Shown here piece after piece: positions 1 through 64,000 of a stretch of 64,000 bases of DNA. The position numbers and the translations under genes are program-made. Each line of letters begins with the position of its first letter. Positions within the stretch are counted from its first letter, which is position 1. A model generated the notes under the pieces. It did not search any database. It saw only the letters and a program-made list of their open reading frames with translations, and was not told where the DNA came from. The DNA is from Candidatus Heimdallarchaeota archaeon (GTDB lineage Archaea; Asgardarchaeota; Heimdallarchaeia; Heimdallarchaeales; Heimdallarchaeaceae): the NCBI GenBank assembly GCA_019057815.1, contig JAHLWR010000016.1, positions 1 to 64,000 of the forward strand, written 5' to 3'.

Positions 1-110
1 GTTCAACTGAAAGAAGATATACGGAAATAATATTAGATACAGGTGATTTTGTTAGAATAAACTAACTTTAGTAATTAATATGATATTGCGACTAAATCAT
101 TCGTTTTTCT

Positions 111-326
111 TTATCTTCTTTTAATTTCCAATATTTTATCCATCATTTGAATTCTATATGAAGAATCAATATATCGACGCATTTTTTCAAATTTAACCTT
201 ATTTTGCAGGACTTCTAACCATTTATTTACCATATCTTCAGAAATCTCAAGTTTCTCTGAAATCTCTTTTCCTTTCATTCCCTGTTCTAAAAACTGTGAA
301 ATTAATTTCTTGTACTTAGAAGCCAA
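111..326 (-). CDS. small helix-turn-helix protein
   Basis: GMKGKEISEKLEISEDMVNKWL fits an HTH pattern; TTG start uncertain. Confidence 0.55.
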   Translation of the reverse strand: MASKYKKLISQFLEQGMKGKEISEKLEISEDMVNKWLEVLQNKVKFEKMRRYIDSSYRIQMMDKILEIKRR

Positions 327-579
327 GATGATTAATCTTTCTCTAGCAGATGCTTCTCTCCTAATATGGATGAGAGCTAATCATTTCGAGTTAGAAGTTC
401 CGAAAGGAATTCTAGAATTTATAAATTAAAGGTGAATAAAAATGGAATGATCTTTGCAGATGAGAATATGTATACTGTTTATCTTAATCATCGATTAGAA
501 GGAAGGTTATTTCAACATCTTTAGATGGGGCTTACAAATATCTGATGGATAATGATACTGAAAAAAAGGAAGAATTAAA

Positions 580-1131
580 ATGAGTTTACTTGGTATTAGA
601 AAACGTCTAAAGAATCTTGATAAAGCTAAAATTTTGATACTTGGGTTAGATTCTGCAGGAAAAACAACTCTAACTAAATATATGAGATTTGGAATTTACA
701 ATAGTCAAACATTACCAACCATTGGACAAAATATAGATACTTTCAAACTTGATGATTGGTTAGTTACTGCAATAGATGTTGCAGGACAAAAAAATTTCCG
801 TTTTCTATGGGAAGCTCACTACCATGGAACTTCTGCGATAATTTTTATTATTGATGCTTCTGATTATGAAAGAATTCCTGAAGCTAAAGAGATTCTTCGA
901 ACGCATGTATTTAATAATCCCATACTTGAAGGTATTCCAATTGTAATTATAGCAAATAAGCAAGATTTACCTGGAGCTATAGATGCTCCATTGCTTATAC
1001 AATTGCTTGGTTTACATAAACAATTTCTTGATCGAACTTATGCAATATTCAACTGCAGTGTTTTATATGGGCATGGAGTTGTTGAATCCTTCACATGGTT
1101 GGTTAATGAACTTGAGAAAAAAGCGAACTAA
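580..1131 (+). CDS. Arf/Arl-family small GTPase
   Basis: G1 GLDSAGKTT, PTIG, G3 DVAGQ, G4 NKQD; N-terminal amphipathic helix, no Gly2. Confidence 0.93.
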   Translation: MSLLGIRKRLKNLDKAKILILGLDSAGKTTLTKYMRFGIYNSQTLPTIGQNIDTFKLDDWLVTAIDVAGQKNFRFLWEAHYHGTSAIIFIIDASDYERIPEAKEILRTHVFNNPILEGIPIVIIANKQDLPGAIDAPLLIQLLGLHKQFLDRTYAIFNCSVLYGHGVVESFTWLVNELEKKAN

Positions 1132-1327
1132 TCAAAATTTCTTTTTCATTTTTAATCATTTTTTTCAAAATTGCTGCTCTTGATATCAATGATATTTCCA
1201 CTTTGGATGAAGAAAATATTTGTGTACTATGTGAAGTTAATTAGGTAGAAGCGAATGATTTAGGGTGTAGTGTTTATTCCTTGATTTTCTAAAAAACCTT
1301 TTATAAGAATTCTCTAAGAATGAATCT

Positions 1328-2152
1328 ATGGCAACAATTCTTACAAATCCTTCTCTAGAAAGAATTAAGCAAGTCATCGAAGAAAATTTCCATGAGTATT
1401 GGGGAACAAAAGAAAGAGAAGTAAAAGGTTCTCGAATTAAGTTTATAGAAACAGAGGAATATACAATCACTGATAGTGGTATCCCCTTCTCTATGTGTAA
1501 CAATGTTCTAAAAACAAATCTACCTACAGAACAACTAGAAAAAAAAGTAGAAGAAGTTATCAAGTATTTTGAAGAGAAAAAACTTCCCTTCATCTGGCAC
1601 ACAGGTAGTCAAACAAAACCAGCTTCCTTAACTGATCTACTAATTTCAAAGTATAACTTTAGTCAGGTAATTCTCCCTGGAATGTATCTGAATATAACAC
1701 AACTAGAGAAAGGAAAGGAAATTAAGGATTTAGAAATTGTGAAAGTTGAAGAAAAAAATCAATATGAGATTTGGGAAGATTTACTGATGACTACATTCAA
1801 TTTTCCAGAAGAGATAGCCAAAGGTTACTTCCTTAATTTTTTTGAACACAAAAATGAAGGAGATCAAACTGCATTTATAGGGTATTATAAGGGAAAACCT
1901 GTTGCGATTTCTTTAGTTTGTTTTAAACAAGGAGTTGCTGGAATTTACTGTGTAGGGACAACTAAAGAAGCTAGAGGTAAAGGGATTGGAACTGCAATTA
2001 CCTATGCTGCAGTCAAAGAAGCACAAGAGAGAGGATATGAAATTGTAATTCTACATGCTAGCAAAATGGGATACAATGTTTATGAAAAAATGGGATTTAA
2101 TGAAGTTTGTCAAATCAATTTTCTAATATGGAGACCAAATCAAACAAGTTGA
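1328..2152 (+). CDS. GNAT family N-acetyltransferase
   Basis: C-terminal VGTTKEARGKGIG acetyl-CoA motif A and YEKMGF. Confidence 0.88.
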   Translation: MATILTNPSLERIKQVIEENFHEYWGTKEREVKGSRIKFIETEEYTITDSGIPFSMCNNVLKTNLPTEQLEKKVEEVIKYFEEKKLPFIWHTGSQTKPASLTDLLISKYNFSQVILPGMYLNITQLEKGKEIKDLEIVKVEEKNQYEIWEDLLMTTFNFPEEIAKGYFLNFFEHKNEGDQTAFIGYYKGKPVAISLVCFKQGVAGIYCVGTTKEARGKGIGTAITYAAVKEAQERGYEIVILHASKMGYNVYEKMGFNEVCQINFLIWRPNQTS

Positions 2153-2167
2153 AAGAAATGAAAAATA

Positions 2168-3193
2168 TTAAGGTTTTATAACTGTTCTAAAATCCGCTTT
2201 AAAGTTTTTAAGACGATGATGTACTTCATTTATTGCATCAGCTTCTAAAGGAACTGTTTTTGTCACTACCTTGCTTAAATCCAATTTTCCTTGTTCTGCA
2301 AGATCTAACAGAAATGGTAGTTCAGATAATAGATGATCAGAAACTCCTATAATTTCCTTTTCTTTACATATTGCGTCGTATGAGTTAACATCAAAAGTAT
2401 CCTTTGTGATTCCAACTAAACCTAAGCGACCGAATCTAGCTAATGATCTAACTCCTTGATCCATGGTTAAAGAAAGACCAATTAATTCTAAAGCAACATC
2501 AACACCGACTCCATTCGTCAATTCCATTATCTTTTCAACTGGATCGTATTTCTTTGCATTAATAGGTATAGCACCCATTTCTTCAGCAGTTTGTAATTTA
2601 CTTGTGTCTATATCCACAGCAAAAACTTTGCGAGCACCAAAAGCTTGTGCTAATTGTAATGCTGAAATACCTAACCCTCCCAACCCAAAGATAGCAAGTG
2701 TTTCTCCTAGTTTAAATCTGGTTTTTCGAAGAGCATGAAGAGAAGTTGCAGAAGAACACATCATAACTGAAGCATGTTCATTTGAAATTGAATCTGGGAG
2801 TCTATAAATCCCCCTTGTAGGTACTGAAATATATTCTGCATATCCTCCATCAATGTCTTTTCCGATCATTTTTCCATGGATACAAAATTGTTCTGTTCCC
2901 TGAACACAATAATTACATTTTCCACAAGTAATCATGTAATTGAGACATACTCTATCTCCAACTTTGTGATCATAAACATTGTTCCCTATCTTTTCAATAT
3001 CTCCTGCGATCTCATGACCTAAAGTAATTGGAAGATTACCTACAGAAGAAACACCCTCTCGATAATGAACATCAGAATGACAAATCCCAGCAGCTCTAAT
3101 TTTGATTAGTACTTCATCAGGTTTAGGTTCTGGAGTTGAAACCTCTCTATTCTCCAAATCTTTGTTGATTTCAATTAGCTGAACTGCTTTCAT
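2168..3193 (-). CDS. zinc-dependent alcohol dehydrogenase (MDR family)
   Basis: GICHSD, GHE, CGKCNYC...C structural Zn site, GLGGLG. Confidence 0.92.
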   Translation of the reverse strand: MKAVQLIEINKDLENREVSTPEPKPDEVLIKIRAAGICHSDVHYREGVSSVGNLPITLGHEIAGDIEKIGNNVYDHKVGDRVCLNYMITCGKCNYCVQGTEQFCIHGKMIGKDIDGGYAEYISVPTRGIYRLPDSISNEHASVMMCSSATSLHALRKTRFKLGETLAIFGLGGLGISALQLAQAFGARKVFAVDIDTSKLQTAEEMGAIPINAKKYDPVEKIMELTNGVGVDVALELIGLSLTMDQGVRSLARFGRLGLVGITKDTFDVNSYDAICKEKEIIGVSDHLLSELPFLLDLAEQGKLDLSKVVTKTVPLEADAINEVHHRLKNFKADFRTVIKP

Positions 3194-3512
3194 ATTCCTA
3201 CTTAGCTTTGTACTTTTTTAAATTGTTTTCCTCCTTTTATTCTACTTTACTTGGGATTCTTAACATTTTTTCAGACTTTGACTTTCACATCTTTCTCCAA
3301 AAAAGGTAGAGCTCTTATGATTATTTGCTATTAAATTTATCAAGAACTGAGTATTTATTAATAGGTCCACAATTCTCTTTCTAAGTTAAAAATTTAAGCG
3401 ATTGGAGTTTTATTTAATCTTAAAAGAGTTAGTAATTTCTGATTGGTATTTTTAATTTGGGTTGAGTACACAAAGTATCTCAACCGAACACATAAAATTG
3501 GAGTTAATCCAA

Positions 3513-3710
3513 ATGAAAGGAACAATTAAAAGAATATTGTATGAAAAAAACTTTGGTTTCCTAAGTGTTGAAGATGAAGAAAAAGACATCTTCTTTCATC
3601 GTTCTGGAGTTAAAGAAGACTTTAATGACCTAAAAGATGGAGAAGAAGTAGAATTCGAAATTGAAAACAAAGATAGAGGACCACAAGCAACTAATATTGT
3701 GAAAGTTTAA
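3513..3710 (+). CDS. cspA: cold-shock (CSD) protein, 65 aa
   Basis: MKGTIK..KNFGFL (RNP1), DIFFH (RNP2), RGPQATNI; ATG at 3513 preferred to TTG at 3462. Confidence 0.92.
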   Translation: MKGTIKRILYEKNFGFLSVEDEEKDIFFHRSGVKEDFNDLKDGEEVEFEIENKDRGPQATNIVKV

Positions 3711-3767
3711 GATTTCCAATCAGAATTTTCCCAAGAAACATACTTTAAAGTATCTTTGAAATTACGA

Positions 3768-3802
3768 AATGAAACAAAGAATTTGTTTCATTCTTATTTT
3801 TT
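3768..3802 (+). terminator. hairpin plus T-tract downstream of csp gene
   Basis: AATGAAACAAA-gaa-TTTGTTTCATT 11-bp stem followed by a T-rich run. Confidence 0.55.
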
Positions 3803-3904
3803 CTAAATTTTGCATTTCAACTAGTTTTATAGATAGTATACCTATTTCTAAAGCAGTTCCTTTGAATAGGCAAAATTCATATGACAAAAAAGCTTTGTTA
3901 AATC

Positions 3905-5197
3905 ATGAAAGCAATAATCAATGTGAAAATATATGATTATGTGACCTATATAGAAGACGGTTTTTGTATTTTCGAGGAAGAAATTATCGAAACAGGACCC
4001 ATGAAAGATTTTCCAGATTTTGATGGGAGGATTATAGATGGAAGAAACAAAATACTACTTCCTGGGCTCATAAATTTTCACACTCACATTTATTCTACTC
4101 TTGTTCGTGGCGCATCTATCCCTTTTAATCCTAAAAGCTTCAGAGACATTTTGGAACAACTTTGGTGGAAGTTTGATAGTAAACTAGATAAGGATGCAAC
4201 ATTCAATAGTGCGATAATTTATGGATTGGAATCACTGAAGAGCGGAGTAACTTCTCTAATCGATCATCATGCAAGTGGTATTGATATCCTTGGTAGTTTA
4301 GAACAACTCAAGAGAGCAATTGTTGACATTTTAGGAATGCGAGGTGTTTTCTGCTTTGAAACCAGCGACCGTTTTGATGTTGATGCCTGTATAACAGAAA
4401 ATCTAACCGGTATCAAGTATAATTCTACTGACGCTCGAGGCTTTTTTGGTCTACATGCGTCCATGAGTCTTTCCGAGGAAACTCTTGCTAAAGTAAGCGA
4501 TGTGATTGAAACTACTCCAATACATGTTCATGTTGCCGAAAGTAAGGAAGATGAAGATGATTCACTGGAGAACTACAATATGACAGTAGTTGAGAGATAT
4601 ACAAAACACAATCTTCTCAACCCAGATTCCATACTAGCTCATTGTGTTCATATTAATGATCAAGAAGCAAAAATTATTGGTGAAAAGAAAGCAGTTATTG
4701 CTCTGAATCCAACCTCTAATATGAACAATGCAGTTGGAGCATTTAATATCAATATCTTTCGAAATAACGGTATTCAGATACTTATAGGAAACGATGGACT
4801 TGGAACCAACATAGCTAAAGAATGGACCTATCTACTATTTGCTGGTAAAGCTGGTATTATGGATGCAAATGGTATTGGTTTTGATGAAATAATAAACTAC
4901 ATTACTAATTCCTATGATTATTTTGGTCGAATGATGGGAATAAGAATAGGTAAGATACAGAAGGGATATGTTGCTGATTTTGTGCTTGTCCCATACTATA
5001 ACCCAACTACAATGGATAAAAACAATGCATTTGGACATGTTTTCTTTGGTTTGTTTGACAATTTCAAACCATCTTGTGTGATAGTTAAGGGTAAAACCCT
5101 CATAGAGAACTACAAAAGCATATTTGATGAGGAAACATTATATAATAACGCTCAAATGGCGTCTAAAGCCTTATGGAAAAGGTTAGGTGAATCTTAA
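3905..5197 (+). CDS. ssnA: SsnA-like metal-dependent aminohydrolase
   Basis: FHTHIY, DHHASG, GLHAS, HVHVAE, AHCVH, GNDG; xdh context. Confidence 0.82.
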   Translation: MKAIINVKIYDYVTYIEDGFCIFEEEIIETGPMKDFPDFDGRIIDGRNKILLPGLINFHTHIYSTLVRGASIPFNPKSFRDILEQLWWKFDSKLDKDATFNSAIIYGLESLKSGVTSLIDHHASGIDILGSLEQLKRAIVDILGMRGVFCFETSDRFDVDACITENLTGIKYNSTDARGFFGLHASMSLSEETLAKVSDVIETTPIHVHVAESKEDEDDSLENYNMTVVERYTKHNLLNPDSILAHCVHINDQEAKIIGEKKAVIALNPTSNMNNAVGAFNINIFRNNGIQILIGNDGLGTNIAKEWTYLLFAGKAGIMDANGIGFDEIINYITNSYDYFGRMMGIRIGKIQKGYVADFVLVPYYNPTTMDKNNAFGHVFFGLFDNFKPSCVIVKGKTLIENYKSIFDEETLYNNAQMASKALWKRLGES

Positions 5198-6271
5198 ATG
5201 GATCTTTCAGTTAGCTTACTTGGTTTGCATTTTAAAAATCCTCTAGGACCCTCAGCAGGTCCACTCACTGAGGGATTAGAAAACATGCGATTTTTTAACA
5301 ATAATACTTGTGGTGTAAATGTTTCTAAAACTATTTCTATTGAAGGAGCAATAGTTGCAAAACCATGTATTGCAGGAACTTCAAACACAATTTACAATTG
5401 TGAACTTTGGTCAGAACTTCATTCTGATGTTTGGATAAATGAGATACTTCCAACAATCCACAAAGAGAAGAAGAAACCCTTGATCATCAGTGCTGGTTAC
5501 CTCGAAGAAGATTTCAGAACACTGATTCCTGAATTAGATCCTTTTGCAGATATCTTTGAGATTTCAACACATTATGTTAAAGACAATCTCGCTGGTATTG
5601 TTCAGAGTATTAGAGAAAATACCGATAAACCAATTTTCATGAAACTCAGCCCACATGTGGATGATTACCTTGGTTTTGTACAAACTGTGCTTGATGCTGG
5701 TGCAACAGGTATTGTTGCTATCAATTCATTAGGACCTGGAACAGCAATAGATCTAGAGAATCGTTCAGTACTTCTAGCAGAAGAAATTTGGATGAGCGGT
5801 CCAGCAATTAAACCAATAGCACTTCATCGAGTATATCATATTCGAAAAGCTTTTCCAGACATACCTATCATTGGTGTTGGAGGAATTGGGAAAGCTGAAG
5901 ATGTTCTTGAATTTATTTTTGCAGGGGCGGATTTGGTGCAAATGCTCTCTTCAGCACTTATTAAAGGGAGACATTTGTATGATAAAATTGTAAAAGATCT
6001 TCCAGCAGCAATTGAAAAATATGGTTTTTCATCAATTGAAGAGATTCGAAAAGTAAGAAAAGAAACCATTTTCAAGACACCAGAAACATTTGAAAATAAT
6101 CCCCCATCATTCAATAAGAGATGTAATATGTGTGGGCTTTGTGTTCGTATTTGCCCAGCAGGTGCTTTGTCAGAATCTGATACTATCATCGTTGATAAGG
6201 AAAAATGTATTCGCTGTGGATTATGTGAATCACGCTGTCCTCAAGATGCAATTTATGGTGTGCTCTCATGA
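5198..6271 (+). CDS. dihydroorotate/dihydropyrimidine dehydrogenase-like FMN protein with C-terminal 2x[4Fe-4S] domain
   Basis: NPLGPSAGP, KTIS, MKLSP, SGPAIKP, IIGVGGI; two CxxCxxCxxxCP motifs. Confidence 0.82.
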   Translation: MDLSVSLLGLHFKNPLGPSAGPLTEGLENMRFFNNNTCGVNVSKTISIEGAIVAKPCIAGTSNTIYNCELWSELHSDVWINEILPTIHKEKKKPLIISAGYLEEDFRTLIPELDPFADIFEISTHYVKDNLAGIVQSIRENTDKPIFMKLSPHVDDYLGFVQTVLDAGATGIVAINSLGPGTAIDLENRSVLLAEEIWMSGPAIKPIALHRVYHIRKAFPDIPIIGVGGIGKAEDVLEFIFAGADLVQMLSSALIKGRHLYDKIVKDLPAAIEKYGFSSIEEIRKVRKETIFKTPETFENNPPSFNKRCNMCGLCVRICPAGALSESDTIIVDKEKCIRCGLCESRCPQDAIYGVLS

Positions 6272-7482
6272 GCAATCACATTTTGAGATGCATAACTTGC
6301 AAAAAAGAATTCAACCCTAAACCCGGTCTCTATTATTGTACAGATTGTGGTTATATTATGGGTACCTTGGAAGTAATTTATAATTATGAAACTATCAAGG
6401 ATAATTCAAAAGTAAAGCAAAAAAAGTTCGAAAAAAAAGCTTCTATGTATCAATTTGATTTTCTATTACCAACAGAATCAAAGTGCAAATTTGACGAATA
6501 TGTTGGTGGCACACCGCTATACAAATTCGACCTTTTAGGAATTAAAGAGGTATTAGTCAAATATGACGGTTCCAATCCCTCCAGTTCATATAAAGACAGG
6601 GCGAGCTCTGTTGCTATCAATAGAGCTATAGATGAAGGTAATAATACTCTTTTCTGCGCATCAACTGGTAATGCTGCATCATCACTCGCTATGCTCAATG
6701 CACATACAGATATGAACACTTACATCTTTGTTCCAGCAACCATTCCAATAGGGAAAAGAACACAACTTGAGATTTCAGGTGCTCAAGTCATGGCAGTTGA
6801 AGGTACCTATGATGAGGTTTATGATCTATCACTAGAGATAGGACTCAAAAAAGGTTGGTACTGCAGACATGCAGCAATAAACCCCTATCTTCTTGAAGGT
6901 AAAAAGACTGGGGCTTTTGAGATAGTAATCCAAAACGATTTTGCTGTACCTGATTATGTTCTAGTTGGTGTTGGTGACGGTACTGTCATAAGCTCCTTGT
7001 ATAAGGGGTTTTGGGAATTCAAGAAAATTGGACTGACAGACAAAATTCCTCGAATCATTGGTGTTCAAGCTGAAGGAATTCCTGCAATAAAGGGTGTTTT
7101 TGAAAAAGGCAAACCCTATACACCTCATGCAATCATAGGTAAAACCGTTGCTGACAGCATCGCTGTGGGTAATCCCCGTGATGTCATAAAAGCATGTACT
7201 TATATCGAAGCGTGTAATGGCTTTTTTATCTCTATCACCGATGAAGAAATCCTTGATGCTATTTCAGAATTAGGGAAGGAAACAGGTCTCTTTGCAGAAC
7301 CAGCTGGAGCTGTAGCCTTTGGTGGGTTGAAAAAACTTATTTACGAAGAAAAGATTACAGATTCAGATAAAGTCTGTCTTGTCATTACTGGTAATGGTCT
7401 AAAAGATATCAATGCAGTTAAGGATATGATACATACAGAATCCCTAACAGTTGATGATGTAGTAAAAAGGTTTGAAGAATGA
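6268..7482 (+). CDS. threonine synthase-like PLP enzyme (fold type II)
   Basis: N-terminal Zn ribbon, NPSSSYKDR, ASTGNA, GVGDGT, EPAGA, ITGNGLK. Confidence 0.88.
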   Translation: MSNHILRCITCKKEFNPKPGLYYCTDCGYIMGTLEVIYNYETIKDNSKVKQKKFEKKASMYQFDFLLPTESKCKFDEYVGGTPLYKFDLLGIKEVLVKYDGSNPSSSYKDRASSVAINRAIDEGNNTLFCASTGNAASSLAMLNAHTDMNTYIFVPATIPIGKRTQLEISGAQVMAVEGTYDEVYDLSLEIGLKKGWYCRHAAINPYLLEGKKTGAFEIVIQNDFAVPDYVLVGVGDGTVISSLYKGFWEFKKIGLTDKIPRIIGVQAEGIPAIKGVFEKGKPYTPHAIIGKTVADSIAVGNPRDVIKACTYIEACNGFFISITDEEILDAISELGKETGLFAEPAGAVAFGGLKKLIYEEKITDSDKVCLVITGNGLKDINAVKDMIHTESLTVDDVVKRFEE

Positions 7483-8840
7483 AATTCATATTAAATCAGG
7501 AAATTATTGAAATAAGTGTACCTCTGGGTACACCTACTCTTAATTTCTTACGAAGTGTTGGAATGAAAGGAGTCAAAGAAGGTTGTCATGAGGGCGATTG
7601 TGGTGCTTGTATGGTTCTTCTTGGTGAATTGAAGGACAACAATCTCATGTATAAAGCTACTACCTCTTGTTTGCTTCCAATAGGTGAAGTTGCAGGAAAA
7701 CATGTTGTAACCATTGAAGGACTCAACCAAGAGGAGCTTAATCCTATCCAACAAGCACTTGTTGATAGAGGAGGTGTACAATGTGGTTTTTGCACTCCAG
7801 GATTTGTTGTTAGTCTTACAGCTTTCTTCATGAATGGTAATCTTGAGAAAGATAATATTCTAACTTCTATTGAAGGTAATGTTTGCAGATGCACAGGATA
7901 TGCTTCAATAATACGTGCAACTGAACAGTTGTCTGAACAGATAGATATCGTGAAAAATTCAAAAAAAGAACGCATTCAAGCACTAATTGACGCAAAAATT
8001 CTTCCTTCTTATTTTACCGATATATATAATAAATTGAAAGAATTGAAAAAAACACTCCAACAGAATGAAGGAACTTTCATTGCTGGAGGAACAGACTTGT
8101 TTGTTCAAAAGAAAACTGTAGATGACCCAATATTTCTTTCAAAGATGAATCTTGCTGGTATATGGACGGATAAAACACACATCTTTATTGGTGCAATGGC
8201 AGACACAGAAAGTATCCGTTCTTCTGTTGAATTGAATACAATTCTTAATACTGAGAATCATCTTGCACAAATCTCATCGCTTCCTATTAGGCAAAAAGCC
8301 ACTATTGGTGGAAATATTGTAAATGCGTCACCTATCGGAGATCTTACTATCTACTTTCTAGCTTTAGATGCTGATATAAGTCTCAAATTTAATGGAAAAA
8401 AAAGAATAATAAAATTAAAAGATTTTTTTAAGGGTTACAAGACGTTAGATCTAAAGAAGGGAGAGATTCTTGAATGGATTAGAATTAAAAAAGAAAAGAA
8501 ATTGTTTTCTTTCGAAAAAGTTGCAAAAAGAATGCATGTTGACATAGCTAGCGTCAATAGCGCTCTATCGCTTAAATACGACAATAATAAAATACTAGAA
8601 CCTCATTTATCAGCTGGTGGCATAGGACCGATTCCCATGTATCTAGAAAAAACTTCCAGCTTTCTTGAAAATAAAAAAATCTCTTCAGACAATGTAAAAG
8701 AAGCTGCACAAATAGCTGACACAGAAATTAGTCCAATATCTGATGTACGAGGTAGTGCTCTCTACAAAAGATTGCTTCTTAGACAATTGATATATGCTCA
8801 TTTCATTTCATTGTTTCCTGAGCTGGAGGGATTATTATGA
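7479..8840 (+). CDS. xdhA: xanthine dehydrogenase FeS/FAD subunit
   Basis: KEGCHEGDCGAC, QCGFCTPG, GNVCRCTGY, AGGTD, TIGGNIVNASPIGD. Confidence 0.93.
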   Translation: MKFILNQEIIEISVPLGTPTLNFLRSVGMKGVKEGCHEGDCGACMVLLGELKDNNLMYKATTSCLLPIGEVAGKHVVTIEGLNQEELNPIQQALVDRGGVQCGFCTPGFVVSLTAFFMNGNLEKDNILTSIEGNVCRCTGYASIIRATEQLSEQIDIVKNSKKERIQALIDAKILPSYFTDIYNKLKELKKTLQQNEGTFIAGGTDLFVQKKTVDDPIFLSKMNLAGIWTDKTHIFIGAMADTESIRSSVELNTILNTENHLAQISSLPIRQKATIGGNIVNASPIGDLTIYFLALDADISLKFNGKKRIIKLKDFFKGYKTLDLKKGEILEWIRIKKEKKLFSFEKVAKRMHVDIASVNSALSLKYDNNKILEPHLSAGGIGPIPMYLEKTSSFLENKKISSDNVKEAAQIADTEISPISDVRGSALYKRLLLRQLIYAHFISLFPELEGLL

Positions 8841-11086
8841 ATGATTTAAATGACTTAACACCACCTCATACTCGAGGAGAATCTATTTTTGTAGATGATA
8901 TGCCTGAACCTAAATGTATGTTACACACAGCTGTTTTTGCTTCAAGTATTGCTCATGGTAAAATCAAATCTCTTTACATACAAAACGCAGAGAAATGTGA
9001 AGGAGTTATTAAAGTTTTAACTGCTAAAGACATTCCCGGTGAAAATCAAATAGGTCGAATTATTCAGGATGAAGAACTTCTTGCTGATGGAAAAGTAGTA
9101 TTTATTGGGCAACCTATAGCTGTTGTCCTTGCAGAAACAAAGGAACAGGCTAAGCAAGCTATCGATTCTATAATTATTAACTATGAAGAGCTTCCAGCAA
9201 TATTTGATCCACGTGTAGCAGCTAAAAAAGGTTCTTTGATTGCGCCTTCACGTACATTCACGCTTGGTGATGTCGATTCAACATGGAGTAAATGTGCAAC
9301 TATCATCAAAGGACGAGCTGATTCAGGAGGACAAGAACATATTTATCTTGAAACACAAGGTTCTCTAGCACTCCCTGGGGAGAGAGGTAAAATTATCCTT
9401 TATTCAAGTACTCAAGCTCCTACAACAATTCAAAAAACTGTATCAAAGATACTTGGATGTGATATGAACGCAATTGAGGTTGATGTGAAAAGACTCGGAG
9501 GAGCTTTTGGTGGTAAGGAAGATCAAGCAACACCATGGGCAGCTTTCTGTGCTCTTGGAGTATATCATACTGGTCGTCCAGTCAAATTAGTTCTTGATAG
9601 AAAAGAAGATATGCAAATGACTGGAAAGCGCCATCCATATTCAACTGATTACAAACTAGGTCTTGATAAGGAAGGTAAGATCCTTGCTTTTTCAGCAGAA
9701 TATTATCAAAATTCAGGCGCAGCTGCAGATCTCTCAACAGCTATTCTTGGGCGCACTCTCTTTCATGCGACAAATGCGTACTATATACCTCATGTTCGTG
9801 TTACAGCTTATCCATGCAGGACAAATATAGTACCATTCACTGCTTTTCGTGGTTTTGGTGCTCCACAAGCGATGTTTGTCATGGAATGCATATTATCACA
9901 AGTAGCAGAGGAAACAGGAATTCCTGTTGAAGTCTTACAAGAAAAGAATTTACTCAAGGACAGAGACCAGTTTCCCTATGGAATGTACGCAGAGAATTGC
10001 CATGCAAGAAGAAGTTTCTCAAAGGTTGTTCAAGACTCTAATTTTGATGAGTTAAAAAGAAAGATAGAAGATTTTAATGCTAAGAATCGTTTTACAAAAA
10101 AAGGTATTTCCATCATGCCAATTTGCTTTGGAATATCTTTCACTTCTGCTTTTCTTAATCAAGCAGGAGCACTTGTCCATGTTTACAATGATGGTAGTGT
10201 AAATATCAGTACTGGTGCAGTCGAAATGGGACAAGGTGTAAACATGAAGATCAAAACAATTGCTGCTCGTACTTTGTCAATAAAACCAGAACGTATTCGT
10301 ATAGAAAGCACAAACACGGGACGTGTTATTAATACCTCACCGACAGCTGCAAGCACTGGTGCTGATCTAAATGGTAAAGCAGTGGAATTTGCATGTGAAA
10401 TGATTCTTGAGAGATTAAGAGATGTTGCATCAGAAAAACTAGGAACTGGAGGAATTTCCATAGAAGATGAAATTGTATTTCTAGAAGGCAACAAAACTGA
10501 ATTAGTTTGGGAAGAACTCATCTGGTCTGCATACATGAATCGAGTTAATCTCTCTGCTCAGGCATTCTATGCAACACCAAGCATTTATTATGATTACGAA
10601 AAAGAGAAAGGAAAACCATTTGCTTATCATGTCTTTGGTTCTGCAGTTACAGAAGTAACAGTAGATTGTTTACGGGGAACATATACGATTGACAAAGTGC
10701 ATGTAGTACATGATGCTGGCAGAAGTCTGAATTATCTAATTGATCTCGGACAGGTTGAAGGTGCATTGGTACAAGGAATAGGGTGGATGACCATAGAAGA
10801 ACTGCAATACGATAATGGAAAACTTATCTCAGATACACTAGCAACTTACAAGGTCCCTGATCTTCGCTTTGCACCAAAAATAGATACCACATTCCTTGAA
10901 GATGCTGACAATCCTGCTGCGGTTTTACAGTCAAAGGGTATAGGTGAGCCTCCTTTTATGTATGGTATTGGAGCTTACTTCGCTTTGAAAAATGCAGCAC
11001 AAGCCTTTCGAAAAGATAAAGAATGGAACTATTCATCACCAATTACCCCTGAAAAACTCTTGCTTTATCTTCATGACATGGAATAA
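8837..11086 (+). CDS. xdhB: xanthine dehydrogenase molybdopterin-binding subunit
   Basis: GQEHIYLE, RLGGAFGGKE, TAFRGFGAPQ, EMGQG, SKGIGEPP. Confidence 0.95.
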   Translation: MNDLNDLTPPHTRGESIFVDDMPEPKCMLHTAVFASSIAHGKIKSLYIQNAEKCEGVIKVLTAKDIPGENQIGRIIQDEELLADGKVVFIGQPIAVVLAETKEQAKQAIDSIIINYEELPAIFDPRVAAKKGSLIAPSRTFTLGDVDSTWSKCATIIKGRADSGGQEHIYLETQGSLALPGERGKIILYSSTQAPTTIQKTVSKILGCDMNAIEVDVKRLGGAFGGKEDQATPWAAFCALGVYHTGRPVKLVLDRKEDMQMTGKRHPYSTDYKLGLDKEGKILAFSAEYYQNSGAAADLSTAILGRTLFHATNAYYIPHVRVTAYPCRTNIVPFTAFRGFGAPQAMFVMECILSQVAEETGIPVEVLQEKNLLKDRDQFPYGMYAENCHARRSFSKVVQDSNFDELKRKIEDFNAKNRFTKKGISIMPICFGISFTSAFLNQAGALVHVYNDGSVNISTGAVEMGQGVNMKIKTIAARTLSIKPERIRIESTNTGRVINTSPTAASTGADLNGKAVEFACEMILERLRDVASEKLGTGGISIEDEIVFLEGNKTELVWEELIWSAYMNRVNLSAQAFYATPSIYYDYEKEKGKPFAYHVFGSAVTEVTVDCLRGTYTIDKVHVVHDAGRSLNYLIDLGQVEGALVQGIGWMTIEELQYDNGKLISDTLATYKVPDLRFAPKIDTTFLEDADNPAAVLQSKGIGEPPFMYGIGAYFALKNAAQAFRKDKEWNYSSPITPEKLLLYLHDME

Positions 11087-11120
11087 TTGATGTAAAGAAA
11101 TTAATTAGGATCTGCTTATA

Positions 11121-12104
11121 ATGAATGAAGAACATTTTTGGAAAACAATTCTCACAACACTTGAAAAAGACGTACATGCTGTTATTGTTGTTATGACCCG
11201 TCAAACAGGTTCTGCACCTAATTCACCAGGTGCAAAAATGTTTGTTACTCTCGACACTGTTATGGGAACAGTAGGTGGAGGAATTTCTGAGCAAAACTTG
11301 CTTGCTCGTGCTCGAACCTTACTTACAGAAGAGAAACAGTCTGTAGAAACAGTACATATGGAACATCGTGATAATGCAAAAAAAAACCGTTCAGGAATGA
11401 TATGTTCTGGTTCGCAGACATTTGCACTTATTCCTCTTGGAAAAAAGGATATTCCATCTAGCCAAAGGATAACAGAGGCTTATGCTAAAACACAACCTAG
11501 TGTTCTAACTATCAATGAAAAAGGCATCTTCTTCGATTTGGGAAAAACATTAGCAGATAATAATATCTTCTCTGAAAAAGGGACTTCATGGACTTATAAG
11601 GAAAACATCGGCTTACAGGAAAGACTTTTCATAATAGGTGGAGGTCATGTATCTCTTGCATTATCACGAATCGTGGATACACTCGGTTTTCATACAACAG
11701 TTATAGATAATAGAAAAGAACTACCAACAATGATTAATAATACCTATGCACATGAAAAAAAGGTTCTAACCTATGATAATATCTCCTCAATCATTCCAGA
11801 AGGAGACAATGTCTATGTCGTATTAATGACTTTTGCTCATGCATCGGATGAATTTGTGCTTGAAAGAATTATTACTAAAAAATGTAGATATCTTGGTATG
11901 ATGGCAAGTACAACCAAAAAACAGACTATCTTTACAAATCTTGAAAAAAAAGGTATCTCAAAAGAGATTCTAGAGAGTATATATTCACCAATCGGTGTGA
12001 GTATTAACAGTAATACTCCTGAAGAAATAGCCATAAGCATCGCAGCTGAAATAATACTTGTCAAAAATAATACCATATTAGCTAAAGATAACGTCGTGTT
12101 ATAG
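11121..12104 (+). CDS. xdhC: XdhC/CoxI molybdenum cofactor chaperone
   Basis: GSAPNSPGAKM, GTVGGG, GGGHVS, SPIGVSINSNTPEEIAISIAAEI. Confidence 0.92.
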   Translation: MNEEHFWKTILTTLEKDVHAVIVVMTRQTGSAPNSPGAKMFVTLDTVMGTVGGGISEQNLLARARTLLTEEKQSVETVHMEHRDNAKKNRSGMICSGSQTFALIPLGKKDIPSSQRITEAYAKTQPSVLTINEKGIFFDLGKTLADNNIFSEKGTSWTYKENIGLQERLFIIGGGHVSLALSRIVDTLGFHTTVIDNRKELPTMINNTYAHEKKVLTYDNISSIIPEGDNVYVVLMTFAHASDEFVLERIITKKCRYLGMMASTTKKQTIFTNLEKKGISKEILESIYSPIGVSINSNTPEEIAISIAAEIILVKNNTILAKDNVVL

Positions 12105-12146
12105 CCTAATAATGACATCTTTCAATTGAAGCTTTATCATACAGTG

Positions 12147-12365
12147 TTAATCTGCTTCCGCATATTTGAAGCTTAATTTAATCCTTACTCTGTAAGCTTT
12201 GATCATACCATCTTCTATTATTACATCTTGCTTTACGACTTCAGCTATCCTTAAATCTCTTAAAGACCGAGAAGCTTGTGTAACTGCAGCTTTCATAGCT
12301 TCTTCCCAGCTGTTAGGTGATGAACCAACTAATTCAATTACCTTGTAAACCTTTTCTTCACTCAT
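12147..12365 (-). CDS. dodecin (flavin-binding)
   Basis: VYKVIELVGSSPNSWEEA...YRVRIKLSFK. Confidence 0.92.
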   Translation of the reverse strand: MSEEKVYKVIELVGSSPNSWEEAMKAAVTQASRSLRDLRIAEVVKQDVIIEDGMIKAYRVRIKLSFKYAEAD

Positions 12366-12575
12366 TTTTTTACCTCCATTACGATTATTATAGCGAATTT
12401 TTCCCTATTATTTCATTTTCTTGTTTCTTTATTTAAACATTCTCAAAAATATTTCTCATCGATGTGTTTTAGGAATCTTGGTTATTAAGAAACAATAGTT
12501 TAAGTTTGATATCTAGCAGAGATAGCAGAAACGGTCTTAGTGAAGAGTGAGGAGTAAAATGCACTATTCTTTGTT

Positions 12576-13934
12576 CTATGTTAGAAATTCTTTAGCAAGA
12601 TTGTAATAAACCCTTAAAGAAAGTTCTATGGTTTTAATACTGATCCTTTCATTGATTCCATGTATAAGTTCTATATATTCGTTCATTGGAACATCAGGAT
12701 CACATAAAGAATAACCATAAGTGTCAACATTCTGTTCTCTTAGAAATCTTCCATCTGTTGCCCCCATAGCTACTAAAGGAACCAGCTTTGCGTTGGGTAT
12801 TTCTTTTTGTATAGCTTTTTCCATCATAATAACAAAATCCGAATTAGCTGGACTTGCAGATCCTATGGACTTAAATCCTCCTTCTTCAACTTCAACAATT
12901 TCAACTTCTTCTGCTAAATTCCCTAAGGCTTTCTTGATATGAGATATAACATATTTTTCATCTTGTCCAGGTAGTGTTCTAATATCTAAAACAAGCTGAG
13001 CATCTGTAGCTATGATGTTTGTTTTAGTTCCACCTTTTACAATATTAGGAGAAATAGTCATTCGAGAAAGAGCATGAAGTAATTTAGCCATTTCGGGTTT
13101 CCGTTTTTTCAAAATCTTAAGAGTAAACGGTAGAAGCTTTTTTTTCGTTATCATGAAACGTGTAAGAAAATTCATGTCCATCCCTTTTACTAGATCAGAC
13201 AAATATTGAGTATTCACGGGTATTTTCTTATCACAATAATCAGAAAGAAGAGTAGCGGCTTTAGAAGCTTTCAGAATAGCATTGTTGCTGGCATAAGGCA
13301 TGCTGCCATGACCGGGGGTTCCCTTGAATTTTAGTCTCTTCAAAAAGATACCTTTCTCCCCATTTATGAATATCAGTTTGCCAGGAGCAATAGTAATACC
13401 TCCTGACTCTGTAACTGCATACATTTTTTTATTTTTGAATCCTAACTCTTCAAAATGATTATCTATCATCCATTTTGCACCATACATACCTCCGCATTCT
13501 TCGTCTGCAACGATAAATAAAACAAGATCTCCTTTAGGTTCGAAATTTTCTTTATGGAGTTTTGCAAACGCTTGAACTTGTGTGGCTACTATGAAGAGCA
13601 TATCTAATGTGCCACGCCCCCAAATGTAACCATCTTTGATTACTCCTGCAAATGGGTCAACATCCCAGTCTTCCAGTTTAGTAACTGGTACCACATCAAC
13701 GTGACTTGGACCAAAAATAAGTCCTGGGTGATTTTTTTCCAGACCTTCTATTTTAGCAACTAAGTTTCCTCTATTTGGAGCTGATTCAAAAGTTTTGCAA
13801 TTAACCCCTTTTTTCTTCAGAAACTTCTCAATGCTTTTTATTGATTTCATTTCATCTCCAGGGGGATTAACACATTTGTTCTGAATTAATTCTGTTAAAA
13901 GACTGAATGTTTCATCTAGAACGCTATCACTCAT
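12576..13934 (-). CDS. M20/M25/M40 metallo-hydrolase (ArgE/DapE-like)
   Basis: SHVDVVP, WGRGTLDM, ADEECGG, GATDGR, IHGINER. Confidence 0.9.
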   Translation of the reverse strand: MSDSVLDETFSLLTELIQNKCVNPPGDEMKSIKSIEKFLKKKGVNCKTFESAPNRGNLVAKIEGLEKNHPGLIFGPSHVDVVPVTKLEDWDVDPFAGVIKDGYIWGRGTLDMLFIVATQVQAFAKLHKENFEPKGDLVLFIVADEECGGMYGAKWMIDNHFEELGFKNKKMYAVTESGGITIAPGKLIFINGEKGIFLKRLKFKGTPGHGSMPYASNNAILKASKAATLLSDYCDKKIPVNTQYLSDLVKGMDMNFLTRFMITKKKLLPFTLKILKKRKPEMAKLLHALSRMTISPNIVKGGTKTNIIATDAQLVLDIRTLPGQDEKYVISHIKKALGNLAEEVEIVEVEEGGFKSIGSASPANSDFVIMMEKAIQKEIPNAKLVPLVAMGATDGRFLREQNVDTYGYSLCDPDVPMNEYIELIHGINERISIKTIELSLRVYYNLAKEFLT

Positions 13935-14226
13935 TTTCTAACTACCAGATGAAATACAATATAAGTAATATAATAGGTTTATTGGAGTTTAAAACGATTT
14001 TTTTAAGATGTAATGAAAAATAGTCTTATTCTAACACTATCAAAAAAACTTATTTTTATAAACTAGAAAAAATCAAGAAAACTGGGATGATAGCACTAAA
14101 TTACGAAAAAATGAAAGAATTGGTTTCAGAAGTGTTTTGACATATCTTGGACTACTGTAAAATAATGAAAAAAATATTTTCCTCCTATAATCTGCAAAAA
14201 GTTCAGCAAATTTTTTTTCTTTCTTT

Positions 14227-14610
14227 TCATTCTTTTGATATTGGTAATTTCTTTATTCTAATTCTATGTTTTTCAATGATAATTATAGAACCTTCATCTA
14301 GTTCATCTTTAATTTTTGGTAGTGCAAGTTTTAATTTTTCATTAACATTTTTTACTTGAAAATCCTCGATTCGTAAAACTATTGTGGAAGGACTCGAAGA
14401 TTTGCTATAAGCTAAAATCTCTCCGAAATCTAGATCTGCAGTTATAATAGTATAATTATTTTTTATTGCAAATTCATATATTTCAATATCTTCAATTGGT
14501 TTACCTTTTATTTTTTCAATAACTTCGTTAACTCTAACAACATCATAACCATTATTCTTTAGAAATTCAACTGATTTTGGAGATAAAGCCATGTCCATAA
14601 GAAATTTCAT
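14227..14610 (-). CDS. DUF5615 PIN-like toxin
   Basis: MKFLMDM.LS, ITADLDFG, RIRIKKLP; ATGA overlap with DUF433 gene. Confidence 0.85.
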   Translation of the reverse strand: MKFLMDMALSPKSVEFLKNNGYDVVRVNEVIEKIKGKPIEDIEIYEFAIKNNYTIITADLDFGEILAYSKSSSPSTIVLRIEDFQVKNVNEKLKLALPKIKDELDEGSIIIIEKHRIRIKKLPISKE

Positions 14611-14834
14611 CCTATCACCGGAATTGAAGTCTCAGAAACGCTCCAAGCTGCAAATTCAAGGCACGAAGTTATATCTTCTTCAGTTAGTTCAGGATATTCA
14701 TTAAGGATTTGTTCATAAGGAATTTTTTTTGAAAGAAGTTTGAGAATTATAGATACAGGTATTCTAGTGTCTCTTACACATGGTTTTCCGCCCATAACTT
14801 TAGGATTGATTGTTATTCTATTATTAAACATCAT
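14607..14834 (-). CDS. DUF433 antitoxin
   Basis: RITINPKVMGGKPCVRDTRIPV...YPELTEEDI; ATG at 14834 preferred. Confidence 0.9.
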   Translation of the reverse strand: MMFNNRITINPKVMGGKPCVRDTRIPVSIILKLLSKKIPYEQILNEYPELTEEDITSCLEFAAWSVSETSIPVIG

Positions 14835-14989
14835 GAAAATAATTGATTTCAAGTATAAAAACTTAATATTATTAAACAATAAAAAAAAGAATTACTCTGT
14901 TAGTCTTCCTATTTTTCAGTTTGTTTTTGATTATTCTGTTAAAAAAACTTCATCTGTAATCATATCCTGAAATGTGGATAATTCTTAAT

Positions 14990-15970
14990 CTACCAAATGT
15001 CCATCCTTTTCGCTTTCGTTAACACATATAAAGCATCGATAGTCACCCATTCATTCATCTTAATTTTGCTTGTTCCACCCCAGTTAGCGGGAGAGTAATG
15101 ACTCTTCTTAGTATTCGCTGATTGATAATATTTTGCTTCTGCTGGAAAACCTCCATCTGATAGTTGTTTTGATTCTAAGATATCAATAGCTTCATTACAC
15201 CTTGAATCAAAGATTTTATCCGCTTCAACCAATATTTTTAATGCCATCAAGGTATCATAATGCCAAAAAGGAGGATAATGGAGTTTAATCCACTTATTGT
15301 TAATAATTTCATTGTTTTTTAGACTTCTGAAAAGTTTTCTTTTAAGAAATAATTCAGCAGCTCTATTCACTGCAATTCTAGAAGCTTTATCATTGTTTAT
15401 TCTTGTATAAACATTTAATGCTCTCATAGGAATAAGCCTTTCGTGATAGGAAGAATTGATAGCTTCTGGGTGTTTATCGCAATTCCAACCACCATCGCCC
15501 CACTGATATTTAACTAATCTATCTGCTAGTTTAGAACATCTTCCATCATCTAAACCTAAAGATAAGATTGAATATAAAGCATTACCTTCTATTGAAGCGC
15601 AAAAACGCTTCCTACCAGCTATTGTTTTCCTTTTAGACCAATGTTCATCGCTTAATAACCAATTCAGTTCAAGATTCCTACTAGGAATTAGATCATCATC
15701 GCTCAGAGGATATCCAATATCCGCCAAAGAAGCTAAAATCCAATGAATTCCATGCTACTTATTATAAGCTTGAAATTCGTAACTCTTCTCGTCTTTAGGG
15801 AGAAAAGAAAATAAGGAGGATAATAATGGTGAAACTTTCTTTATGTTTTTTGTAATTTTTCTAACAGTAGAAGAATTATTATCATAATCTAATAACCGCA
15901 AATATGTTTTTAGTTTAACAGCTGGTTCATGTGATTCTAAAAGTCTCTCAATAACGTTTTTTATCTTCAT
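14990..15970 (-). pseudogene. prenyltransferase/squalene-cyclase-repeat-like protein interrupted by one in-frame TAG
   Basis: ORFs 15755..15970 and 14990..15727 are in the same frame: AYNK-TAG-HGIHWILASLADIGYP; QWGDGGWNC and QLSDGGFP QW-like motifs. Confidence 0.75.
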
Positions 15971-16036
15971 GTTTATTCCTTCTTTCTCAAAGTGACTTTT
16001 ATTGATTAATTACCAAGCATTACAGACTTATTCTAA

Positions 16037-17278
16037 CTACACTTCTGGTGTTTCTGAAACCATTTTATCTATGTAATCTGTCCAATCTTTTCCTGTAATC
16101 TTGTTTAGACTTTCAATATAGTCTAATGTTTCGATTTTATCTTTTATCTTACTTTTTTTTGCTAAATCCTTAATTACATCCTTCATTTTTTCTAATCCAA
16201 TTTCTTTGCTAACGTTATTATGTATAAGAGTTCCCCAATAATAGTATAAAGTATAAGCTTGTTTATGATCTCTTTTGGTCTCTTTTATAGAAGGAAGATC
16301 CTTTTCTTTTTTTATTAATTCAGTTCTTTTCTTGATTAGTTGATTAAAAAACTCTTCTCCATACTCTTCTTTTGCTACAATAAAAGCACAATAATCAGCA
16401 AGAGACTCATCTATCCAATTATGCCACTCATCAGGATTTGTTTTGTTGAACCATATATGAGATAATTCGTGAGTCCAAGCTGTAACAACATTTCTCCACA
16501 ACTCCGTGAAGTAGTTATCTGGTAAATCCTCTGGATAGATCATCATGTTTCCTCGCACATAAGAGCCTCCTTTACTTCTGGGGACTAGTATTATTTTAAA
16601 ATCACCTTGGTTCGTTGGATCCAACCATTCTTTTAATCGTCTTTCCATTTTCTTAAAGTTTTTTTCTAAAGATATAAATTTGTGATAATTTGTTACTGAA
16701 CCCCATATTCTCATTTCTTTTTCTTCAGGAATTGCGTTTTCTTTAGGAAAACCAAACAAGGCAATTGAATTCTGTTTTGTAGAGCTTCTCCACTTAAAAC
16801 ACTCTCTACATGATAATAAATTTCCGTTTGACATCCAAACCCAGTTTTCAGGACTATGTAATGTTAAATCAAAAGAAAAGATCTCACCCCAAATAAGAGG
16901 ATACCATGCTGCATAATCTGCTAATTCGACAACATTTTCTCTAATATAATTAATATCAAAAGAAGTTTGCATAATCTTTCCGGAGTATTCAAAGTATAAA
17001 GTTATATTCTCTTCATTTTTTACAGCATTAGGTAGGATTATTTTCCAATTTTTAGCAACTTTAAGAAAACTATCATCATCAAGCTTTTCCTCAAATGCAT
17101 CAACTGAAAATTCTTTTTCATTACTTATAATAGCTAATTTATGCCAAGTGAGATCAGGATTTAAGAGAATGCCAGAAACTTCAGTTTGAATATTTCTAAA
17201 AGTAATCTTCCCACATGCACTTATACTTGAGACAGAAGGATTGATTATTATCTCTAGGGAAATATGGTTGATACTCAT
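16037..17278 (-). CDS. M1/gluzincin-like metallopeptidase
   Basis: HELSHIWF followed by WIDESLADY. Confidence 0.8.
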   Translation of the reverse strand: MSINHISLEIIINPSVSSISACGKITFRNIQTEVSGILLNPDLTWHKLAIISNEKEFSVDAFEEKLDDDSFLKVAKNWKIILPNAVKNEENITLYFEYSGKIMQTSFDINYIRENVVELADYAAWYPLIWGEIFSFDLTLHSPENWVWMSNGNLLSCRECFKWRSSTKQNSIALFGFPKENAIPEEKEMRIWGSVTNYHKFISLEKNFKKMERRLKEWLDPTNQGDFKIILVPRSKGGSYVRGNMMIYPEDLPDNYFTELWRNVVTAWTHELSHIWFNKTNPDEWHNWIDESLADYCAFIVAKEEYGEEFFNQLIKKRTELIKKEKDLPSIKETKRDHKQAYTLYYYWGTLIHNNVSKEIGLEKMKDVIKDLAKKSKIKDKIETLDYIESLNKITGKDWTDYIDKMVSETPEV

Positions 17279-17448
17279 ATTTTATAAGAATAGAAGCTGT
17301 TAAAAAATTTTTAGATATTTGGTTTCTATTAGTTGATTTATCTCTAGATGAATATCCTGGAGAAAATCTACTATAATAAACTAACTCAAAGACATAAATT
17401 TCCCTAATCAATTAACTTATATACATTTTTGACTAGAATTACTATTTA

Positions 17449-20400
17449 ATGAGGGTTCATAACTTATTTTTTAGAAATAGTAGTACTCTGTGTACTCATA
17501 ATATTATCCTTCATCGCATCTGGAGCAACTTTCGCGTTACAAAGCGATTCAACTGAAATTGAATCATCTTCACTAGTATTAGAATCTCAAAATACAAGTG
17601 CAATCGATTATTTTTACAGAGAATATGCTTACATTGACTTTGGATCTGAAGGATGGATTCATTCCGAAGTAGGAATTGAAGGAGTTGGGATACATCTGGG
17701 GAATCTAGATTTTTGGTCATTACCTACAGTTTTCATTGAAAATCTGGATCATTTTCACATGGATACATGGGATAATCGCGATCCCTTTTCTGATAATACT
17801 AACCTAAATGTACGGTTCCACTCGTTGTCATTGTCTGAAGCTGAATTCTATGCAGAAATGCTTGTATCTATTATTGAACAATTCTTAATTGTAGACTTCT
17901 CTTATGGAGGATACAATAGTTTTGACGACTGGTACGGTGACGAATGGCTCGAAGTTGTAGAAATATACTACAATGGCCATGCAGATTGGACTTCTTGTAT
18001 CAATACTTATGAAAATGCACTTCCTGTAGAGAAAGGTGGGATTGCAGCAGCAGTAGATATGTCAGAAGCTAGTTCTTTGCGTTTTAACGCGTGGTACGAC
18101 GGTGGTCTTAATGATTTCGTTGGATCTATTTCCTTGAGCTTCAATCCTGTTTGGGATACCTTATTTGGATCACATGCTTTTTCACTGAAAGAGATGCTTC
18201 ATCTTACTCAATTTCAAGTTTCTTCTGAAGCTACTGATTGGTTCCTCTTGATTATCGAACTTCCTGATGTTACTAATTTAGTTGTAACTCCATGGTTGAA
18301 TGAGGATTACATAAATATGGGTCAAGATTATCACCCTAATATTGAAGAACCATGGTATTTAGACCATACTTACAATGTTTGGGTAGATATAGCACAAGGA
18401 TACAATATAGCTGATTTCAACTTGAACTTCGATTTTGACGTCCTTTATTGGGAAACAATTCCCACTGAAAGAGCTGATTATCAAGTCGATGCACGTGGAT
18501 ATAGTTACAAACGAATTGAATTCCGAGGACCTAATGCTCATCTTGATGTCACGCCTTTTAACGAACTTTTACTCTCTGATGTATGGGAAATGTGCTTAAA
18601 TTATAATCCCAATGCCTTTGATATTGCAGTGCATCCACCACTATACTTAGATATTAATTATGTAGATACCAATGATCATCAGACAAGTGCTGATGGTATA
18701 GCAGACTATTTTGAGACACTTCTAGGTAGTAGCTTTACGTATAACGATTCCTTGATTGAATGGAGGTGGGATGATAAACTTCAAACTCAATTTGAGACTA
18801 TTCGATACTATTATGGAATAGAAATATACAATTTAGTAGACTTTAACGCTCTTCTTCAATCTAGTTTAGCATATCAATATTCCTCTATGATAAACAGTAG
18901 TACTATGCTAAGTTCTTACACAGACTTTCGTTGGAATATTCGTTATGATTCATACTATAATATATTTGGTTACCGTGTCGAACTAGTTGAATATTCACTT
19001 GATGAATATATTCAAGATCCAATTAAGACTTATACTGAAACTGCATTACCAATTGATCATTCCTTTGATATACTTACATTATTTGGTTGGACAACTTTAC
19101 CCTATAGTGCCTTATCATATAGACATGAAATTAGCCTGAATCTGCCAGTTTCAGATGATAGCGATATTACTATCGTACCTGGAGATCCTAATGGTTGGGG
19201 TTATCATTATTACTATTGGATAGATAACTGGAATCTACAAAGAAATGTAAGGCTAGATATCAATTATTATGTTCAAGAACCATGGACTACAGACGAGTTT
19301 GGTGTTAAAATAGATCCTATAACAAATTGGGTTGGAACTTTCAACAATGATTTTAAATCAGATACAATCGACTTAGATCAACCAGGAATAGGTGGATTAA
19401 GTTTCTACAACGTTGATTACTGGGACTATGATTTAGAATCTGGATTTTCAGGACTGACAATATTAAGTGTTGACGTTTGGGATACTCATATGGACTATTG
19501 GGATGTTAGTGAAAGCAATTGGATTCCTCGATTCCCAAGTTCTGGTATTTTAGAAGTAACGGGTGATTTGTTTTATGGAGATCTCGCTTTCGATATAGAA
19601 GGGTTCTATATTCCTGTAATTTTCGAATATAATTCCACTTATAATAGATACATTTCAACTATAGATTTCAGCGCTCCTGAATTTGCTGATGGTGATTGGT
19701 TATTAACTGTTGAAGCAGAAGATAATTCAAACAACATTGGATGGAACTACTACGATATATATGTAGATAATTTCGACGATATTCTTTATGACGAACCAGC
19801 TCTAGTTGAATGGGTACCTCCAACACCTGATGAATTTGCTGCAGTTGCTGGTGAAATAACCATATCTGTAAATGTTACTGATGATGTAGGAGTTTACAGT
19901 GTTATTCTTTGGACAAACTTCGGAGGATATCCTCTTGAAGATCCTGATTTGGATGGAATATACTCTATGGTGTATGATACTACATACGATTTTGATGGAT
20001 CACTTGTGCTCATTGCAGAAGTATGGGATTTCGAAGGACATTATTCTGCTATAACTAGAGATTTAGAGATAGATAACTATCCTTCAGGCGATCCACCAAC
20101 ATTATCAATAATTTCACCTACAGAAGGTGAGACTATTAACGAAACCTATCTTGTTCAAGCACTAGTAACTGATGATATAGGAATAAAAGCTGTATCTCTA
20201 ACAGTGGACGATAGAGCTCCTGTTATTATGACTTACAATGAAATTTCTGGTTATTTTGAAACATTGTACATTACAACGCAATTATCTGATGGTTACCACT
20301 CATTTACCATTACTGTAATTGACGAAGATGAAAACACACACTTTGTTTCACAAACTGTTAACGTTTATGTTAACAACGGTGGAAGTCCTATGGAAGGTAA

Positions 20401-20869
20401 TCCACCTGAATACAACTTAGTGAATGTTCCAATCAATCAAACACAGGAAGAATTACAAACGCAAATTAATCAAGTAACTGATGAATCAAAAGCTATCAGT
20501 GGTACTTTTAACTGGCAAGTTGAAGTAAGAGATGACATAGGAATTTCACAAGTAGGTATTGCAATCGATGATCAAATCTATGTTATGTCAGGTAGTGATT
20601 CAGGACCCAACATGTGGTCAATGTGGGTTTTTGAATGGGATAGCACTAGAGTTAATGATGGAGCACATATTGCTATAATTTCCATAACTGATATAGATAG
20701 CAATCAACATGAGATTCAGATAATTATAGGTTTTACCACTAGCAATGGAAATACTAAAGATGATGCTACTATAGGTATTGATGGTTTTGAAGCATTATGG
20801 GTTATATTCGCTATCTTACCAATAACTGTAAGTCTTAGATTCGTTAGGAAACAGAGAAACAAACTCTAA
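17449..20869 (+). CDS. large acidic cell-surface protein with C-terminal Ig-like repeats and GF-TM-basic sorting tail; 5' end frameshifted
   Basis: Frame of the 17759 ORF is open back to 17453 and encodes a signal-peptide h-region; ATG at 17449 is one base out of frame; repeated VTDDxGI/V Ig-like units; ends DGFEALWVIFAILPITVSLRFVRKQRNKL. Confidence 0.75.
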
Positions 20870-20871
20870 AG

Positions 20872-20892
20872 TTTTTTTTTTACTTTTTTTTT
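20872..20892 (+). terminator. poly-T archaeal-type terminator
   Basis: two long T runs immediately after the stop at 20869. Confidence 0.55.
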
Positions 20893-21396
20893 GAAGACAT
20901 TCTCTAAATTTCGTAAGATTCAAAAATAAAGACAATTGAAAGAAAAAGGAACAGAGCTATAAACGTTGGAAAAACCATAAAATTCTTAATTTCACTCTCT
21001 TTACTTTGTTTGTTTTTTATTTCTTTGTTTTTTCTCAGAATTTATGCGTACCAAATTGAAACTATTATGCTATATAGATCTAAGGATAACTTAACATGCA
21101 CATATGAAAGTGATTTATCAGTCTCTTAAAAGAAAGAAATAACACTTTGAGATCTACTTTCTTTCCTTTTTTATAAAGAATGTAGAAAAAAAATTCTATC
21201 TCATTTCATTCAATTTATATTTTATAAGTTTTTTTTGTACTTATGTTATGCCCACATTGTCGTAATAAGCAAAAGAAAAAAGTTTCTATGAAAGCTGTTA
21301 AACGAAAGGGGGGTTTTCATAAAAAAACCAAATTTCAATGCTTAAAATGTGGGTTAATTAGAATGAAAGACAACAAGTGAGTTTCATTGAAGAATT

Positions 21397-22206
21397 TTAG
21401 GGTTTACATGTTTTTAAGTTCACTTTATCATCTAAAAATATCGGAGTGCGCATTGTAAAGCCTTCAAAAGGGTATGAGAAAGACAGTATTTTGTGTGCTT
21501 TCATAGGTGGAATTTTTAGTAAACATCCTTCTGGAACGGTTAGTTGTTCTTCTTCAACAAGAAGCACTTGTTCTCCTTTTATGCTTAAATACCATTCACT
21601 ACTCTTAGAATGATAATGAAGAGAATTATCATGTTCATTTTTGTTCATCTCATTTTCATTTGCATAGCTCATATATGCAAGACATAATTCTTTAGTTTCA
21701 TATTTCGCTGTTCCTAGCCCCAACAGCCAACAATTTTGATTTTCTTGATCATTCAAATCAGCTAAATAACCTTTAGAGGAGTTAATTGAATTTTGACTAT
21801 AATTCTGAAGAGACTTTTCATTGATTGTACACTCATTCTTTCTTACATTGATTTTCTTATCCTCTTTATGTGGAACTTTTATCCCTATGTGTTGAATCTT
21901 TCCTTTTCCACCAATCACTGAATGAGGAACATTTGGTTGAACCAGCAGAAGTCCTTTTTCCTTAACCCTAAGAATCGTATCCTTTCCTACTGAAATCCAC
22001 ATTTCTCCATTTAGAACTATGTAAAGTTCTTGTGCATGTGTGTGATAGTGCACAGCTGGATCACTCCAAGGTTCTACAAAACTTGTTTTCCCTAGTTGTA
22101 GATAAGAATCATAGTAATTTTTTTCTTTAAAACAACCAATAATCCATCCTTTTTTATCCTTTAAATCATAGATGAAGGAATTATCAGACATTCTTTTCAA
22201 AACCAT
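21397..22206 (-). CDS. tandem cupin-domain protein
   Basis: two HYH...E...G...PxxxH cupin motifs. Confidence 0.8.
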   Translation of the reverse strand: MVLKRMSDNSFIYDLKDKKGWIIGCFKEKNYYDSYLQLGKTSFVEPWSDPAVHYHTHAQELYIVLNGEMWISVGKDTILRVKEKGLLLVQPNVPHSVIGGKGKIQHIGIKVPHKEDKKINVRKNECTINEKSLQNYSQNSINSSKGYLADLNDQENQNCWLLGLGTAKYETKELCLAYMSYANENEMNKNEHDNSLHYHSKSSEWYLSIKGEQVLLVEEEQLTVPEGCLLKIPPMKAHKILSFSYPFEGFTMRTPIFLDDKVNLKTCKP

Positions 22207-22208
22207 AA

Positions 22209-23042
22209 TTAGAGGTTTTTAATAACAACATAAAATTGCTCAAGCATCATTTTCAGACGTCCACTCTCCACTTCATATGGAAATTGAGGAAAGTCAGTTC
22301 GATTGACCAGTTCTTCTTTGGGGACATTTTGTTCCACAAGCTCCTCAATTTTCTTAGTAAGTTCAGTTAGATATTTTTTATGAAGTTCAAGTTCTTTATT
22401 CGATGTTACAGGTCCATGTCCTGGAATAATAATATTAGCTCGCAACTCTAGCATTTTGTCAATAGCTTCTATCCATAAATATGGATTAGCAGTGGGATCG
22501 CCACCATATGGGAATGTTTCAGAAAATATCAAATCACCTGAAAATATCAAAGCATCGCTAGGGACATAGACAAATGCACTTCCTCTTGTATGACCATGTG
22601 TTTCAATAATCTCTATTTGCCTACCTTCATCATCTAGTGTTAGTTTACCAGTGAATGTCTCGTTGGGAAGAACTATCTTCAGATTTTGCCATTTTTCTTT
22701 TAAGTCAGGATTATTTTCAGCCCACGTTTTTAGATTCTCTTCTGTTGATTGTTTTCGCTCCTTCATTATTTCATTTGTAAAAATTGTAGAAATAATGCGA
22801 CAATCCTCGAAAACCTGATTCCCAAATACATGATCACTATGGCAATGCGTATTTACTAGTATTCTTACTGGAAGCTTTGTTTCCTTTTCAGCTATATCCC
22901 TTATATTCTTCAAAGTTACTGGGTCCATTCCTGAATCTAACATTACTACAAAGTTTTTCAATCTCACAAAAGCTACATTACCTCTTGTTTCTCCTTTTGT
23001 ATGTGCCCAAACATTTTCTGTCAATTTCAACATCTCAACCAT
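22209..23042 (-). CDS. MBL-fold metallo-hydrolase (cyclase-like)
   Basis: THCHSDHVFGN, GHTRG, SGDL, PGHG; GGTGA SD before ATG at 23042. Confidence 0.9.
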   Translation of the reverse strand: MVEMLKLTENVWAHTKGETRGNVAFVRLKNFVVMLDSGMDPVTLKNIRDIAEKETKLPVRILVNTHCHSDHVFGNQVFEDCRIISTIFTNEIMKERKQSTEENLKTWAENNPDLKEKWQNLKIVLPNETFTGKLTLDDEGRQIEIIETHGHTRGSAFVYVPSDALIFSGDLIFSETFPYGGDPTANPYLWIEAIDKMLELRANIIIPGHGPVTSNKELELHKKYLTELTKKIEELVEQNVPKEELVNRTDFPQFPYEVESGRLKMMLEQFYVVIKNL

Positions 23043-23071
23043 TTTAGTCACCAAATATTCTAATGCTCAAT

Positions 23072-24997
23072 TTACAGCTTATCAATTTCTTTTAATATCG
23101 TTTTCGATATTTTTTCGACTTTTATGTCGATAGTTTCAATAGATTTCCTTTTAGTTTCCATTTTTTCGAACAAATCATTCATTTTTGTTACGTATTTAGC
23201 TCGTGTCTTTCCTTCTTCACCCTCACTTCGCAAAACTTGTATGGATTTGGTTATATTTTGATATTCGCTTTCCATTCTTTTAATGCTTTTTTCCTCTGAA
23301 TCTCTCTGTACAACAAGCTTCTGTTTTTCTGTTCTCAAATCTCTTATTTTCTTTATTATCGTTCCTTGTTTCTCATCTATTGTTTCTAAGTCAAGTAATT
23401 CTTCTAGAACCTGATCTGATACAGAGGCGATTGATACACTTTGTGAAGTTTTTCGAAAAGTGTGAATTTTCGCTTTAAGGCTGGATTTTTCTTCAATTTT
23501 TATTTTTGCTCGAAAATAGTTTGGAGTTTCTTTGACTTCAATTTTAGATTTTTTCTTGTCTACTTCGTAGCCATATAGTTTTGGTGTTTCAAGAATTATC
23601 TGTTTCTCTTCATCTGCTTTATTTTCGATCTCAAAAAGATATTCTGTCTTGTTTATGAAACTTTCAACATAATAATATCCAGAAAGAGAGATGTTTACTA
23701 GCTTAGTTGAGGATTCTTCGCTTTGCTTGATGTATATATCTTGTTCTAAACGGTGAGGGATAATTTGTTTCTCATCTTTTGGAACCCTTTGCAGCATAGC
23801 CTCCCCTGAATAATCTCCTTTTTCATATATTGTTACAGGTCCTTCTTCCCAAGCATATCCAGATTTATTTTCAATCTCTATTGCACCAAAGGGATGTGAT
23901 GCATGGTTAGCTCTATTGTAGATGTAAATCTTCTCTTTTGGCACATCAGTAGAATGTAGAAGTAGAAGAGCTGATTCTCCTTTTTTAATAGTAACCAGCT
24001 GTTTTAAACTGAAAGTAACACTTTCTGTTGTTGTTACAATTTCAGCTTCTTGTTCTGCTGTTTCTTCATATTCGTAAGGTTCTTCAATCGCAGCAGCACC
24101 AACAAAGTCCATTTTAGCTACTGCCCTTTTTGCTCTTTTAGGAGCAGCCATAGGAGCTAATTTAGGAGAAGGTCTTGGTTCGAATTCTGCTTCAGGTTTC
24201 ATAACACTAATACCTGTCTGTGTAGGTCTAGAAACGTAAGGTCTGTCTATTAGCCATGGAGAGCTCATATCATACTTAAATGAAATTGGAAGGCCTGTTA
24301 GAAGCTGAACTTGGGCATCGATCCAATCAATTTGAGTATTGTTACTCACTAAAGCCCACAGCTCAAATACAGCTTTTTCTTCTCCTATACTATATATTCG
24401 GTAAGATGATTGCCATGCGGGTAGTTCAGTAAGATATGAAACTACAATATCCTTTTCACTTTCATCAGTAAATGAGATTTTTATGTTTTTAACGTCTTCC
24501 TTTTTGCTTTTAGAAAGCAAATCTAGCTGATCATTTAGTGATTTTCTGAAATACTCTTCTGCAGGAAAAATACTTTCTATCTCTTTAGAAGCAACTTGTT
24601 TAATCAGATTGTCTGGAGATGAGAGAACAATTGTGATTTCAGCACCATCATCCTTATTCTCTGATTCACTTTCTTGATACCCTACTAATCTTCCCTCATA
24701 TTTTTCTCCATTTAAGAGATTAATCTGAATTCTAGAACCCGAAAGCAAGTCTAAAATTGATGTTAAAGCACATCCACTTTGCTCAATCTCTATTTCTCCT
24801 TTCGTTTCAGAATCAAAAGAAATTGAAGATAATAGTGATTCCCCTTCGATGTCAACATGAAACGTTTTTAAAAAATCATCAGTCTGTTTTTTCAATACAG
24901 GGAATAAAATATCCTTTTCCTTACATCGTGCTTGAGCTGAAAGCCATCCAACACCCATTTTATAGAGTTTAACTTCTTTAATTTCGAAAATAACCAT
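23072..24997 (-). CDS. DUF4139-family protein with C-terminal coiled coil
   Basis: VKLYKMGVG, PAWQSSYRI, WALVSNNTQIDW, LLTGLPISF, EEGPVTIY. Confidence 0.75.
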   Translation of the reverse strand: MVIFEIKEVKLYKMGVGWLSAQARCKEKDILFPVLKKQTDDFLKTFHVDIEGESLLSSISFDSETKGEIEIEQSGCALTSILDLLSGSRIQINLLNGEKYEGRLVGYQESESENKDDGAEITIVLSSPDNLIKQVASKEIESIFPAEEYFRKSLNDQLDLLSKSKKEDVKNIKISFTDESEKDIVVSYLTELPAWQSSYRIYSIGEEKAVFELWALVSNNTQIDWIDAQVQLLTGLPISFKYDMSSPWLIDRPYVSRPTQTGISVMKPEAEFEPRPSPKLAPMAAPKRAKRAVAKMDFVGAAAIEEPYEYEETAEQEAEIVTTTESVTFSLKQLVTIKKGESALLLLHSTDVPKEKIYIYNRANHASHPFGAIEIENKSGYAWEEGPVTIYEKGDYSGEAMLQRVPKDEKQIIPHRLEQDIYIKQSEESSTKLVNISLSGYYYVESFINKTEYLFEIENKADEEKQIILETPKLYGYEVDKKKSKIEVKETPNYFRAKIKIEEKSSLKAKIHTFRKTSQSVSIASVSDQVLEELLDLETIDEKQGTIIKKIRDLRTEKQKLVVQRDSEEKSIKRMESEYQNITKSIQVLRSEGEEGKTRAKYVTKMNDLFEKMETKRKSIETIDIKVEKISKTILKEIDKL

Positions 24998-25040
24998 ATA
25001 TCAAAATAATAAATACTCAATAAAAAGGTTATTAGAATCA

Positions 25041-25874
25041 TCATTCGAGTGTATCGAAAAAGTCTTTTACATAATCACCAATAATTTCATGATTTCCAAC
25101 TATAATTCTATGAGCATCCCCAAAACTTATGAGCTTTGACTTAGGATGAAGAGTTGCAAATAATTTTGAATTTTCTGGATCTGTAAACCAATCTTGTTCA
25201 GCAATAAGCACTAAAATAGGAAGGTCCAATTCTTTTTCTCTACCTCTGATATCATATTTATGAATGAATTCTATCAATATTCGAAGCTGTATATACAAAC
25301 CTGCTTCCTTAAATCTTTTTAATGCATAATCTAGATTTTCTGTTTCTTTTGGAGTCTTAAATTTGAGATAAATTCTAAGTATAAAGACTACGAATTTTTG
25401 TGCTAACCATAATAAAGGATAAGGTAGTAATTTTAAAACATCAAACCACCATTTGGTCTTGAACTTCGATTCTGGACTTGCTGATAACATACCTTTAGGT
25501 TTCACACCATTCTTTGTTAGGTAATATAAATATGATAAAGCTGATCCTATACAACTTCCCCAGATGAAGAATTCATCATCTTTTAAATTATATAATTTAA
25601 TAACCTTAGATAAGTCATCTGTATATTCCTCAACTCCCCATATACCTCGTTTATGCGGTTTACTTGATTTGCCAAATCCTCTAGGTTCATATATTATAAT
25701 ATTTGCATATCTCTGAAATGACTCAATCAGAGGTGTTCTTGCTTCGATTGAATCTAACCAACCAGGAATCATAATAATGGATCGATTTTGATAACTCTCA
25801 TTTAAGCATTGAAAATATTTGTACCTAAGCTGTATAAATGGCTTCTTTGAAACTTCAAGATATCTATCTTCCAC
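25041..25874 (-). CDS. alpha/beta hydrolase
   Basis: IPGW, EPRGFGKS, GSCIG nucleophile elbow, D..T and H near the C-terminus. Confidence 0.82.
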   Translation of the reverse strand: MEDRYLEVSKKPFIQLRYKYFQCLNESYQNRSIIMIPGWLDSIEARTPLIESFQRYANIIIYEPRGFGKSSKPHKRGIWGVEEYTDDLSKVIKLYNLKDDEFFIWGSCIGSALSYLYYLTKNGVKPKGMLSASPESKFKTKWWFDVLKLLPYPLLWLAQKFVVFILRIYLKFKTPKETENLDYALKRFKEAGLYIQLRILIEFIHKYDIRGREKELDLPILVLIAEQDWFTDPENSKLFATLHPKSKLISFGDAHRIIVGNHEIIGDYVKDFFDTLE

Positions 25875-25952
25875 AAGCAGCGTAATATGTGAAGTTAAAA
25901 AGTTTATTCAAACACTACTCCCATAAAAATTCACGAAAGGTTTATTTAAAAC

Positions 25953-26828
25953 ATGTTTTTCTCCACTGTTATGAAAGTAAAAATAGTAGTTGATAGTTGT
26001 GGTGACACTCATCAAAGTGTTTTAGAAAAATATGATATTGGAATGATTCCTCTAAATATCCATATAGGAAAGATGATGAGAGATGGAATTGACATAACAC
26101 CTGAAGATTACTACAAAATTATTGAAGATGTTGAACTCCCAGATACTTCCGCTCCTAATCTTTCCCAATGGAAAGAATGCTTTGATACTTATCTTGAAAA
26201 AGATAATTATGATAAATTGGTTTTAGTAACAATAGCTCAGAAATTGTCTAATACTTATGAACAAGCGTGTGTTGCCGCTAGAAAATATTATCCAAGTAAA
26301 ATAGAGGTACTTGATTCAATGAGTGCATCTGCTGGTGAAGGTATAGTAGCTATCAAGTTTAGTGAGCTATTGAAAAAAGGATATGACTCTACTACTGTAT
26401 ATAATTTTATGCAAAATCTTCGCTTAAAAGTTGTTCAAATAGGTTATATGAATACTTTGAAAATGTTAGTCAAATCGGGCAGAATAAGTAAAGCAAGTGA
26501 ATTTATCGCGTCCATAGGAAGATTAAAACCTATGATTATTACGAAAAACGGTGAAAATTTACCCTTAGGTAAAGCTATTAGCTTAAAAAGCGCTAAGAAA
26601 AAAGCAATCGAAGAAATGGCTGAAAGAATAGATCCCTCTTTAAGTTATTCACTCTTTGTTACACATGCAGAAGCAAAAGAATCAGCTAAAGAACTAGAGG
26701 AAATTATGAAAGAACGGTTTTCAATTAGTAAATCATTCATAAGCTATATGGGACCTGTTGTTGGAAGCAGAATGGGAAAAGGTGCGGTTTTTATTACAAC
26801 TATTCCTGATTTGGAACCAACTGAATAA
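25953..26828 (+). CDS. degV: DegV family fatty-acid-binding protein
   Basis: IVVDS, DG.DI, PDTSAP, LSNTY, DSMSASAGEG, SGRI, MGPVVG; start may be 25971. Confidence 0.9.
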   Translation: MFFSTVMKVKIVVDSCGDTHQSVLEKYDIGMIPLNIHIGKMMRDGIDITPEDYYKIIEDVELPDTSAPNLSQWKECFDTYLEKDNYDKLVLVTIAQKLSNTYEQACVAARKYYPSKIEVLDSMSASAGEGIVAIKFSELLKKGYDSTTVYNFMQNLRLKVVQIGYMNTLKMLVKSGRISKASEFIASIGRLKPMIITKNGENLPLGKAISLKSAKKKAIEEMAERIDPSLSYSLFVTHAEAKESAKELEEIMKERFSISKSFISYMGPVVGSRMGKGAVFITTIPDLEPTE

Positions 26829-26958
26829 TAGGAGACAATCAGGTCAGTCTCCTTCCTTCAATAAACTGTCAGAAATTAGATGCCTTCGTAAAAACTTTGC
26901 TAAAATATAAGGAAATAGAATTTAACAAAATGATTCAAGGGTATGATACTCACTGGAT

Positions 26959-27372
26959 CTAGTCTGTGTCTTCTACAGATGCCCATAACACTTGACCATT
27001 ACCAGCATCTACTATGATTTCATAATATGCATTATCATATATTAAAACTATTTTCCACACCAAATAACCATTCTCATTTTCGAGAAAACTGGATACTATA
27101 GTTCCACTTGTAGTATAATCTAACGCAATTTGTTCTGCTTGTATCTGACTGATATCTGCAAAAACTAAGAGATCACCATCGTAATTTTCATCGACAGCTA
27201 TGCTTCCTACATAATCAGGAAACTGATGATCGCCTTCAAAATTGCCGTCTTCCTCTGGTATTATATTAAATGGTAAAGTTATTACACCAGTTACACTAAG
27301 TATTCCAATAACACCAAAAGCCACAAGTAGAAGTGTGCTTGTGCCTAGTATGTATTTTGTTTTTGTTTTCAT
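26959..27372 (-). CDS. membrane-anchored PepSY-domain protein
   Basis: N-terminal TM; ISQIQAEQIAL...LENENGYLVW...VDAGNGQVL; ATG at 27372. Confidence 0.82.
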   Translation of the reverse strand: MKTKTKYILGTSTLLLVAFGVIGILSVTGVITLPFNIIPEEDGNFEGDHQFPDYVGSIAVDENYDGDLLVFADISQIQAEQIALDYTTSGTIVSSFLENENGYLVWKIVLIYDNAYYEIIVDAGNGQVLWASVEDTD

Positions 27373-27489
27373 CAATAGATAAATCTCATCTATATTAAAT
27401 AGGTTATTGGTACAGATTTTTATTCCTCTAGTACAACTATTTAATTTACAGATATTTCTCAAAAAAAAGATAAATAGCACATCCGTCAG

Positions 27490-27531
27490 ATGAACTACTC
27501 CTACCTTAAGGAAGGGAACTTCTGCCATCCA
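27490..27531 (-). mobile_element. 42-bp IS200/IS605 mini-element (fused left and right ends; PATE-like)
   Basis: 27490-27506 is identical to 45713-45729 (right end); 27508-27525 AAGGAAGGGAACTTCTGC closely matches 47038-47055 AAGGAAGGGGATTTCTGC (left end). Confidence 0.8.
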
Positions 27532-28056
27532 TCAGTTAAATTTAGCTTCAATGGAATCTAAAAATCTCTCCCATCTATTTGGGTAAATCTCTCTCCCCAA
27601 TTTGCTTATCAGTTCTTTATCAAATAATAATTCTAGTGTAACTTCTCTACCCCTTCGACAAGGTTTAATCAATTCATCTTCAGTTAGTCTTTTTATGTGC
27701 CAATGTAAAGCAGAAGGAGACATTTCAAGAACTTTTGCTAATTCCTTAATAGATAGATTATGCATTTCTGGTGATTGGCTTAATAGCAACAAAATCTGCC
27801 GTGGGACAGTTTTTCGCAGATTAGCAATAAGTATCATAACACTTCCAATCCTCAACCTCCAAGTAAAATCAAAAAATAGTTTCAAATTGCGATGATGGAC
27901 ACTGATAATTCGTTCTCCTTTTTCCAATCGTTGCAGATGATATTCTACTACACCTAATTGTCGACCTGATTCTTCTAGTATCTGCCTGAAATGAATCCCT
28001 GGATGGGATTCAATTATCTTGTAAATATCTTCTGCAGTGTCGACAAATTCAGTCAC
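27532..28056 (-). CDS. double winged-HTH transcriptional regulator
   Basis: PGIHFRQI...GVVEYHLQRLE and SIKELAKVLEMSPSALHWHIKRL; GGAGG SD before GTG at 28056. Confidence 0.85.
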   Translation of the reverse strand: MTEFVDTAEDIYKIIESHPGIHFRQILEESGRQLGVVEYHLQRLEKGERIISVHHRNLKLFFDFTWRLRIGSVMILIANLRKTVPRQILLLLSQSPEMHNLSIKELAKVLEMSPSALHWHIKRLTEDELIKPCRRGREVTLELLFDKELISKLGREIYPNRWERFLDSIEAKFN

Positions 28057-28060
28057 AAGA

Positions 28061-28462
28061 TTATTCCTCCTGAGGTTTTTTAGGAAGGATTTTTTCTGGA
28101 AGTGTTTTATCAAAAGACGAATTTTCCTGACTTGTCTTTTTCTTTTGTATTTTTTCCTCAAAAGTTATTGGTAGATGTTTTTCTGGTACTAATAAAACAA
28201 TTAAGATCAATAAAACCATAATAAATCCAAAAATAGCAGCAAGCAAATTTGGAATCTCAGAAGACCAATCTTCTGGAAAAAGAACATCCAAATTTCTGAT
28301 TACCACTTGTACAGCAGCAGCAAGAGATGCTAAAAATATCAAGAAAAACTTACGCCTTTTATACCGAACAAATAAACTCAAGAAAATAATTGCAATTATA
28401 AATAAAATGATTCCACTCAAGAAAACAAGTATATCTTCAATATTTGATATTTGAATTGACAT
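28061..28462 (-). CDS. 3-TM membrane protein, likely co-transcribed with the regulator
   Basis: three hydrophobic segments; 4-nt gap to the regulator. Confidence 0.7.
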   Translation of the reverse strand: MSIQISNIEDILVFLSGIILFIIAIIFLSLFVRYKRRKFFLIFLASLAAAVQVVIRNLDVLFPEDWSSEIPNLLAAIFGFIMVLLILIVLLVPEKHLPITFEEKIQKKKTSQENSSFDKTLPEKILPKKPQEE

Positions 28463-28572
28463 AACTACTTCAAGTTTGCTTGATGAAAAAGGATTTTATA
28501 ATGTTTGGTACGAATCTTAAATTGAACTAAACAAATTCAGATAAAGAATAAGAACAATTAATTCTTTTTATC

Positions 28573-29634
28573 TCAGAGCTCGATTAAACTACGAATCTTT
28601 AGAATGTCATTCAAAATCATAAATACAGAATTGTCAAGTGTTCTAAAAACATCGCCTATAGATATCATTAAAGTAAGATTTTTTCTAGAACGAGCTTCTT
28701 TGTACAAATATTTTTTGACATCTAAAGGTATTTTCTCAGCTGGTTCAATAGTCATCAGAAAAAATTTGGTCGAAGGGCTGTTTAGGGAAAGTTCTTCAAG
28801 ATTTTTAAAATGCCTTTCTGCTGATTTTAAATCTTCAAATGATCCGATATATAAGTAATAATTTATATCTCTGAAAAACTCGATTCCTGCAATTGTATCA
28901 AGATCAAAAAGCAATGACATTACAATACGCATAAACAATGTATCAATTCGGACAACATATTCATTTCTTGTTAATTCGTAAATGAAATCTATGTTTTGAA
29001 AATGAAACAGTGATTGAATTAGGATATTATAAGCTACAGTATCTGCAGAAATTACTCCAATTTTTATTCTCCTATTAAGGAGCTGAGTCAACATTTGAAT
29101 ATTATGAAATCTATTAGCAATATCACGGACAATATCCTCTATTCGTTTAGACTCTATTTGTTCATCTAAAAGAATGTTCTCTATTAAATCTTCACTCAGC
29201 ATTTCTAAGTCTTTTATTTTTATTTGTTGAATATCTTTAAATTGCTGCAGAAACAATTCTATAGTTTCGTAGATGCGGTTATAACCGAATTTAGCTTGTT
29301 GATCGCTTCCTTTGTGATAAAAAACTAATAATTGACACACAGCTAAACCAGTTTTAGTAATAGCTCGTTGATCTCTGACTTTTGAATCTTTCTTCCTAAA
29401 AGAGGCTACTAGTAAGTGATACTGATCGTGATGTGGGATCGGTAAAGGTCCATATACTTGCAGATTTGGTGTCGTTGCAGAAGATACTACAGTACTATAA
29501 AAATTTCCCAATGCGGTTATCTCTTCATTTGGAATATCTGGTATTGATACTGTATTTCTTAATTCCATTCCTGTTTCATCTAAAACTAGAAGAGAAACAT
29601 AGGGGAGGAAGAGCGTTCCTGGCATTTTAATCAA
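28573..29634 (-). CDS. hypothetical protein: longin-like N-domain plus degenerate Rag-like GTPase domain
   Basis: YGPLPIP...DQR N-terminal block; C-terminal FFRDINYYLYI...LEELSLNSPSTKFFL resembles Rag/Gtr; no P-loop. Confidence 0.5.
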   Translation of the reverse strand: MIKMPGTLFLPYVSLLVLDETGMELRNTVSIPDIPNEEITALGNFYSTVVSSATTPNLQVYGPLPIPHHDQYHLLVASFRKKDSKVRDQRAITKTGLAVCQLLVFYHKGSDQQAKFGYNRIYETIELFLQQFKDIQQIKIKDLEMLSEDLIENILLDEQIESKRIEDIVRDIANRFHNIQMLTQLLNRRIKIGVISADTVAYNILIQSLFHFQNIDFIYELTRNEYVVRIDTLFMRIVMSLLFDLDTIAGIEFFRDINYYLYIGSFEDLKSAERHFKNLEELSLNSPSTKFFLMTIEPAEKIPLDVKKYLYKEARSRKNLTLMISIGDVFRTLDNSVFMILNDILKIRSLIEL

Positions 29635-29670
29635 CTTTCATGTTTTGAAGATTTTTCCTAGTAGGAGTCA

Positions 29671-30186
29671 CTATTTTTTACTCAATCTTTTCTTTAATAT
29701 CTTTTCTGTTATTTCTTTATCTGAAAGTTCAAATTGTTTATGAGCTGGTTTTTCTATAAATGAAAATAACAAAGTAAATATTAACAAGATTCTGCATAGA
29801 CGAATCACATGATAACCCAGACTTACCGTATTCTGGATATGTTCAGTTGGTATTAAGAATCTTAGACTTTCAGCCCAAAAGGTATTTCCTTCTGATAGCC
29901 ATACATTTACTGACAATTCTAAACTATAAGCCATTGCTATAGCTAAGGCTAAAAGAAGAACTCTTACCACTCTTGTATTCGATTTTCTTATCAAGTTTAT
30001 ACCATTAAAAAGTCCTATATCATGTGCAGCAACCCACATAGTTGCTGCCAAGTAAATCCATAGTGGTGGGGATTCTTGTATATCCAACCAAGTCAGTGCA
30101 TATCTATCCTGAAAATAAACAGGCATAAATATTGTAAGAAAACCTACAATAAATGCAAGGATGGAGAGTTTAGAAGAAATCCTCAT
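29671..30186 (-). CDS. membrane protein, ~4 TM
   Basis: hydrophobic segments and basic tail. Confidence 0.65.
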   Translation of the reverse strand: MRISSKLSILAFIVGFLTIFMPVYFQDRYALTWLDIQESPPLWIYLAATMWVAAHDIGLFNGINLIRKSNTRVVRVLLLALAIAMAYSLELSVNVWLSEGNTFWAESLRFLIPTEHIQNTVSLGYHVIRLCRILLIFTLLFSFIEKPAHKQFELSDKEITEKILKKRLSKK

Positions 30187-30311
30187 TACAAATCTTTTTG
30201 AAGCAGAACTTATATGTTTATCTCTAAAAAGAAAAAATATTAGATATTTTGATTAAATGGGTACATTAATTAAACAGAACTCCACAACATTAAATATCAC
30301 ACTAAAAAACA

Positions 30312-31214
30312 ATGATTTATATGATTTCAGACTCCACTAGAAAGCATATAACCAATGCTGCTTTATCTTATGTATTTGCAGCAATGCTTTTTTCATTTCT
30401 CAGATTCTTTGATTTTAGTAGTCTTTTAGTTGTAGTCAGTATTTTTATTATGTTAAAAATATTTGCTGTAAGCTGGTTAGGTTATGGTTTATACGTTTTT
30501 CAATCAGAAGAAAAAAATAAGAATCTTTTTTATGTAAGTCTTTTAATTTTAGGAGGAGCAGCTCTTGAATTTATTATTGTGGTGCTACAAATTCTAATAG
30601 GATATGAAATCTTATCTTTTGGAAATTCAGGAGATTTAATCTTGAATATTGCTTTTATTTCACCATATATCGTTTATCTTATTGGGTTTTTCTTATTACG
30701 TGAAATTGTTGATTCTTTCTTTAAAACTAAAAGAAATGTGTTTAGAGGACAAATGTCTTTACCTCTAGGTTATGGGATATATATTGTTTCACTAATCGTT
30801 TTAATTGTAAAACCTCTTGAGTTGATTTTAGAAGATGGAAAACTAGTTGCAACAGATCCGACTTACTTCATGGTAATGAATTTCATGGAAATTGCTGTAC
30901 TAGTAATGCTTGTTCTTGGTTATTGGAACCTCAGGAGAACTTTTCTTGTACTCGATAGAGTGCCTAAACAATTATTAGAGAGGATTAAACCTCTAACTTA
31001 CACACAAGCACAAAGTCCTTATGATTCAAGATATCAACAAATTAAACAACCTACACAACCTGGATTTGGAGCCATACCACCAGAGCAAACAGTAAAAGAG
31101 ATTCAACAACCAGTTGAAAGAAAAAAAATGTTCTGTATTCAATGTGGACTAGAACTTGACCCTGATGCTAGATTCTGTCCTCATTGTGGATCTGACAACC
31201 CTTACTTAACTTGA
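30312..31214 (+). CDS. 6-TM membrane protein with Q/P linker and C-terminal zinc ribbon
   Basis: FCIQCG...ARFCPHCG. Confidence 0.78.
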   Translation: MIYMISDSTRKHITNAALSYVFAAMLFSFLRFFDFSSLLVVVSIFIMLKIFAVSWLGYGLYVFQSEEKNKNLFYVSLLILGGAALEFIIVVLQILIGYEILSFGNSGDLILNIAFISPYIVYLIGFFLLREIVDSFFKTKRNVFRGQMSLPLGYGIYIVSLIVLIVKPLELILEDGKLVATDPTYFMVMNFMEIAVLVMLVLGYWNLRRTFLVLDRVPKQLLERIKPLTYTQAQSPYDSRYQQIKQPTQPGFGAIPPEQTVKEIQQPVERKKMFCIQCGLELDPDARFCPHCGSDNPYLT

Positions 31215-31233
31215 AAAAAATAGTGATATTACT

Positions 31234-31908
31234 ATGAAACTCCCTGCTGATATTAAGAAACATCTATTTTATAGTTCTTGGGCTTTGATGATTTTACAAA
31301 TGATATTAGTAGCAACTAGTACTATACAAATAGATATTTCACAAGTAACTATCATTGCTTACAATTGTGCATTAATTCTATTTGCTATAGGATTATTAAG
31401 AATGAATTCCCATATCGATTTCAAATTTTGGAAATATACTGCATTTTTGCTCATTGTTGCTCCTCTTTTAAGTCTAGTTCATACTATTCTATTTTTTATT
31501 TTCGAAGAACAATGGGAAACATTTCTTACAGTACGGATTGTCTTTATAATAACAACCCTAGTTCTTATAGCTACAGCATTTATTGGTGTCAAAAAGATAA
31601 TAGATACACTTTATTCATTAAAAATAACCGGAAGGAGCGGTAAGTACTACCTTTCTTTTGGGAATTTATTATTATTATTTCCATACATAGCAGCTTGGTA
31701 TGAGGAGTATATCTATCCAATGAAAATTGAATCTTGGCTAGAAACATCATCACTCATAATTTTCCTAGTATCTACGTTCTTCATTATATTGGGTTATCTA
31801 GATTTAGGTTTTACATTGAAATCTCTTACAGATGAAGATAATGACATAATTTCCAACTTTAACAATGATGAAGATGTGCTAACTGAATTACCAGGTGATA
31901 ACAATTAG
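31234..31908 (+). CDS. 6-TM membrane protein (paralog of neighbours)
   Basis: TM pattern and LGY.xL motif shared with 30312. Confidence 0.72.
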   Translation: MKLPADIKKHLFYSSWALMILQMILVATSTIQIDISQVTIIAYNCALILFAIGLLRMNSHIDFKFWKYTAFLLIVAPLLSLVHTILFFIFEEQWETFLTVRIVFIITTLVLIATAFIGVKKIIDTLYSLKITGRSGKYYLSFGNLLLLFPYIAAWYEEYIYPMKIESWLETSSLIIFLVSTFFIILGYLDLGFTLKSLTDEDNDIISNFNNDEDVLTELPGDNN

Positions 31909-32569
31909 TCGTTTTCGAGACTCAAAAGTAATTGGAAATGGTGGCTTTGTTATCAGTATATTTTACGTAATACTCGCTTTTTTGACAAGGGGATTGTTTG
32001 ATACTACAGCTCCCATTTTCAACTCTTCCTCCATTCTTTTCATACCAATTATCCTTGCTTACGTTTTAATAGGTAAGTCAGCTCACAATTTATACTTTGA
32101 TCCAAAAAAACCATGGAACAAGGGTAAAAGAATTTTTATCCTAATGATTGTTGGAGCCTTTTTACTATTAAGTGGTCAAATTATGTTCAATATTCAAGAA
32201 TTCGGAGAAATACTACCACTGGAGTATTTAGGCATAATTTTGATGATATTACATTGTTTCGTTATTGCTACAGCCTTCTATTTCCTTTATAATCAATTGA
32301 AAGAATTCTATATTGATGGTTTTATAATTAAAAATCCTAATTATATGATATCAATCGCTTACTTAATCCAGATGACGGGATATATTTTTTTCTTAATAGG
32401 ATGGTTTATCCCTCAAAATTCCGCTGGAATAATCAACATAATTGGAATAGCCATTTCTGCAGTATCAATAATTCTTATTATCGCAGGAGCTATTCCTTTG
32501 AATATATCGTTTCGAGCTTACCCTTACCTGGTGGAAAACGAATCTTTGATAACAAAGAACAATATGTGA
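31895..32569 (+). CDS. 6-TM membrane protein (paralog of neighbours); may start at ATT 31904
   Basis: TM pattern; the annotated GTG lies inside an AGGTGAT SD. Confidence 0.72.
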   Translation: MITISRFRDSKVIGNGGFVISIFYVILAFLTRGLFDTTAPIFNSSSILFIPIILAYVLIGKSAHNLYFDPKKPWNKGKRIFILMIVGAFLLLSGQIMFNIQEFGEILPLEYLGIILMILHCFVIATAFYFLYNQLKEFYIDGFIIKNPNYMISIAYLIQMTGYIFFLIGWFIPQNSAGIINIIGIAISAVSIILIIAGAIPLNISFRAYPYLVENESLITKNNM

Positions 32570-32571
32570 TG

Positions 32572-33435
32572 CTAGATCATCAATAATTTAGCTGTATCAA
32601 GGAAATCCATTATTTTTCTTTCTATTTCTATTTCTGAGTATGAAATTGCAAAAGAAACTATAAATTTGGTGTCAATATTTAACTCTTTTACAAGTGAAAA
32701 CATCAGTTTTGAGAACTCTTGTAACTTGGTTACATTAGGGTTTTCATCTAGTACTGCTATCAAAGTAATGACCAAATCTTTCTTCCTTTTCTCAATAATC
32801 GTAGTCAAAACTTCTGATATCTTCACAGCTTGTAATTTATCGTCAGGATTAAAAATAATTAGAAATCCTTCAGGTATTTCATAAAGCAAATTCGCTAAAG
32901 AGATTAAGCTGCGGGAATAATTAATAACCGAAAATTGACATTCTATTGATTCAGTTGTACTTCTGTAATCAAAGATTAAAGGTTCATAACCTCCAATATA
33001 TTGGAATTTTGGTTGAATATGCTCTTTCTCATAAAAAGGCTCTAGAACTCCTTGTACTAAGCTGTTAACACCGAAAACGGATACTTTCAGTCTTTTCATT
33101 GCTACTTCTCTAACATGACCTTTTATTCTTTTCACTAAATGTGGGTAATCTTCAACTTTCATAGGAACAAAGTCATCAGCTTGAGTGTTCACTAACCAAT
33201 CAATAAAATTAGTTTTAAGTTCTGCTTCAACATCTACAGTAAGTTCAGGAGTGATGTAGAGTCTATTTGCTCTAAGTACAAGTCCATATGCCATTGGAAG
33301 AGATTTGATGAAAAACGAAAACTCGTATGAATCGATATTAAGTATTGTACAAAACGACTCGAATTCCCAAACATTTTTCTTTTGGATTAACTCGAAGAAG
33401 TGATTAGCACGTAGATTCTCTTTTTCATCACTCAT
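32572..33435 (-). CDS. winged-helix-like N-domain plus Rab-fold pseudo-GTPase
   Basis: LKVSVFG, YIGGYEP, IECQFSV, LLYEIPEGFLIIFNPDD, VITLIAV follow Rab topology without G motifs. Confidence 0.55.
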   Translation of the reverse strand: MSDEKENLRANHFFELIQKKNVWEFESFCTILNIDSYEFSFFIKSLPMAYGLVLRANRLYITPELTVDVEAELKTNFIDWLVNTQADDFVPMKVEDYPHLVKRIKGHVREVAMKRLKVSVFGVNSLVQGVLEPFYEKEHIQPKFQYIGGYEPLIFDYRSTTESIECQFSVINYSRSLISLANLLYEIPEGFLIIFNPDDKLQAVKISEVLTTIIEKRKKDLVITLIAVLDENPNVTKLQEFSKLMFSLVKELNIDTKFIVSFAISYSEIEIERKIMDFLDTAKLLMI

Positions 33436-33630
33436 CAAACAATAACTTAAGTGATAATATAAATACTTTTTACTTTGAGTAATCATGTACTGGAACGTTA
33501 CTTATACTAGAAGTTGAGAAATAAGAAAAAATCTCTTTGCACACAGAGAAGGAGAGAGAATATGCTTTTTTGAGCTAACCTCAAAGTTTTATATATATGG
33601 TTCTTCCTCAACTCAAAAAGTGAAATCAGT

Positions 33631-34533
33631 ATGGTGTTCTTTACCTTTACTTGGGGTATAGGTTTATCTTTGGTAGCTTTTGGTCTAGTTATTGGAGCTA
33701 TAGCACCTACTTTCGGAATTGGTGGAGGTCTTTTAGCTGTCCCGATACTTATACTAGTTTATGATTTAGATGGAAATGTAGCAACTGCAACTTCGTTAGG
33801 AGTAATAATTTTTACCTCTATGAGCGGTACAATTGCTTATTTTAGAGAAAAGAGAATAGATTTTAGAATCGCTCTTTCATTTATGGTTTTTGCAATACCA
33901 GGGGCTACATCTGGTGCTTTTCTTGCCAAATTTCTAAAGGATGAAGAAATTAAAGTTGATGTTTTTCAAATTGTTTTTGCTATTACAATGTTATTGATAT
34001 CTATTTATAAAATTGTTACGATAATTATTAACAAAAGAAAGAATTCTAATCATCATAATGAGGAAATAATAGAAAAATCTTCTAATGATAATAAACCTTG
34101 GTGGAAACAAAACAAACTATATCGTCATTTTTCGGACAAGAGAGGAGTAGAATTTAGGTATGAAGCTAAGTTATTACCTGGAATAATAATAGCAACTATT
34201 GGAGCGTTTTTGGGAGCTATGCTGGGATTAGGAGGAGGAATTATATATGTTCCAATCTTGACTATGGCTTTAGGTGTTCCAGTTGCAATTGCAGCTGCTA
34301 CATCAACATTAACAATATTTGCTATTACACCAATATCTGTTTTAATAAGAAGAGCTTCAATTCTATGGGATTATGTTTTTTGCATAGCGTTAGGCACGAT
34401 TATAACCTCAAATATAGTGCCAAGATTCTTATATAAAATCAAATCAAAATCGATTCTTACAGGTTTTTGGATTTTAGCCATGGGAGCTGCTATTCGCTTG
34501 TTAATCAAAGTTCTAACTGGAATCGATGTTTGA
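33631..34533 (+). CDS. tauE: sulfite exporter TauE/SafE family
   Basis: two G(I/L)GGGxxxVP repeats, ATATSL, ~8 TM. Confidence 0.9.
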   Translation: MVFFTFTWGIGLSLVAFGLVIGAIAPTFGIGGGLLAVPILILVYDLDGNVATATSLGVIIFTSMSGTIAYFREKRIDFRIALSFMVFAIPGATSGAFLAKFLKDEEIKVDVFQIVFAITMLLISIYKIVTIIINKRKNSNHHNEEIIEKSSNDNKPWWKQNKLYRHFSDKRGVEFRYEAKLLPGIIIATIGAFLGAMLGLGGGIIYVPILTMALGVPVAIAAATSTLTIFAITPISVLIRRASILWDYVFCIALGTIITSNIVPRFLYKIKSKSILTGFWILAMGAAIRLLIKVLTGIDV

Positions 34534-34543
34534 TTTTCCTTTT

Positions 34544-35866
34544 TTATTCTATTATTTGTACTATTGCTGTAGACTTTTCTAGCAATTTTTCCGTAATATC
34601 GAGTGGATGCCCTTTATTATTGTAAACAACACAAATCTTACACTTGTACCGCTTTTCAAACTCTTCTTTTTCTATATTCTCTTGAATCGATATTAAGGAA
34701 TAGGAGTAAGCTCCTTTTGTATATGTTAGTGTTTGATTAAAAGCTGCATTTTGCCATTTTTGTTCTATTATGTCTAGTATTTTTAGACTTGAATCTCCTT
34801 CACCATAAGGATTTTCAATTTTCTCGAAAATTTGTTGAATTTCTACATCAACTAATGTTTGTTTTACTGTTTCAGAAATAATTTCACCTTTAGCCGGAAC
34901 TAAGAAATTAACTCCATTTTCAACAGTTTCTGGTCGTTCAGTGTTTGGCCTAATAGTTACACATGGCTTTTTTAAGATTAAAGCTTCTTCTTGTAAACCT
35001 CCAGAATCAGTTAAAATCAACTTACATTTTTGATCTGATAAAATTTTCAGAATAGAAAGATAATCTACTGAAGAAAAAACAGAGAGATTGGTTATTGAGG
35101 TTAACCTTTTATAACAATTGATTTCTTGTATTTTTTTCAGTGTTCTGGGATGTGCAAAAAACACAATTTCAATACCATTGAGTGATTCGAAGGCTTTTAT
35201 TATTTCCACTAAATTTTCTGGATTCTCAACATTTGAAATTCTGTGAATAGTGCATAAGATATAATCATCTTTTATTTTCTCTTTGATTTGAGTAATATAA
35301 TGAGAATCATAGTGCTTGAGATTTTTTGAAAATACTTTTACAGCATCGACAATTGTATTTCCTGTAAGAAATATTCTGTCAGAATCAATTTTCTCGTGTA
35401 AAAGATTAATTACAGCTCTTTTTGAGGGTGCAAATAGAAATGACGACACTCCATCAACAAGCCTTCTGTTTCTCTCTTCTGGCATGGTGTTATCAAATGA
35501 TCTTAATCCTGCTTCTATATGTCCAAAAGGGATATTATTTACTGAACAAGCCAAGCAACAAGCTAAAACACTGTTTGTATCACCTGCTGCTATGACCATA
35601 TCAGGTTTGTTTTTTCTTAATATCAGTCCTAATTGCGAAATCATCTCTCCAAGCTGTATATCGGAGTCTGTAGTATTGGTAGTCAGATTAATATTGGGTT
35701 TTGGAATTCCTAGATTTTGAATAATCAGCCCTGACATCTCTTCATCGTAATGTTGTCCTGTATGAATAATTGTTAAATTGATTTTACGCCTTTTAGCTTC
35801 TAAAATCACTGGGGCTAGTTTAATTATTTCAGGTCGTGTTCCAAAAACAGCGGTTAATTTAAGCAT
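34544..35866 (-). CDS. wecB: UDP-N-acetylglucosamine 2-epimerase (non-hydrolysing)
   Basis: GTRPEIIK, HTGQHYD, GDT, HIEAGLRS, PEE.NR, TDSGGLQEE, TERPE. Confidence 0.95.
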   Translation of the reverse strand: MLKLTAVFGTRPEIIKLAPVILEAKRRKINLTIIHTGQHYDEEMSGLIIQNLGIPKPNINLTTNTTDSDIQLGEMISQLGLILRKNKPDMVIAAGDTNSVLACCLACSVNNIPFGHIEAGLRSFDNTMPEERNRRLVDGVSSFLFAPSKRAVINLLHEKIDSDRIFLTGNTIVDAVKVFSKNLKHYDSHYITQIKEKIKDDYILCTIHRISNVENPENLVEIIKAFESLNGIEIVFFAHPRTLKKIQEINCYKRLTSITNLSVFSSVDYLSILKILSDQKCKLILTDSGGLQEEALILKKPCVTIRPNTERPETVENGVNFLVPAKGEIISETVKQTLVDVEIQQIFEKIENPYGEGDSSLKILDIIEQKWQNAAFNQTLTYTKGAYSYSLISIQENIEKEEFEKRYKCKICVVYNNKGHPLDITEKLLEKSTAIVQIIE

Positions 35867-35911
35867 TATATATACTAGAAAGTGTTTATTATTTTAAGTA
35901 TTAGTGTCTAA

Positions 35912-37012
35912 TCAAGCTAATAAGTAGAAATTATTATCCAAAAGTGATATAATATGATCAAGTTGTTCTTGATTTGGCATAATATTGGGTTTGAGTTCCT
36001 CCAAATAATTATCCAATGCTTTTAAAACGTCTGAAGATGTCCTTTCTAATCTCTTGCTAGAAATCTTTGTTTGTAAAATCATAAAAACTTTTTCACCAGC
36101 ATAGAAGTTCAAAGAAGATGAAGTCGTTTTAAGTTCTTTAAACTGCTCGTCTTTAGAAGAAGCAATATAATCATGTACAAAATGAAAAATCCCAGAAAGG
36201 TAACCAGAAGCAGCAATGATTTTTTCTTCATAGTCAATTTTTGTTCTTGCCAGAGGTGAATAACCAACAAGTGGATTACCTTCTTTATCTACAACTAATA
36301 TAGTTTGAATTCCATGGGATATGGATTGAGCCAAGTAGAATGCAACTGTGATAAGTACTGCAACAGTATATAAATTATCAATTAGTATAAAAGATAGAAG
36401 ATAAGAATCAGTTAGTTCTTTTATCATCTCTCTTCGGACTATAACTAGCCCTCCGAATCCAATCAACATTATAATTAACAGCAAAGTTATATTTCTTTTA
36501 TTCTTCAGACGTTTATCGTTTGTTATTGATGCTGAACGTACATATCTAACAAAAAGAGGAGCTAATAAAAAAGCGCTAACTACAATAAAAAGACCATAAA
36601 TCAAACCATAAATATCACTAGGAATGAAAGAATAAATTCTAATTGAAATATCCTTGTATAATTGAATCATAGAATCTAAAGGTATGAGGATAAAATACAC
36701 AGCTAGCATGTAAAGTGAAATAGCTAAAATCCTTGAAGCCTTAGATGAGAGAATCATTGCTTGTTCTAAACATGCAGCGAAAAGAAGAATAATTGCTAGT
36801 GCTTGCATTGCTTGAAGAGCTCTATATAGCCATAATTCATTGTATAAATATTCAAGCGCATCAAATAAATCAAAAACACCATAAACAAATAAAAAAGCTA
36901 CCCAAAGACCATAAAAGGGACTCTGTCTCTTTCTACCAATAATTGCAATAATGAGCCCTCCTACCATTAAAGCAGCTGCAGAAGAACATTTCAGAATTAT
37001 ATAATTACTCAT
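35912..37012 (-). CDS. 7-TM membrane protein with C-terminal longin/roadblock-like domain
   Basis: ~7 hydrophobic helices, then IQTILVVDKEGNPLV...SGYLSGIFHFV; ATG at 37012 preferred. Confidence 0.65.
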   Translation of the reverse strand: MSNYIILKCSSAAALMVGGLIIAIIGRKRQSPFYGLWVAFLFVYGVFDLFDALEYLYNELWLYRALQAMQALAIILLFAACLEQAMILSSKASRILAISLYMLAVYFILIPLDSMIQLYKDISIRIYSFIPSDIYGLIYGLFIVVSAFLLAPLFVRYVRSASITNDKRLKNKRNITLLLIIMLIGFGGLVIVRREMIKELTDSYLLSFILIDNLYTVAVLITVAFYLAQSISHGIQTILVVDKEGNPLVGYSPLARTKIDYEEKIIAASGYLSGIFHFVHDYIASSKDEQFKELKTTSSSLNFYAGEKVFMILQTKISSKRLERTSSDVLKALDNYLEELKPNIMPNQEQLDHIISLLDNNFYLLA

Positions 37013-37096
37013 GATTACCCCAGATAACCACCTATTACAGTTAAACATATAATCAATGCATATTTAAAAATTTATCCGAAATTGTAATCATCACTC

Positions 37097-38469
37097 TATG
37101 ATTTGATTCTGTCTTACAGTCATATTAACAGAAACTTACTTAGAGCATCATGGCTTGGAAGCTCACTCTAAGGGGGTAAATCACGTACCCTCCTACCCCG
37201 CCCACACTTCGTGGAGGAAGTGCTTGCGGATCGCTTTTGACAAGAATATTATAAGCCGCATTAACATCAGCGTTGATAAATTGACCTAGAGATGAACGAA
37301 ATAAACCTCGTTTTACTCTTTTTCCAAGGTAGTTAGAATGATGACAGATGGGTTCATTATCAAGGAAACTGCATTTGGAAGTGTGACTCTCATCTATGAG
37401 TTCAACCTTTATACCTCGTTCAGATGCCTTGTAAGTCAGTAAACCGATGAGGTGGTGAAAGGGGATAATAACAAAGAGTTGAGTGGTTTTTCTACGTAAT
37501 CGTACATGCTGTTTCCATCTGGGATTATACCCTATTACAATAGTGTGAAGACCCTTTTCTACCCACAAATCGACAAGAAACTTGCTTAGTTTATGAAAGA
37601 CATCTTTCATCTTCAATCTCCATCGTTCTCGAGCGTGATAATATGCTCGTCCATAGATCAATCTGTTCTTCTGTTTCAATTCATTTCTCTGCTGTTGTGA
37701 ATACTGTTTCTGTAACTTACTTATTTTTTTCAAATAATATTGTGTGATACTTTTTACTCCTCTCCCCTCGTCCTTGACAATAATCGGTCTGTTGCCGATA
37801 TTGTCCACAAAGGTAACGAGGTTAGTTAACCCTAAATCCAAGGCTCCTTTTCTTCTAGGATCCTTCTTTTTTGGTTTAGGGAGGTTTCTGTTATAAACAA
37901 TCTCTACAGTATAGCCTATTCCCCGAGGAACGATTCTTACTTCTCGAAGCTTATGTCTAGCATCTAGTCTAGTTTTAAGAGCGAATCCTACCTTTTTAGG
38001 TAGTATAAGCCATCCATTAACTATCCTTGCTTGTTGGTTGCTGATAATAGCAACATATTCTCCATTTACTGGTTTATACCGTGGAGAATGAGGAAAACCA
38101 AGGAACTTCTCAGGGTGTTTTTTCCACTCTTTCCTTGCTAGAAAACATGCTTTCCAGTTTCTCGTTAAAAGTTTGAGCGTGTGTTGTGCTGTATGAGCAG
38201 GAAGGAGTTTATAACATTCTTCTGTTTTGAGGGTTTTGTCTAAATCATAGTACGAGAGGAAAATCTTCCTTTGCTGTCTTTGTTTGACAATGTAGTTGGC
38301 TCGGTTATAGAGATTCTTCACTTGATGGCAGAGGAAACCTAAAGCTTGATTTTTTCTTACCTCCATCACTTCCGTTCTTGTTATAACTGCCATCGTACAC
38401 TATTCTTTATTTCCCTATTTAAACTCAGAAAAAAACACTAATATGACTATATGACAAAAACAATTCATA
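37097..38469 (-). mobile_element. non-autonomous tnpB element (IS607-like?) bounded by imperfect inverted repeats
   Basis: 37097-37127 vs reverse complement of 38439-38469 match at 26/31; tnpB is the only ORF inside; visibly more GC-rich than flanks. Confidence 0.65.
37140..38393 (-). CDS. tnpB: TnpB RNA-guided endonuclease (rearranged RuvC-II clade)
   Basis: KNLYNRANY, ALDLGLTN, IVIGYN, DESHTSKCS, RVKRGLF, INADVNAAYNI. Confidence 0.92.
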   Translation of the reverse strand: MAVITRTEVMEVRKNQALGFLCHQVKNLYNRANYIVKQRQQRKIFLSYYDLDKTLKTEECYKLLPAHTAQHTLKLLTRNWKACFLARKEWKKHPEKFLGFPHSPRYKPVNGEYVAIISNQQARIVNGWLILPKKVGFALKTRLDARHKLREVRIVPRGIGYTVEIVYNRNLPKPKKKDPRRKGALDLGLTNLVTFVDNIGNRPIIVKDEGRGVKSITQYYLKKISKLQKQYSQQQRNELKQKNRLIYGRAYYHARERWRLKMKDVFHKLSKFLVDLWVEKGLHTIVIGYNPRWKQHVRLRRKTTQLFVIIPFHHLIGLLTYKASERGIKVELIDESHTSKCSFLDNEPICHHSNYLGKRVKRGLFRSSLGQFINADVNAAYNILVKSDPQALPPRSVGGVGGYVIYPLRVSFQAMML

Positions 38470-40102
38470 ATTCTTCTGGTCCCCATATTTTTGAGACCCT
38501 CTTCGATTTTCTAGCTGTAATTGTTAAATAGCCTATTACTAAAACTCCAATAACCACTGCAGACACCCAGAAAATCCATGGAGATTGGCTCTTTACTTCT
38601 TCTTTAACATTGAGTTTTACTTCAGTTGTATCATGTATCCAATCTGTGCCATCATAAACTGCAACTTTCAAATAATATGAACCAGAGTTAACAGTAGATA
38701 ATTCCCAAAAGTAAGCTCCTGCATTTGATAAATCTGAAGCAATCCGATCCCAATTATATCCATCCTCAGAAATCATAATATTACATGTCAATTGATCATT
38801 ATCTGGATCAGTTGCTACCCATCTGATGGTATAGCTTTGTATAACTTGATTGGGTTCAGATGGATTAGTAACTTTTACTTCAGGAAGCGAATTATTATAA
38901 GTTAATCTAGGTTCTGAAGCAAGATAAATTAAAGCTTCATAAATTAATTCACAATTAAACAATATCCCAGTACCTGAAGGGTTGAAGTAATCAAAATATG
39001 AACCATTAAACGGTTTTTGATAGGTCTCTAGAGTAAAACTTAGGATGTTATAAGAAGAATAACAATAATCATCCCATCCTCCAGTTGTATTATAACCTGT
39101 TTCATTCCATAAACTAAAACCTGTAATATCTTTTAAGTCTGTCAACAGAGCGTTATACTCATCTTTATCATCTATTGGTAGTGAGAGATTATAACACCAA
39201 GGTGCAATTATAGCCTTGAACCCACTATGTAGACTGACAGCTAGATTAAATGAATGTCCTTTCATAAAATCTCTTAACGCTTGTGTTTCAAGTTCACTAA
39301 AGGGTGTTTCTCCTCTGTATAATTCACTATTTTTGTCGTTAGAAGAACCTAATCCATCCCAAAAAACGGGATAATTTCTGTTTAGATCAGTTCCTCCTGG
39401 AAGGTCTTCTGCAATATCACCATCATGATCTAAATCCTTTTCAACAAAATAGGATGTGTTCTGTTCACTATCCCAGAAGTACATCCTTTCTTCTTCATCA
39501 AATAAACTACCATCTTCATCATCGTCAATCGGATTCATGTTCTTCCTTTGTTCAGGAAATTTATGAATAATAGATACACCATCAGGATTTAACATAGGGA
39601 TGATGTAAATTTCAGTATTTGCCAGAAGATCACTGTAATTAGCAAAATTGATTTGATTATAAATGAGGTTATCGATAAAATAGAGAGCGTTTTCAACCGT
39701 AATTAACTCTCTAGCATGATGAGCTGCAACTATGTAAAATTCTGTTTTCGCAGAAGTAATTGTCTCATTTGTAATCTTTACACACCATAGTTCTCTATCT
39801 TGCCAAGATTTTCCAATAGAAAAAACATCCACTAAATATGGAAAATTAGAATTTAAATTCATCAACTTGTCTGTCATTTCAGTATAGTTATGATATGGAC
39901 CGATATTTTCTCCCCAGAATACTACATCCTCTCCATTGATATCCCCTGGAGGATTAGATAGTTCTTCCCAAATCCAAAAGTAACCATTTTCCTGTCTTTT
40001 TGATGGTGTAAAAATATAAGCTGATTCTGTTATTTGTAGAACTTGAAGATTAGTAAGTAATATAATGACTGTAAAAACTAAAATCTTCTGTTTTTTGCTC
40101 AT
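38465..40102 (-). CDS. secreted, membrane-anchored M14 zinc carboxypeptidase
   Basis: HHARE, NPDG, RKN, DLNRNY, SELET, LHS, TLE; signal peptide, Ig-like domain, C-terminal TM. Confidence 0.9.
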   Translation of the reverse strand: MSKKQKILVFTVIILLTNLQVLQITESAYIFTPSKRQENGYFWIWEELSNPPGDINGEDVVFWGENIGPYHNYTEMTDKLMNLNSNFPYLVDVFSIGKSWQDRELWCVKITNETITSAKTEFYIVAAHHARELITVENALYFIDNLIYNQINFANYSDLLANTEIYIIPMLNPDGVSIIHKFPEQRKNMNPIDDDEDGSLFDEEERMYFWDSEQNTSYFVEKDLDHDGDIAEDLPGGTDLNRNYPVFWDGLGSSNDKNSELYRGETPFSELETQALRDFMKGHSFNLAVSLHSGFKAIIAPWCYNLSLPIDDKDEYNALLTDLKDITGFSLWNETGYNTTGGWDDYCYSSYNILSFTLETYQKPFNGSYFDYFNPSGTGILFNCELIYEALIYLASEPRLTYNNSLPEVKVTNPSEPNQVIQSYTIRWVATDPDNDQLTCNIMISEDGYNWDRIASDLSNAGAYFWELSTVNSGSYYLKVAVYDGTDWIHDTTEVKLNVKEEVKSQSPWIFWVSAVVIGVLVIGYLTITARKSKRVSKIWGPEEL

Positions 40103-40179
40103 TAAGAATGGAAGATTATGAGAACTTAAAAATATTCACACTAAAGCCTACATTTTGAAGAAAGACAAAACTTAATAAC

Positions 40180-40204
40180 GGTTATGCACGATTATGCAAC
40201 AACC
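40180..40204 (+). promoter_or_regulatory. putative operator of the sulfur-relay operon
   Basis: GGTTATGCACGATTATGCAACAACC: TTATGCA repeated at 10-bp spacing inside an imperfect palindrome, just after TTAATAA. Confidence 0.45.
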
Positions 40205-40230
40205 TATAATAACCAAAGTAGGCGTATGAA

Positions 40231-40470
40231 ATGGTAGATTACGAAATATCAATTTCTATAGATGCTAGGGGTAGTTTTTGCCCAGGCCCAATGATGGAGC
40301 TAATCAAAGCTATTAGACAATCTGAAGTAGGGGACTTTGTTGAAGTACTGAGTAGTGATGAAGGATCATTACAGGATATTCCTGCATGGATTGCTAAGGC
40401 TAAACATGAACTGATTGATACAGTGAAAAAAGCGGACTTCAATCGATTTATTGTTAAAAAAACTTGGTAG
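40231..40470 (+). CDS. tusA: TusA family sulfur carrier
   Basis: IDARGSFCPGP, D.G...DIPAW. Confidence 0.92.
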   Translation: MVDYEISISIDARGSFCPGPMMELIKAIRQSEVGDFVEVLSSDEGSLQDIPAWIAKAKHELIDTVKKADFNRFIVKKTW

Positions 40471-40478
40471 GTACTGAA

Positions 40479-41624
40479 ATGCCAATAGCAGTAATACTTG
40501 GAGGAGGTTTTGCTGGCCTTACAATTGCAAACAAACTAGCAATAAAGCTAAAAAAAAGAAAAGAAGTCGAAATAGTACTAATAGAACCAGCTGATTCTCA
40601 TCTTTATGAGCCTGGTTTGCTCTACTATCCTTTTAATGATAAACCATTGTCAAAGCTAGAGAAACCTATTTCTAAAATACTTCGTAAGAATGTTAAGCAC
40701 ATAAAGCAGAAAGCTATTAAAATTGACTATGAGAACAAGAAAATAACTCTAGAAGATGGTGAAGTGATTGATTACAACTGTTTGGTTATGGCAACAGGTG
40801 TTGATCTAAAAGAAGAAAGGCTTGGTCTAACTGATAAGGATAATGTTCATCATTTTTATTCAGCAGAAGCGACTTTAAAAATAAGAGAAGCTTTGAAGAA
40901 TTTCAAAGGTGGGAATATTGTTATTTCACCATCCACAGTACCCTATAAATGTCCACCTGCACCGATTGAATTTGCTTTTCTGTTAGATGAATATCTACGT
41001 AGAAAAAAAATAAGAGACAAAACTAACATCAAATTCCTATATCCTTTACCACGTCCTTTCAACATTCGAGTAGTTGCAGCTAAAATACTGAAACTTTTCG
41101 AGAAAAAAGACATAGAATTTGAACCATTCTTCAATTATGATAAAATTGATACAGAGAACAAGAAAATTCTCTCTTTTGAGGGTGATGAAGCTTCTTATGA
41201 TCTTTTAGTGATAATCCCTCCTCATGAAGGGCAAGATATTATCAAAGATTCTGGATTAGGAGATAAAGAAGGATTCGTACTTACAGACAGAGAAACTTTG
41301 CAAGTTGAAGGACAAAAGAGTATTTACGCTGTTGGTGATTGCACAAATATTCCAGTATCAAAAGCTGGTACAGTTGCTCATTTCGCTGCAGATGTCATAG
41401 TAAAGAATATGATATCGAAAATAGATAATAAAGAACCAACTGCGCGTTATGACGGTAAAACACTTTGTTTTCTAGTTACTAGCTCAAGTAAATCATTCTT
41501 ATTGGATTTTTCATTTAAGAAAGAACCTAGAAAGATTGGTTTGCATTCCTGGCGCATTTATGGGATTATGAAAAAACTATTTCAATACTTTTACTTTGGT
41601 GGTCTAATTACAGGTAGAATTTAG
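40479..41624 (+). CDS. sqr: sulfide:quinone oxidoreductase (type III-like)
   Basis: GGGFAG, ATG, YKCPPAP, VGD, SKAG, GKTLCF. Confidence 0.87.
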   Translation: MPIAVILGGGFAGLTIANKLAIKLKKRKEVEIVLIEPADSHLYEPGLLYYPFNDKPLSKLEKPISKILRKNVKHIKQKAIKIDYENKKITLEDGEVIDYNCLVMATGVDLKEERLGLTDKDNVHHFYSAEATLKIREALKNFKGGNIVISPSTVPYKCPPAPIEFAFLLDEYLRRKKIRDKTNIKFLYPLPRPFNIRVVAAKILKLFEKKDIEFEPFFNYDKIDTENKKILSFEGDEASYDLLVIIPPHEGQDIIKDSGLGDKEGFVLTDRETLQVEGQKSIYAVGDCTNIPVSKAGTVAHFAADVIVKNMISKIDNKEPTARYDGKTLCFLVTSSSKSFLLDFSFKKEPRKIGLHSWRIYGIMKKLFQYFYFGGLITGRI

Positions 41625-41633
41625 GTGATTAAA

Positions 41634-41873
41634 ATGATGGATTACACAATAACAAAAACTCTTGATGTTAAAAAACTCAATTGCCCTTTTCCTATTCTCA
41701 AAACAAAGAAAGCAATAAATGATATTGAGATAGGAGAGTATCTAGAAGTTTTAGCCACTGATCCAGGATCAGTTTCAGATTTTCAAGCTTGGTGTAATTC
41801 TACAAGTCATGAACTTGTGGAATCATCTCAGGAAAATGGAATTTTTAGGTACATTATAAAGAAAACTAAATAA
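41634..41873 (+). CDS. tusA: TusA family sulfur carrier
   Basis: LDVKKLNCPFP, TDPGS..DF.AW; AGGTGAT SD before ATG at 41634. Confidence 0.92.
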   Translation: MMDYTITKTLDVKKLNCPFPILKTKKAINDIEIGEYLEVLATDPGSVSDFQAWCNSTSHELVESSQENGIFRYIIKKTK

Positions 41874-41887
41874 AAAGAGGTATAAAA

Positions 41888-42361
41888 ATGTCAGAAAAAA
41901 AGAAAAGATTAGCAATAATAGCCTCACAAGCTAATATAACAGGAGCATATCCACCACTACTCTTAGCTACAACAGCAGCTGCTATGGACTATGAAGTAGG
42001 AATATTCTTCACATTCTTTGGGTTAAATATGCTTAAGAAGAATAAGTTAAACAAAATTAAGATAACACCAGCTGGTGAAACAGCAATGCCTATGCCTATT
42101 CCTCAAATAGTAGGTGTCTTACCAGGAATGACAAGTATGGCAACAAAAATGATGAAGAGCTGGATGAAAAAAGCAAATGTTGCAAAATTGCAAGAACTTA
42201 TGGACATCGCTGTAGAATCAGGAGTGAAACTTATCGCATGCCAAATGACAATGGAAGTCATGAAAATCAAGCGAAAGGATTTGATTGATGAATGTGTTGT
42301 TGGTGGCGCCGCTACATTTATAGAATTTGCTTCAGAAGCTGATATTAACCTGTACATTTAG
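41888..42361 (+). CDS. dsrE: DsrE/DsrF/DrsH-like (DsrE2) sulfurtransferase
   Basis: AYPPL, FFTFFGL, ACQMTMEV, GAATF. Confidence 0.9.
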   Translation: MSEKKKRLAIIASQANITGAYPPLLLATTAAAMDYEVGIFFTFFGLNMLKKNKLNKIKITPAGETAMPMPIPQIVGVLPGMTSMATKMMKSWMKKANVAKLQELMDIAVESGVKLIACQMTMEVMKIKRKDLIDECVVGGAATFIEFASEADINLYI

Positions 42362-42370
42362 GTGCATTGA

Positions 42371-42745
42371 ATGACTGAACAAGACAAAGTAATCTTTGTT
42401 GTAACACATGGGGAAGAATATAAAGATCGTCTAGAATCTCCCCTTCATTTAGCTTCTCTTGCAGCTATGCTTGATGCAGATGTGAAGATGGTTTATACAA
42501 TGTCTGCTGGTTTGCTTCTTAAGAAAGGTGTAGCAGAGAATCTCATTCCGAAAGAAGGAAGAAAGTCCCTCATTGAAACAATTCGAGAAGCAAAAGAAGC
42601 TGGTGTTAAAATCTATGTATGCAGTCCAGTTCTAGAATGGAACGATTTAAAGAGAGAAGACTTTATCGATGAAGTAGATGATATCGTTGGTGGAATGTTT
42701 TTGATTACTGAATCCTTGGATGCAAAAGTAACATATACGTTTTAG
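42371..42745 (+). CDS. dsrE: DsrE family protein
   Basis: VTHG, P.HLA..AA, GVKIYVCS, VGG. Confidence 0.85.
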   Translation: MTEQDKVIFVVTHGEEYKDRLESPLHLASLAAMLDADVKMVYTMSAGLLLKKGVAENLIPKEGRKSLIETIREAKEAGVKIYVCSPVLEWNDLKREDFIDEVDDIVGGMFLITESLDAKVTYTF

Positions 42746-42754
42746 TGATAAATA

Positions 42755-43162
42755 ATGTCTACCGCGCTTTATTCTCTTCTTTCGGACGAATTATCATGTT
42801 TTGATATTATAAAAGCGTTTTTTGCCCTTTCAGACAATGAAATAGAGATTCTTTCATGTGTTCATAATAAACAAGGAATTGGCATTGAAGGATTAACGGA
42901 AATAATCCCAAAGAACAGAACTACAATTTCTAGATCAATTCAGAGGTTGACTTCAATAGGCGTTATTCGAAAAGATAAAGTTAATCTTGTAAAGGGAGGT
43001 TACAAGTTCGTTTACTACAGCAAACCGGTGAACGAAATAAAGGAATTTTTGCTAGAATTAATTGATAAATTAGCTATAAGCATGAAAAATTCTATGCAAA
43101 ACCTCTCTGATGAACGTTGTGCAGAACTGTTCAAAGAAGTTGTTAATAAGTATAAAAAATAA
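42755..43162 (+). CDS. HTH transcriptional regulator (TrmB/COG3355-like) with Cys residues
   Basis: RTTISRSIQRL...GGYKFVY. Confidence 0.85.
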   Translation: MSTALYSLLSDELSCFDIIKAFFALSDNEIEILSCVHNKQGIGIEGLTEIIPKNRTTISRSIQRLTSIGVIRKDKVNLVKGGYKFVYYSKPVNEIKEFLLELIDKLAISMKNSMQNLSDERCAELFKEVVNKYKK

Positions 43163-43212
43163 AAATCCTAAAAACTTAACTTCGTTCTTTTTCTGATCTT
43201 TAATTTACACCA

Positions 43213-44112
43213 TTATTCGTGTAATAAACGTTTCATATACTTACTCAGTCTAGCTTGGAACTTATTCCTTCTAGAAAATGGGATATCCAACTCATATCTT
43301 TTCGTAAATAATTTCTGAAGTTCTTTATGAGAATCAATGTGCATCCCAATGACCCACTTAGCTTTTTCTTTGAGTAGAGCTTCATGATCATCTTTCAAAA
43401 TCATTTCAATATAGTCATTCAGATACCCTTTCTCGTCTCTAGCAATTGAAATGATTTTTCCTTTTTTGTTCTTTATGGCAACAGAATCTCCTTTATTCTG
43501 CTCTTTGGAGAAGGAGTATAGAATATTATGCACTAGTTGCTTCTCACAACTTTTATCAGAGTAAGTTATTAGAGAAAAATCGTAAGAAGCTTCATATGGA
43601 ATAGCTTTGTCGATTACGCTAGCTAACTCTATTAGCCCTTTTTCATCCAAACTTGGTTGTAACACTACTTTGGTTGTAATCATTGCAGCTACGATTATCT
43701 CTCTTAATGTTGTTAAGTCAACTTTTTCAAGAATTGTATTAGGATCACTACGAAAGATTTTTTCGTTTAGCATCACAGGTTCAGCTTCTATCTTATCAAA
43801 AATATCGGTTTGAAATAAAGGAGATGAGTAAAAACATAGATTATTGAAAGTATACTCCTCTGAAGGAATTATTAGACTGTGAGACAATGCTTTTGGTCTT
43901 CCAAAAGGATCCAATCCATCACTTCTAACTAGCTTCACAATGATATTACCTGAAGTATGAGTGTATTTTGAAACATATTTAACATGCTCTTTATGCTTCG
44001 TTGATAATTCTGGCATGAAAACAATAGTATCATCGGATAATTCTTGAGGTAAATTTGATTTTGATATATAATAACCTTTTTTGTCATCTCGACATGCTAT
44101 TGCTTGAAACAT
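43213..44112 (-). CDS. GAP1-N2/GAP1-M-like (DENN-related) domain protein
   Basis: GLDPFGRPKALSHSLI and IDKAIP...FSLITY motifs. Confidence 0.5.
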   Translation of the reverse strand: MFQAIACRDDKKGYYISKSNLPQELSDDTIVFMPELSTKHKEHVKYVSKYTHTSGNIIVKLVRSDGLDPFGRPKALSHSLIIPSEEYTFNNLCFYSSPLFQTDIFDKIEAEPVMLNEKIFRSDPNTILEKVDLTTLREIIVAAMITTKVVLQPSLDEKGLIELASVIDKAIPYEASYDFSLITYSDKSCEKQLVHNILYSFSKEQNKGDSVAIKNKKGKIISIARDEKGYLNDYIEMILKDDHEALLKEKAKWVIGMHIDSHKELQKLFTKRYELDIPFSRRNKFQARLSKYMKRLLHE

Positions 44113-44207
44113 GATTCAAATACATTATCTAGTTAGCAGAATTTAAAGGTTATTAATAAAAATCTAATCTCTTCAAAATATTCTTAAACAGAATATAGCA
44201 TTGGTTT

Positions 44208-45245
44208 ATGATGACTGAATATGAAGCTCTCTCAGAACTAATAGAAAGGATTGATGAGCTTGTCAAAAAAGATCAATACAATTTAGCGATTGAGACCATT
44301 GAAAATCAGATTGATAATTTCGGAGAAAAACAAATTTTGTACGATTTTTTGGGAAAACTCAATATGCTGGTAAAAGATCCTCAAAAAGCTGCTGGTTTTC
44401 TAATCAACTCTCTCGAAATACAACCAGAAAATGCTCTCACTCTTGAACTACTGGGTGATGCCTACTATGCGATGGAAAATTGGGAGGAAACGATTATTTC
44501 ATGGCATAAATCATGTGAAATTGATCAACAAAAGTTTGATGTGTGGAAAAAACTGGGAGAGCTATATTATCAAATTGGTGAATATGCTAAAGCAACCAAA
44601 GCGTTGCAGGTTTTTCTAGAATTTGAAGAAGATGTCGATGTTTACAGTCTTTTAGCGGACATATTTCGAAAAATGGGAAATGATATCGAAAGTTGGAATC
44701 AATTGATGAAAGCAGAAAAACTAGCCCCTGATAATCGAAGAATATTAATTCAAATTGGCCAATCATATTCAGATATTGGCAATTATGAAAGAGCTATTGA
44801 CTATTTCCAAAAAGTAGTTTCGGATGAACCAGAAAATGCCTCTGCGCTCTTCTTCCTTGGTAAAATGCATGTTTCAAAGAAAAATTATACTCAAGCTATA
44901 GAATTTTTCTCTCAAATTATAGAAATTGACCCAGACAATGCTTTAGCATATTATGAAATTGCGGATATTTACACTTCTCAAGCTAAAATCGATGAAGCTA
45001 TTAAAATGTATGATGAATGCTTAAACAGTGATCCTTCAATCGAAGAAGCTTCAGTCGCGATTGCCTCCTTACATTGGGTATCCAAAAAATACGAAAAAGC
45101 TTTGACATATCTAAAAGATGCTCTCCGATACAATAAAGCAAGTATAGATGCTCTTCAAATGATTGGTGATATTTACGAAGACATGGATGATAAAGAACAA
45201 GCTGAAGAATATTGGTCCAAAGTTGCTGAAATTAAGGAAGATTGA
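44208..45245 (+). CDS. tetratricopeptide repeat protein
   Basis: multiple 34-aa repeats with LG..Y...G.Y..A...F/Y and P at repeat ends. Confidence 0.92.
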   Translation: MMTEYEALSELIERIDELVKKDQYNLAIETIENQIDNFGEKQILYDFLGKLNMLVKDPQKAAGFLINSLEIQPENALTLELLGDAYYAMENWEETIISWHKSCEIDQQKFDVWKKLGELYYQIGEYAKATKALQVFLEFEEDVDVYSLLADIFRKMGNDIESWNQLMKAEKLAPDNRRILIQIGQSYSDIGNYERAIDYFQKVVSDEPENASALFFLGKMHVSKKNYTQAIEFFSQIIEIDPDNALAYYEIADIYTSQAKIDEAIKMYDECLNSDPSIEEASVAIASLHWVSKKYEKALTYLKDALRYNKASIDALQMIGDIYEDMDDKEQAEEYWSKVAEIKED

Positions 45246-45286
45246 TATGTATTCTTCGTGGTCCTGTAATTGCGTTTACTCACGGT

Positions 45287-45646
45287 TTGAAGGGGACATA
45301 TATACTTTTTACGTTTTTAAGAGATAGAATCGATGTAAAGATAAGAGATAGAAAAGTAACCATTAGCACAGGTTATTATGTTTATATAGGAAGCGCTTTC
45401 GGAGCAGGGGGACTTGCTTCCAGATTACATCGTCACTTACGGAAGAAAAAGAAAAGATACTGGCATATCGATCAGATAACTACTTCGGAATTTTGTGAAA
45501 TACAATCAATTGGAATAATAATTGATAAAAAAATGGAATGTGAAGTGAGTGAAAAAATTTCAAAAATCGGTATTATCGAATTAATAAATGGTTTTGGAAA
45601 TAGTGACTGTAACTCGTGCCAAAGTCATTTATATAAATTACCTTAG
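45287..45646 (+). CDS. DUF123/GIY-YIG (Uri) nuclease family protein
   Basis: KGTY, GYYVYIGSA, RL.RH, WHID, GFGNSDC..CQSHL; TTG at 45287 preferred. Confidence 0.85.
   Translation: MKGTYILFTFLRDRIDVKIRDRKVTISTGYYVYIGSAFGAGGLASRLHRHLRKKKKRYWHIDQITTSEFCEIQSIGIIIDKKMECEVSEKISKIGIIELINGFGNSDCNSCQSHLYKLP
45386..45643 (+). repeat. direct repeat copy 1 (3' part of DUF123 gene)
   Basis: colinear with 47884-48142. Confidence 0.9.
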
Positions 45647-45712
45647 AAGATTATAGCCATCAATTTTGTTTTGTAGCATTATTTTAGTGACTTTAACACG
45701 TTCTCTGAATAA

Positions 45713-47061
45713 ATGAACTACTCCTACCTAAAGGTAAGCGTTTCTTGATTCATTGAAAAGACTTGACCACTGATGATTGCTGAAGCAGTGATAGTGATTA
45801 GAGGTCTGTTCTCCACAAGTAAAGAGGCATATCCCTTACCCCTCTTCAAAATGTTTATTGAAGCGTTATAGTCGCGGTCTATCTCTAAGTCGCAATAAGG
45901 ACAAGAGTGTGTCCTATCATTTAATGTCTTAGGAACTATCTCTCCACATCTGGAACATTCTTGAGTAGTACCTCTTGGTGGAACTTTAACTAGTTCTTTA
46001 TCAGCGTTTACAGCTTTATAAGATAAATAGTTGAAGAATATTCCCCATGAAGCGTCGAGAATGTTACGATGGAGTGTGCGTGACCGCTTGTGTTTCTTAT
46101 TACCTTTCTGTGTGAGTCCTTTAATATTCAAGTTTTCCACACAGATAATATCATAATTATCTACATAAAAGTTTGAGACTTTATGTAAGAAGTCTTTACG
46201 CTGGTCAACAGCTTTAGTGTAGAGTTTAGCCAACTGATATTTGGCTTTTAACCAATTCTTTGAACCTTGCTTTTTACGACTAAGAGATTTGTGCTTATTT
46301 TTAAGTTTCTTTAATTGTCTTTCTATGTTTTTAGGATTCTCTATCTCTCGTCCATCCGAATCCACTGCGTAAGAATTTATCCCTACATCTATCCCTACGC
46401 TTTTAGAGGTTTTAGGAAGAGATATAGGAGCGTTCTCTACTTGTATATTAGCGAACCATCTACCTGTTTGAGAACGTTTGAGTATTATGCCCTTGACTTT
46501 GTTTGTACGTATACGATTGTTTAATCCTCTACAATTGATAGTACCTATCTTAGAAAAGGTTAGTTTATTTTTGTTTTCATCTATCTTGAATCCACTCTGG
46601 TTATAGTTGATAGTCTTGTACCATCCTTTTCCTTTGAAACGTAAGTGACCGATCTTATGTCCATTCTTCTTTAATTGTGCTAGACTTTTGATATTTGTCC
46701 ATAGAGTGTAATTGACCATCTGTAAAACTTTAGAATGTACTCCTTTCAATTCGGGAATAGAACTGTTTTTTAGCCCTACTATAAACGATTGAGTTTTGAT
46801 TTGTGTGAGTTTTTCTCCCTTCTCTTGTGCTTTCTTACACTCTTCTAGTAGCCTATTATAGAGTTTTCTACAAATGTCCAACTGTTCAACAAGTTTTGCT
46901 TGTTGCTGTTTATTAGGGTACAGTTGCACTTTGTATGTTAGCATTAGTCCATTTCCTTATCTCCTTAGTACTTTTTTCACTATAAAAAGCTGAGTAATAG
47001 ATGAATAGATGTGTCTATAGCATTCATCCCCCACCTAAAGGAAGGGGATTTCTGCTATGTA
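45713..47061 (-). mobile_element. IS200/IS605-family tnpB-only (IS1341-type) element inserted in dus
   Basis: LE after TTAA with hairpin CCCCTTCC-TTTA-GGTGGGGG; RE hairpin ending in TTCAT; removal restores the dus frame. Confidence 0.88.
45724..46944 (-). CDS. tnpB: TnpB RNA-guided endonuclease
   Basis: YKVQLYP HTH, GIDVG, VENL, CSRCG/CPYC Zn ribbon, DRDYNASINI. Confidence 0.95.
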   Translation of the reverse strand: MLTYKVQLYPNKQQQAKLVEQLDICRKLYNRLLEECKKAQEKGEKLTQIKTQSFIVGLKNSSIPELKGVHSKVLQMVNYTLWTNIKSLAQLKKNGHKIGHLRFKGKGWYKTINYNQSGFKIDENKNKLTFSKIGTINCRGLNNRIRTNKVKGIILKRSQTGRWFANIQVENAPISLPKTSKSVGIDVGINSYAVDSDGREIENPKNIERQLKKLKNKHKSLSRKKQGSKNWLKAKYQLAKLYTKAVDQRKDFLHKVSNFYVDNYDIICVENLNIKGLTQKGNKKHKRSRTLHRNILDASWGIFFNYLSYKAVNADKELVKVPPRGTTQECSRCGEIVPKTLNDRTHSCPYCDLEIDRDYNASINILKRGKGYASLLVENRPLITITASAIISGQVFSMNQETLTFR

Positions 47062-47816
47062 TTAAGATTAAATTCGCGGTTCTTACACAATTCTATATAT
47101 TCTTGTCTTACATCTTTTAATGTAGGTACTTTCATATTTTTTAATTGCCCAAATATCAACGGATTATTCATCGCAGCTCTGCCAATCATAACTCCAACGC
47201 AACCGATTTCCTTCATTTTCTTTACATCCTCCTTAGTTTTAATATCGCCATTAGCAACAATGTCTTTTCCTGTATTTACACATTCAGAAAAAACCCCCCA
47301 ATCTGCTTTTATTTCATAGGACTCGGATCTATGTCTAGCATGTACTATAAAGAAATCTGCATCTACTCTTTCTATTAAACTAAGATATACTTTTTCTTTT
47401 TTTTCAGTTTTGTTTACTCCAAGACGTAACTTAATATTGACATTATAACCATAATTTTTAACAATATCAACCATTCTTTTGATTTTTGTTGGTCTTTTAA
47501 TCATTGCACTCCCAATACCTTGTTTAACATACGTTTGTGAAGGGCAACAAAGATTCAGGTTGAAACCTTGAAAACCTTTTTCAGGAGAAAAACCAGATAT
47601 AAACTCTTCTAGTTTTTGCTCATTCTTACCCATAATCTGGATCATAGTAGGAGTATCATCGTAAAGTACAATCCTCTTCAAAGCAGATTTATTTTTCTTC
47701 ACTAATGTTTCAAATCTTGTTAGTTCTGTAAAAGTAAGATCAGCACCATATTTGTGACAGAGATATCTAAAACTAGAATCTGCCAACTTTTCCATAGGTG
47801 CTAGCATATACTGCAT
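47055..47816 (-). CDS. dus: tRNA-dihydrouridine synthase, last 10 codons displaced by the IS
   Basis: LAPME, FR.LC..YGADL.FTE, NLNLCCP, GIGS, VHAR, ANGDI, GVMIGRAA; displaced tail YSENVLKSLK* at 45711-45679. Confidence 0.88.
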   Translation of the reverse strand: MQYMLAPMEKLADSSFRYLCHKYGADLTFTELTRFETLVKKNKSALKRIVLYDDTPTMIQIMGKNEQKLEEFISGFSPEKGFQGFNLNLCCPSQTYVKQGIGSAMIKRPTKIKRMVDIVKNYGYNVNIKLRLGVNKTEKKEKVYLSLIERVDADFFIVHARHRSESYEIKADWGVFSECVNTGKDIVANGDIKTKEDVKKMKEIGCVGVMIGRAAMNNPLIFGQLKNMKVPTLKDVRQEYIELCKNREFNLNT

Positions 47817-47883
47817 GATAGCTTGTTGTTTCTTTGAAGCTTTAAACATTTTTTTATTTACATGAAAAGAAAAAAAAGAAACC

Positions 47884-48142
47884 ATAGGAAGCGCTTTTGG
47901 TGCAGGGGGACTTACATCTAGATTACATCGTCACTTAAGTAAGAAAAAGAAAATATACTGGCACATCGATCAGATAACTACTTCGGAATTTTGTGAAATA
48001 CAATCAGTAGAAATAATAATCGATAGAAAAATGGAATGTGAAGTAAGCGAAAAAATTTCAAAAATCGATTTAATCGAATCTATAAATGGTTTGGAAATAG
48101 TGACTGTACATACTGTGCCAAAGTCATTTATATAAATTACCT
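47884..48142 (+). pseudogene. degenerate duplicate of the DUF123 gene 3' part (direct repeat copy 2)
   Basis: IGSAFGAGGLTSRLHRHL...YWHIDQIT; lacks the 5' end and has indels near the 3' end. Confidence 0.85.
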
Positions 48143-48344
48143 GAAAAGAAAAAAAGATGTTGAAAAGAAGAATTTCCAAGAGATAAATCTATTTGAGGAT
48201 ATTAGATTGGAATCGGATAAGGATAAAGATAGATTAACAAATTGTAATAACAAAAATAATACATAAATATATACTAATTTACTCTATATATTAGAAAGGG
48301 ATAAAACAATATAAAATGGATAATAAAGATTAAGGTGATACACA

Positions 48345-49607
48345 ATTACGAAACTAACAAAAGAAGAGATACATGATTATTTTTTCAAATTCTCATTACA
48401 CAAAAGTCTCGATCATTTCTTCTCAAAAGAAGAGCAAACATCGACAGTTGTAGATTACCTTACAATCAAAGGGAAAAAAATATCAAGATACATCAATGAA
48501 TTTTGGACTTCAAAACAGAGAAAATCTTCTTCAATCCATGAAATATCATATAGAGCTTGTTTTAAAGCCCAACTTCCCCGTTTTTTTATCAAACTTCTAA
48601 CAAAACCAAAAGATATTGTTTATGATCCTTTTAGCGGAAGAGGAACCACTATCATTGAAGCTGGATTATTAGGAAGACGTGTTATATCCAATGACATTAA
48701 TCCTTTAAGCGAAATTCTTGCTTATCCTCGTTTCTTTATTCCTGAAATTCGAGATGTTGAAGAAAGGTTGAATAATTTAGATTTTGATTATTCTAATAGA
48801 GCTGACATTGACTTATCTATGTTCTATCACCCAAAGACAGAAGCAGAAATAATTTCTTTACGAAATTATTTGATTGAAAGAAAAAGAGAGAACAATGAAG
48901 ATAACCTTGATCGGTGGATAAGAATGGTATCAACCAATCGTCTAACTGGTCATTCAACAGGTTTTTTTTCTGTTTATACATTACCCCCAAATCAAGCAAT
49001 ACTGCCTGAAAGACAGATATCAATTAATAAGAAGAGAAATCAAAAACCTGATTATCGTAAAATTACAGAACGTATTTTGAGAAAGACAAAAACACTTTTA
49101 CAGAATGTCAGTCAAGTAGAAAAAGAAAATTTGATTCTTGCAGGAAAAACTGTTAAATTTCTAACAAAAGATGCTAGAGAGACTTTAAAAATCGAAAACG
49201 AAAGTGTCAATCTAGTAGTTACTTCTCCACCGTTCCTTGATGTTGTTCAATATTCAAAAGATAATTGGCTAAGATGTTGGTTCAACAATATTGATGTTGA
49301 TGAAATTGAAAATAAAATCACTATGACTAAGAAACTTGATGATTGGTGTGATGTGATGAGTGATGTTTTCAGAGAGTTATACAGGATTACCAAAAAGGGA
49401 GGTTATGTAGCTTTTGAGGTAGGTGAAGTCAGAAAAGGTAAAATAAAACTTGATGAATATGTTGTTCCTTTAGGAGTAAATACAGGTTTTGAACCATTAG
49501 GAATTATTATTAATTTACAAGAATTCACGAAAACTGCCAATATCTGGGGCATAAATAATCTTGAAAAAGGTACTAATACAAATAGGATTGTTTTATTTCA
49601 AAAATAA
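48345..49607 (+). CDS. type II site-specific DNA methyltransferase (N4-C/N6-A, motif I before motif IV), probable ATT start
   Basis: frame open from 48339; YDPFSGRGTT lies upstream of the annotated 48768 start; TSPPF; AGGTGAT SD 5 nt before ATT at 48345. Confidence 0.85.
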   Translation: MTKLTKEEIHDYFFKFSLHKSLDHFFSKEEQTSTVVDYLTIKGKKISRYINEFWTSKQRKSSSIHEISYRACFKAQLPRFFIKLLTKPKDIVYDPFSGRGTTIIEAGLLGRRVISNDINPLSEILAYPRFFIPEIRDVEERLNNLDFDYSNRADIDLSMFYHPKTEAEIISLRNYLIERKRENNEDNLDRWIRMVSTNRLTGHSTGFFSVYTLPPNQAILPERQISINKKRNQKPDYRKITERILRKTKTLLQNVSQVEKENLILAGKTVKFLTKDARETLKIENESVNLVVTSPPFLDVVQYSKDNWLRCWFNNIDVDEIENKITMTKKLDDWCDVMSDVFRELYRITKKGGYVAFEVGEVRKGKIKLDEYVVPLGVNTGFEPLGIIINLQEFTKTANIWGINNLEKGTNTNRIVLFQK

Positions 49608-49608
49608 T

Positions 49609-50295
49609 CTAGTTATTTTTTGCTTTCTTTATATCGCCTTCAGCGATTTTCGTTTCCATTGTGTATAAATCCTTATTTGATGCATTAAACTCGTGTTTTA
49701 TTTGTCCCTTTAATGATTCCAATGAATACAGCTTCCAATATACAGGAATAAAAACTGTTTTATTATCTCTTATTTCGTTAACTATTTCAAAACCAACCAT
49801 TAGATGAAGTGCATCTGTTGTAATTTTTGGATTTTTTGAAGGAGAAACATAGAAGGAACGAAATGTCGTGTCTATACTTTTTTTATTATAGGTTTTGCAT
49901 TCTAAATAAAAGGGTGATCCATCAATATCTTCAACATAGATGTCTGGATAACCAGTTGCTTTTTTTGAACCATCTTTTGTTTTAGGAATTCTAGCTTTCA
50001 TCCCCACAGAATTTAATGCATTTATCACATAACGTTCAATATAATTCCCCACTTCATTTACTCGTCGTGCATAGATACCATCTCTGTTAGTGATTTTACA
50101 TGTTTCAATGCATGCATCTACTAATCTTTTATAAAAACCGGGTTTTTTTGCTTCCTTTTCATCATAAGGTTGGACTTTATATCCTGTTATTCCACTTATT
50201 AGAACAGAGAATGGCAAATCCTTTATAGGTTTCAGAAGTTTTCCAATAAAACTCTCTAATTCTTTTACATATTGTTTGTCTTCCATTTTGAACAA
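49609..50295 (-). CDS. putative type II restriction endonuclease, PD-(D/E)XK
   Basis: NEVGN..E, GYPDI...YLECKTY; convergent with the MTase. Confidence 0.75.
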   Translation of the reverse strand: MFKMEDKQYVKELESFIGKLLKPIKDLPFSVLISGITGYKVQPYDEKEAKKPGFYKRLVDACIETCKITNRDGIYARRVNEVGNYIERYVINALNSVGMKARIPKTKDGSKKATGYPDIYVEDIDGSPFYLECKTYNKKSIDTTFRSFYVSPSKNPKITTDALHLMVGFEIVNEIRDNKTVFIPVYWKLYSLESLKGQIKHEFNASNKDLYTMETKIAEGDIKKAKNN

Positions 50296-50813
50296 TTTTA
50301 ACTAAATCCTAGCTAAATAAGCCTTTCTCTGTCAAATTCTGAGAATGAATTCTCTTTTTCTTCTAGCTTTTAAATGAAATTCAGGATTATTTTATTGAAG
50401 AGAGTTTCTTCACTATGATATTCTTTCTTTTTTCTCGCTTCAACCCCCTCTCACTCGTTATCTCTTTATTATATATCTCACTCTCTTTTCTCCCTTTTTC
50501 TTGTCTTTCTTCCCTTTTGGTTTAATGAATGCTTTCAATGACGCTTGACTGTATTTATAATTTCTCATCCTTTGCGCAATATCATATGTATCTGATTATA
50601 CTAACCCTTGCTCTTGTTCATCTTGTTCTTTTCTGTTTATATTCTAACTCACACATCTCTAATTGAGTGGTTTTTCACTATAAAAACTTACTGTCCACCT
50701 TAAAAAGGAGTTTAAAAATATTCAAGATAAAAGAAGAATGGAGTTGACCAAGTGACTGTTAACTCGATATCTTAAAGGAAAGGTTTATAGTTTTTAAAAT
50801 CTCTTGATTTCAT

Positions 50814-53800
50814 ATGGTTCTTGTAGAGAGGAAGCAGTTTGAGAAAGCGTTAGAAGAATATCTAAATAATGTTATGAAAATACATGAACAAGAAACGTCT
50901 ACAGAACAATCCTACTATACAGCTCTCTCTAATTTTCTGAGTGATATATATAATGTCCCAAGGAAAAATATTTTAGTTAATCCTGTTGAGAAGTGGGGGA
51001 TGCCCGATTTCGTAATTTTAAATCAAGAACTAATAGTTGGATATATTGAAGCCAAAGCACCTACTATTAATCTTCTTCCTATTTTAGAGAGTGAGCAACT
51101 AAAGCGATACATAGATGCTTTTCCAAATGTTTGTCTAACTAACTTTACTGAATTTATTTTTATTCAACCTGGTGTTGATCCAAAAACTATCAAATTAGTT
51201 TCTAATATCCGTTTTACAAAAAAAGATTTGACTGATATTCCTAAAGCTGTTTTGTCACGTTTTCACATTTTACTTGAAGAATTTTTGCTATTTTCTTCCC
51301 CTCTAATAACAAATGTAGAAAAACTGACTAAAAGATTATCTAGGTTGACTTTTGTGATGAAGGAAATATTTATTTCTCATCATACTAAGGAGAAGGATAT
51401 ATTCACACATCAATCTATTGAGAACCTCTTTAATGGTTTTAAAACCTCATTAATTGAGAATATTTCACGAGTAGAATTCTGTGATATCTTAGCTCAAACT
51501 ATCTCCTATAGTTTATTATTAGCTGTTGCCCATCATAAGGTTGCTGATAAAAACAATACCACTCTAACACTTTCAACAGTATGGCAAGATATTCCAAAGA
51601 GTATACCAATTTTAGTAGAACTATATACCCAGTTCATGGTCAAGATGCCTAAAAATGTAGAATTGTGCTGCAATAGTATTATTCAATTACTAAACAAATG
51701 CGATTTTAACCTTATATTCGCTTTTTTTGACGAACACAAAGATGATCCAACAATCTATTTCTATGAAAACTTTCTAGCTTCTTATAATCCTTCTCTTAAA
51801 AAACTTAAAGGCGTATTTTACACTCCTACACCTATTGTAAGATATATGATAAGTTCAGTTGATGAAATACTTATAAATTTTTTCAATAAAAATAAAGGTT
51901 TGATGGATGATAGTGTTTATTTATTAGATCCTTGTGCAGGAACTGCAACATTTATTATTGAAGCAATTAAGCAAATATTTGGTAAACTAGCAAATGCTAG
52001 AAATTTGGGTCTCTTCAAGGGCATTGTAAAAGAACATATACTCAAACATTTTTTTGCGTTTGAAATAATGATTACTGCTTATGCAATAGGTCATTTTAAA
52101 CTTAGAAACTTTCTAAAGTCTCTACAATACCCACTAGAATCAAAAGATTTTTTTCAACTCTATCTTACAAATACCTTAGAAACAAAAGCTGAGGATGAAG
52201 GTTTAACAGGTTTTTTTGCACTCTCTGAAGAAGGAAGAAAAGCTAACATAATTAAAAAAACTACTCCAATTCTTACAATAGTAGGAAACCCGCCATATAA
52301 AATAGGTTCAACAAATAAAAGCTCGAGTATCAATAAATTAATGATAGACTATCGTCCCAAAAAGAAGAAACAAAGAGAAAATTTACAACCACTCTCGGAT
52401 GACTATATTAAATTTATAAGATTTGCACAATGGAAGATCGCAGAGAAAAACAATGAGGGCATTGTTGCGTTTATCACTAATAATAACTTCTTAAAGGGGC
52501 GTATCCATCGAAAAATGCGACACAGTCTATTGAAGTCATTTGACAAAATATTAATTCTAGACCTACATGGAGATGCAAGAGAAGAGAGACCCCCAAAAAA
52601 CACTAAAAATGAGAGTGTGTTTGGGATACAAACAGGTGTATGTATATTCTTTCTAATTAAGCTCAAAAATAGTAATAAAGATAATGAGGAGTTAGCTGAA
52701 GTATATTACAGTGAAGTTTGGGGCTCTGCGAAGGAGAAACTGAGTCTATTAGGAAAGAATGATATCATTAAAATGCTTAATGATAAGAAATTGAAGAGAA
52801 TTCACCCTTATAATCCATATTTTTTTCTATTTCCTTATTATGTAAGCAAACAAATGCAACAATTTTGGGATAGTTTTTTTACCATTAGAGAGGATATTTT
52901 TCATGTTGCATCTATAGGTGTCCAAACAAGTAGAGATAAATTATCAATAGCTCTTGATGAAAAAACTCTATTCGATAGATTCACAGAAATTAGAAATTCA
53001 AATTTGTCAACTTCTGAAATAATTGCAAAAAATGAGTGGGGTCAATGGAAAGGTGATGATTGGACGGAAAATAGAATAAAATCTTATCTGACGGATTTAA
53101 GAAGAAAGGAGAAGAATGGGAAAGTACGACCTATCAATGATTACATTCGCAAAATACACTATCGTCCCTTCGATTTTCAATATGTTTTCTATATGGATGG
53201 ATTTGTTCAAATTACATGTAGAGAGAGAGCTGAACATCTAAAAGGGAATAGTTCTGGTGAAATAGCACTTATTATTGGAAGGTCAGGTAGACCGAGTAAA
53301 TATTCTTGGGATATGGTAATTATGACATCTGAGATGCCCGATCAAGTTCTTGTTACATATCGTGGTTCTTCGATTCTCTGCCCTATGAATTATAAAAAGA
53401 GTACAGACACAAAAACTCTGTCCAGTAACATAAGAACACCTTTCTTATTAAATTTAAAAAATCATTATCTGAGAGAAAATAGTGTTTCTCACATTGATAA
53501 TGCTGAATTTCCAAGAAATGTAATGTATTATCTATATGGTATCCTTTATTCTATGGTATATAGAAAAAAATGGGAAGAATTTTTAAAATATGATATGCCT
53601 AGATTTCCCTTCCCGAAGAATTATCACCTTTTCTCATCAATGTCAGAAAAGGGTGAATTATTGGCAAAAATGCACATGTTTTACACCGATCTGTTATCAG
53701 ATACTATGCTAGACGAAATAAAATTTCCAGTTCAAGGAATAAACGTCATTACGAAAATACGATATGTTAAGGAAAAAGAACAATTGTGGATTAACAAAGA

Positions 53801-54053
53801 ACAATATTTCACTGGTGTATCTGAAAGAATTTGGAATTATCGTATTGGAGGATATCAAGTTCTAAAACAATGGTTAAATAGGAGAATTAATAGAGAGTTA
53901 GTGACTCAAGATATCAAACACCTTAGAATGATGATTTATATTATTAATCAAACAATCAAATCTAGTGTAGAACTCGATAATATCTATTTAGAAATTGAAA
54001 AAGACTCTATTTCCTCCAAAATATTCAGAACAAACATGGATTATTATATTTAG
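50814..54053 (+). CDS. fused restriction-modification enzyme (type IIG with type ISP-like C-terminal specificity domain, no helicase)
   Basis: PDF...GYIEAK nuclease; GVFYTP, LDPCAGTATF, GNPPY; YRPFD, IGGYQVLKQWL. Confidence 0.88.
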   Translation: MVLVERKQFEKALEEYLNNVMKIHEQETSTEQSYYTALSNFLSDIYNVPRKNILVNPVEKWGMPDFVILNQELIVGYIEAKAPTINLLPILESEQLKRYIDAFPNVCLTNFTEFIFIQPGVDPKTIKLVSNIRFTKKDLTDIPKAVLSRFHILLEEFLLFSSPLITNVEKLTKRLSRLTFVMKEIFISHHTKEKDIFTHQSIENLFNGFKTSLIENISRVEFCDILAQTISYSLLLAVAHHKVADKNNTTLTLSTVWQDIPKSIPILVELYTQFMVKMPKNVELCCNSIIQLLNKCDFNLIFAFFDEHKDDPTIYFYENFLASYNPSLKKLKGVFYTPTPIVRYMISSVDEILINFFNKNKGLMDDSVYLLDPCAGTATFIIEAIKQIFGKLANARNLGLFKGIVKEHILKHFFAFEIMITAYAIGHFKLRNFLKSLQYPLESKDFFQLYLTNTLETKAEDEGLTGFFALSEEGRKANIIKKTTPILTIVGNPPYKIGSTNKSSSINKLMIDYRPKKKKQRENLQPLSDDYIKFIRFAQWKIAEKNNEGIVAFITNNNFLKGRIHRKMRHSLLKSFDKILILDLHGDAREERPPKNTKNESVFGIQTGVCIFFLIKLKNSNKDNEELAEVYYSEVWGSAKEKLSLLGKNDIIKMLNDKKLKRIHPYNPYFFLFPYYVSKQMQQFWDSFFTIREDIFHVASIGVQTSRDKLSIALDEKTLFDRFTEIRNSNLSTSEIIAKNEWGQWKGDDWTENRIKSYLTDLRRKEKNGKVRPINDYIRKIHYRPFDFQYVFYMDGFVQITCRERAEHLKGNSSGEIALIIGRSGRPSKYSWDMVIMTSEMPDQVLVTYRGSSILCPMNYKKSTDTKTLSSNIRTPFLLNLKNHYLRENSVSHIDNAEFPRNVMYYLYGILYSMVYRKKWEEFLKYDMPRFPFPKNYHLFSSMSEKGELLAKMHMFYTDLLSDTMLDEIKFPVQGINVITKIRYVKEKEQLWINKEQYFTGVSERIWNYRIGGYQVLKQWLNRRINRELVTQDIKHLRMMIYIINQTIKSSVELDNIYLEIEKDSISSKIFRTNMDYYI

Positions 54054-54236
54054 AATAATGTCAAGAAAAACAACAAATAATGTGCTACAACATTTAGAGT
54101 ATATAACTATCAAAACACATTATTTTTTCTTTCTTTTCCTATAATTTGTTTTACTTTATGAATAGGCTATGACTACGATAACTCGTTCTTCCTCTCCTCT
54201 TGAAATATATTTAAATTTCTTTTATCTATTCACTAA

Positions 54237-54851
54237 TTGATGACAGAAGAAGAACGAGAAATATATTTTAAAAGTTCACTTAATAAAATTCCATATTCTT
54301 GGGAAAGGATGAAATGGATCAAGGAAACCGAAAGAAAAATAGATATTGAGAATGTAATTACCCGGGAGATAACAAGGTGTCTATACCATTCTGGAACACT
54401 AAGCTATGTTAATGGTAATTATTCGGCTTCGATTCTTTCTATTTCCTCTGCAATTGACTCTTTTTTATCCTCCATCATTTCAGCGACGGAATTTTCTGAA
54501 AGAACTTTGTTATCTGCAAGGATACAAAAAGCTAGAGAGGATAACAAAATTTCTTTAGATATCTCTAATGAGTTAGAGATTTTTAATGCAAAAATAAGAA
54601 ATCATCTTGTACATCCTAAAGGTCCATTTACACACTTTTTCCTTGGTGGTGAATTCGATAACAAGAAAGGTTCTTGGACTAAAACTTTCCAATTAGATGA
54701 TATAGCTATTGTTAAAGATAACACTATACATGCACTCAAGATGGATCCAAACACTAACGTGAAACATGTCTGTGAATACTCTATATTGTTATTTATGCGA
54801 ACTGTTCGAGATCATTTGAATTTAAAAAAATTATCTGATACACATGAATGA
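54237..54851 (+). CDS. HEPN/DUF4145-like protein
   Basis: Y..GNY.ASIL..SSAID, RNHLVH (Rx4H); start likely ATG 54240. Confidence 0.6.
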   Translation: MMTEEEREIYFKSSLNKIPYSWERMKWIKETERKIDIENVITREITRCLYHSGTLSYVNGNYSASILSISSAIDSFLSSIISATEFSERTLLSARIQKAREDNKISLDISNELEIFNAKIRNHLVHPKGPFTHFFLGGEFDNKKGSWTKTFQLDDIAIVKDNTIHALKMDPNTNVKHVCEYSILLFMRTVRDHLNLKKLSDTHE

Positions 54852-55137
54852 TAGAAACGGGGAATCAGTTGTCAATCTCTATTAAGTAATTTTAACTAAT
54901 TTTTATCTGATTCCTCTCCTTCCTCTAAAATCACAAGTGTAAAATCTCCGTTCTCATCTATCTTCTTTTTTTCTTATCAAATTATTCTTTTTGCAAAATC
55001 TTTTATTATTTTCTCTTAGGTAGCATATTCTTCATAATGATGTGAAAAAAGTTTCTAAAACAAGTATCTAAATATTATTAGTACAAAGAATAAAGCGAAA
55101 TGAAAAGATTATATAGTGCTGTAGTATATTTATTGTC

Positions 55138-55905
55138 ATGGATTGGATGGGATTAACTGCATTGGTTGTGTCTATAGTAGCTACTTCTGGGAGTCTTATA
55201 TTCATAATTTGGAAAATGAGAGTCGTAGGACCGAAACTTGAAATAAATGAAGTTATGATTATTCATCCATGGGATAATGATTCTAGTAAAATAAAATTAA
55301 AACTTCTGTTACAGAACTATGGGGACAGAATGGCTTATCTTCGTGTTCAGAGGCTATATTTAAGACATATGTTAGATGAAGAATATTATCGTATTTTAAT
55401 GAATGAGCGAAATGAAATTGTTCATACATATTCAGATTCAATAGGATTCCAAAGGCTTGTTGCCTTGTATAATACAGTAAACATTAATCAGAGAAAATTG
55501 TTTAAACAGCATAGTGAGCTATTACATAAGGCAGTGGAAAGAGGAGACATTTCTGAGAAAGACAAAATTGAGCTTAATTATCTCAAAAATAAACTTTCTG
55601 AAGAATTGGATGATTTAGAAAAAATTAGAGAAACTATTAGAATTCATGCAAATTTAAACAGATTCTTAAACATATCTGATGAGTATAAAACTGAAACAAC
55701 AGAATTTATTTGGGCATCACATCCCCAAAGTCAAGAAGAAATGGATTTCATAATTAACATAGGTTTTTCTAAGTTTCAAATGAATGATTTTGATTTAGTT
55801 ATAGAAGGTTATTATTTCAACCATCGTGGAAAAAAGAAAAATCTAAAAACAATTAAAAATTTGAAGGAAATTGAGATTAAAGAAAATTCTAACCAAATTC
55901 TTTGA
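55138..55905 (+). CDS. hypothetical protein with N-terminal TM
   Basis: 255-aa ORF; hydrophobic residues 4-26. Confidence 0.65.
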   Translation: MDWMGLTALVVSIVATSGSLIFIIWKMRVVGPKLEINEVMIIHPWDNDSSKIKLKLLLQNYGDRMAYLRVQRLYLRHMLDEEYYRILMNERNEIVHTYSDSIGFQRLVALYNTVNINQRKLFKQHSELLHKAVERGDISEKDKIELNYLKNKLSEELDDLEKIRETIRIHANLNRFLNISDEYKTETTEFIWASHPQSQEEMDFIINIGFSKFQMNDFDLVIEGYYFNHRGKKKNLKTIKNLKEIEIKENSNQIL

Positions 55906-56203
55906 ACCAGTAGGTAATGAACTAGAACTCATTATTACCACCTTTTTAAATAAAATTTTTCATATTAGTTTACCTACACATCTCTTGTTCTACATCCCAC
56001 TGAAAGCAAACAAAAAAATGATGGTGATTATAGTGGATACAAACACACATACAAGAGTAAAAGAAGCAGTAATAATTTCTTCGACAATTTTTCTCGACTT
56101 ACTTCTTTCTCTTTTCCTAATCCTTTCCAATTCCGTATTAATCTCCTTCTTTCACTTCACTAACAAAACTAAGTCGTATTTTTTCCTCAACAAAAAGATT
56201 CTC

Positions 56204-57334
56204 TTATGAAATTATATGTTTGTTTCCTATATTTACGTTTTTCAGATGTTTTAAGGCGGTTTTCTGACAACTTTCAGCTAATTCTCTTGATGTAAATGGC
56301 AAGTCGTTAAACTCGTGTTGAGGGTGAAAACCTAATAATGAATATGGTATATTTTCATCTATTGAAGCTATGAAAGAGGCTATATTTTCTACTTCTTCTT
56401 CATCTATATAACCAGGTACAAGTAAAGTGGTTGCATTTAGAATGGGAATATTTTGACGTTTACCAAAATACTCCTTTCCTATCATCTCAAAATTTTCAAG
56501 AGTTCTTTTGTTAGATACACCGGTTAGAGCTTTGTGAATAGAAGGATTCCATGCTTTCAAATCAAATTTGATGTTACCTCCTGATTTAAGTGAATATTCT
56601 GCTGCTTTTTTCACAAGATTTGGATTACCTGATCCATTCCATTCCCAACATATTCGAGCGATTCTATTTTCATTTTCTGCAATTTGCAGAATTTCTTTGG
56701 AAATATTTAATGCAAAAGGAAAATGCGGTTCAGGTGAACCCCCAAAGAAACAGACACAGGATATTTTTTTATTATTTTTGTAAATACTGGAAAGTTCTGT
56801 CCTAGACACTTTACGTCCAGCTTTAACACTTTTATGATGGTAATTTTGACAAAATAAGCAGTCAAATGAGCAACCATAGAAGAAGACAGAGAGATTGTAA
56901 AATCCTCTTTCTTTTCCTTCCTTATATGCAAACTCCGGGAATCCACTTCCAGTCCCAGCTGGACAAAACCAAGCAGCACAGCAATTACAAGGCAAAGGAT
57001 CAAGGTAATATTCAAGAATCCCTGACTCTCTGGTTGCTAGAGAAACTAGTTTTTTGTTTTTTACATATCTTAAACCACAATAACTCGTCTCTAATTCATC
57101 CATCCCACATCGATGAAAACAATAAGAGCATTTTACTAAATCTGAATTGGGGGAGGATGCAGGGAGATTGAAACGTTGTCTAGAAATTTGGTGAGTTAAA
57201 GAAATTTGCTCCTCAACAACTGAGCTACCTTTTTTAACACAATCCTTGCAAATTTTAAGACTGTTTGATAGAATTTTTGGGCTTTTACAAATCTGACATT
57301 CCTTTGTTACCTCTGGTCTTTGGAAAAAGGTCAT
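56204..57334 (-). CDS. radical SAM protein (PFL-activating-enzyme-like/AmmeMemoRadiSam-like)
   Basis: CSFDCLFC, GGSPEP, WEWNG, KFDLK, TLLVPG; N-terminal Cys clusters. Confidence 0.88.
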   Translation of the reverse strand: MTFFQRPEVTKECQICKSPKILSNSLKICKDCVKKGSSVVEEQISLTHQISRQRFNLPASSPNSDLVKCSYCFHRCGMDELETSYCGLRYVKNKKLVSLATRESGILEYYLDPLPCNCCAAWFCPAGTGSGFPEFAYKEGKERGFYNLSVFFYGCSFDCLFCQNYHHKSVKAGRKVSRTELSSIYKNNKKISCVCFFGGSPEPHFPFALNISKEILQIAENENRIARICWEWNGSGNPNLVKKAAEYSLKSGGNIKFDLKAWNPSIHKALTGVSNKRTLENFEMIGKEYFGKRQNIPILNATTLLVPGYIDEEEVENIASFIASIDENIPYSLLGFHPQHEFNDLPFTSRELAESCQKTALKHLKNVNIGNKHIIS

Positions 57335-57411
57335 GAATATTTCAACCCATATTTTCTTTCTTCCTGATTCTTAGTAAAAATATTTATTTATATATTTGGT
57401 ATTTCAAATAT

Positions 57412-57813
57412 ATGGCATTCGATTGGACAGTATTTTTCACACTTCTTATTGCTACTGGTTTGTTTTATTTAGCCTCTGCAATAATGTGTGGTAGTATGTT
57501 CGGAAGAAAAGTTAAGAAATGGAGCTGGTTGAATCTTATAATGGCAGCTGCTTGTTCTTTAATATGGGTCTTTGGATTAAATATACCAGGAATTGGAAAC
57601 GCTGGTCAGGTTACATTTGGTATAATACTGTTTCTGGTGTGTTATTTTATCTGGACACTTGGAGCTGATATTTCAGAAAGAAGAGCTGTTTGGGCAACTG
57701 CAGCTACCTTAGTAATTTGGTTTGCTTTATGTTGGCTACTCATCATAATACTGCACTTGTTTGAAATTGACACATTTGACAGCCTTCCCACACTATTTAC
57801 GTTCTTCACATAA
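57412..57813 (+). CDS. 4-TM membrane protein
   Basis: four hydrophobic segments. Confidence 0.7.
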   Translation: MAFDWTVFFTLLIATGLFYLASAIMCGSMFGRKVKKWSWLNLIMAAACSLIWVFGLNIPGIGNAGQVTFGIILFLVCYFIWTLGADISERRAVWATAATLVIWFALCWLLIIILHLFEIDTFDSLPTLFTFFT

Positions 57814-57818
57814 GTGCT

Positions 57819-59267
57819 TTAGGTGAAAAAACTAACAAAGTTCTCCCAGTTCAAAGCATAATTCAACCTAAATCTCTTTTTTTTCTTTTCTAAAAATTTC
57901 TTTAGAAGCCCAGGATAGTTTTCGATTGTTTTATAAACAAAATATGCAGTAACCCTAAAATAAATGTGATTCATCTTGCATTCTATTGAATTTACATCTT
58001 TGAGCGCATTTCCCCCTTCTTTAACTTGCCAATCCAGACAAGGACCACCACAATAGTACTTAATTCCACATTTTGAGCAAGTTTCTATTTTATCAACATT
58101 CTCCTGCACAGATTTCCTTGAGATATTTTCTAGATTAGATTCTTGAATAGAGCCGAGTTTAAAATCTTCGATTCCTATCAATCCAGAGCAAGGATAGTAA
58201 TTTCCATTCCAGTCAATTGCCACAGCTGTTCTTCCAGCAGGGCACCTAGTGAGATGTTTTTCTCTTGTTAAGATTTTTTCTAAATATCTACCAAAATAGT
58301 CTGAAGATCCCAAACTCTCAAGAAATTCCAGTAAATTTTTCTCAGCTAATTCTAATAATGTCAGTATAAGCTTTGACAACTCTTTTTCAACTAAATTAAG
58401 ATTGTCTTGAGTCCAAGGATATTTTGCATCTTTTGGTATTCGAACAGGTCTTAAGGAACTTAAATCAAAATGTTTCAAGCATTCAACATATATACTATAG
58501 TAATCTTTAGTTTCTGAGTTTATAGGAATATAACAATGTTTAACCACTGAATCATCAAGAAGTTCTAAATTCTTAACAACTTTCTTGTTTTTAATGAGAT
58601 TTTCATAATCCAATGAAACTGTGAGATATCCATAAGAATTCATAAAATCTATAAAGTCTGCTGTTGGTTGAAGAAGGTTAGTAGAAGAAGGAAAAAAGGA
58701 TATTTGGATATTTTTCTCTTTTTGAATATTTTCAATGAATGTGTTAACTTCCAGAAATTGATCAAAATTGAGAGTAATTTCACTAGTATAACCATAAGAA
58801 AAGCAGATCTGTTTATCACAACCAAGTTTAATATTAGCTTCTACTACTTTTTCAATTAATCCTTTGATTTGATCAGTTGAAAGTTCCCTTGAATTGTTTT
58901 TTCTAAGATGGTTAACATAGCAATACCAACAATCAGAGTTACAAGTGGTTGAGGGATTGATCACTATACAATCGATAAGAGCTGATTTATTATTATTCAA
59001 GTGTGGTTCTTGTTTTTTTTTCACAAAAAAATTGAATTTTTGTAAATATCTGATTCTGTTTTTTATCCCCTGGTGATAGATATTATTGTACTCTTTGATC
59101 AGATTTTCAAAACTAATAATACTGGAAATATTTTCTGAAGAATCTTCTGAGATAGTGTAATTCTTTTCTAAGAACCAAAACATCTGTGAAAAAGAATCTA
59201 ATAAGAAATCAGTATCTCTGAATTTAAAAAAAAATACTTCGTCACTCTTAGTCATTTTTCTCAGCAT
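57819..59267 (-). CDS. radical SAM/SPASM domain protein
   Basis: CNSDCWYC; CPAG...GNYYPC...CSKC...YCGGPC...C. Confidence 0.9.
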   Translation of the reverse strand: MLRKMTKSDEVFFFKFRDTDFLLDSFSQMFWFLEKNYTISEDSSENISSIISFENLIKEYNNIYHQGIKNRIRYLQKFNFFVKKKQEPHLNNNKSALIDCIVINPSTTCNSDCWYCYVNHLRKNNSRELSTDQIKGLIEKVVEANIKLGCDKQICFSYGYTSEITLNFDQFLEVNTFIENIQKEKNIQISFFPSSTNLLQPTADFIDFMNSYGYLTVSLDYENLIKNKKVVKNLELLDDSVVKHCYIPINSETKDYYSIYVECLKHFDLSSLRPVRIPKDAKYPWTQDNLNLVEKELSKLILTLLELAEKNLLEFLESLGSSDYFGRYLEKILTREKHLTRCPAGRTAVAIDWNGNYYPCSGLIGIEDFKLGSIQESNLENISRKSVQENVDKIETCSKCGIKYYCGGPCLDWQVKEGGNALKDVNSIECKMNHIYFRVTAYFVYKTIENYPGLLKKFLEKKKKRFRLNYALNWENFVSFFT

Positions 59268-59443
59268 ACTGATTCTGTCTCTTCTCTGTTTTCATCACTT
59301 TGTAACACAGAAGCTATTTTACTCAACGCATCATCTTTATTGAGAAATCTACCAATAATTTTCTCATCAGATATTTTTTTTACAATCCACCAGTCATTTT
59401 CAAAATAAATTTCAAAATCGCCACATATTTCTCTTTCGCTCAT
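59261..59443 (-). CDS. small protein (DUF2188-like pattern), coupled to the rSAM/SPASM gene
   Basis: 60-aa ORF with ATG start; W.VK...F..K.DA pattern; overlaps the next start. Confidence 0.6.
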   Translation of the reverse strand: MSEREICGDFEIYFENDWWIVKKISDEKIIGRFLNKDDALSKIASVLQSDENREETESVC

Positions 59444-59540
59444 TTCTTTCTGAAGTTTTATTCATAATAGCATATTTAATTATTTCCAGTGAACTCAACA
59501 CAATAGTCTTAAATATCCACAGAATTTAGGGTTTAAGAAG

Positions 59541-60062
59541 ATGATAAGTAGAAATTACAAAATCTGTTTAGTTGGAGATCCAGGCGTTGGGAAAACGTCT
59601 TTAGCTCTCAGACAAGCTCATGGTACATTTCCTACTTCACATCACCCTACTCTGGGAATTAATTTTGTTATTTGGAACACTATTAAAGATAACATCAGAA
59701 TCAAATTAATAATCGCAGATTCAGGTTCTCAAGAACGCTTTTTATCTGTTTTACCCACTTATTTCAAAAACTCACTTGCAGCTGCAGTAATTTATGATAT
59801 TTCAAAAAAAGAGACTTTTATAAATTTGGATAATTGGATTAAAATTTTAAGTGAAAGTGTTAGCCAAATACCCTTTATTTTGATAGGTAACAAAAGTGAC
59901 AAGAAATCAAAAAGAGAAGTTACGCCAGAGGAAGGAAAAAGATTTGCAGAGAAACACAAAACTGAGTATTTTGAAGTCTCAGCAAAGGAAAAGACCAATA
60001 TGCGAGAAATGTTCTCAACAATAATAGAAATTGTTATGGAGAGAGACAAATCATTGGAATGA
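59541..60062 (+). CDS. Rab-like small GTPase
   Basis: GDPGVGKTS, PTLG, DSGSQERF, GNKSD, EVSAK; no C-terminal Cys. Confidence 0.93.
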   Translation: MISRNYKICLVGDPGVGKTSLALRQAHGTFPTSHHPTLGINFVIWNTIKDNIRIKLIIADSGSQERFLSVLPTYFKNSLAAAVIYDISKKETFINLDNWIKILSESVSQIPFILIGNKSDKKSKREVTPEEGKRFAEKHKTEYFEVSAKEKTNMREMFSTIIEIVMERDKSLE

Positions 60063-60117
60063 TTTTTTCTTCAATACAATGGAATAGCTTTTTATTTATT
60101 TTAAACTATTATAATGT

Positions 60118-61206
60118 GTGACAGATTCAAAGTCAAAGTACAACATAATTATCTTGAATATTGACTCATCGGAAGAACATTTACCGTTTAGAAGTATTTT
60201 CAACTGTGGAGAAGGAGAAGAAGTAACAGATTTAAGAGATGGTAAAGAACAAGACATTTCAGAGTATTTTGAGGATGAATATCTCCAATTAGAAGCAGTT
60301 AAGTATGCGAATTATGATAAAAATAACGAACTATTAAAACTATTTTTCTATCAATTCATAAGTAATCACAATTCTGTGTTTCTTTTGAATTTCTTTAGCA
60401 GTAATTATTCAGATTTATGTATAAATAAAACAAAAGAGGAGCTAGATTTTATTTGTAAATCTGTAAATGGTCTTTTCAAGCGTTTAGAAGACCAAAAATA
60501 CGAAAGGATTATAAGTAAAAATGATCAATTAGAAATTTTAAATGAGAATTTGAGCAAATTATGCAAATATTATCAGTGGCAACTTTTTGAAGAACAAAAT
60601 CTTAGGGGGAGTGATGAGAATGATGCTCCAACTCCTATGATTTCACAAGTTATCTTCCTAAATTGTACCTTAAAAGAAGATAATAGGAACCTAATACAAC
60701 TTGAGTTTAATGAAGTTTCCTTTGTTTATCCTGAAGTTTTAAACCATCCGACCTACAAAGGCATAATAATCCCATACAAGTGTCTAAAACAAATACAGAA
60801 GAGTTTCATGTCTAGTAACCTTTTTTCTACTGTGAAACTTGCTAATTTCTCTTTTTTTGAAGATTTAATTTCAGTTCCTGATACTGCATATTTTAAGTCA
60901 CCCGAAACTAGTGATAAGATTAAAATTGTCTTCGATTATCATTTCCATGGTGAAGATAGTTTACTTATCTCTGCATACTTTATTGATTCAAGAATTTCTG
61001 ATAGTTCATTACTTAATTCTCGTGAATTACCTCAGATTAGAAGAAATATATCAGCATATTTGGAAACAGATGGCGATTTAGAGAACGCAATAGTGAATTC
61101 AGCGTTTAGGAATTGGTACAAGGTTTTGAGAGTAAGAACTGAGGACATAGAAAAAGATCATGGTTTGGATCGAATAGTTGAAGACAAAAAGGTGGATAAC
61201 TTATGA
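60118..61206 (+). CDS. hypothetical protein, possibly tandem longin-like domains
   Basis: 362-aa ORF with a twice-repeated beta-beta-alpha-beta-beta-alpha pattern. Confidence 0.55.
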   Translation: MTDSKSKYNIIILNIDSSEEHLPFRSIFNCGEGEEVTDLRDGKEQDISEYFEDEYLQLEAVKYANYDKNNELLKLFFYQFISNHNSVFLLNFFSSNYSDLCINKTKEELDFICKSVNGLFKRLEDQKYERIISKNDQLEILNENLSKLCKYYQWQLFEEQNLRGSDENDAPTPMISQVIFLNCTLKEDNRNLIQLEFNEVSFVYPEVLNHPTYKGIIIPYKCLKQIQKSFMSSNLFSTVKLANFSFFEDLISVPDTAYFKSPETSDKIKIVFDYHFHGEDSLLISAYFIDSRISDSSLLNSRELPQIRRNISAYLETDGDLENAIVNSAFRNWYKVLRVRTEDIEKDHGLDRIVEDKKVDNL

Positions 61207-62489
61207 ATCACGTGATTAATCAAATTTCGGATATTGTATACTCACCTGAAGGCATATTTGATAAAGTCAATCAATTTAAGACTCTATTTAATTACTTTAA
61301 TGCAAACTACAGAGATTTCATCATGAATCAACCGACTTTCTTGAGTGAAATTCGCAAGAAATTAAAAATGGAAATAGGTTTCCTCTCTCCTCAGAAAAAA
61401 GAGATATGTTTAGCGGTTTATGGTATTTTACTAACTGAGGATCTAATAGATAAATATAGCGAGTTCCATTATGCTGAAGATATCTCAACCTTATTGGATG
61501 CAACAAATAAAAAGAATATATGTACAGAAGACGAATTTGTAGGTTTGCTAACATCATTTACTCATTGCATCAAGATGTCAACAAAAGCACTTGATGTTAT
61601 ATTAGAAAATCTTTGTCTTATCAAAATAAAGGAAAAAGATAGAGATCTAATTGAAATGCTTTTAATTAAAAACAATTTCTTACCTGCTCTATCTGAAGCT
61701 TGTTTAGAATTTGAAGTAGGTGAATTTCAAGTAGATTTACGATTTATCACCGCAATATTCGCATATTTAATAGAAAAAAAAGTTCTAACTGATAGCTCTG
61801 ATAAAAAATTGAAATCTATTAGTTATCATTATAACGTAATCAAATCAAAATATCCGCTATCTGAAGGGGAGGATTTATTTTATGATTTAATAAGGACACA
61901 GCTAGTCGTTCCATATTACACCGAAATTGAAAAGTTCATTCTTCCAAAAATCGAATCACTTTCACTAAAACAATCATTAAGTAAAATTGATAATCAAGAG
62001 GAAATTGGAGAAATAACTTCTGATGTTGAAAAATCAGAAATTCATCCAATTATAACTTTTGTTTCAGGGATAGTAGAAGAAGTGCTATATCAAAATCAAA
62101 CTGTAAACAGTGCTAAGAAGCAACACATTGAAAGAAATATTGCATATCTACTAAAGAAAGGTTCAACAGAGAATGAGACTTTTACCAGTTCGACTCTTAG
62201 TAGTGGAGTACTTATTGAAATTATAGATATTTGGTTTATCATATTTTCAATATACCCTCAACTTGTTTTACATTTAGTTAATCTACATGATTATGCAGAT
62301 TTTACAGAAAACCCTGAAAATTACCTTCAAACAAATCGTAGAAAAATTATGCAGCAGCTTAATATTAAATTTAGAAAATATATTAGTGTCGATGAAATGA
62401 GCATAGATAATATTGCTAAAGCATTTGCTAAAATATTGATAGAAATTTTATCAAATCCTACAATTAAAACCATTGATTTCCAAAAATAA
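61203..62489 (+). CDS. hypothetical alpha-helical protein
   Basis: 428-aa ORF; ATGA overlap with the upstream gene. Confidence 0.65.
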   Translation: MNHVINQISDIVYSPEGIFDKVNQFKTLFNYFNANYRDFIMNQPTFLSEIRKKLKMEIGFLSPQKKEICLAVYGILLTEDLIDKYSEFHYAEDISTLLDATNKKNICTEDEFVGLLTSFTHCIKMSTKALDVILENLCLIKIKEKDRDLIEMLLIKNNFLPALSEACLEFEVGEFQVDLRFITAIFAYLIEKKVLTDSSDKKLKSISYHYNVIKSKYPLSEGEDLFYDLIRTQLVVPYYTEIEKFILPKIESLSLKQSLSKIDNQEEIGEITSDVEKSEIHPIITFVSGIVEEVLYQNQTVNSAKKQHIERNIAYLLKKGSTENETFTSSTLSSGVLIEIIDIWFIIFSIYPQLVLHLVNLHDYADFTENPENYLQTNRRKIMQQLNIKFRKYISVDEMSIDNIAKAFAKILIEILSNPTIKTIDFQK

Positions 62490-62543
62490 AATGGCTATTG
62501 TTTCTTAGAGCACAAAACTTATTGAAATGTTCGAATATATCAC

Positions 62544-63398
62544 TTGAAGATGATTCAATCTGAGATAGAATTTAGAGAACTTACACATTACTCAGATTTC
62601 TGTGAAGTTGAAGATATACAACGCGATGCGTGGGGAATGTCTAATATTGAAATTGTCCCTAAAAGATTGATGTTTGCAACATGCAGAAGTGGAGGAGTAG
62701 CCATTGGTTGTTTCTCCAACAATATGATAGGCTACTGCTGGGGATGGGTAGGTAAGACAGATAAACATGATGTGTTCCTTTATTCCCATCACAATGCTGT
62801 GAGAAAAACATTCCAAAATCAAGGTATAGGCCATTTACTTAAACTTCAACAAAGAGAATGGAGTATACAGAGTAATTTTAAGATGATAAACTGGACATTT
62901 GACCCCCTTCAATCTAAAAACTGTTATTTAAATTTTCATAAGCTAGGAGTGATATGTAATACTTATTATTCAAATTACTGGGGACCAATGCATGATGCTG
63001 AGAATGTTGGGATGGATACTGACCGTTTTTATTGCAATTGGATTCTGAAGTCTGATAGGGTAAAACAAAGACTAGATCAAAAAGTTGAGCATTTTGATGA
63101 GGAGATACTAAATCCTTCAAATCATACAATTAATACAGATATTAGAGGTGACCATTTGATAATTAACAAAATTAATTTGAATCTTATTTCACGGACGTTA
63201 ATAGTTGAAATACCATCTAACATTAATTTTATGAAAAAACACAATCTAGATTTAGTAGTTGAATGGAGAGAAAAAACAAGAAAGGTTTTTCAAACCTATT
63301 TCAAAAAGGGTTATGCTGTAACTGACTTTGTCTTGAAGAGAGACGGTACTAATATTCTAAAGACCTTTCATATCTTGACAAAAAATGGTGATTTCTAG
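62544..63398 (+). CDS. GNAT acyltransferase (N-succinyltransferase-like, NSAR-associated)
   Basis: LYSH..AV...QNQGIG..LK..QR, WTFDPLQ.KN..LN..KLG, TDRF. Confidence 0.85.
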   Translation: MKMIQSEIEFRELTHYSDFCEVEDIQRDAWGMSNIEIVPKRLMFATCRSGGVAIGCFSNNMIGYCWGWVGKTDKHDVFLYSHHNAVRKTFQNQGIGHLLKLQQREWSIQSNFKMINWTFDPLQSKNCYLNFHKLGVICNTYYSNYWGPMHDAENVGMDTDRFYCNWILKSDRVKQRLDQKVEHFDEEILNPSNHTINTDIRGDHLIINKINLNLISRTLIVEIPSNINFMKKHNLDLVVEWREKTRKVFQTYFKKGYAVTDFVLKRDGTNILKTFHILTKNGDF

Positions 63399-64000
63399 TG
63401 AAAATTGATTATGCAACGTTTTATACTGTGAAAATGGTATTGAAAAACCCATTCAGAACAAGTTTTGGAATTATGCAAGAACGAGAAATACTTTTGATAT
63501 GTTTGCAATCAGGTGATTTTAAGGGTTGGGGAGAATGTATAACTGAAAAAGGGCCTTGGTATTCATCAGAGACTACAGACTCGTGTATTCATATTATTAC
63601 AAAGTTTATCATACCTTTGTTAAAAGGGAGTAATATTGAGCATCCAACCGACTACCCTCCTCTAGTAAAAAGAATTCGAGGTAATCAAATGGCAAAGGCT
63701 TGTATTGAGGATGCCCTTTGGGATCTTTATGGGAAGATTGAAGAGAAATGCCTCAAGACACTGATTGGTGGAGAAAAACAATATATAGAAGCTGGTATTT
63801 CTCTAGGGATTCAGAAAGATTTCTCAATTTTATTAAGCAAAATCAATGATGCTTTAGAACAAGGATATCAAAGAATTAAGATTAAAATTGAACCAGGATG
63901 GGATGTTGATATTGTCAAACAAATCAGGGATAATTATCCTGAGATAAAATTGATGGTTGATGCTAATAGCGCTTATAGACTAAAAGATAAAGATATTTTC
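63398..64000 (+). CDS. menC: o-succinylbenzoate synthase / N-succinylamino acid racemase (enolase superfamily), 3' truncated by window end
   Basis: translated by hand from GTG at 63398: PFRTSFG, GWGEC, PWYSSET, RIKIKIEPGWD, LMVDANSAY. Confidence 0.88.
   Translation, partial: MKIDYATFYTVKMVLKNPFRTSFGIMQEREILLICLQSGDFKGWGECITEKGPWYSSETTDSCIHIITKFIIPLLKGSNIEHPTDYPPLVKRIRGNQMAKACIEDALWDLYGKIEEKCLKTLIGGEKQYIEAGISLGIQKDFSILLSKINDALEQGYQRIKIKIEPGWDVDIVKQIRDNYPEIKLMVDANSAYRLKDKDIF

Follow-up and report, generated by a model that had tools for sequence, protein, structure and literature searches.

PATEs were defined in the haloarchaeon Haloquadratum walsbyi (Dyall-Smith et al. 2011; PMC3119063). The parts of that report cited here describe core deletions between near-terminal palindromes, by which a 1500-bp tnpB-only element, ISHwa23, gave rise to a 52-bp terminal-only PATE. 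They also describe six strain-specific insertions of 52-bp PATEs, which the authors suggested to be mobilizable, and other elements inserted into PATE palindromes. Gene-less PATE-like ISGst elements are present in Geobacillus stearothermophilus (Meers et al. 2023; 10.1101/2023.03.14.532601). According to the section of that work used here, they are, like the units described below, non-autonomous IS200/IS605 elements recognized by their common ends, and a single TnpA is predicted to mobilize them in trans. The same section states that PATEs often still encode omegaRNA, whereas the units studied here have no room for a guide-RNA scaffold and keep a single hairpin. The peel-and-paste paradigm is IS608 of Helicobacter pylori. 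In the portion of the IS608 work cited here (PMC3201880), TnpA does not itself read the cleavage sites, which are instead recognized by base pairing with a tetranucleotide 5' of each hairpin foot (at the left end, TTAC pairs with AAAG), and a dimer of the IS608-type TnpA is bound to two hairpins.

The window analyzed here, a 64,000-nt stretch of DNA from Candidatus Heimdallarchaeota archaeon, is contig C46 of an assembly of 48 contigs (3.74 Mb, 32.8% G+C, 95% complete; designated G000). The one other species of the genus, the sister species, is represented by an assembly of 390 contigs (89% complete; G001). On the minus strand of the window, positions 27490 to 27531 join a left-end-like half to the right-end half of a tnpB-only IS200/IS605 element located at 45713 to 47067. 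The first-pass annotation, which quoted the letters of this strand correctly, was thus right to describe a hybrid of two ends. Numbered along the plus strand, the first 17 nt (27490 to 27506) are identical to the right end at 45713 to 45729, as had been noted, and the claimed left-end match is borne out by the last 22 nt (27510 to 27531), which differ from 47040 to 47061 at five positions. With up to 3 mismatches allowed, the right-end 17 nt had 2 matches in the window versus 0.16 expected. A degenerate pattern made from 27510-27531 and 47040-47061 found no third site in the window, with 0.01 expected by chance; being derived from both window sequences, it is circular as to those two copies.

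Family alignment and empty sites elsewhere show that the true unit is longer than the 42 bp originally delimited. It comprises 46 nt, 27490 to 27535 on the minus strand, in which the fused ends surround one imperfect hairpin. We refer to such 46-nt gene-less units as minis and to this one as the window copy. It was recovered across its full length by nhmmer (E 9e-12) and by covariance model R1 with 71.5 bits (E 4e-12). The element lies 3' of a TTTAA target at 27536 to 27540 (minus strand), a transposon-adjacent motif that nearly all minis and full copies have in common on their left side. Its left-end tract (27518 to 27535) extends from the left tip through the block that precedes the hairpin foot and ends with AAGT; this block, CAGAAGT, is among the best conserved columns. 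The hairpin, as read from the sequence, occupies 27498 to 27517, with 8-nt arms at 27510 to 27517 and 27498 to 27505 and the loop TTAA at 27506 to 27509. The remaining 8 nt (27490 to 27497) form the right-end tail, a highly conserved block that recurs unchanged in the right ends of 8 full IS copies and ends with TTCAT, the cleavage motif inside the element. There is no protein-coding capacity in the 46 nt, since the sole ORF overlap is the stop codon of a neighboring gene. The CTGA reported on both sides is present, but the family alignment ruled out the pair as a target duplication: the left CTGA is formed by the first four nucleotides of the element, for which the family consensus is YTGA or YTGT, and the right one is flank.

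The window copy is closer to subfamily B of the IS family than to the element 18 kb away. Its right part shares 26 identical nucleotides with the subfamily-B right end at G000 C38:12983-13008 and 25 with the right end at C4:58713-58737. The switch between left and right sequence had been placed in the shared hairpin loop; against the subfamily-B copies, it falls in the 5' hairpin arm.

The element 18 kb away is a full-length member of subfamily A (45713 to 47067, minus strand; Pfam OrfB_IS605, Cas12f1-like_TNB and HTH_OrfB_IS605) with a tnpB gene for a 406-aa TnpB at 45727 to 46944. Its span had been given as 45713 to 47061. The left boundary is better placed at 47067, with the target TTTAA at 47068 to 47072, because the similarity to a copy on contig C35 extends as far as this TTTAA and the flank beyond it is different. 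This boundary is preferred over the one at CTTAA (47062 to 47066); the two differ by 6 nt, and therefore either leaves the interrupted gene in frame. In G000, tnpB is present in 8 full copies and 4 copies at contig ends, with amino acid identities of 95 to 100% in subfamily A and about 80% in subfamily B. The right-end motif is identical in the 8 full copies and has 9 exact matches in the genome, including the window copy. An empty site in G000 (C5:~37718) corresponds to the site of a full IS at G001:C201. The filled site contains an element that begins with TGAAC and ends with TTCAT without duplication, while in the empty site the right flank directly follows TTTAA. We conclude that the full IS inserts 3' of TTTAA without target duplication. 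One truncated IS (G000 C1:175354-175851) retains the left end and the first 67 tnpB codons; the orthologous copy in G001 is full, and relative to it the remainder has been deleted together with the right end and 37 nt of flanking DNA, without use of the palindromes.

A search of the genome for more copies, which the first-pass annotation had proposed, revealed that the window copy is not a one-off scar but belongs to a family that is dispersed in about 30 copies in each genome. With up to 2 mismatches, the right-end 17-mer had 22 matches in G000, versus 1 for a reversed control; judged from the upstream sequence, some of these matches are full-IS right ends and the others are short copies built like the window copy. 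Using an HMM of 15 short copies, nhmmer detected approximately 30 near-full-length minis in G000 in addition to the left and right ends of full copies. A strict IUPAC pattern recovered only 2 copies in G001; covariance model R1, used in its place, had 28 matches in each of the two genomes, a few of them being full-IS ends. Overall, we count about 25 to 35 minis in G000 and about 25 in the sister species, and minis outnumber full copies by about 3 to 1. All short copies follow TTTAA, are about 45 to 46 nt long and end with TTCAT, and the sequence is unrelated outside both ends. The boundaries of the minis are thus those of the parent IS.

Beyond the genus, the covariance model had single weak matches in two genomes of a neighboring genus and no match in 36 other relatives. 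The two neighboring-genus genomes are complete, and their matches (G004:C1:921237-921289 and G007:C1:1020039-1020091; L081 and L082) represent one orthologous degenerate mini. Therefore, the mini family or its parent IS is older than the genus. The 3' hairpin arm is right-end-like in 18 minis and left-end-like in 10, with 15 undecided. Such heterogeneous junctions fit several births of the short form, or descent from an older IS with two similar hairpins.

To compare sites between G000 and G001, we relied on flanks that are about 90 to 95% identical. Among the G000 mini sites examined, 19 were occupied in both species, 3 lacked the mini in G001 and 6 were uninformative. The three minis absent from G001 (C26:7493, C43:33756 and C5:54291) correspond there to gaps of 45 to 46 nt at the element boundaries. 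The fit is exact for C43 and exact to 1 nt for C5; for C26 the left side is clean and the right tip is degenerate. In these empty sites, the right flank directly follows TTTAA or, in one case, the near variant TTAA. The uninformative sites are the window copy and five G000-only copies that have one flank in a larger difference, namely, C24:75255 (bordering a 21-kb segment), C3:14406 (flanked by tandem paralogues), C35:32228, C12:151858 and C44:66820; in G001, minis on C37 and C10 are uninformative for the same reason. Since at least 19 copies are common to both species, most are old and there has been little or no recent activity.

The syntenic position in G001 lacks a segment of approximately 21 kb (G000 C24:53936-75310), one end of which coincides with the TTTAA side of the mini at C24:75255-75304, and several other minis are found at borders of larger differences between the two genomes. 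At G000 C39:27506-29358, a long/short pair first regarded as a deletion scar is actually a mini interrupted in its loop: the hairpin loop is split by about 1.85 kb containing an antisense 501-aa TnpB-like ORF, with inverted-repeat ends next to CATG, and the orthologue in G001 (L044:2353-2408) is intact. The mini at G001 C36:8323-8397 (L056) is likewise broken at the hairpin loop; its left half is intact up to the loop and is followed by unrelated sequence.

Classical MITEs are not an appropriate class for the minis, which show no duplication at empty sites and have at most 5 complementary tip nucleotides, in one variant. Instead, they have the features of terminal-only PATEs: no gene, IS605-type tips together with a near-terminal palindrome, a left target motif, multiple copies with presence/absence polymorphism, and neither terminal inverted repeats nor target duplication. 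In line with this, the 52-bp ISHwa23/HqIRS46 PATEs and the minis are both about 50 bp long and gene-less, consisting of fused termini of a tnpB-only IS605-type element with one near-terminal palindrome (PMC3119063). In the part of that work cited here, the Haloquadratum PATEs, like the minis, lack inverted terminal repeats and target duplication but have a short conserved targeting oligonucleotide on the left, some copies occur in more than one strain (here, species) while a few are specific, and the palindrome is hit by other mobile elements, as at G000 C39 (PMC3119063). The minis differ in their host, a Heimdall-group Asgard archaeon and not a haloarchaeon, and in their target, TTTAA. We conclude that the mini family is of the same kind as the Haloquadratum terminal-only PATEs, in a new host. 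For the window copy, we favor the reading, with a probability of about 0.7, that it is a decaying terminal-only PATE, i.e., a gene-less derivative of a tnpB-only IS200/IS605 element that could be mobilized in trans by TnpA. A PATE- or REP-like unit had been one of two alternatives offered at first, and it is now the better supported one, given approximately 30 copies, boundaries identical to those of the IS and three polymorphic sites; mobilization by TnpA in trans would be the presumed means of its spread.

The other alternative offered was recombination between the two similar hairpins that deleted tnpB. As the origin of the family this is likely, in view of the heterogeneous junctions and the precedent in the cited part of the Haloquadratum report (PMC3119063), and it may apply to the window copy, although no site with a full IS in one genome and a mini in the other was found. 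It becomes a rival if each short copy is taken as an independent scar, namely, a separate full-IS insertion that lost its core in situ by palindrome slippage, the short form being immobile. We consider this unlikely. Core deletions of this sort are documented between Haloquadratum strains in the cited part of that work (PMC3119063), the left and right hairpins have the loop and neighboring bases in common, and the mixture of 18 right-type, 10 left-type and 15 undecided junctions fits several births; furthermore, a truncation of another kind occurred at G000 C1:175536. However, four full-versus-mini pairs at one site are described in that part of the Haloquadratum report (PMC3119063), and none was caught among the 4 to 5 comparable IS sites and 28 mini sites analyzed here. 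The ratio of about three minis to each full copy also argues against immobile scars. Moreover, the right-end motif, in which the current full copies are near-identical, is changed at 4 of about 16 positions in the three polymorphic minis. With such diverged ends, these minis are unlikely to be fresh full-IS insertions that collapsed.

The three polymorphic sites therefore favor insertion or excision of the mini itself, two events that are indistinguishable here because no outgroup is close enough. They could also reflect sorting of ancestral polymorphisms, or insertion of a full IS followed by core deletion.

The gene upstream of the window copy is a winged-helix regulator ORF at 27532 to 28161 on the minus strand (Pfam HTH_24, HTH_HVO_0163_N and MarR; 174 aa in the database gene call). 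The element had been placed directly after the stop codon of this regulator. This is not so: the TGA stop (27532 to 27534) lies inside the element, within its first 4 nt. The last codon, AAC, straddles the junction between target and element and only its C (27535) belongs to the element, so that the regulator reads TTT-AAC-TGA across the junction. The flank past the element again begins with CTGA, and hence the end of the regulator protein was unchanged by the insertion. The window copy stands at the start of a 159-nt spacer (27373 to 27531) before a downstream PepSY-domain gene (26959 to 27372, minus strand; Pfam PepSY, E 4.7e-10). When the DNA of 26950-28170 was compared with 40 relatives, repeat copies were the sole matches, and among 5.8 billion proteins the regulator had no close homologue, the single other match being 59% identical. 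In the genomes searched there is thus no orthologous locus, and we infer the history of the window copy from that of its family: a mini would have landed on a TTTAA within the last codons of the regulator gene, and the first four bases of the element (CTGA) would have rebuilt the gene end AAC-TGA, making the insertion harmless.

This logic extends to other copies. Ten of 30 minis, about one third, lie exactly on the stop codon of a long ORF. In 8 of them, the TGA or TAA in the right tip is the stop codon of an opposite-strand ORF of 127 to 788 aa; on the strand of this ORF, the tip reads ATGA, or ATAA in two copies. The frame of these 8 ORFs implies that the stop before insertion was TAA, the complement of the TTTAA target. 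TTTAA sites of the TAA-stop kind account for only 3.2% of the sites that do not disrupt an ORF (binomial P about 3e-6; the ORFs were delimited mechanically and not curated, with at least 70 aa required for minis and at least 100 aa for the background). Insertion on the TAA split the last codon, and the right tip put TGA or TAA back in frame. In the window copy, the same stop-restoring logic applies on the sense strand. A strong stop-codon association like that of the minis is not among the properties reported for the Haloquadratum PATEs in the part of that work cited here (PMC3119063).

The position at gene ends raises the alternative that the hairpins are a motif adopted by the host for termination, RNA stabilization or protein binding, functions that have been proposed for bacterial REPs. 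It is in favor of such a role that 10 of the 30 copies are exactly at gene ends and that the window copy follows the regulator gene, and the first-pass annotation had suggested that the window copy may now act as a terminator. The structural and evolutionary data do not support this. As single-stranded DNA, the window copy folds with -3.1 kcal/mol (z 0.45), no better than shuffled sequences. In an alignment of 44 copies, the hairpin pairs were standard in 76.5% of the cells versus 76.6% after shuffling, i.e., compensatory change was not detected. Twelve orthologous pairs of minis were 83% identical inside the element but 90% identical in the 150-nt flanks on either side. We conclude that the minis decay neutrally, without hairpin compensation and with faster divergence than their flanks. 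An Rfam search assigned no family to the mini, and the family is essentially confined to one genus. As for termination, no stable G+C-rich hairpin directly followed by a T run, as in an intrinsic terminator, is present, and a T8 tract (27461 to 27468) begins 21 nt downstream of the window copy. Termination in archaea is directed by oligo-T and not by hairpins, and we take this T8 tract to be the more likely termination signal. The gene-end position is explained by target choice together with purifying selection. In summary, the window copy has no detectable host function now, and adoption by the host is a very improbable explanation of the family.

How could such a unit be mobilized? The full IS would have lost its core between its two similar subterminal palindromes, probably more than once, giving rise to the mini family. 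Only four parts of the parent are kept: one imperfect hairpin, the block that precedes its foot, the left tip, and the right-hand tail of 8 nt that ends with TTCAT. The 46-nt product still has both cleavage contexts, TTTAA at the left and TTCAT at the right tip. A Y1 (HuH) TnpA acting in trans could then cut the mini from single-stranded DNA, and the excised unit could be pasted 3' of another TTTAA, as for the parent IS. The geometry is consistent with this model, since the distance from the left cleavage site to the hairpin foot is about 17 to 18 nt and that from the foot to the right cleavage site is 8 nt. In the respects covered by the cited part of the IS608 work, the minis resemble IS608 in having a subterminal imperfect palindrome, similar foot distances, and a left cleavage motif external to the element, the right one being internal (PMC3201880). 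Both have a 4-nt block 5' of the foot that is able to pair with the cleavage motif, TTAC-AAAG in IS608 and TTAA-AAAT/AAGT in the minis and the parent IS (PMC3201880). TTAA is opposite AAAT in subfamily A, and in the minis and subfamily B it is opposite AAGT; the pattern of IS608 is maintained, the fourth position having changed to match. Judged from its position under the IS608 rule (PMC3201880), the AAGT in 27518 to 27535 would be the guide for TTAA. In contrast to the mini, which is gene-less and has one hairpin and one guide block, IS608 carries tnpA and has two hairpins bound by a TnpA dimer, as far as that part describes it (PMC3201880). This argues against mobility: a dimer that takes two hairpins would meet only one, and both ends would have to be cleaved.

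Only three Y1 genes (PF01797) were found, on G000 contigs C8 and C4 and in G001, and all of them are part of a tnpA-tnpB element. The two G000 copies (C8:9950-11700 and C4:62369-64100; L023 and L024) are IS608-like, with the tetranucleotides TTAC/AAAG and TCAA/GAAT, those of Helicobacter IS608. The right hairpin and tail of this resident element are close to those of the mini family, while its left hairpin is different. Cross-mobilization of the minis by its TnpA appears plausible from these likenesses. In the assembly, no tnpA was found adjoining any member of the tnpB-only IS family; a cognate tnpA may also be missing from the 95%-complete assembly.

An association with Y1 enzymes is also a property of REP/REPIN sequences and their RAYTs, which, like the minis, are short multicopy single imperfect hairpins often located just after genes (PMC3116915, PMC8266576). 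The minis could accordingly be viewed as a REP-like system run by a domesticated RAYT-type Y1 enzyme and not as an IS derivative, and their single hairpin with a conserved 5' block is indeed arranged as in REPs. We give this view even less credence than adoption by the host. Both Y1 genes of G000 belong to an ordinary tnpA-tnpB IS with IS608-type ends, both tips of the mini are those of a resident IS, and no inverted REP doublets were present among the nhmmer matches listed. Unlike REP/REPIN systems, the minis have no RAYT-like single-copy Y1 gene and no inverted doublets among those matches, they are far fewer, and they carry the tips of a resident IS (PMC3116915, PMC8266576). Finally, a chance likeness of a short AT-rich intergenic stretch to IS ends, for which one could cite the shortness of the halves (17 and 22 nt) and the 5 mismatches of the left half to the nearby IS, is refuted by the covariance model E-value of 4e-12, the approximately 30 aligned copies with sharp common boundaries and the reversed-pattern control (1 match versus 22), and is hardly credible.

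A bolder extension of the PATE reading, which we put forward tentatively and hold to be doubtful, is that the 46-nt single-hairpin unit is a fully competent Y1 substrate, that it represents a living intermediate between the ends of IS200/IS605 and REP-like elements, and that its tips are shaped to restore hits on TAA stops as TGA or TAA. If this were true, one hairpin and one guide block would direct both cuts, and the minis would rank among the smallest known transposable units; moreover, their tips would allow cost-free colonization of gene ends in a compact Asgard genome.

The minis add a clean Asgard case to the little-studied terminal-only PATEs and sharpen the question of how a transposase that normally pairs two hairpins handles an element with one. 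They fix the TTTAA target and both tips of a TnpB element family, which aids genome annotators and TnpB users. For annotation of this genus, they also mean that approximately 30 short hairpin repeats are transposon relics and not regulatory sites. The stop-codon pattern shows that insertions at gene ends can be rendered neutral by the choice of target in combination with the sequence of the tip.
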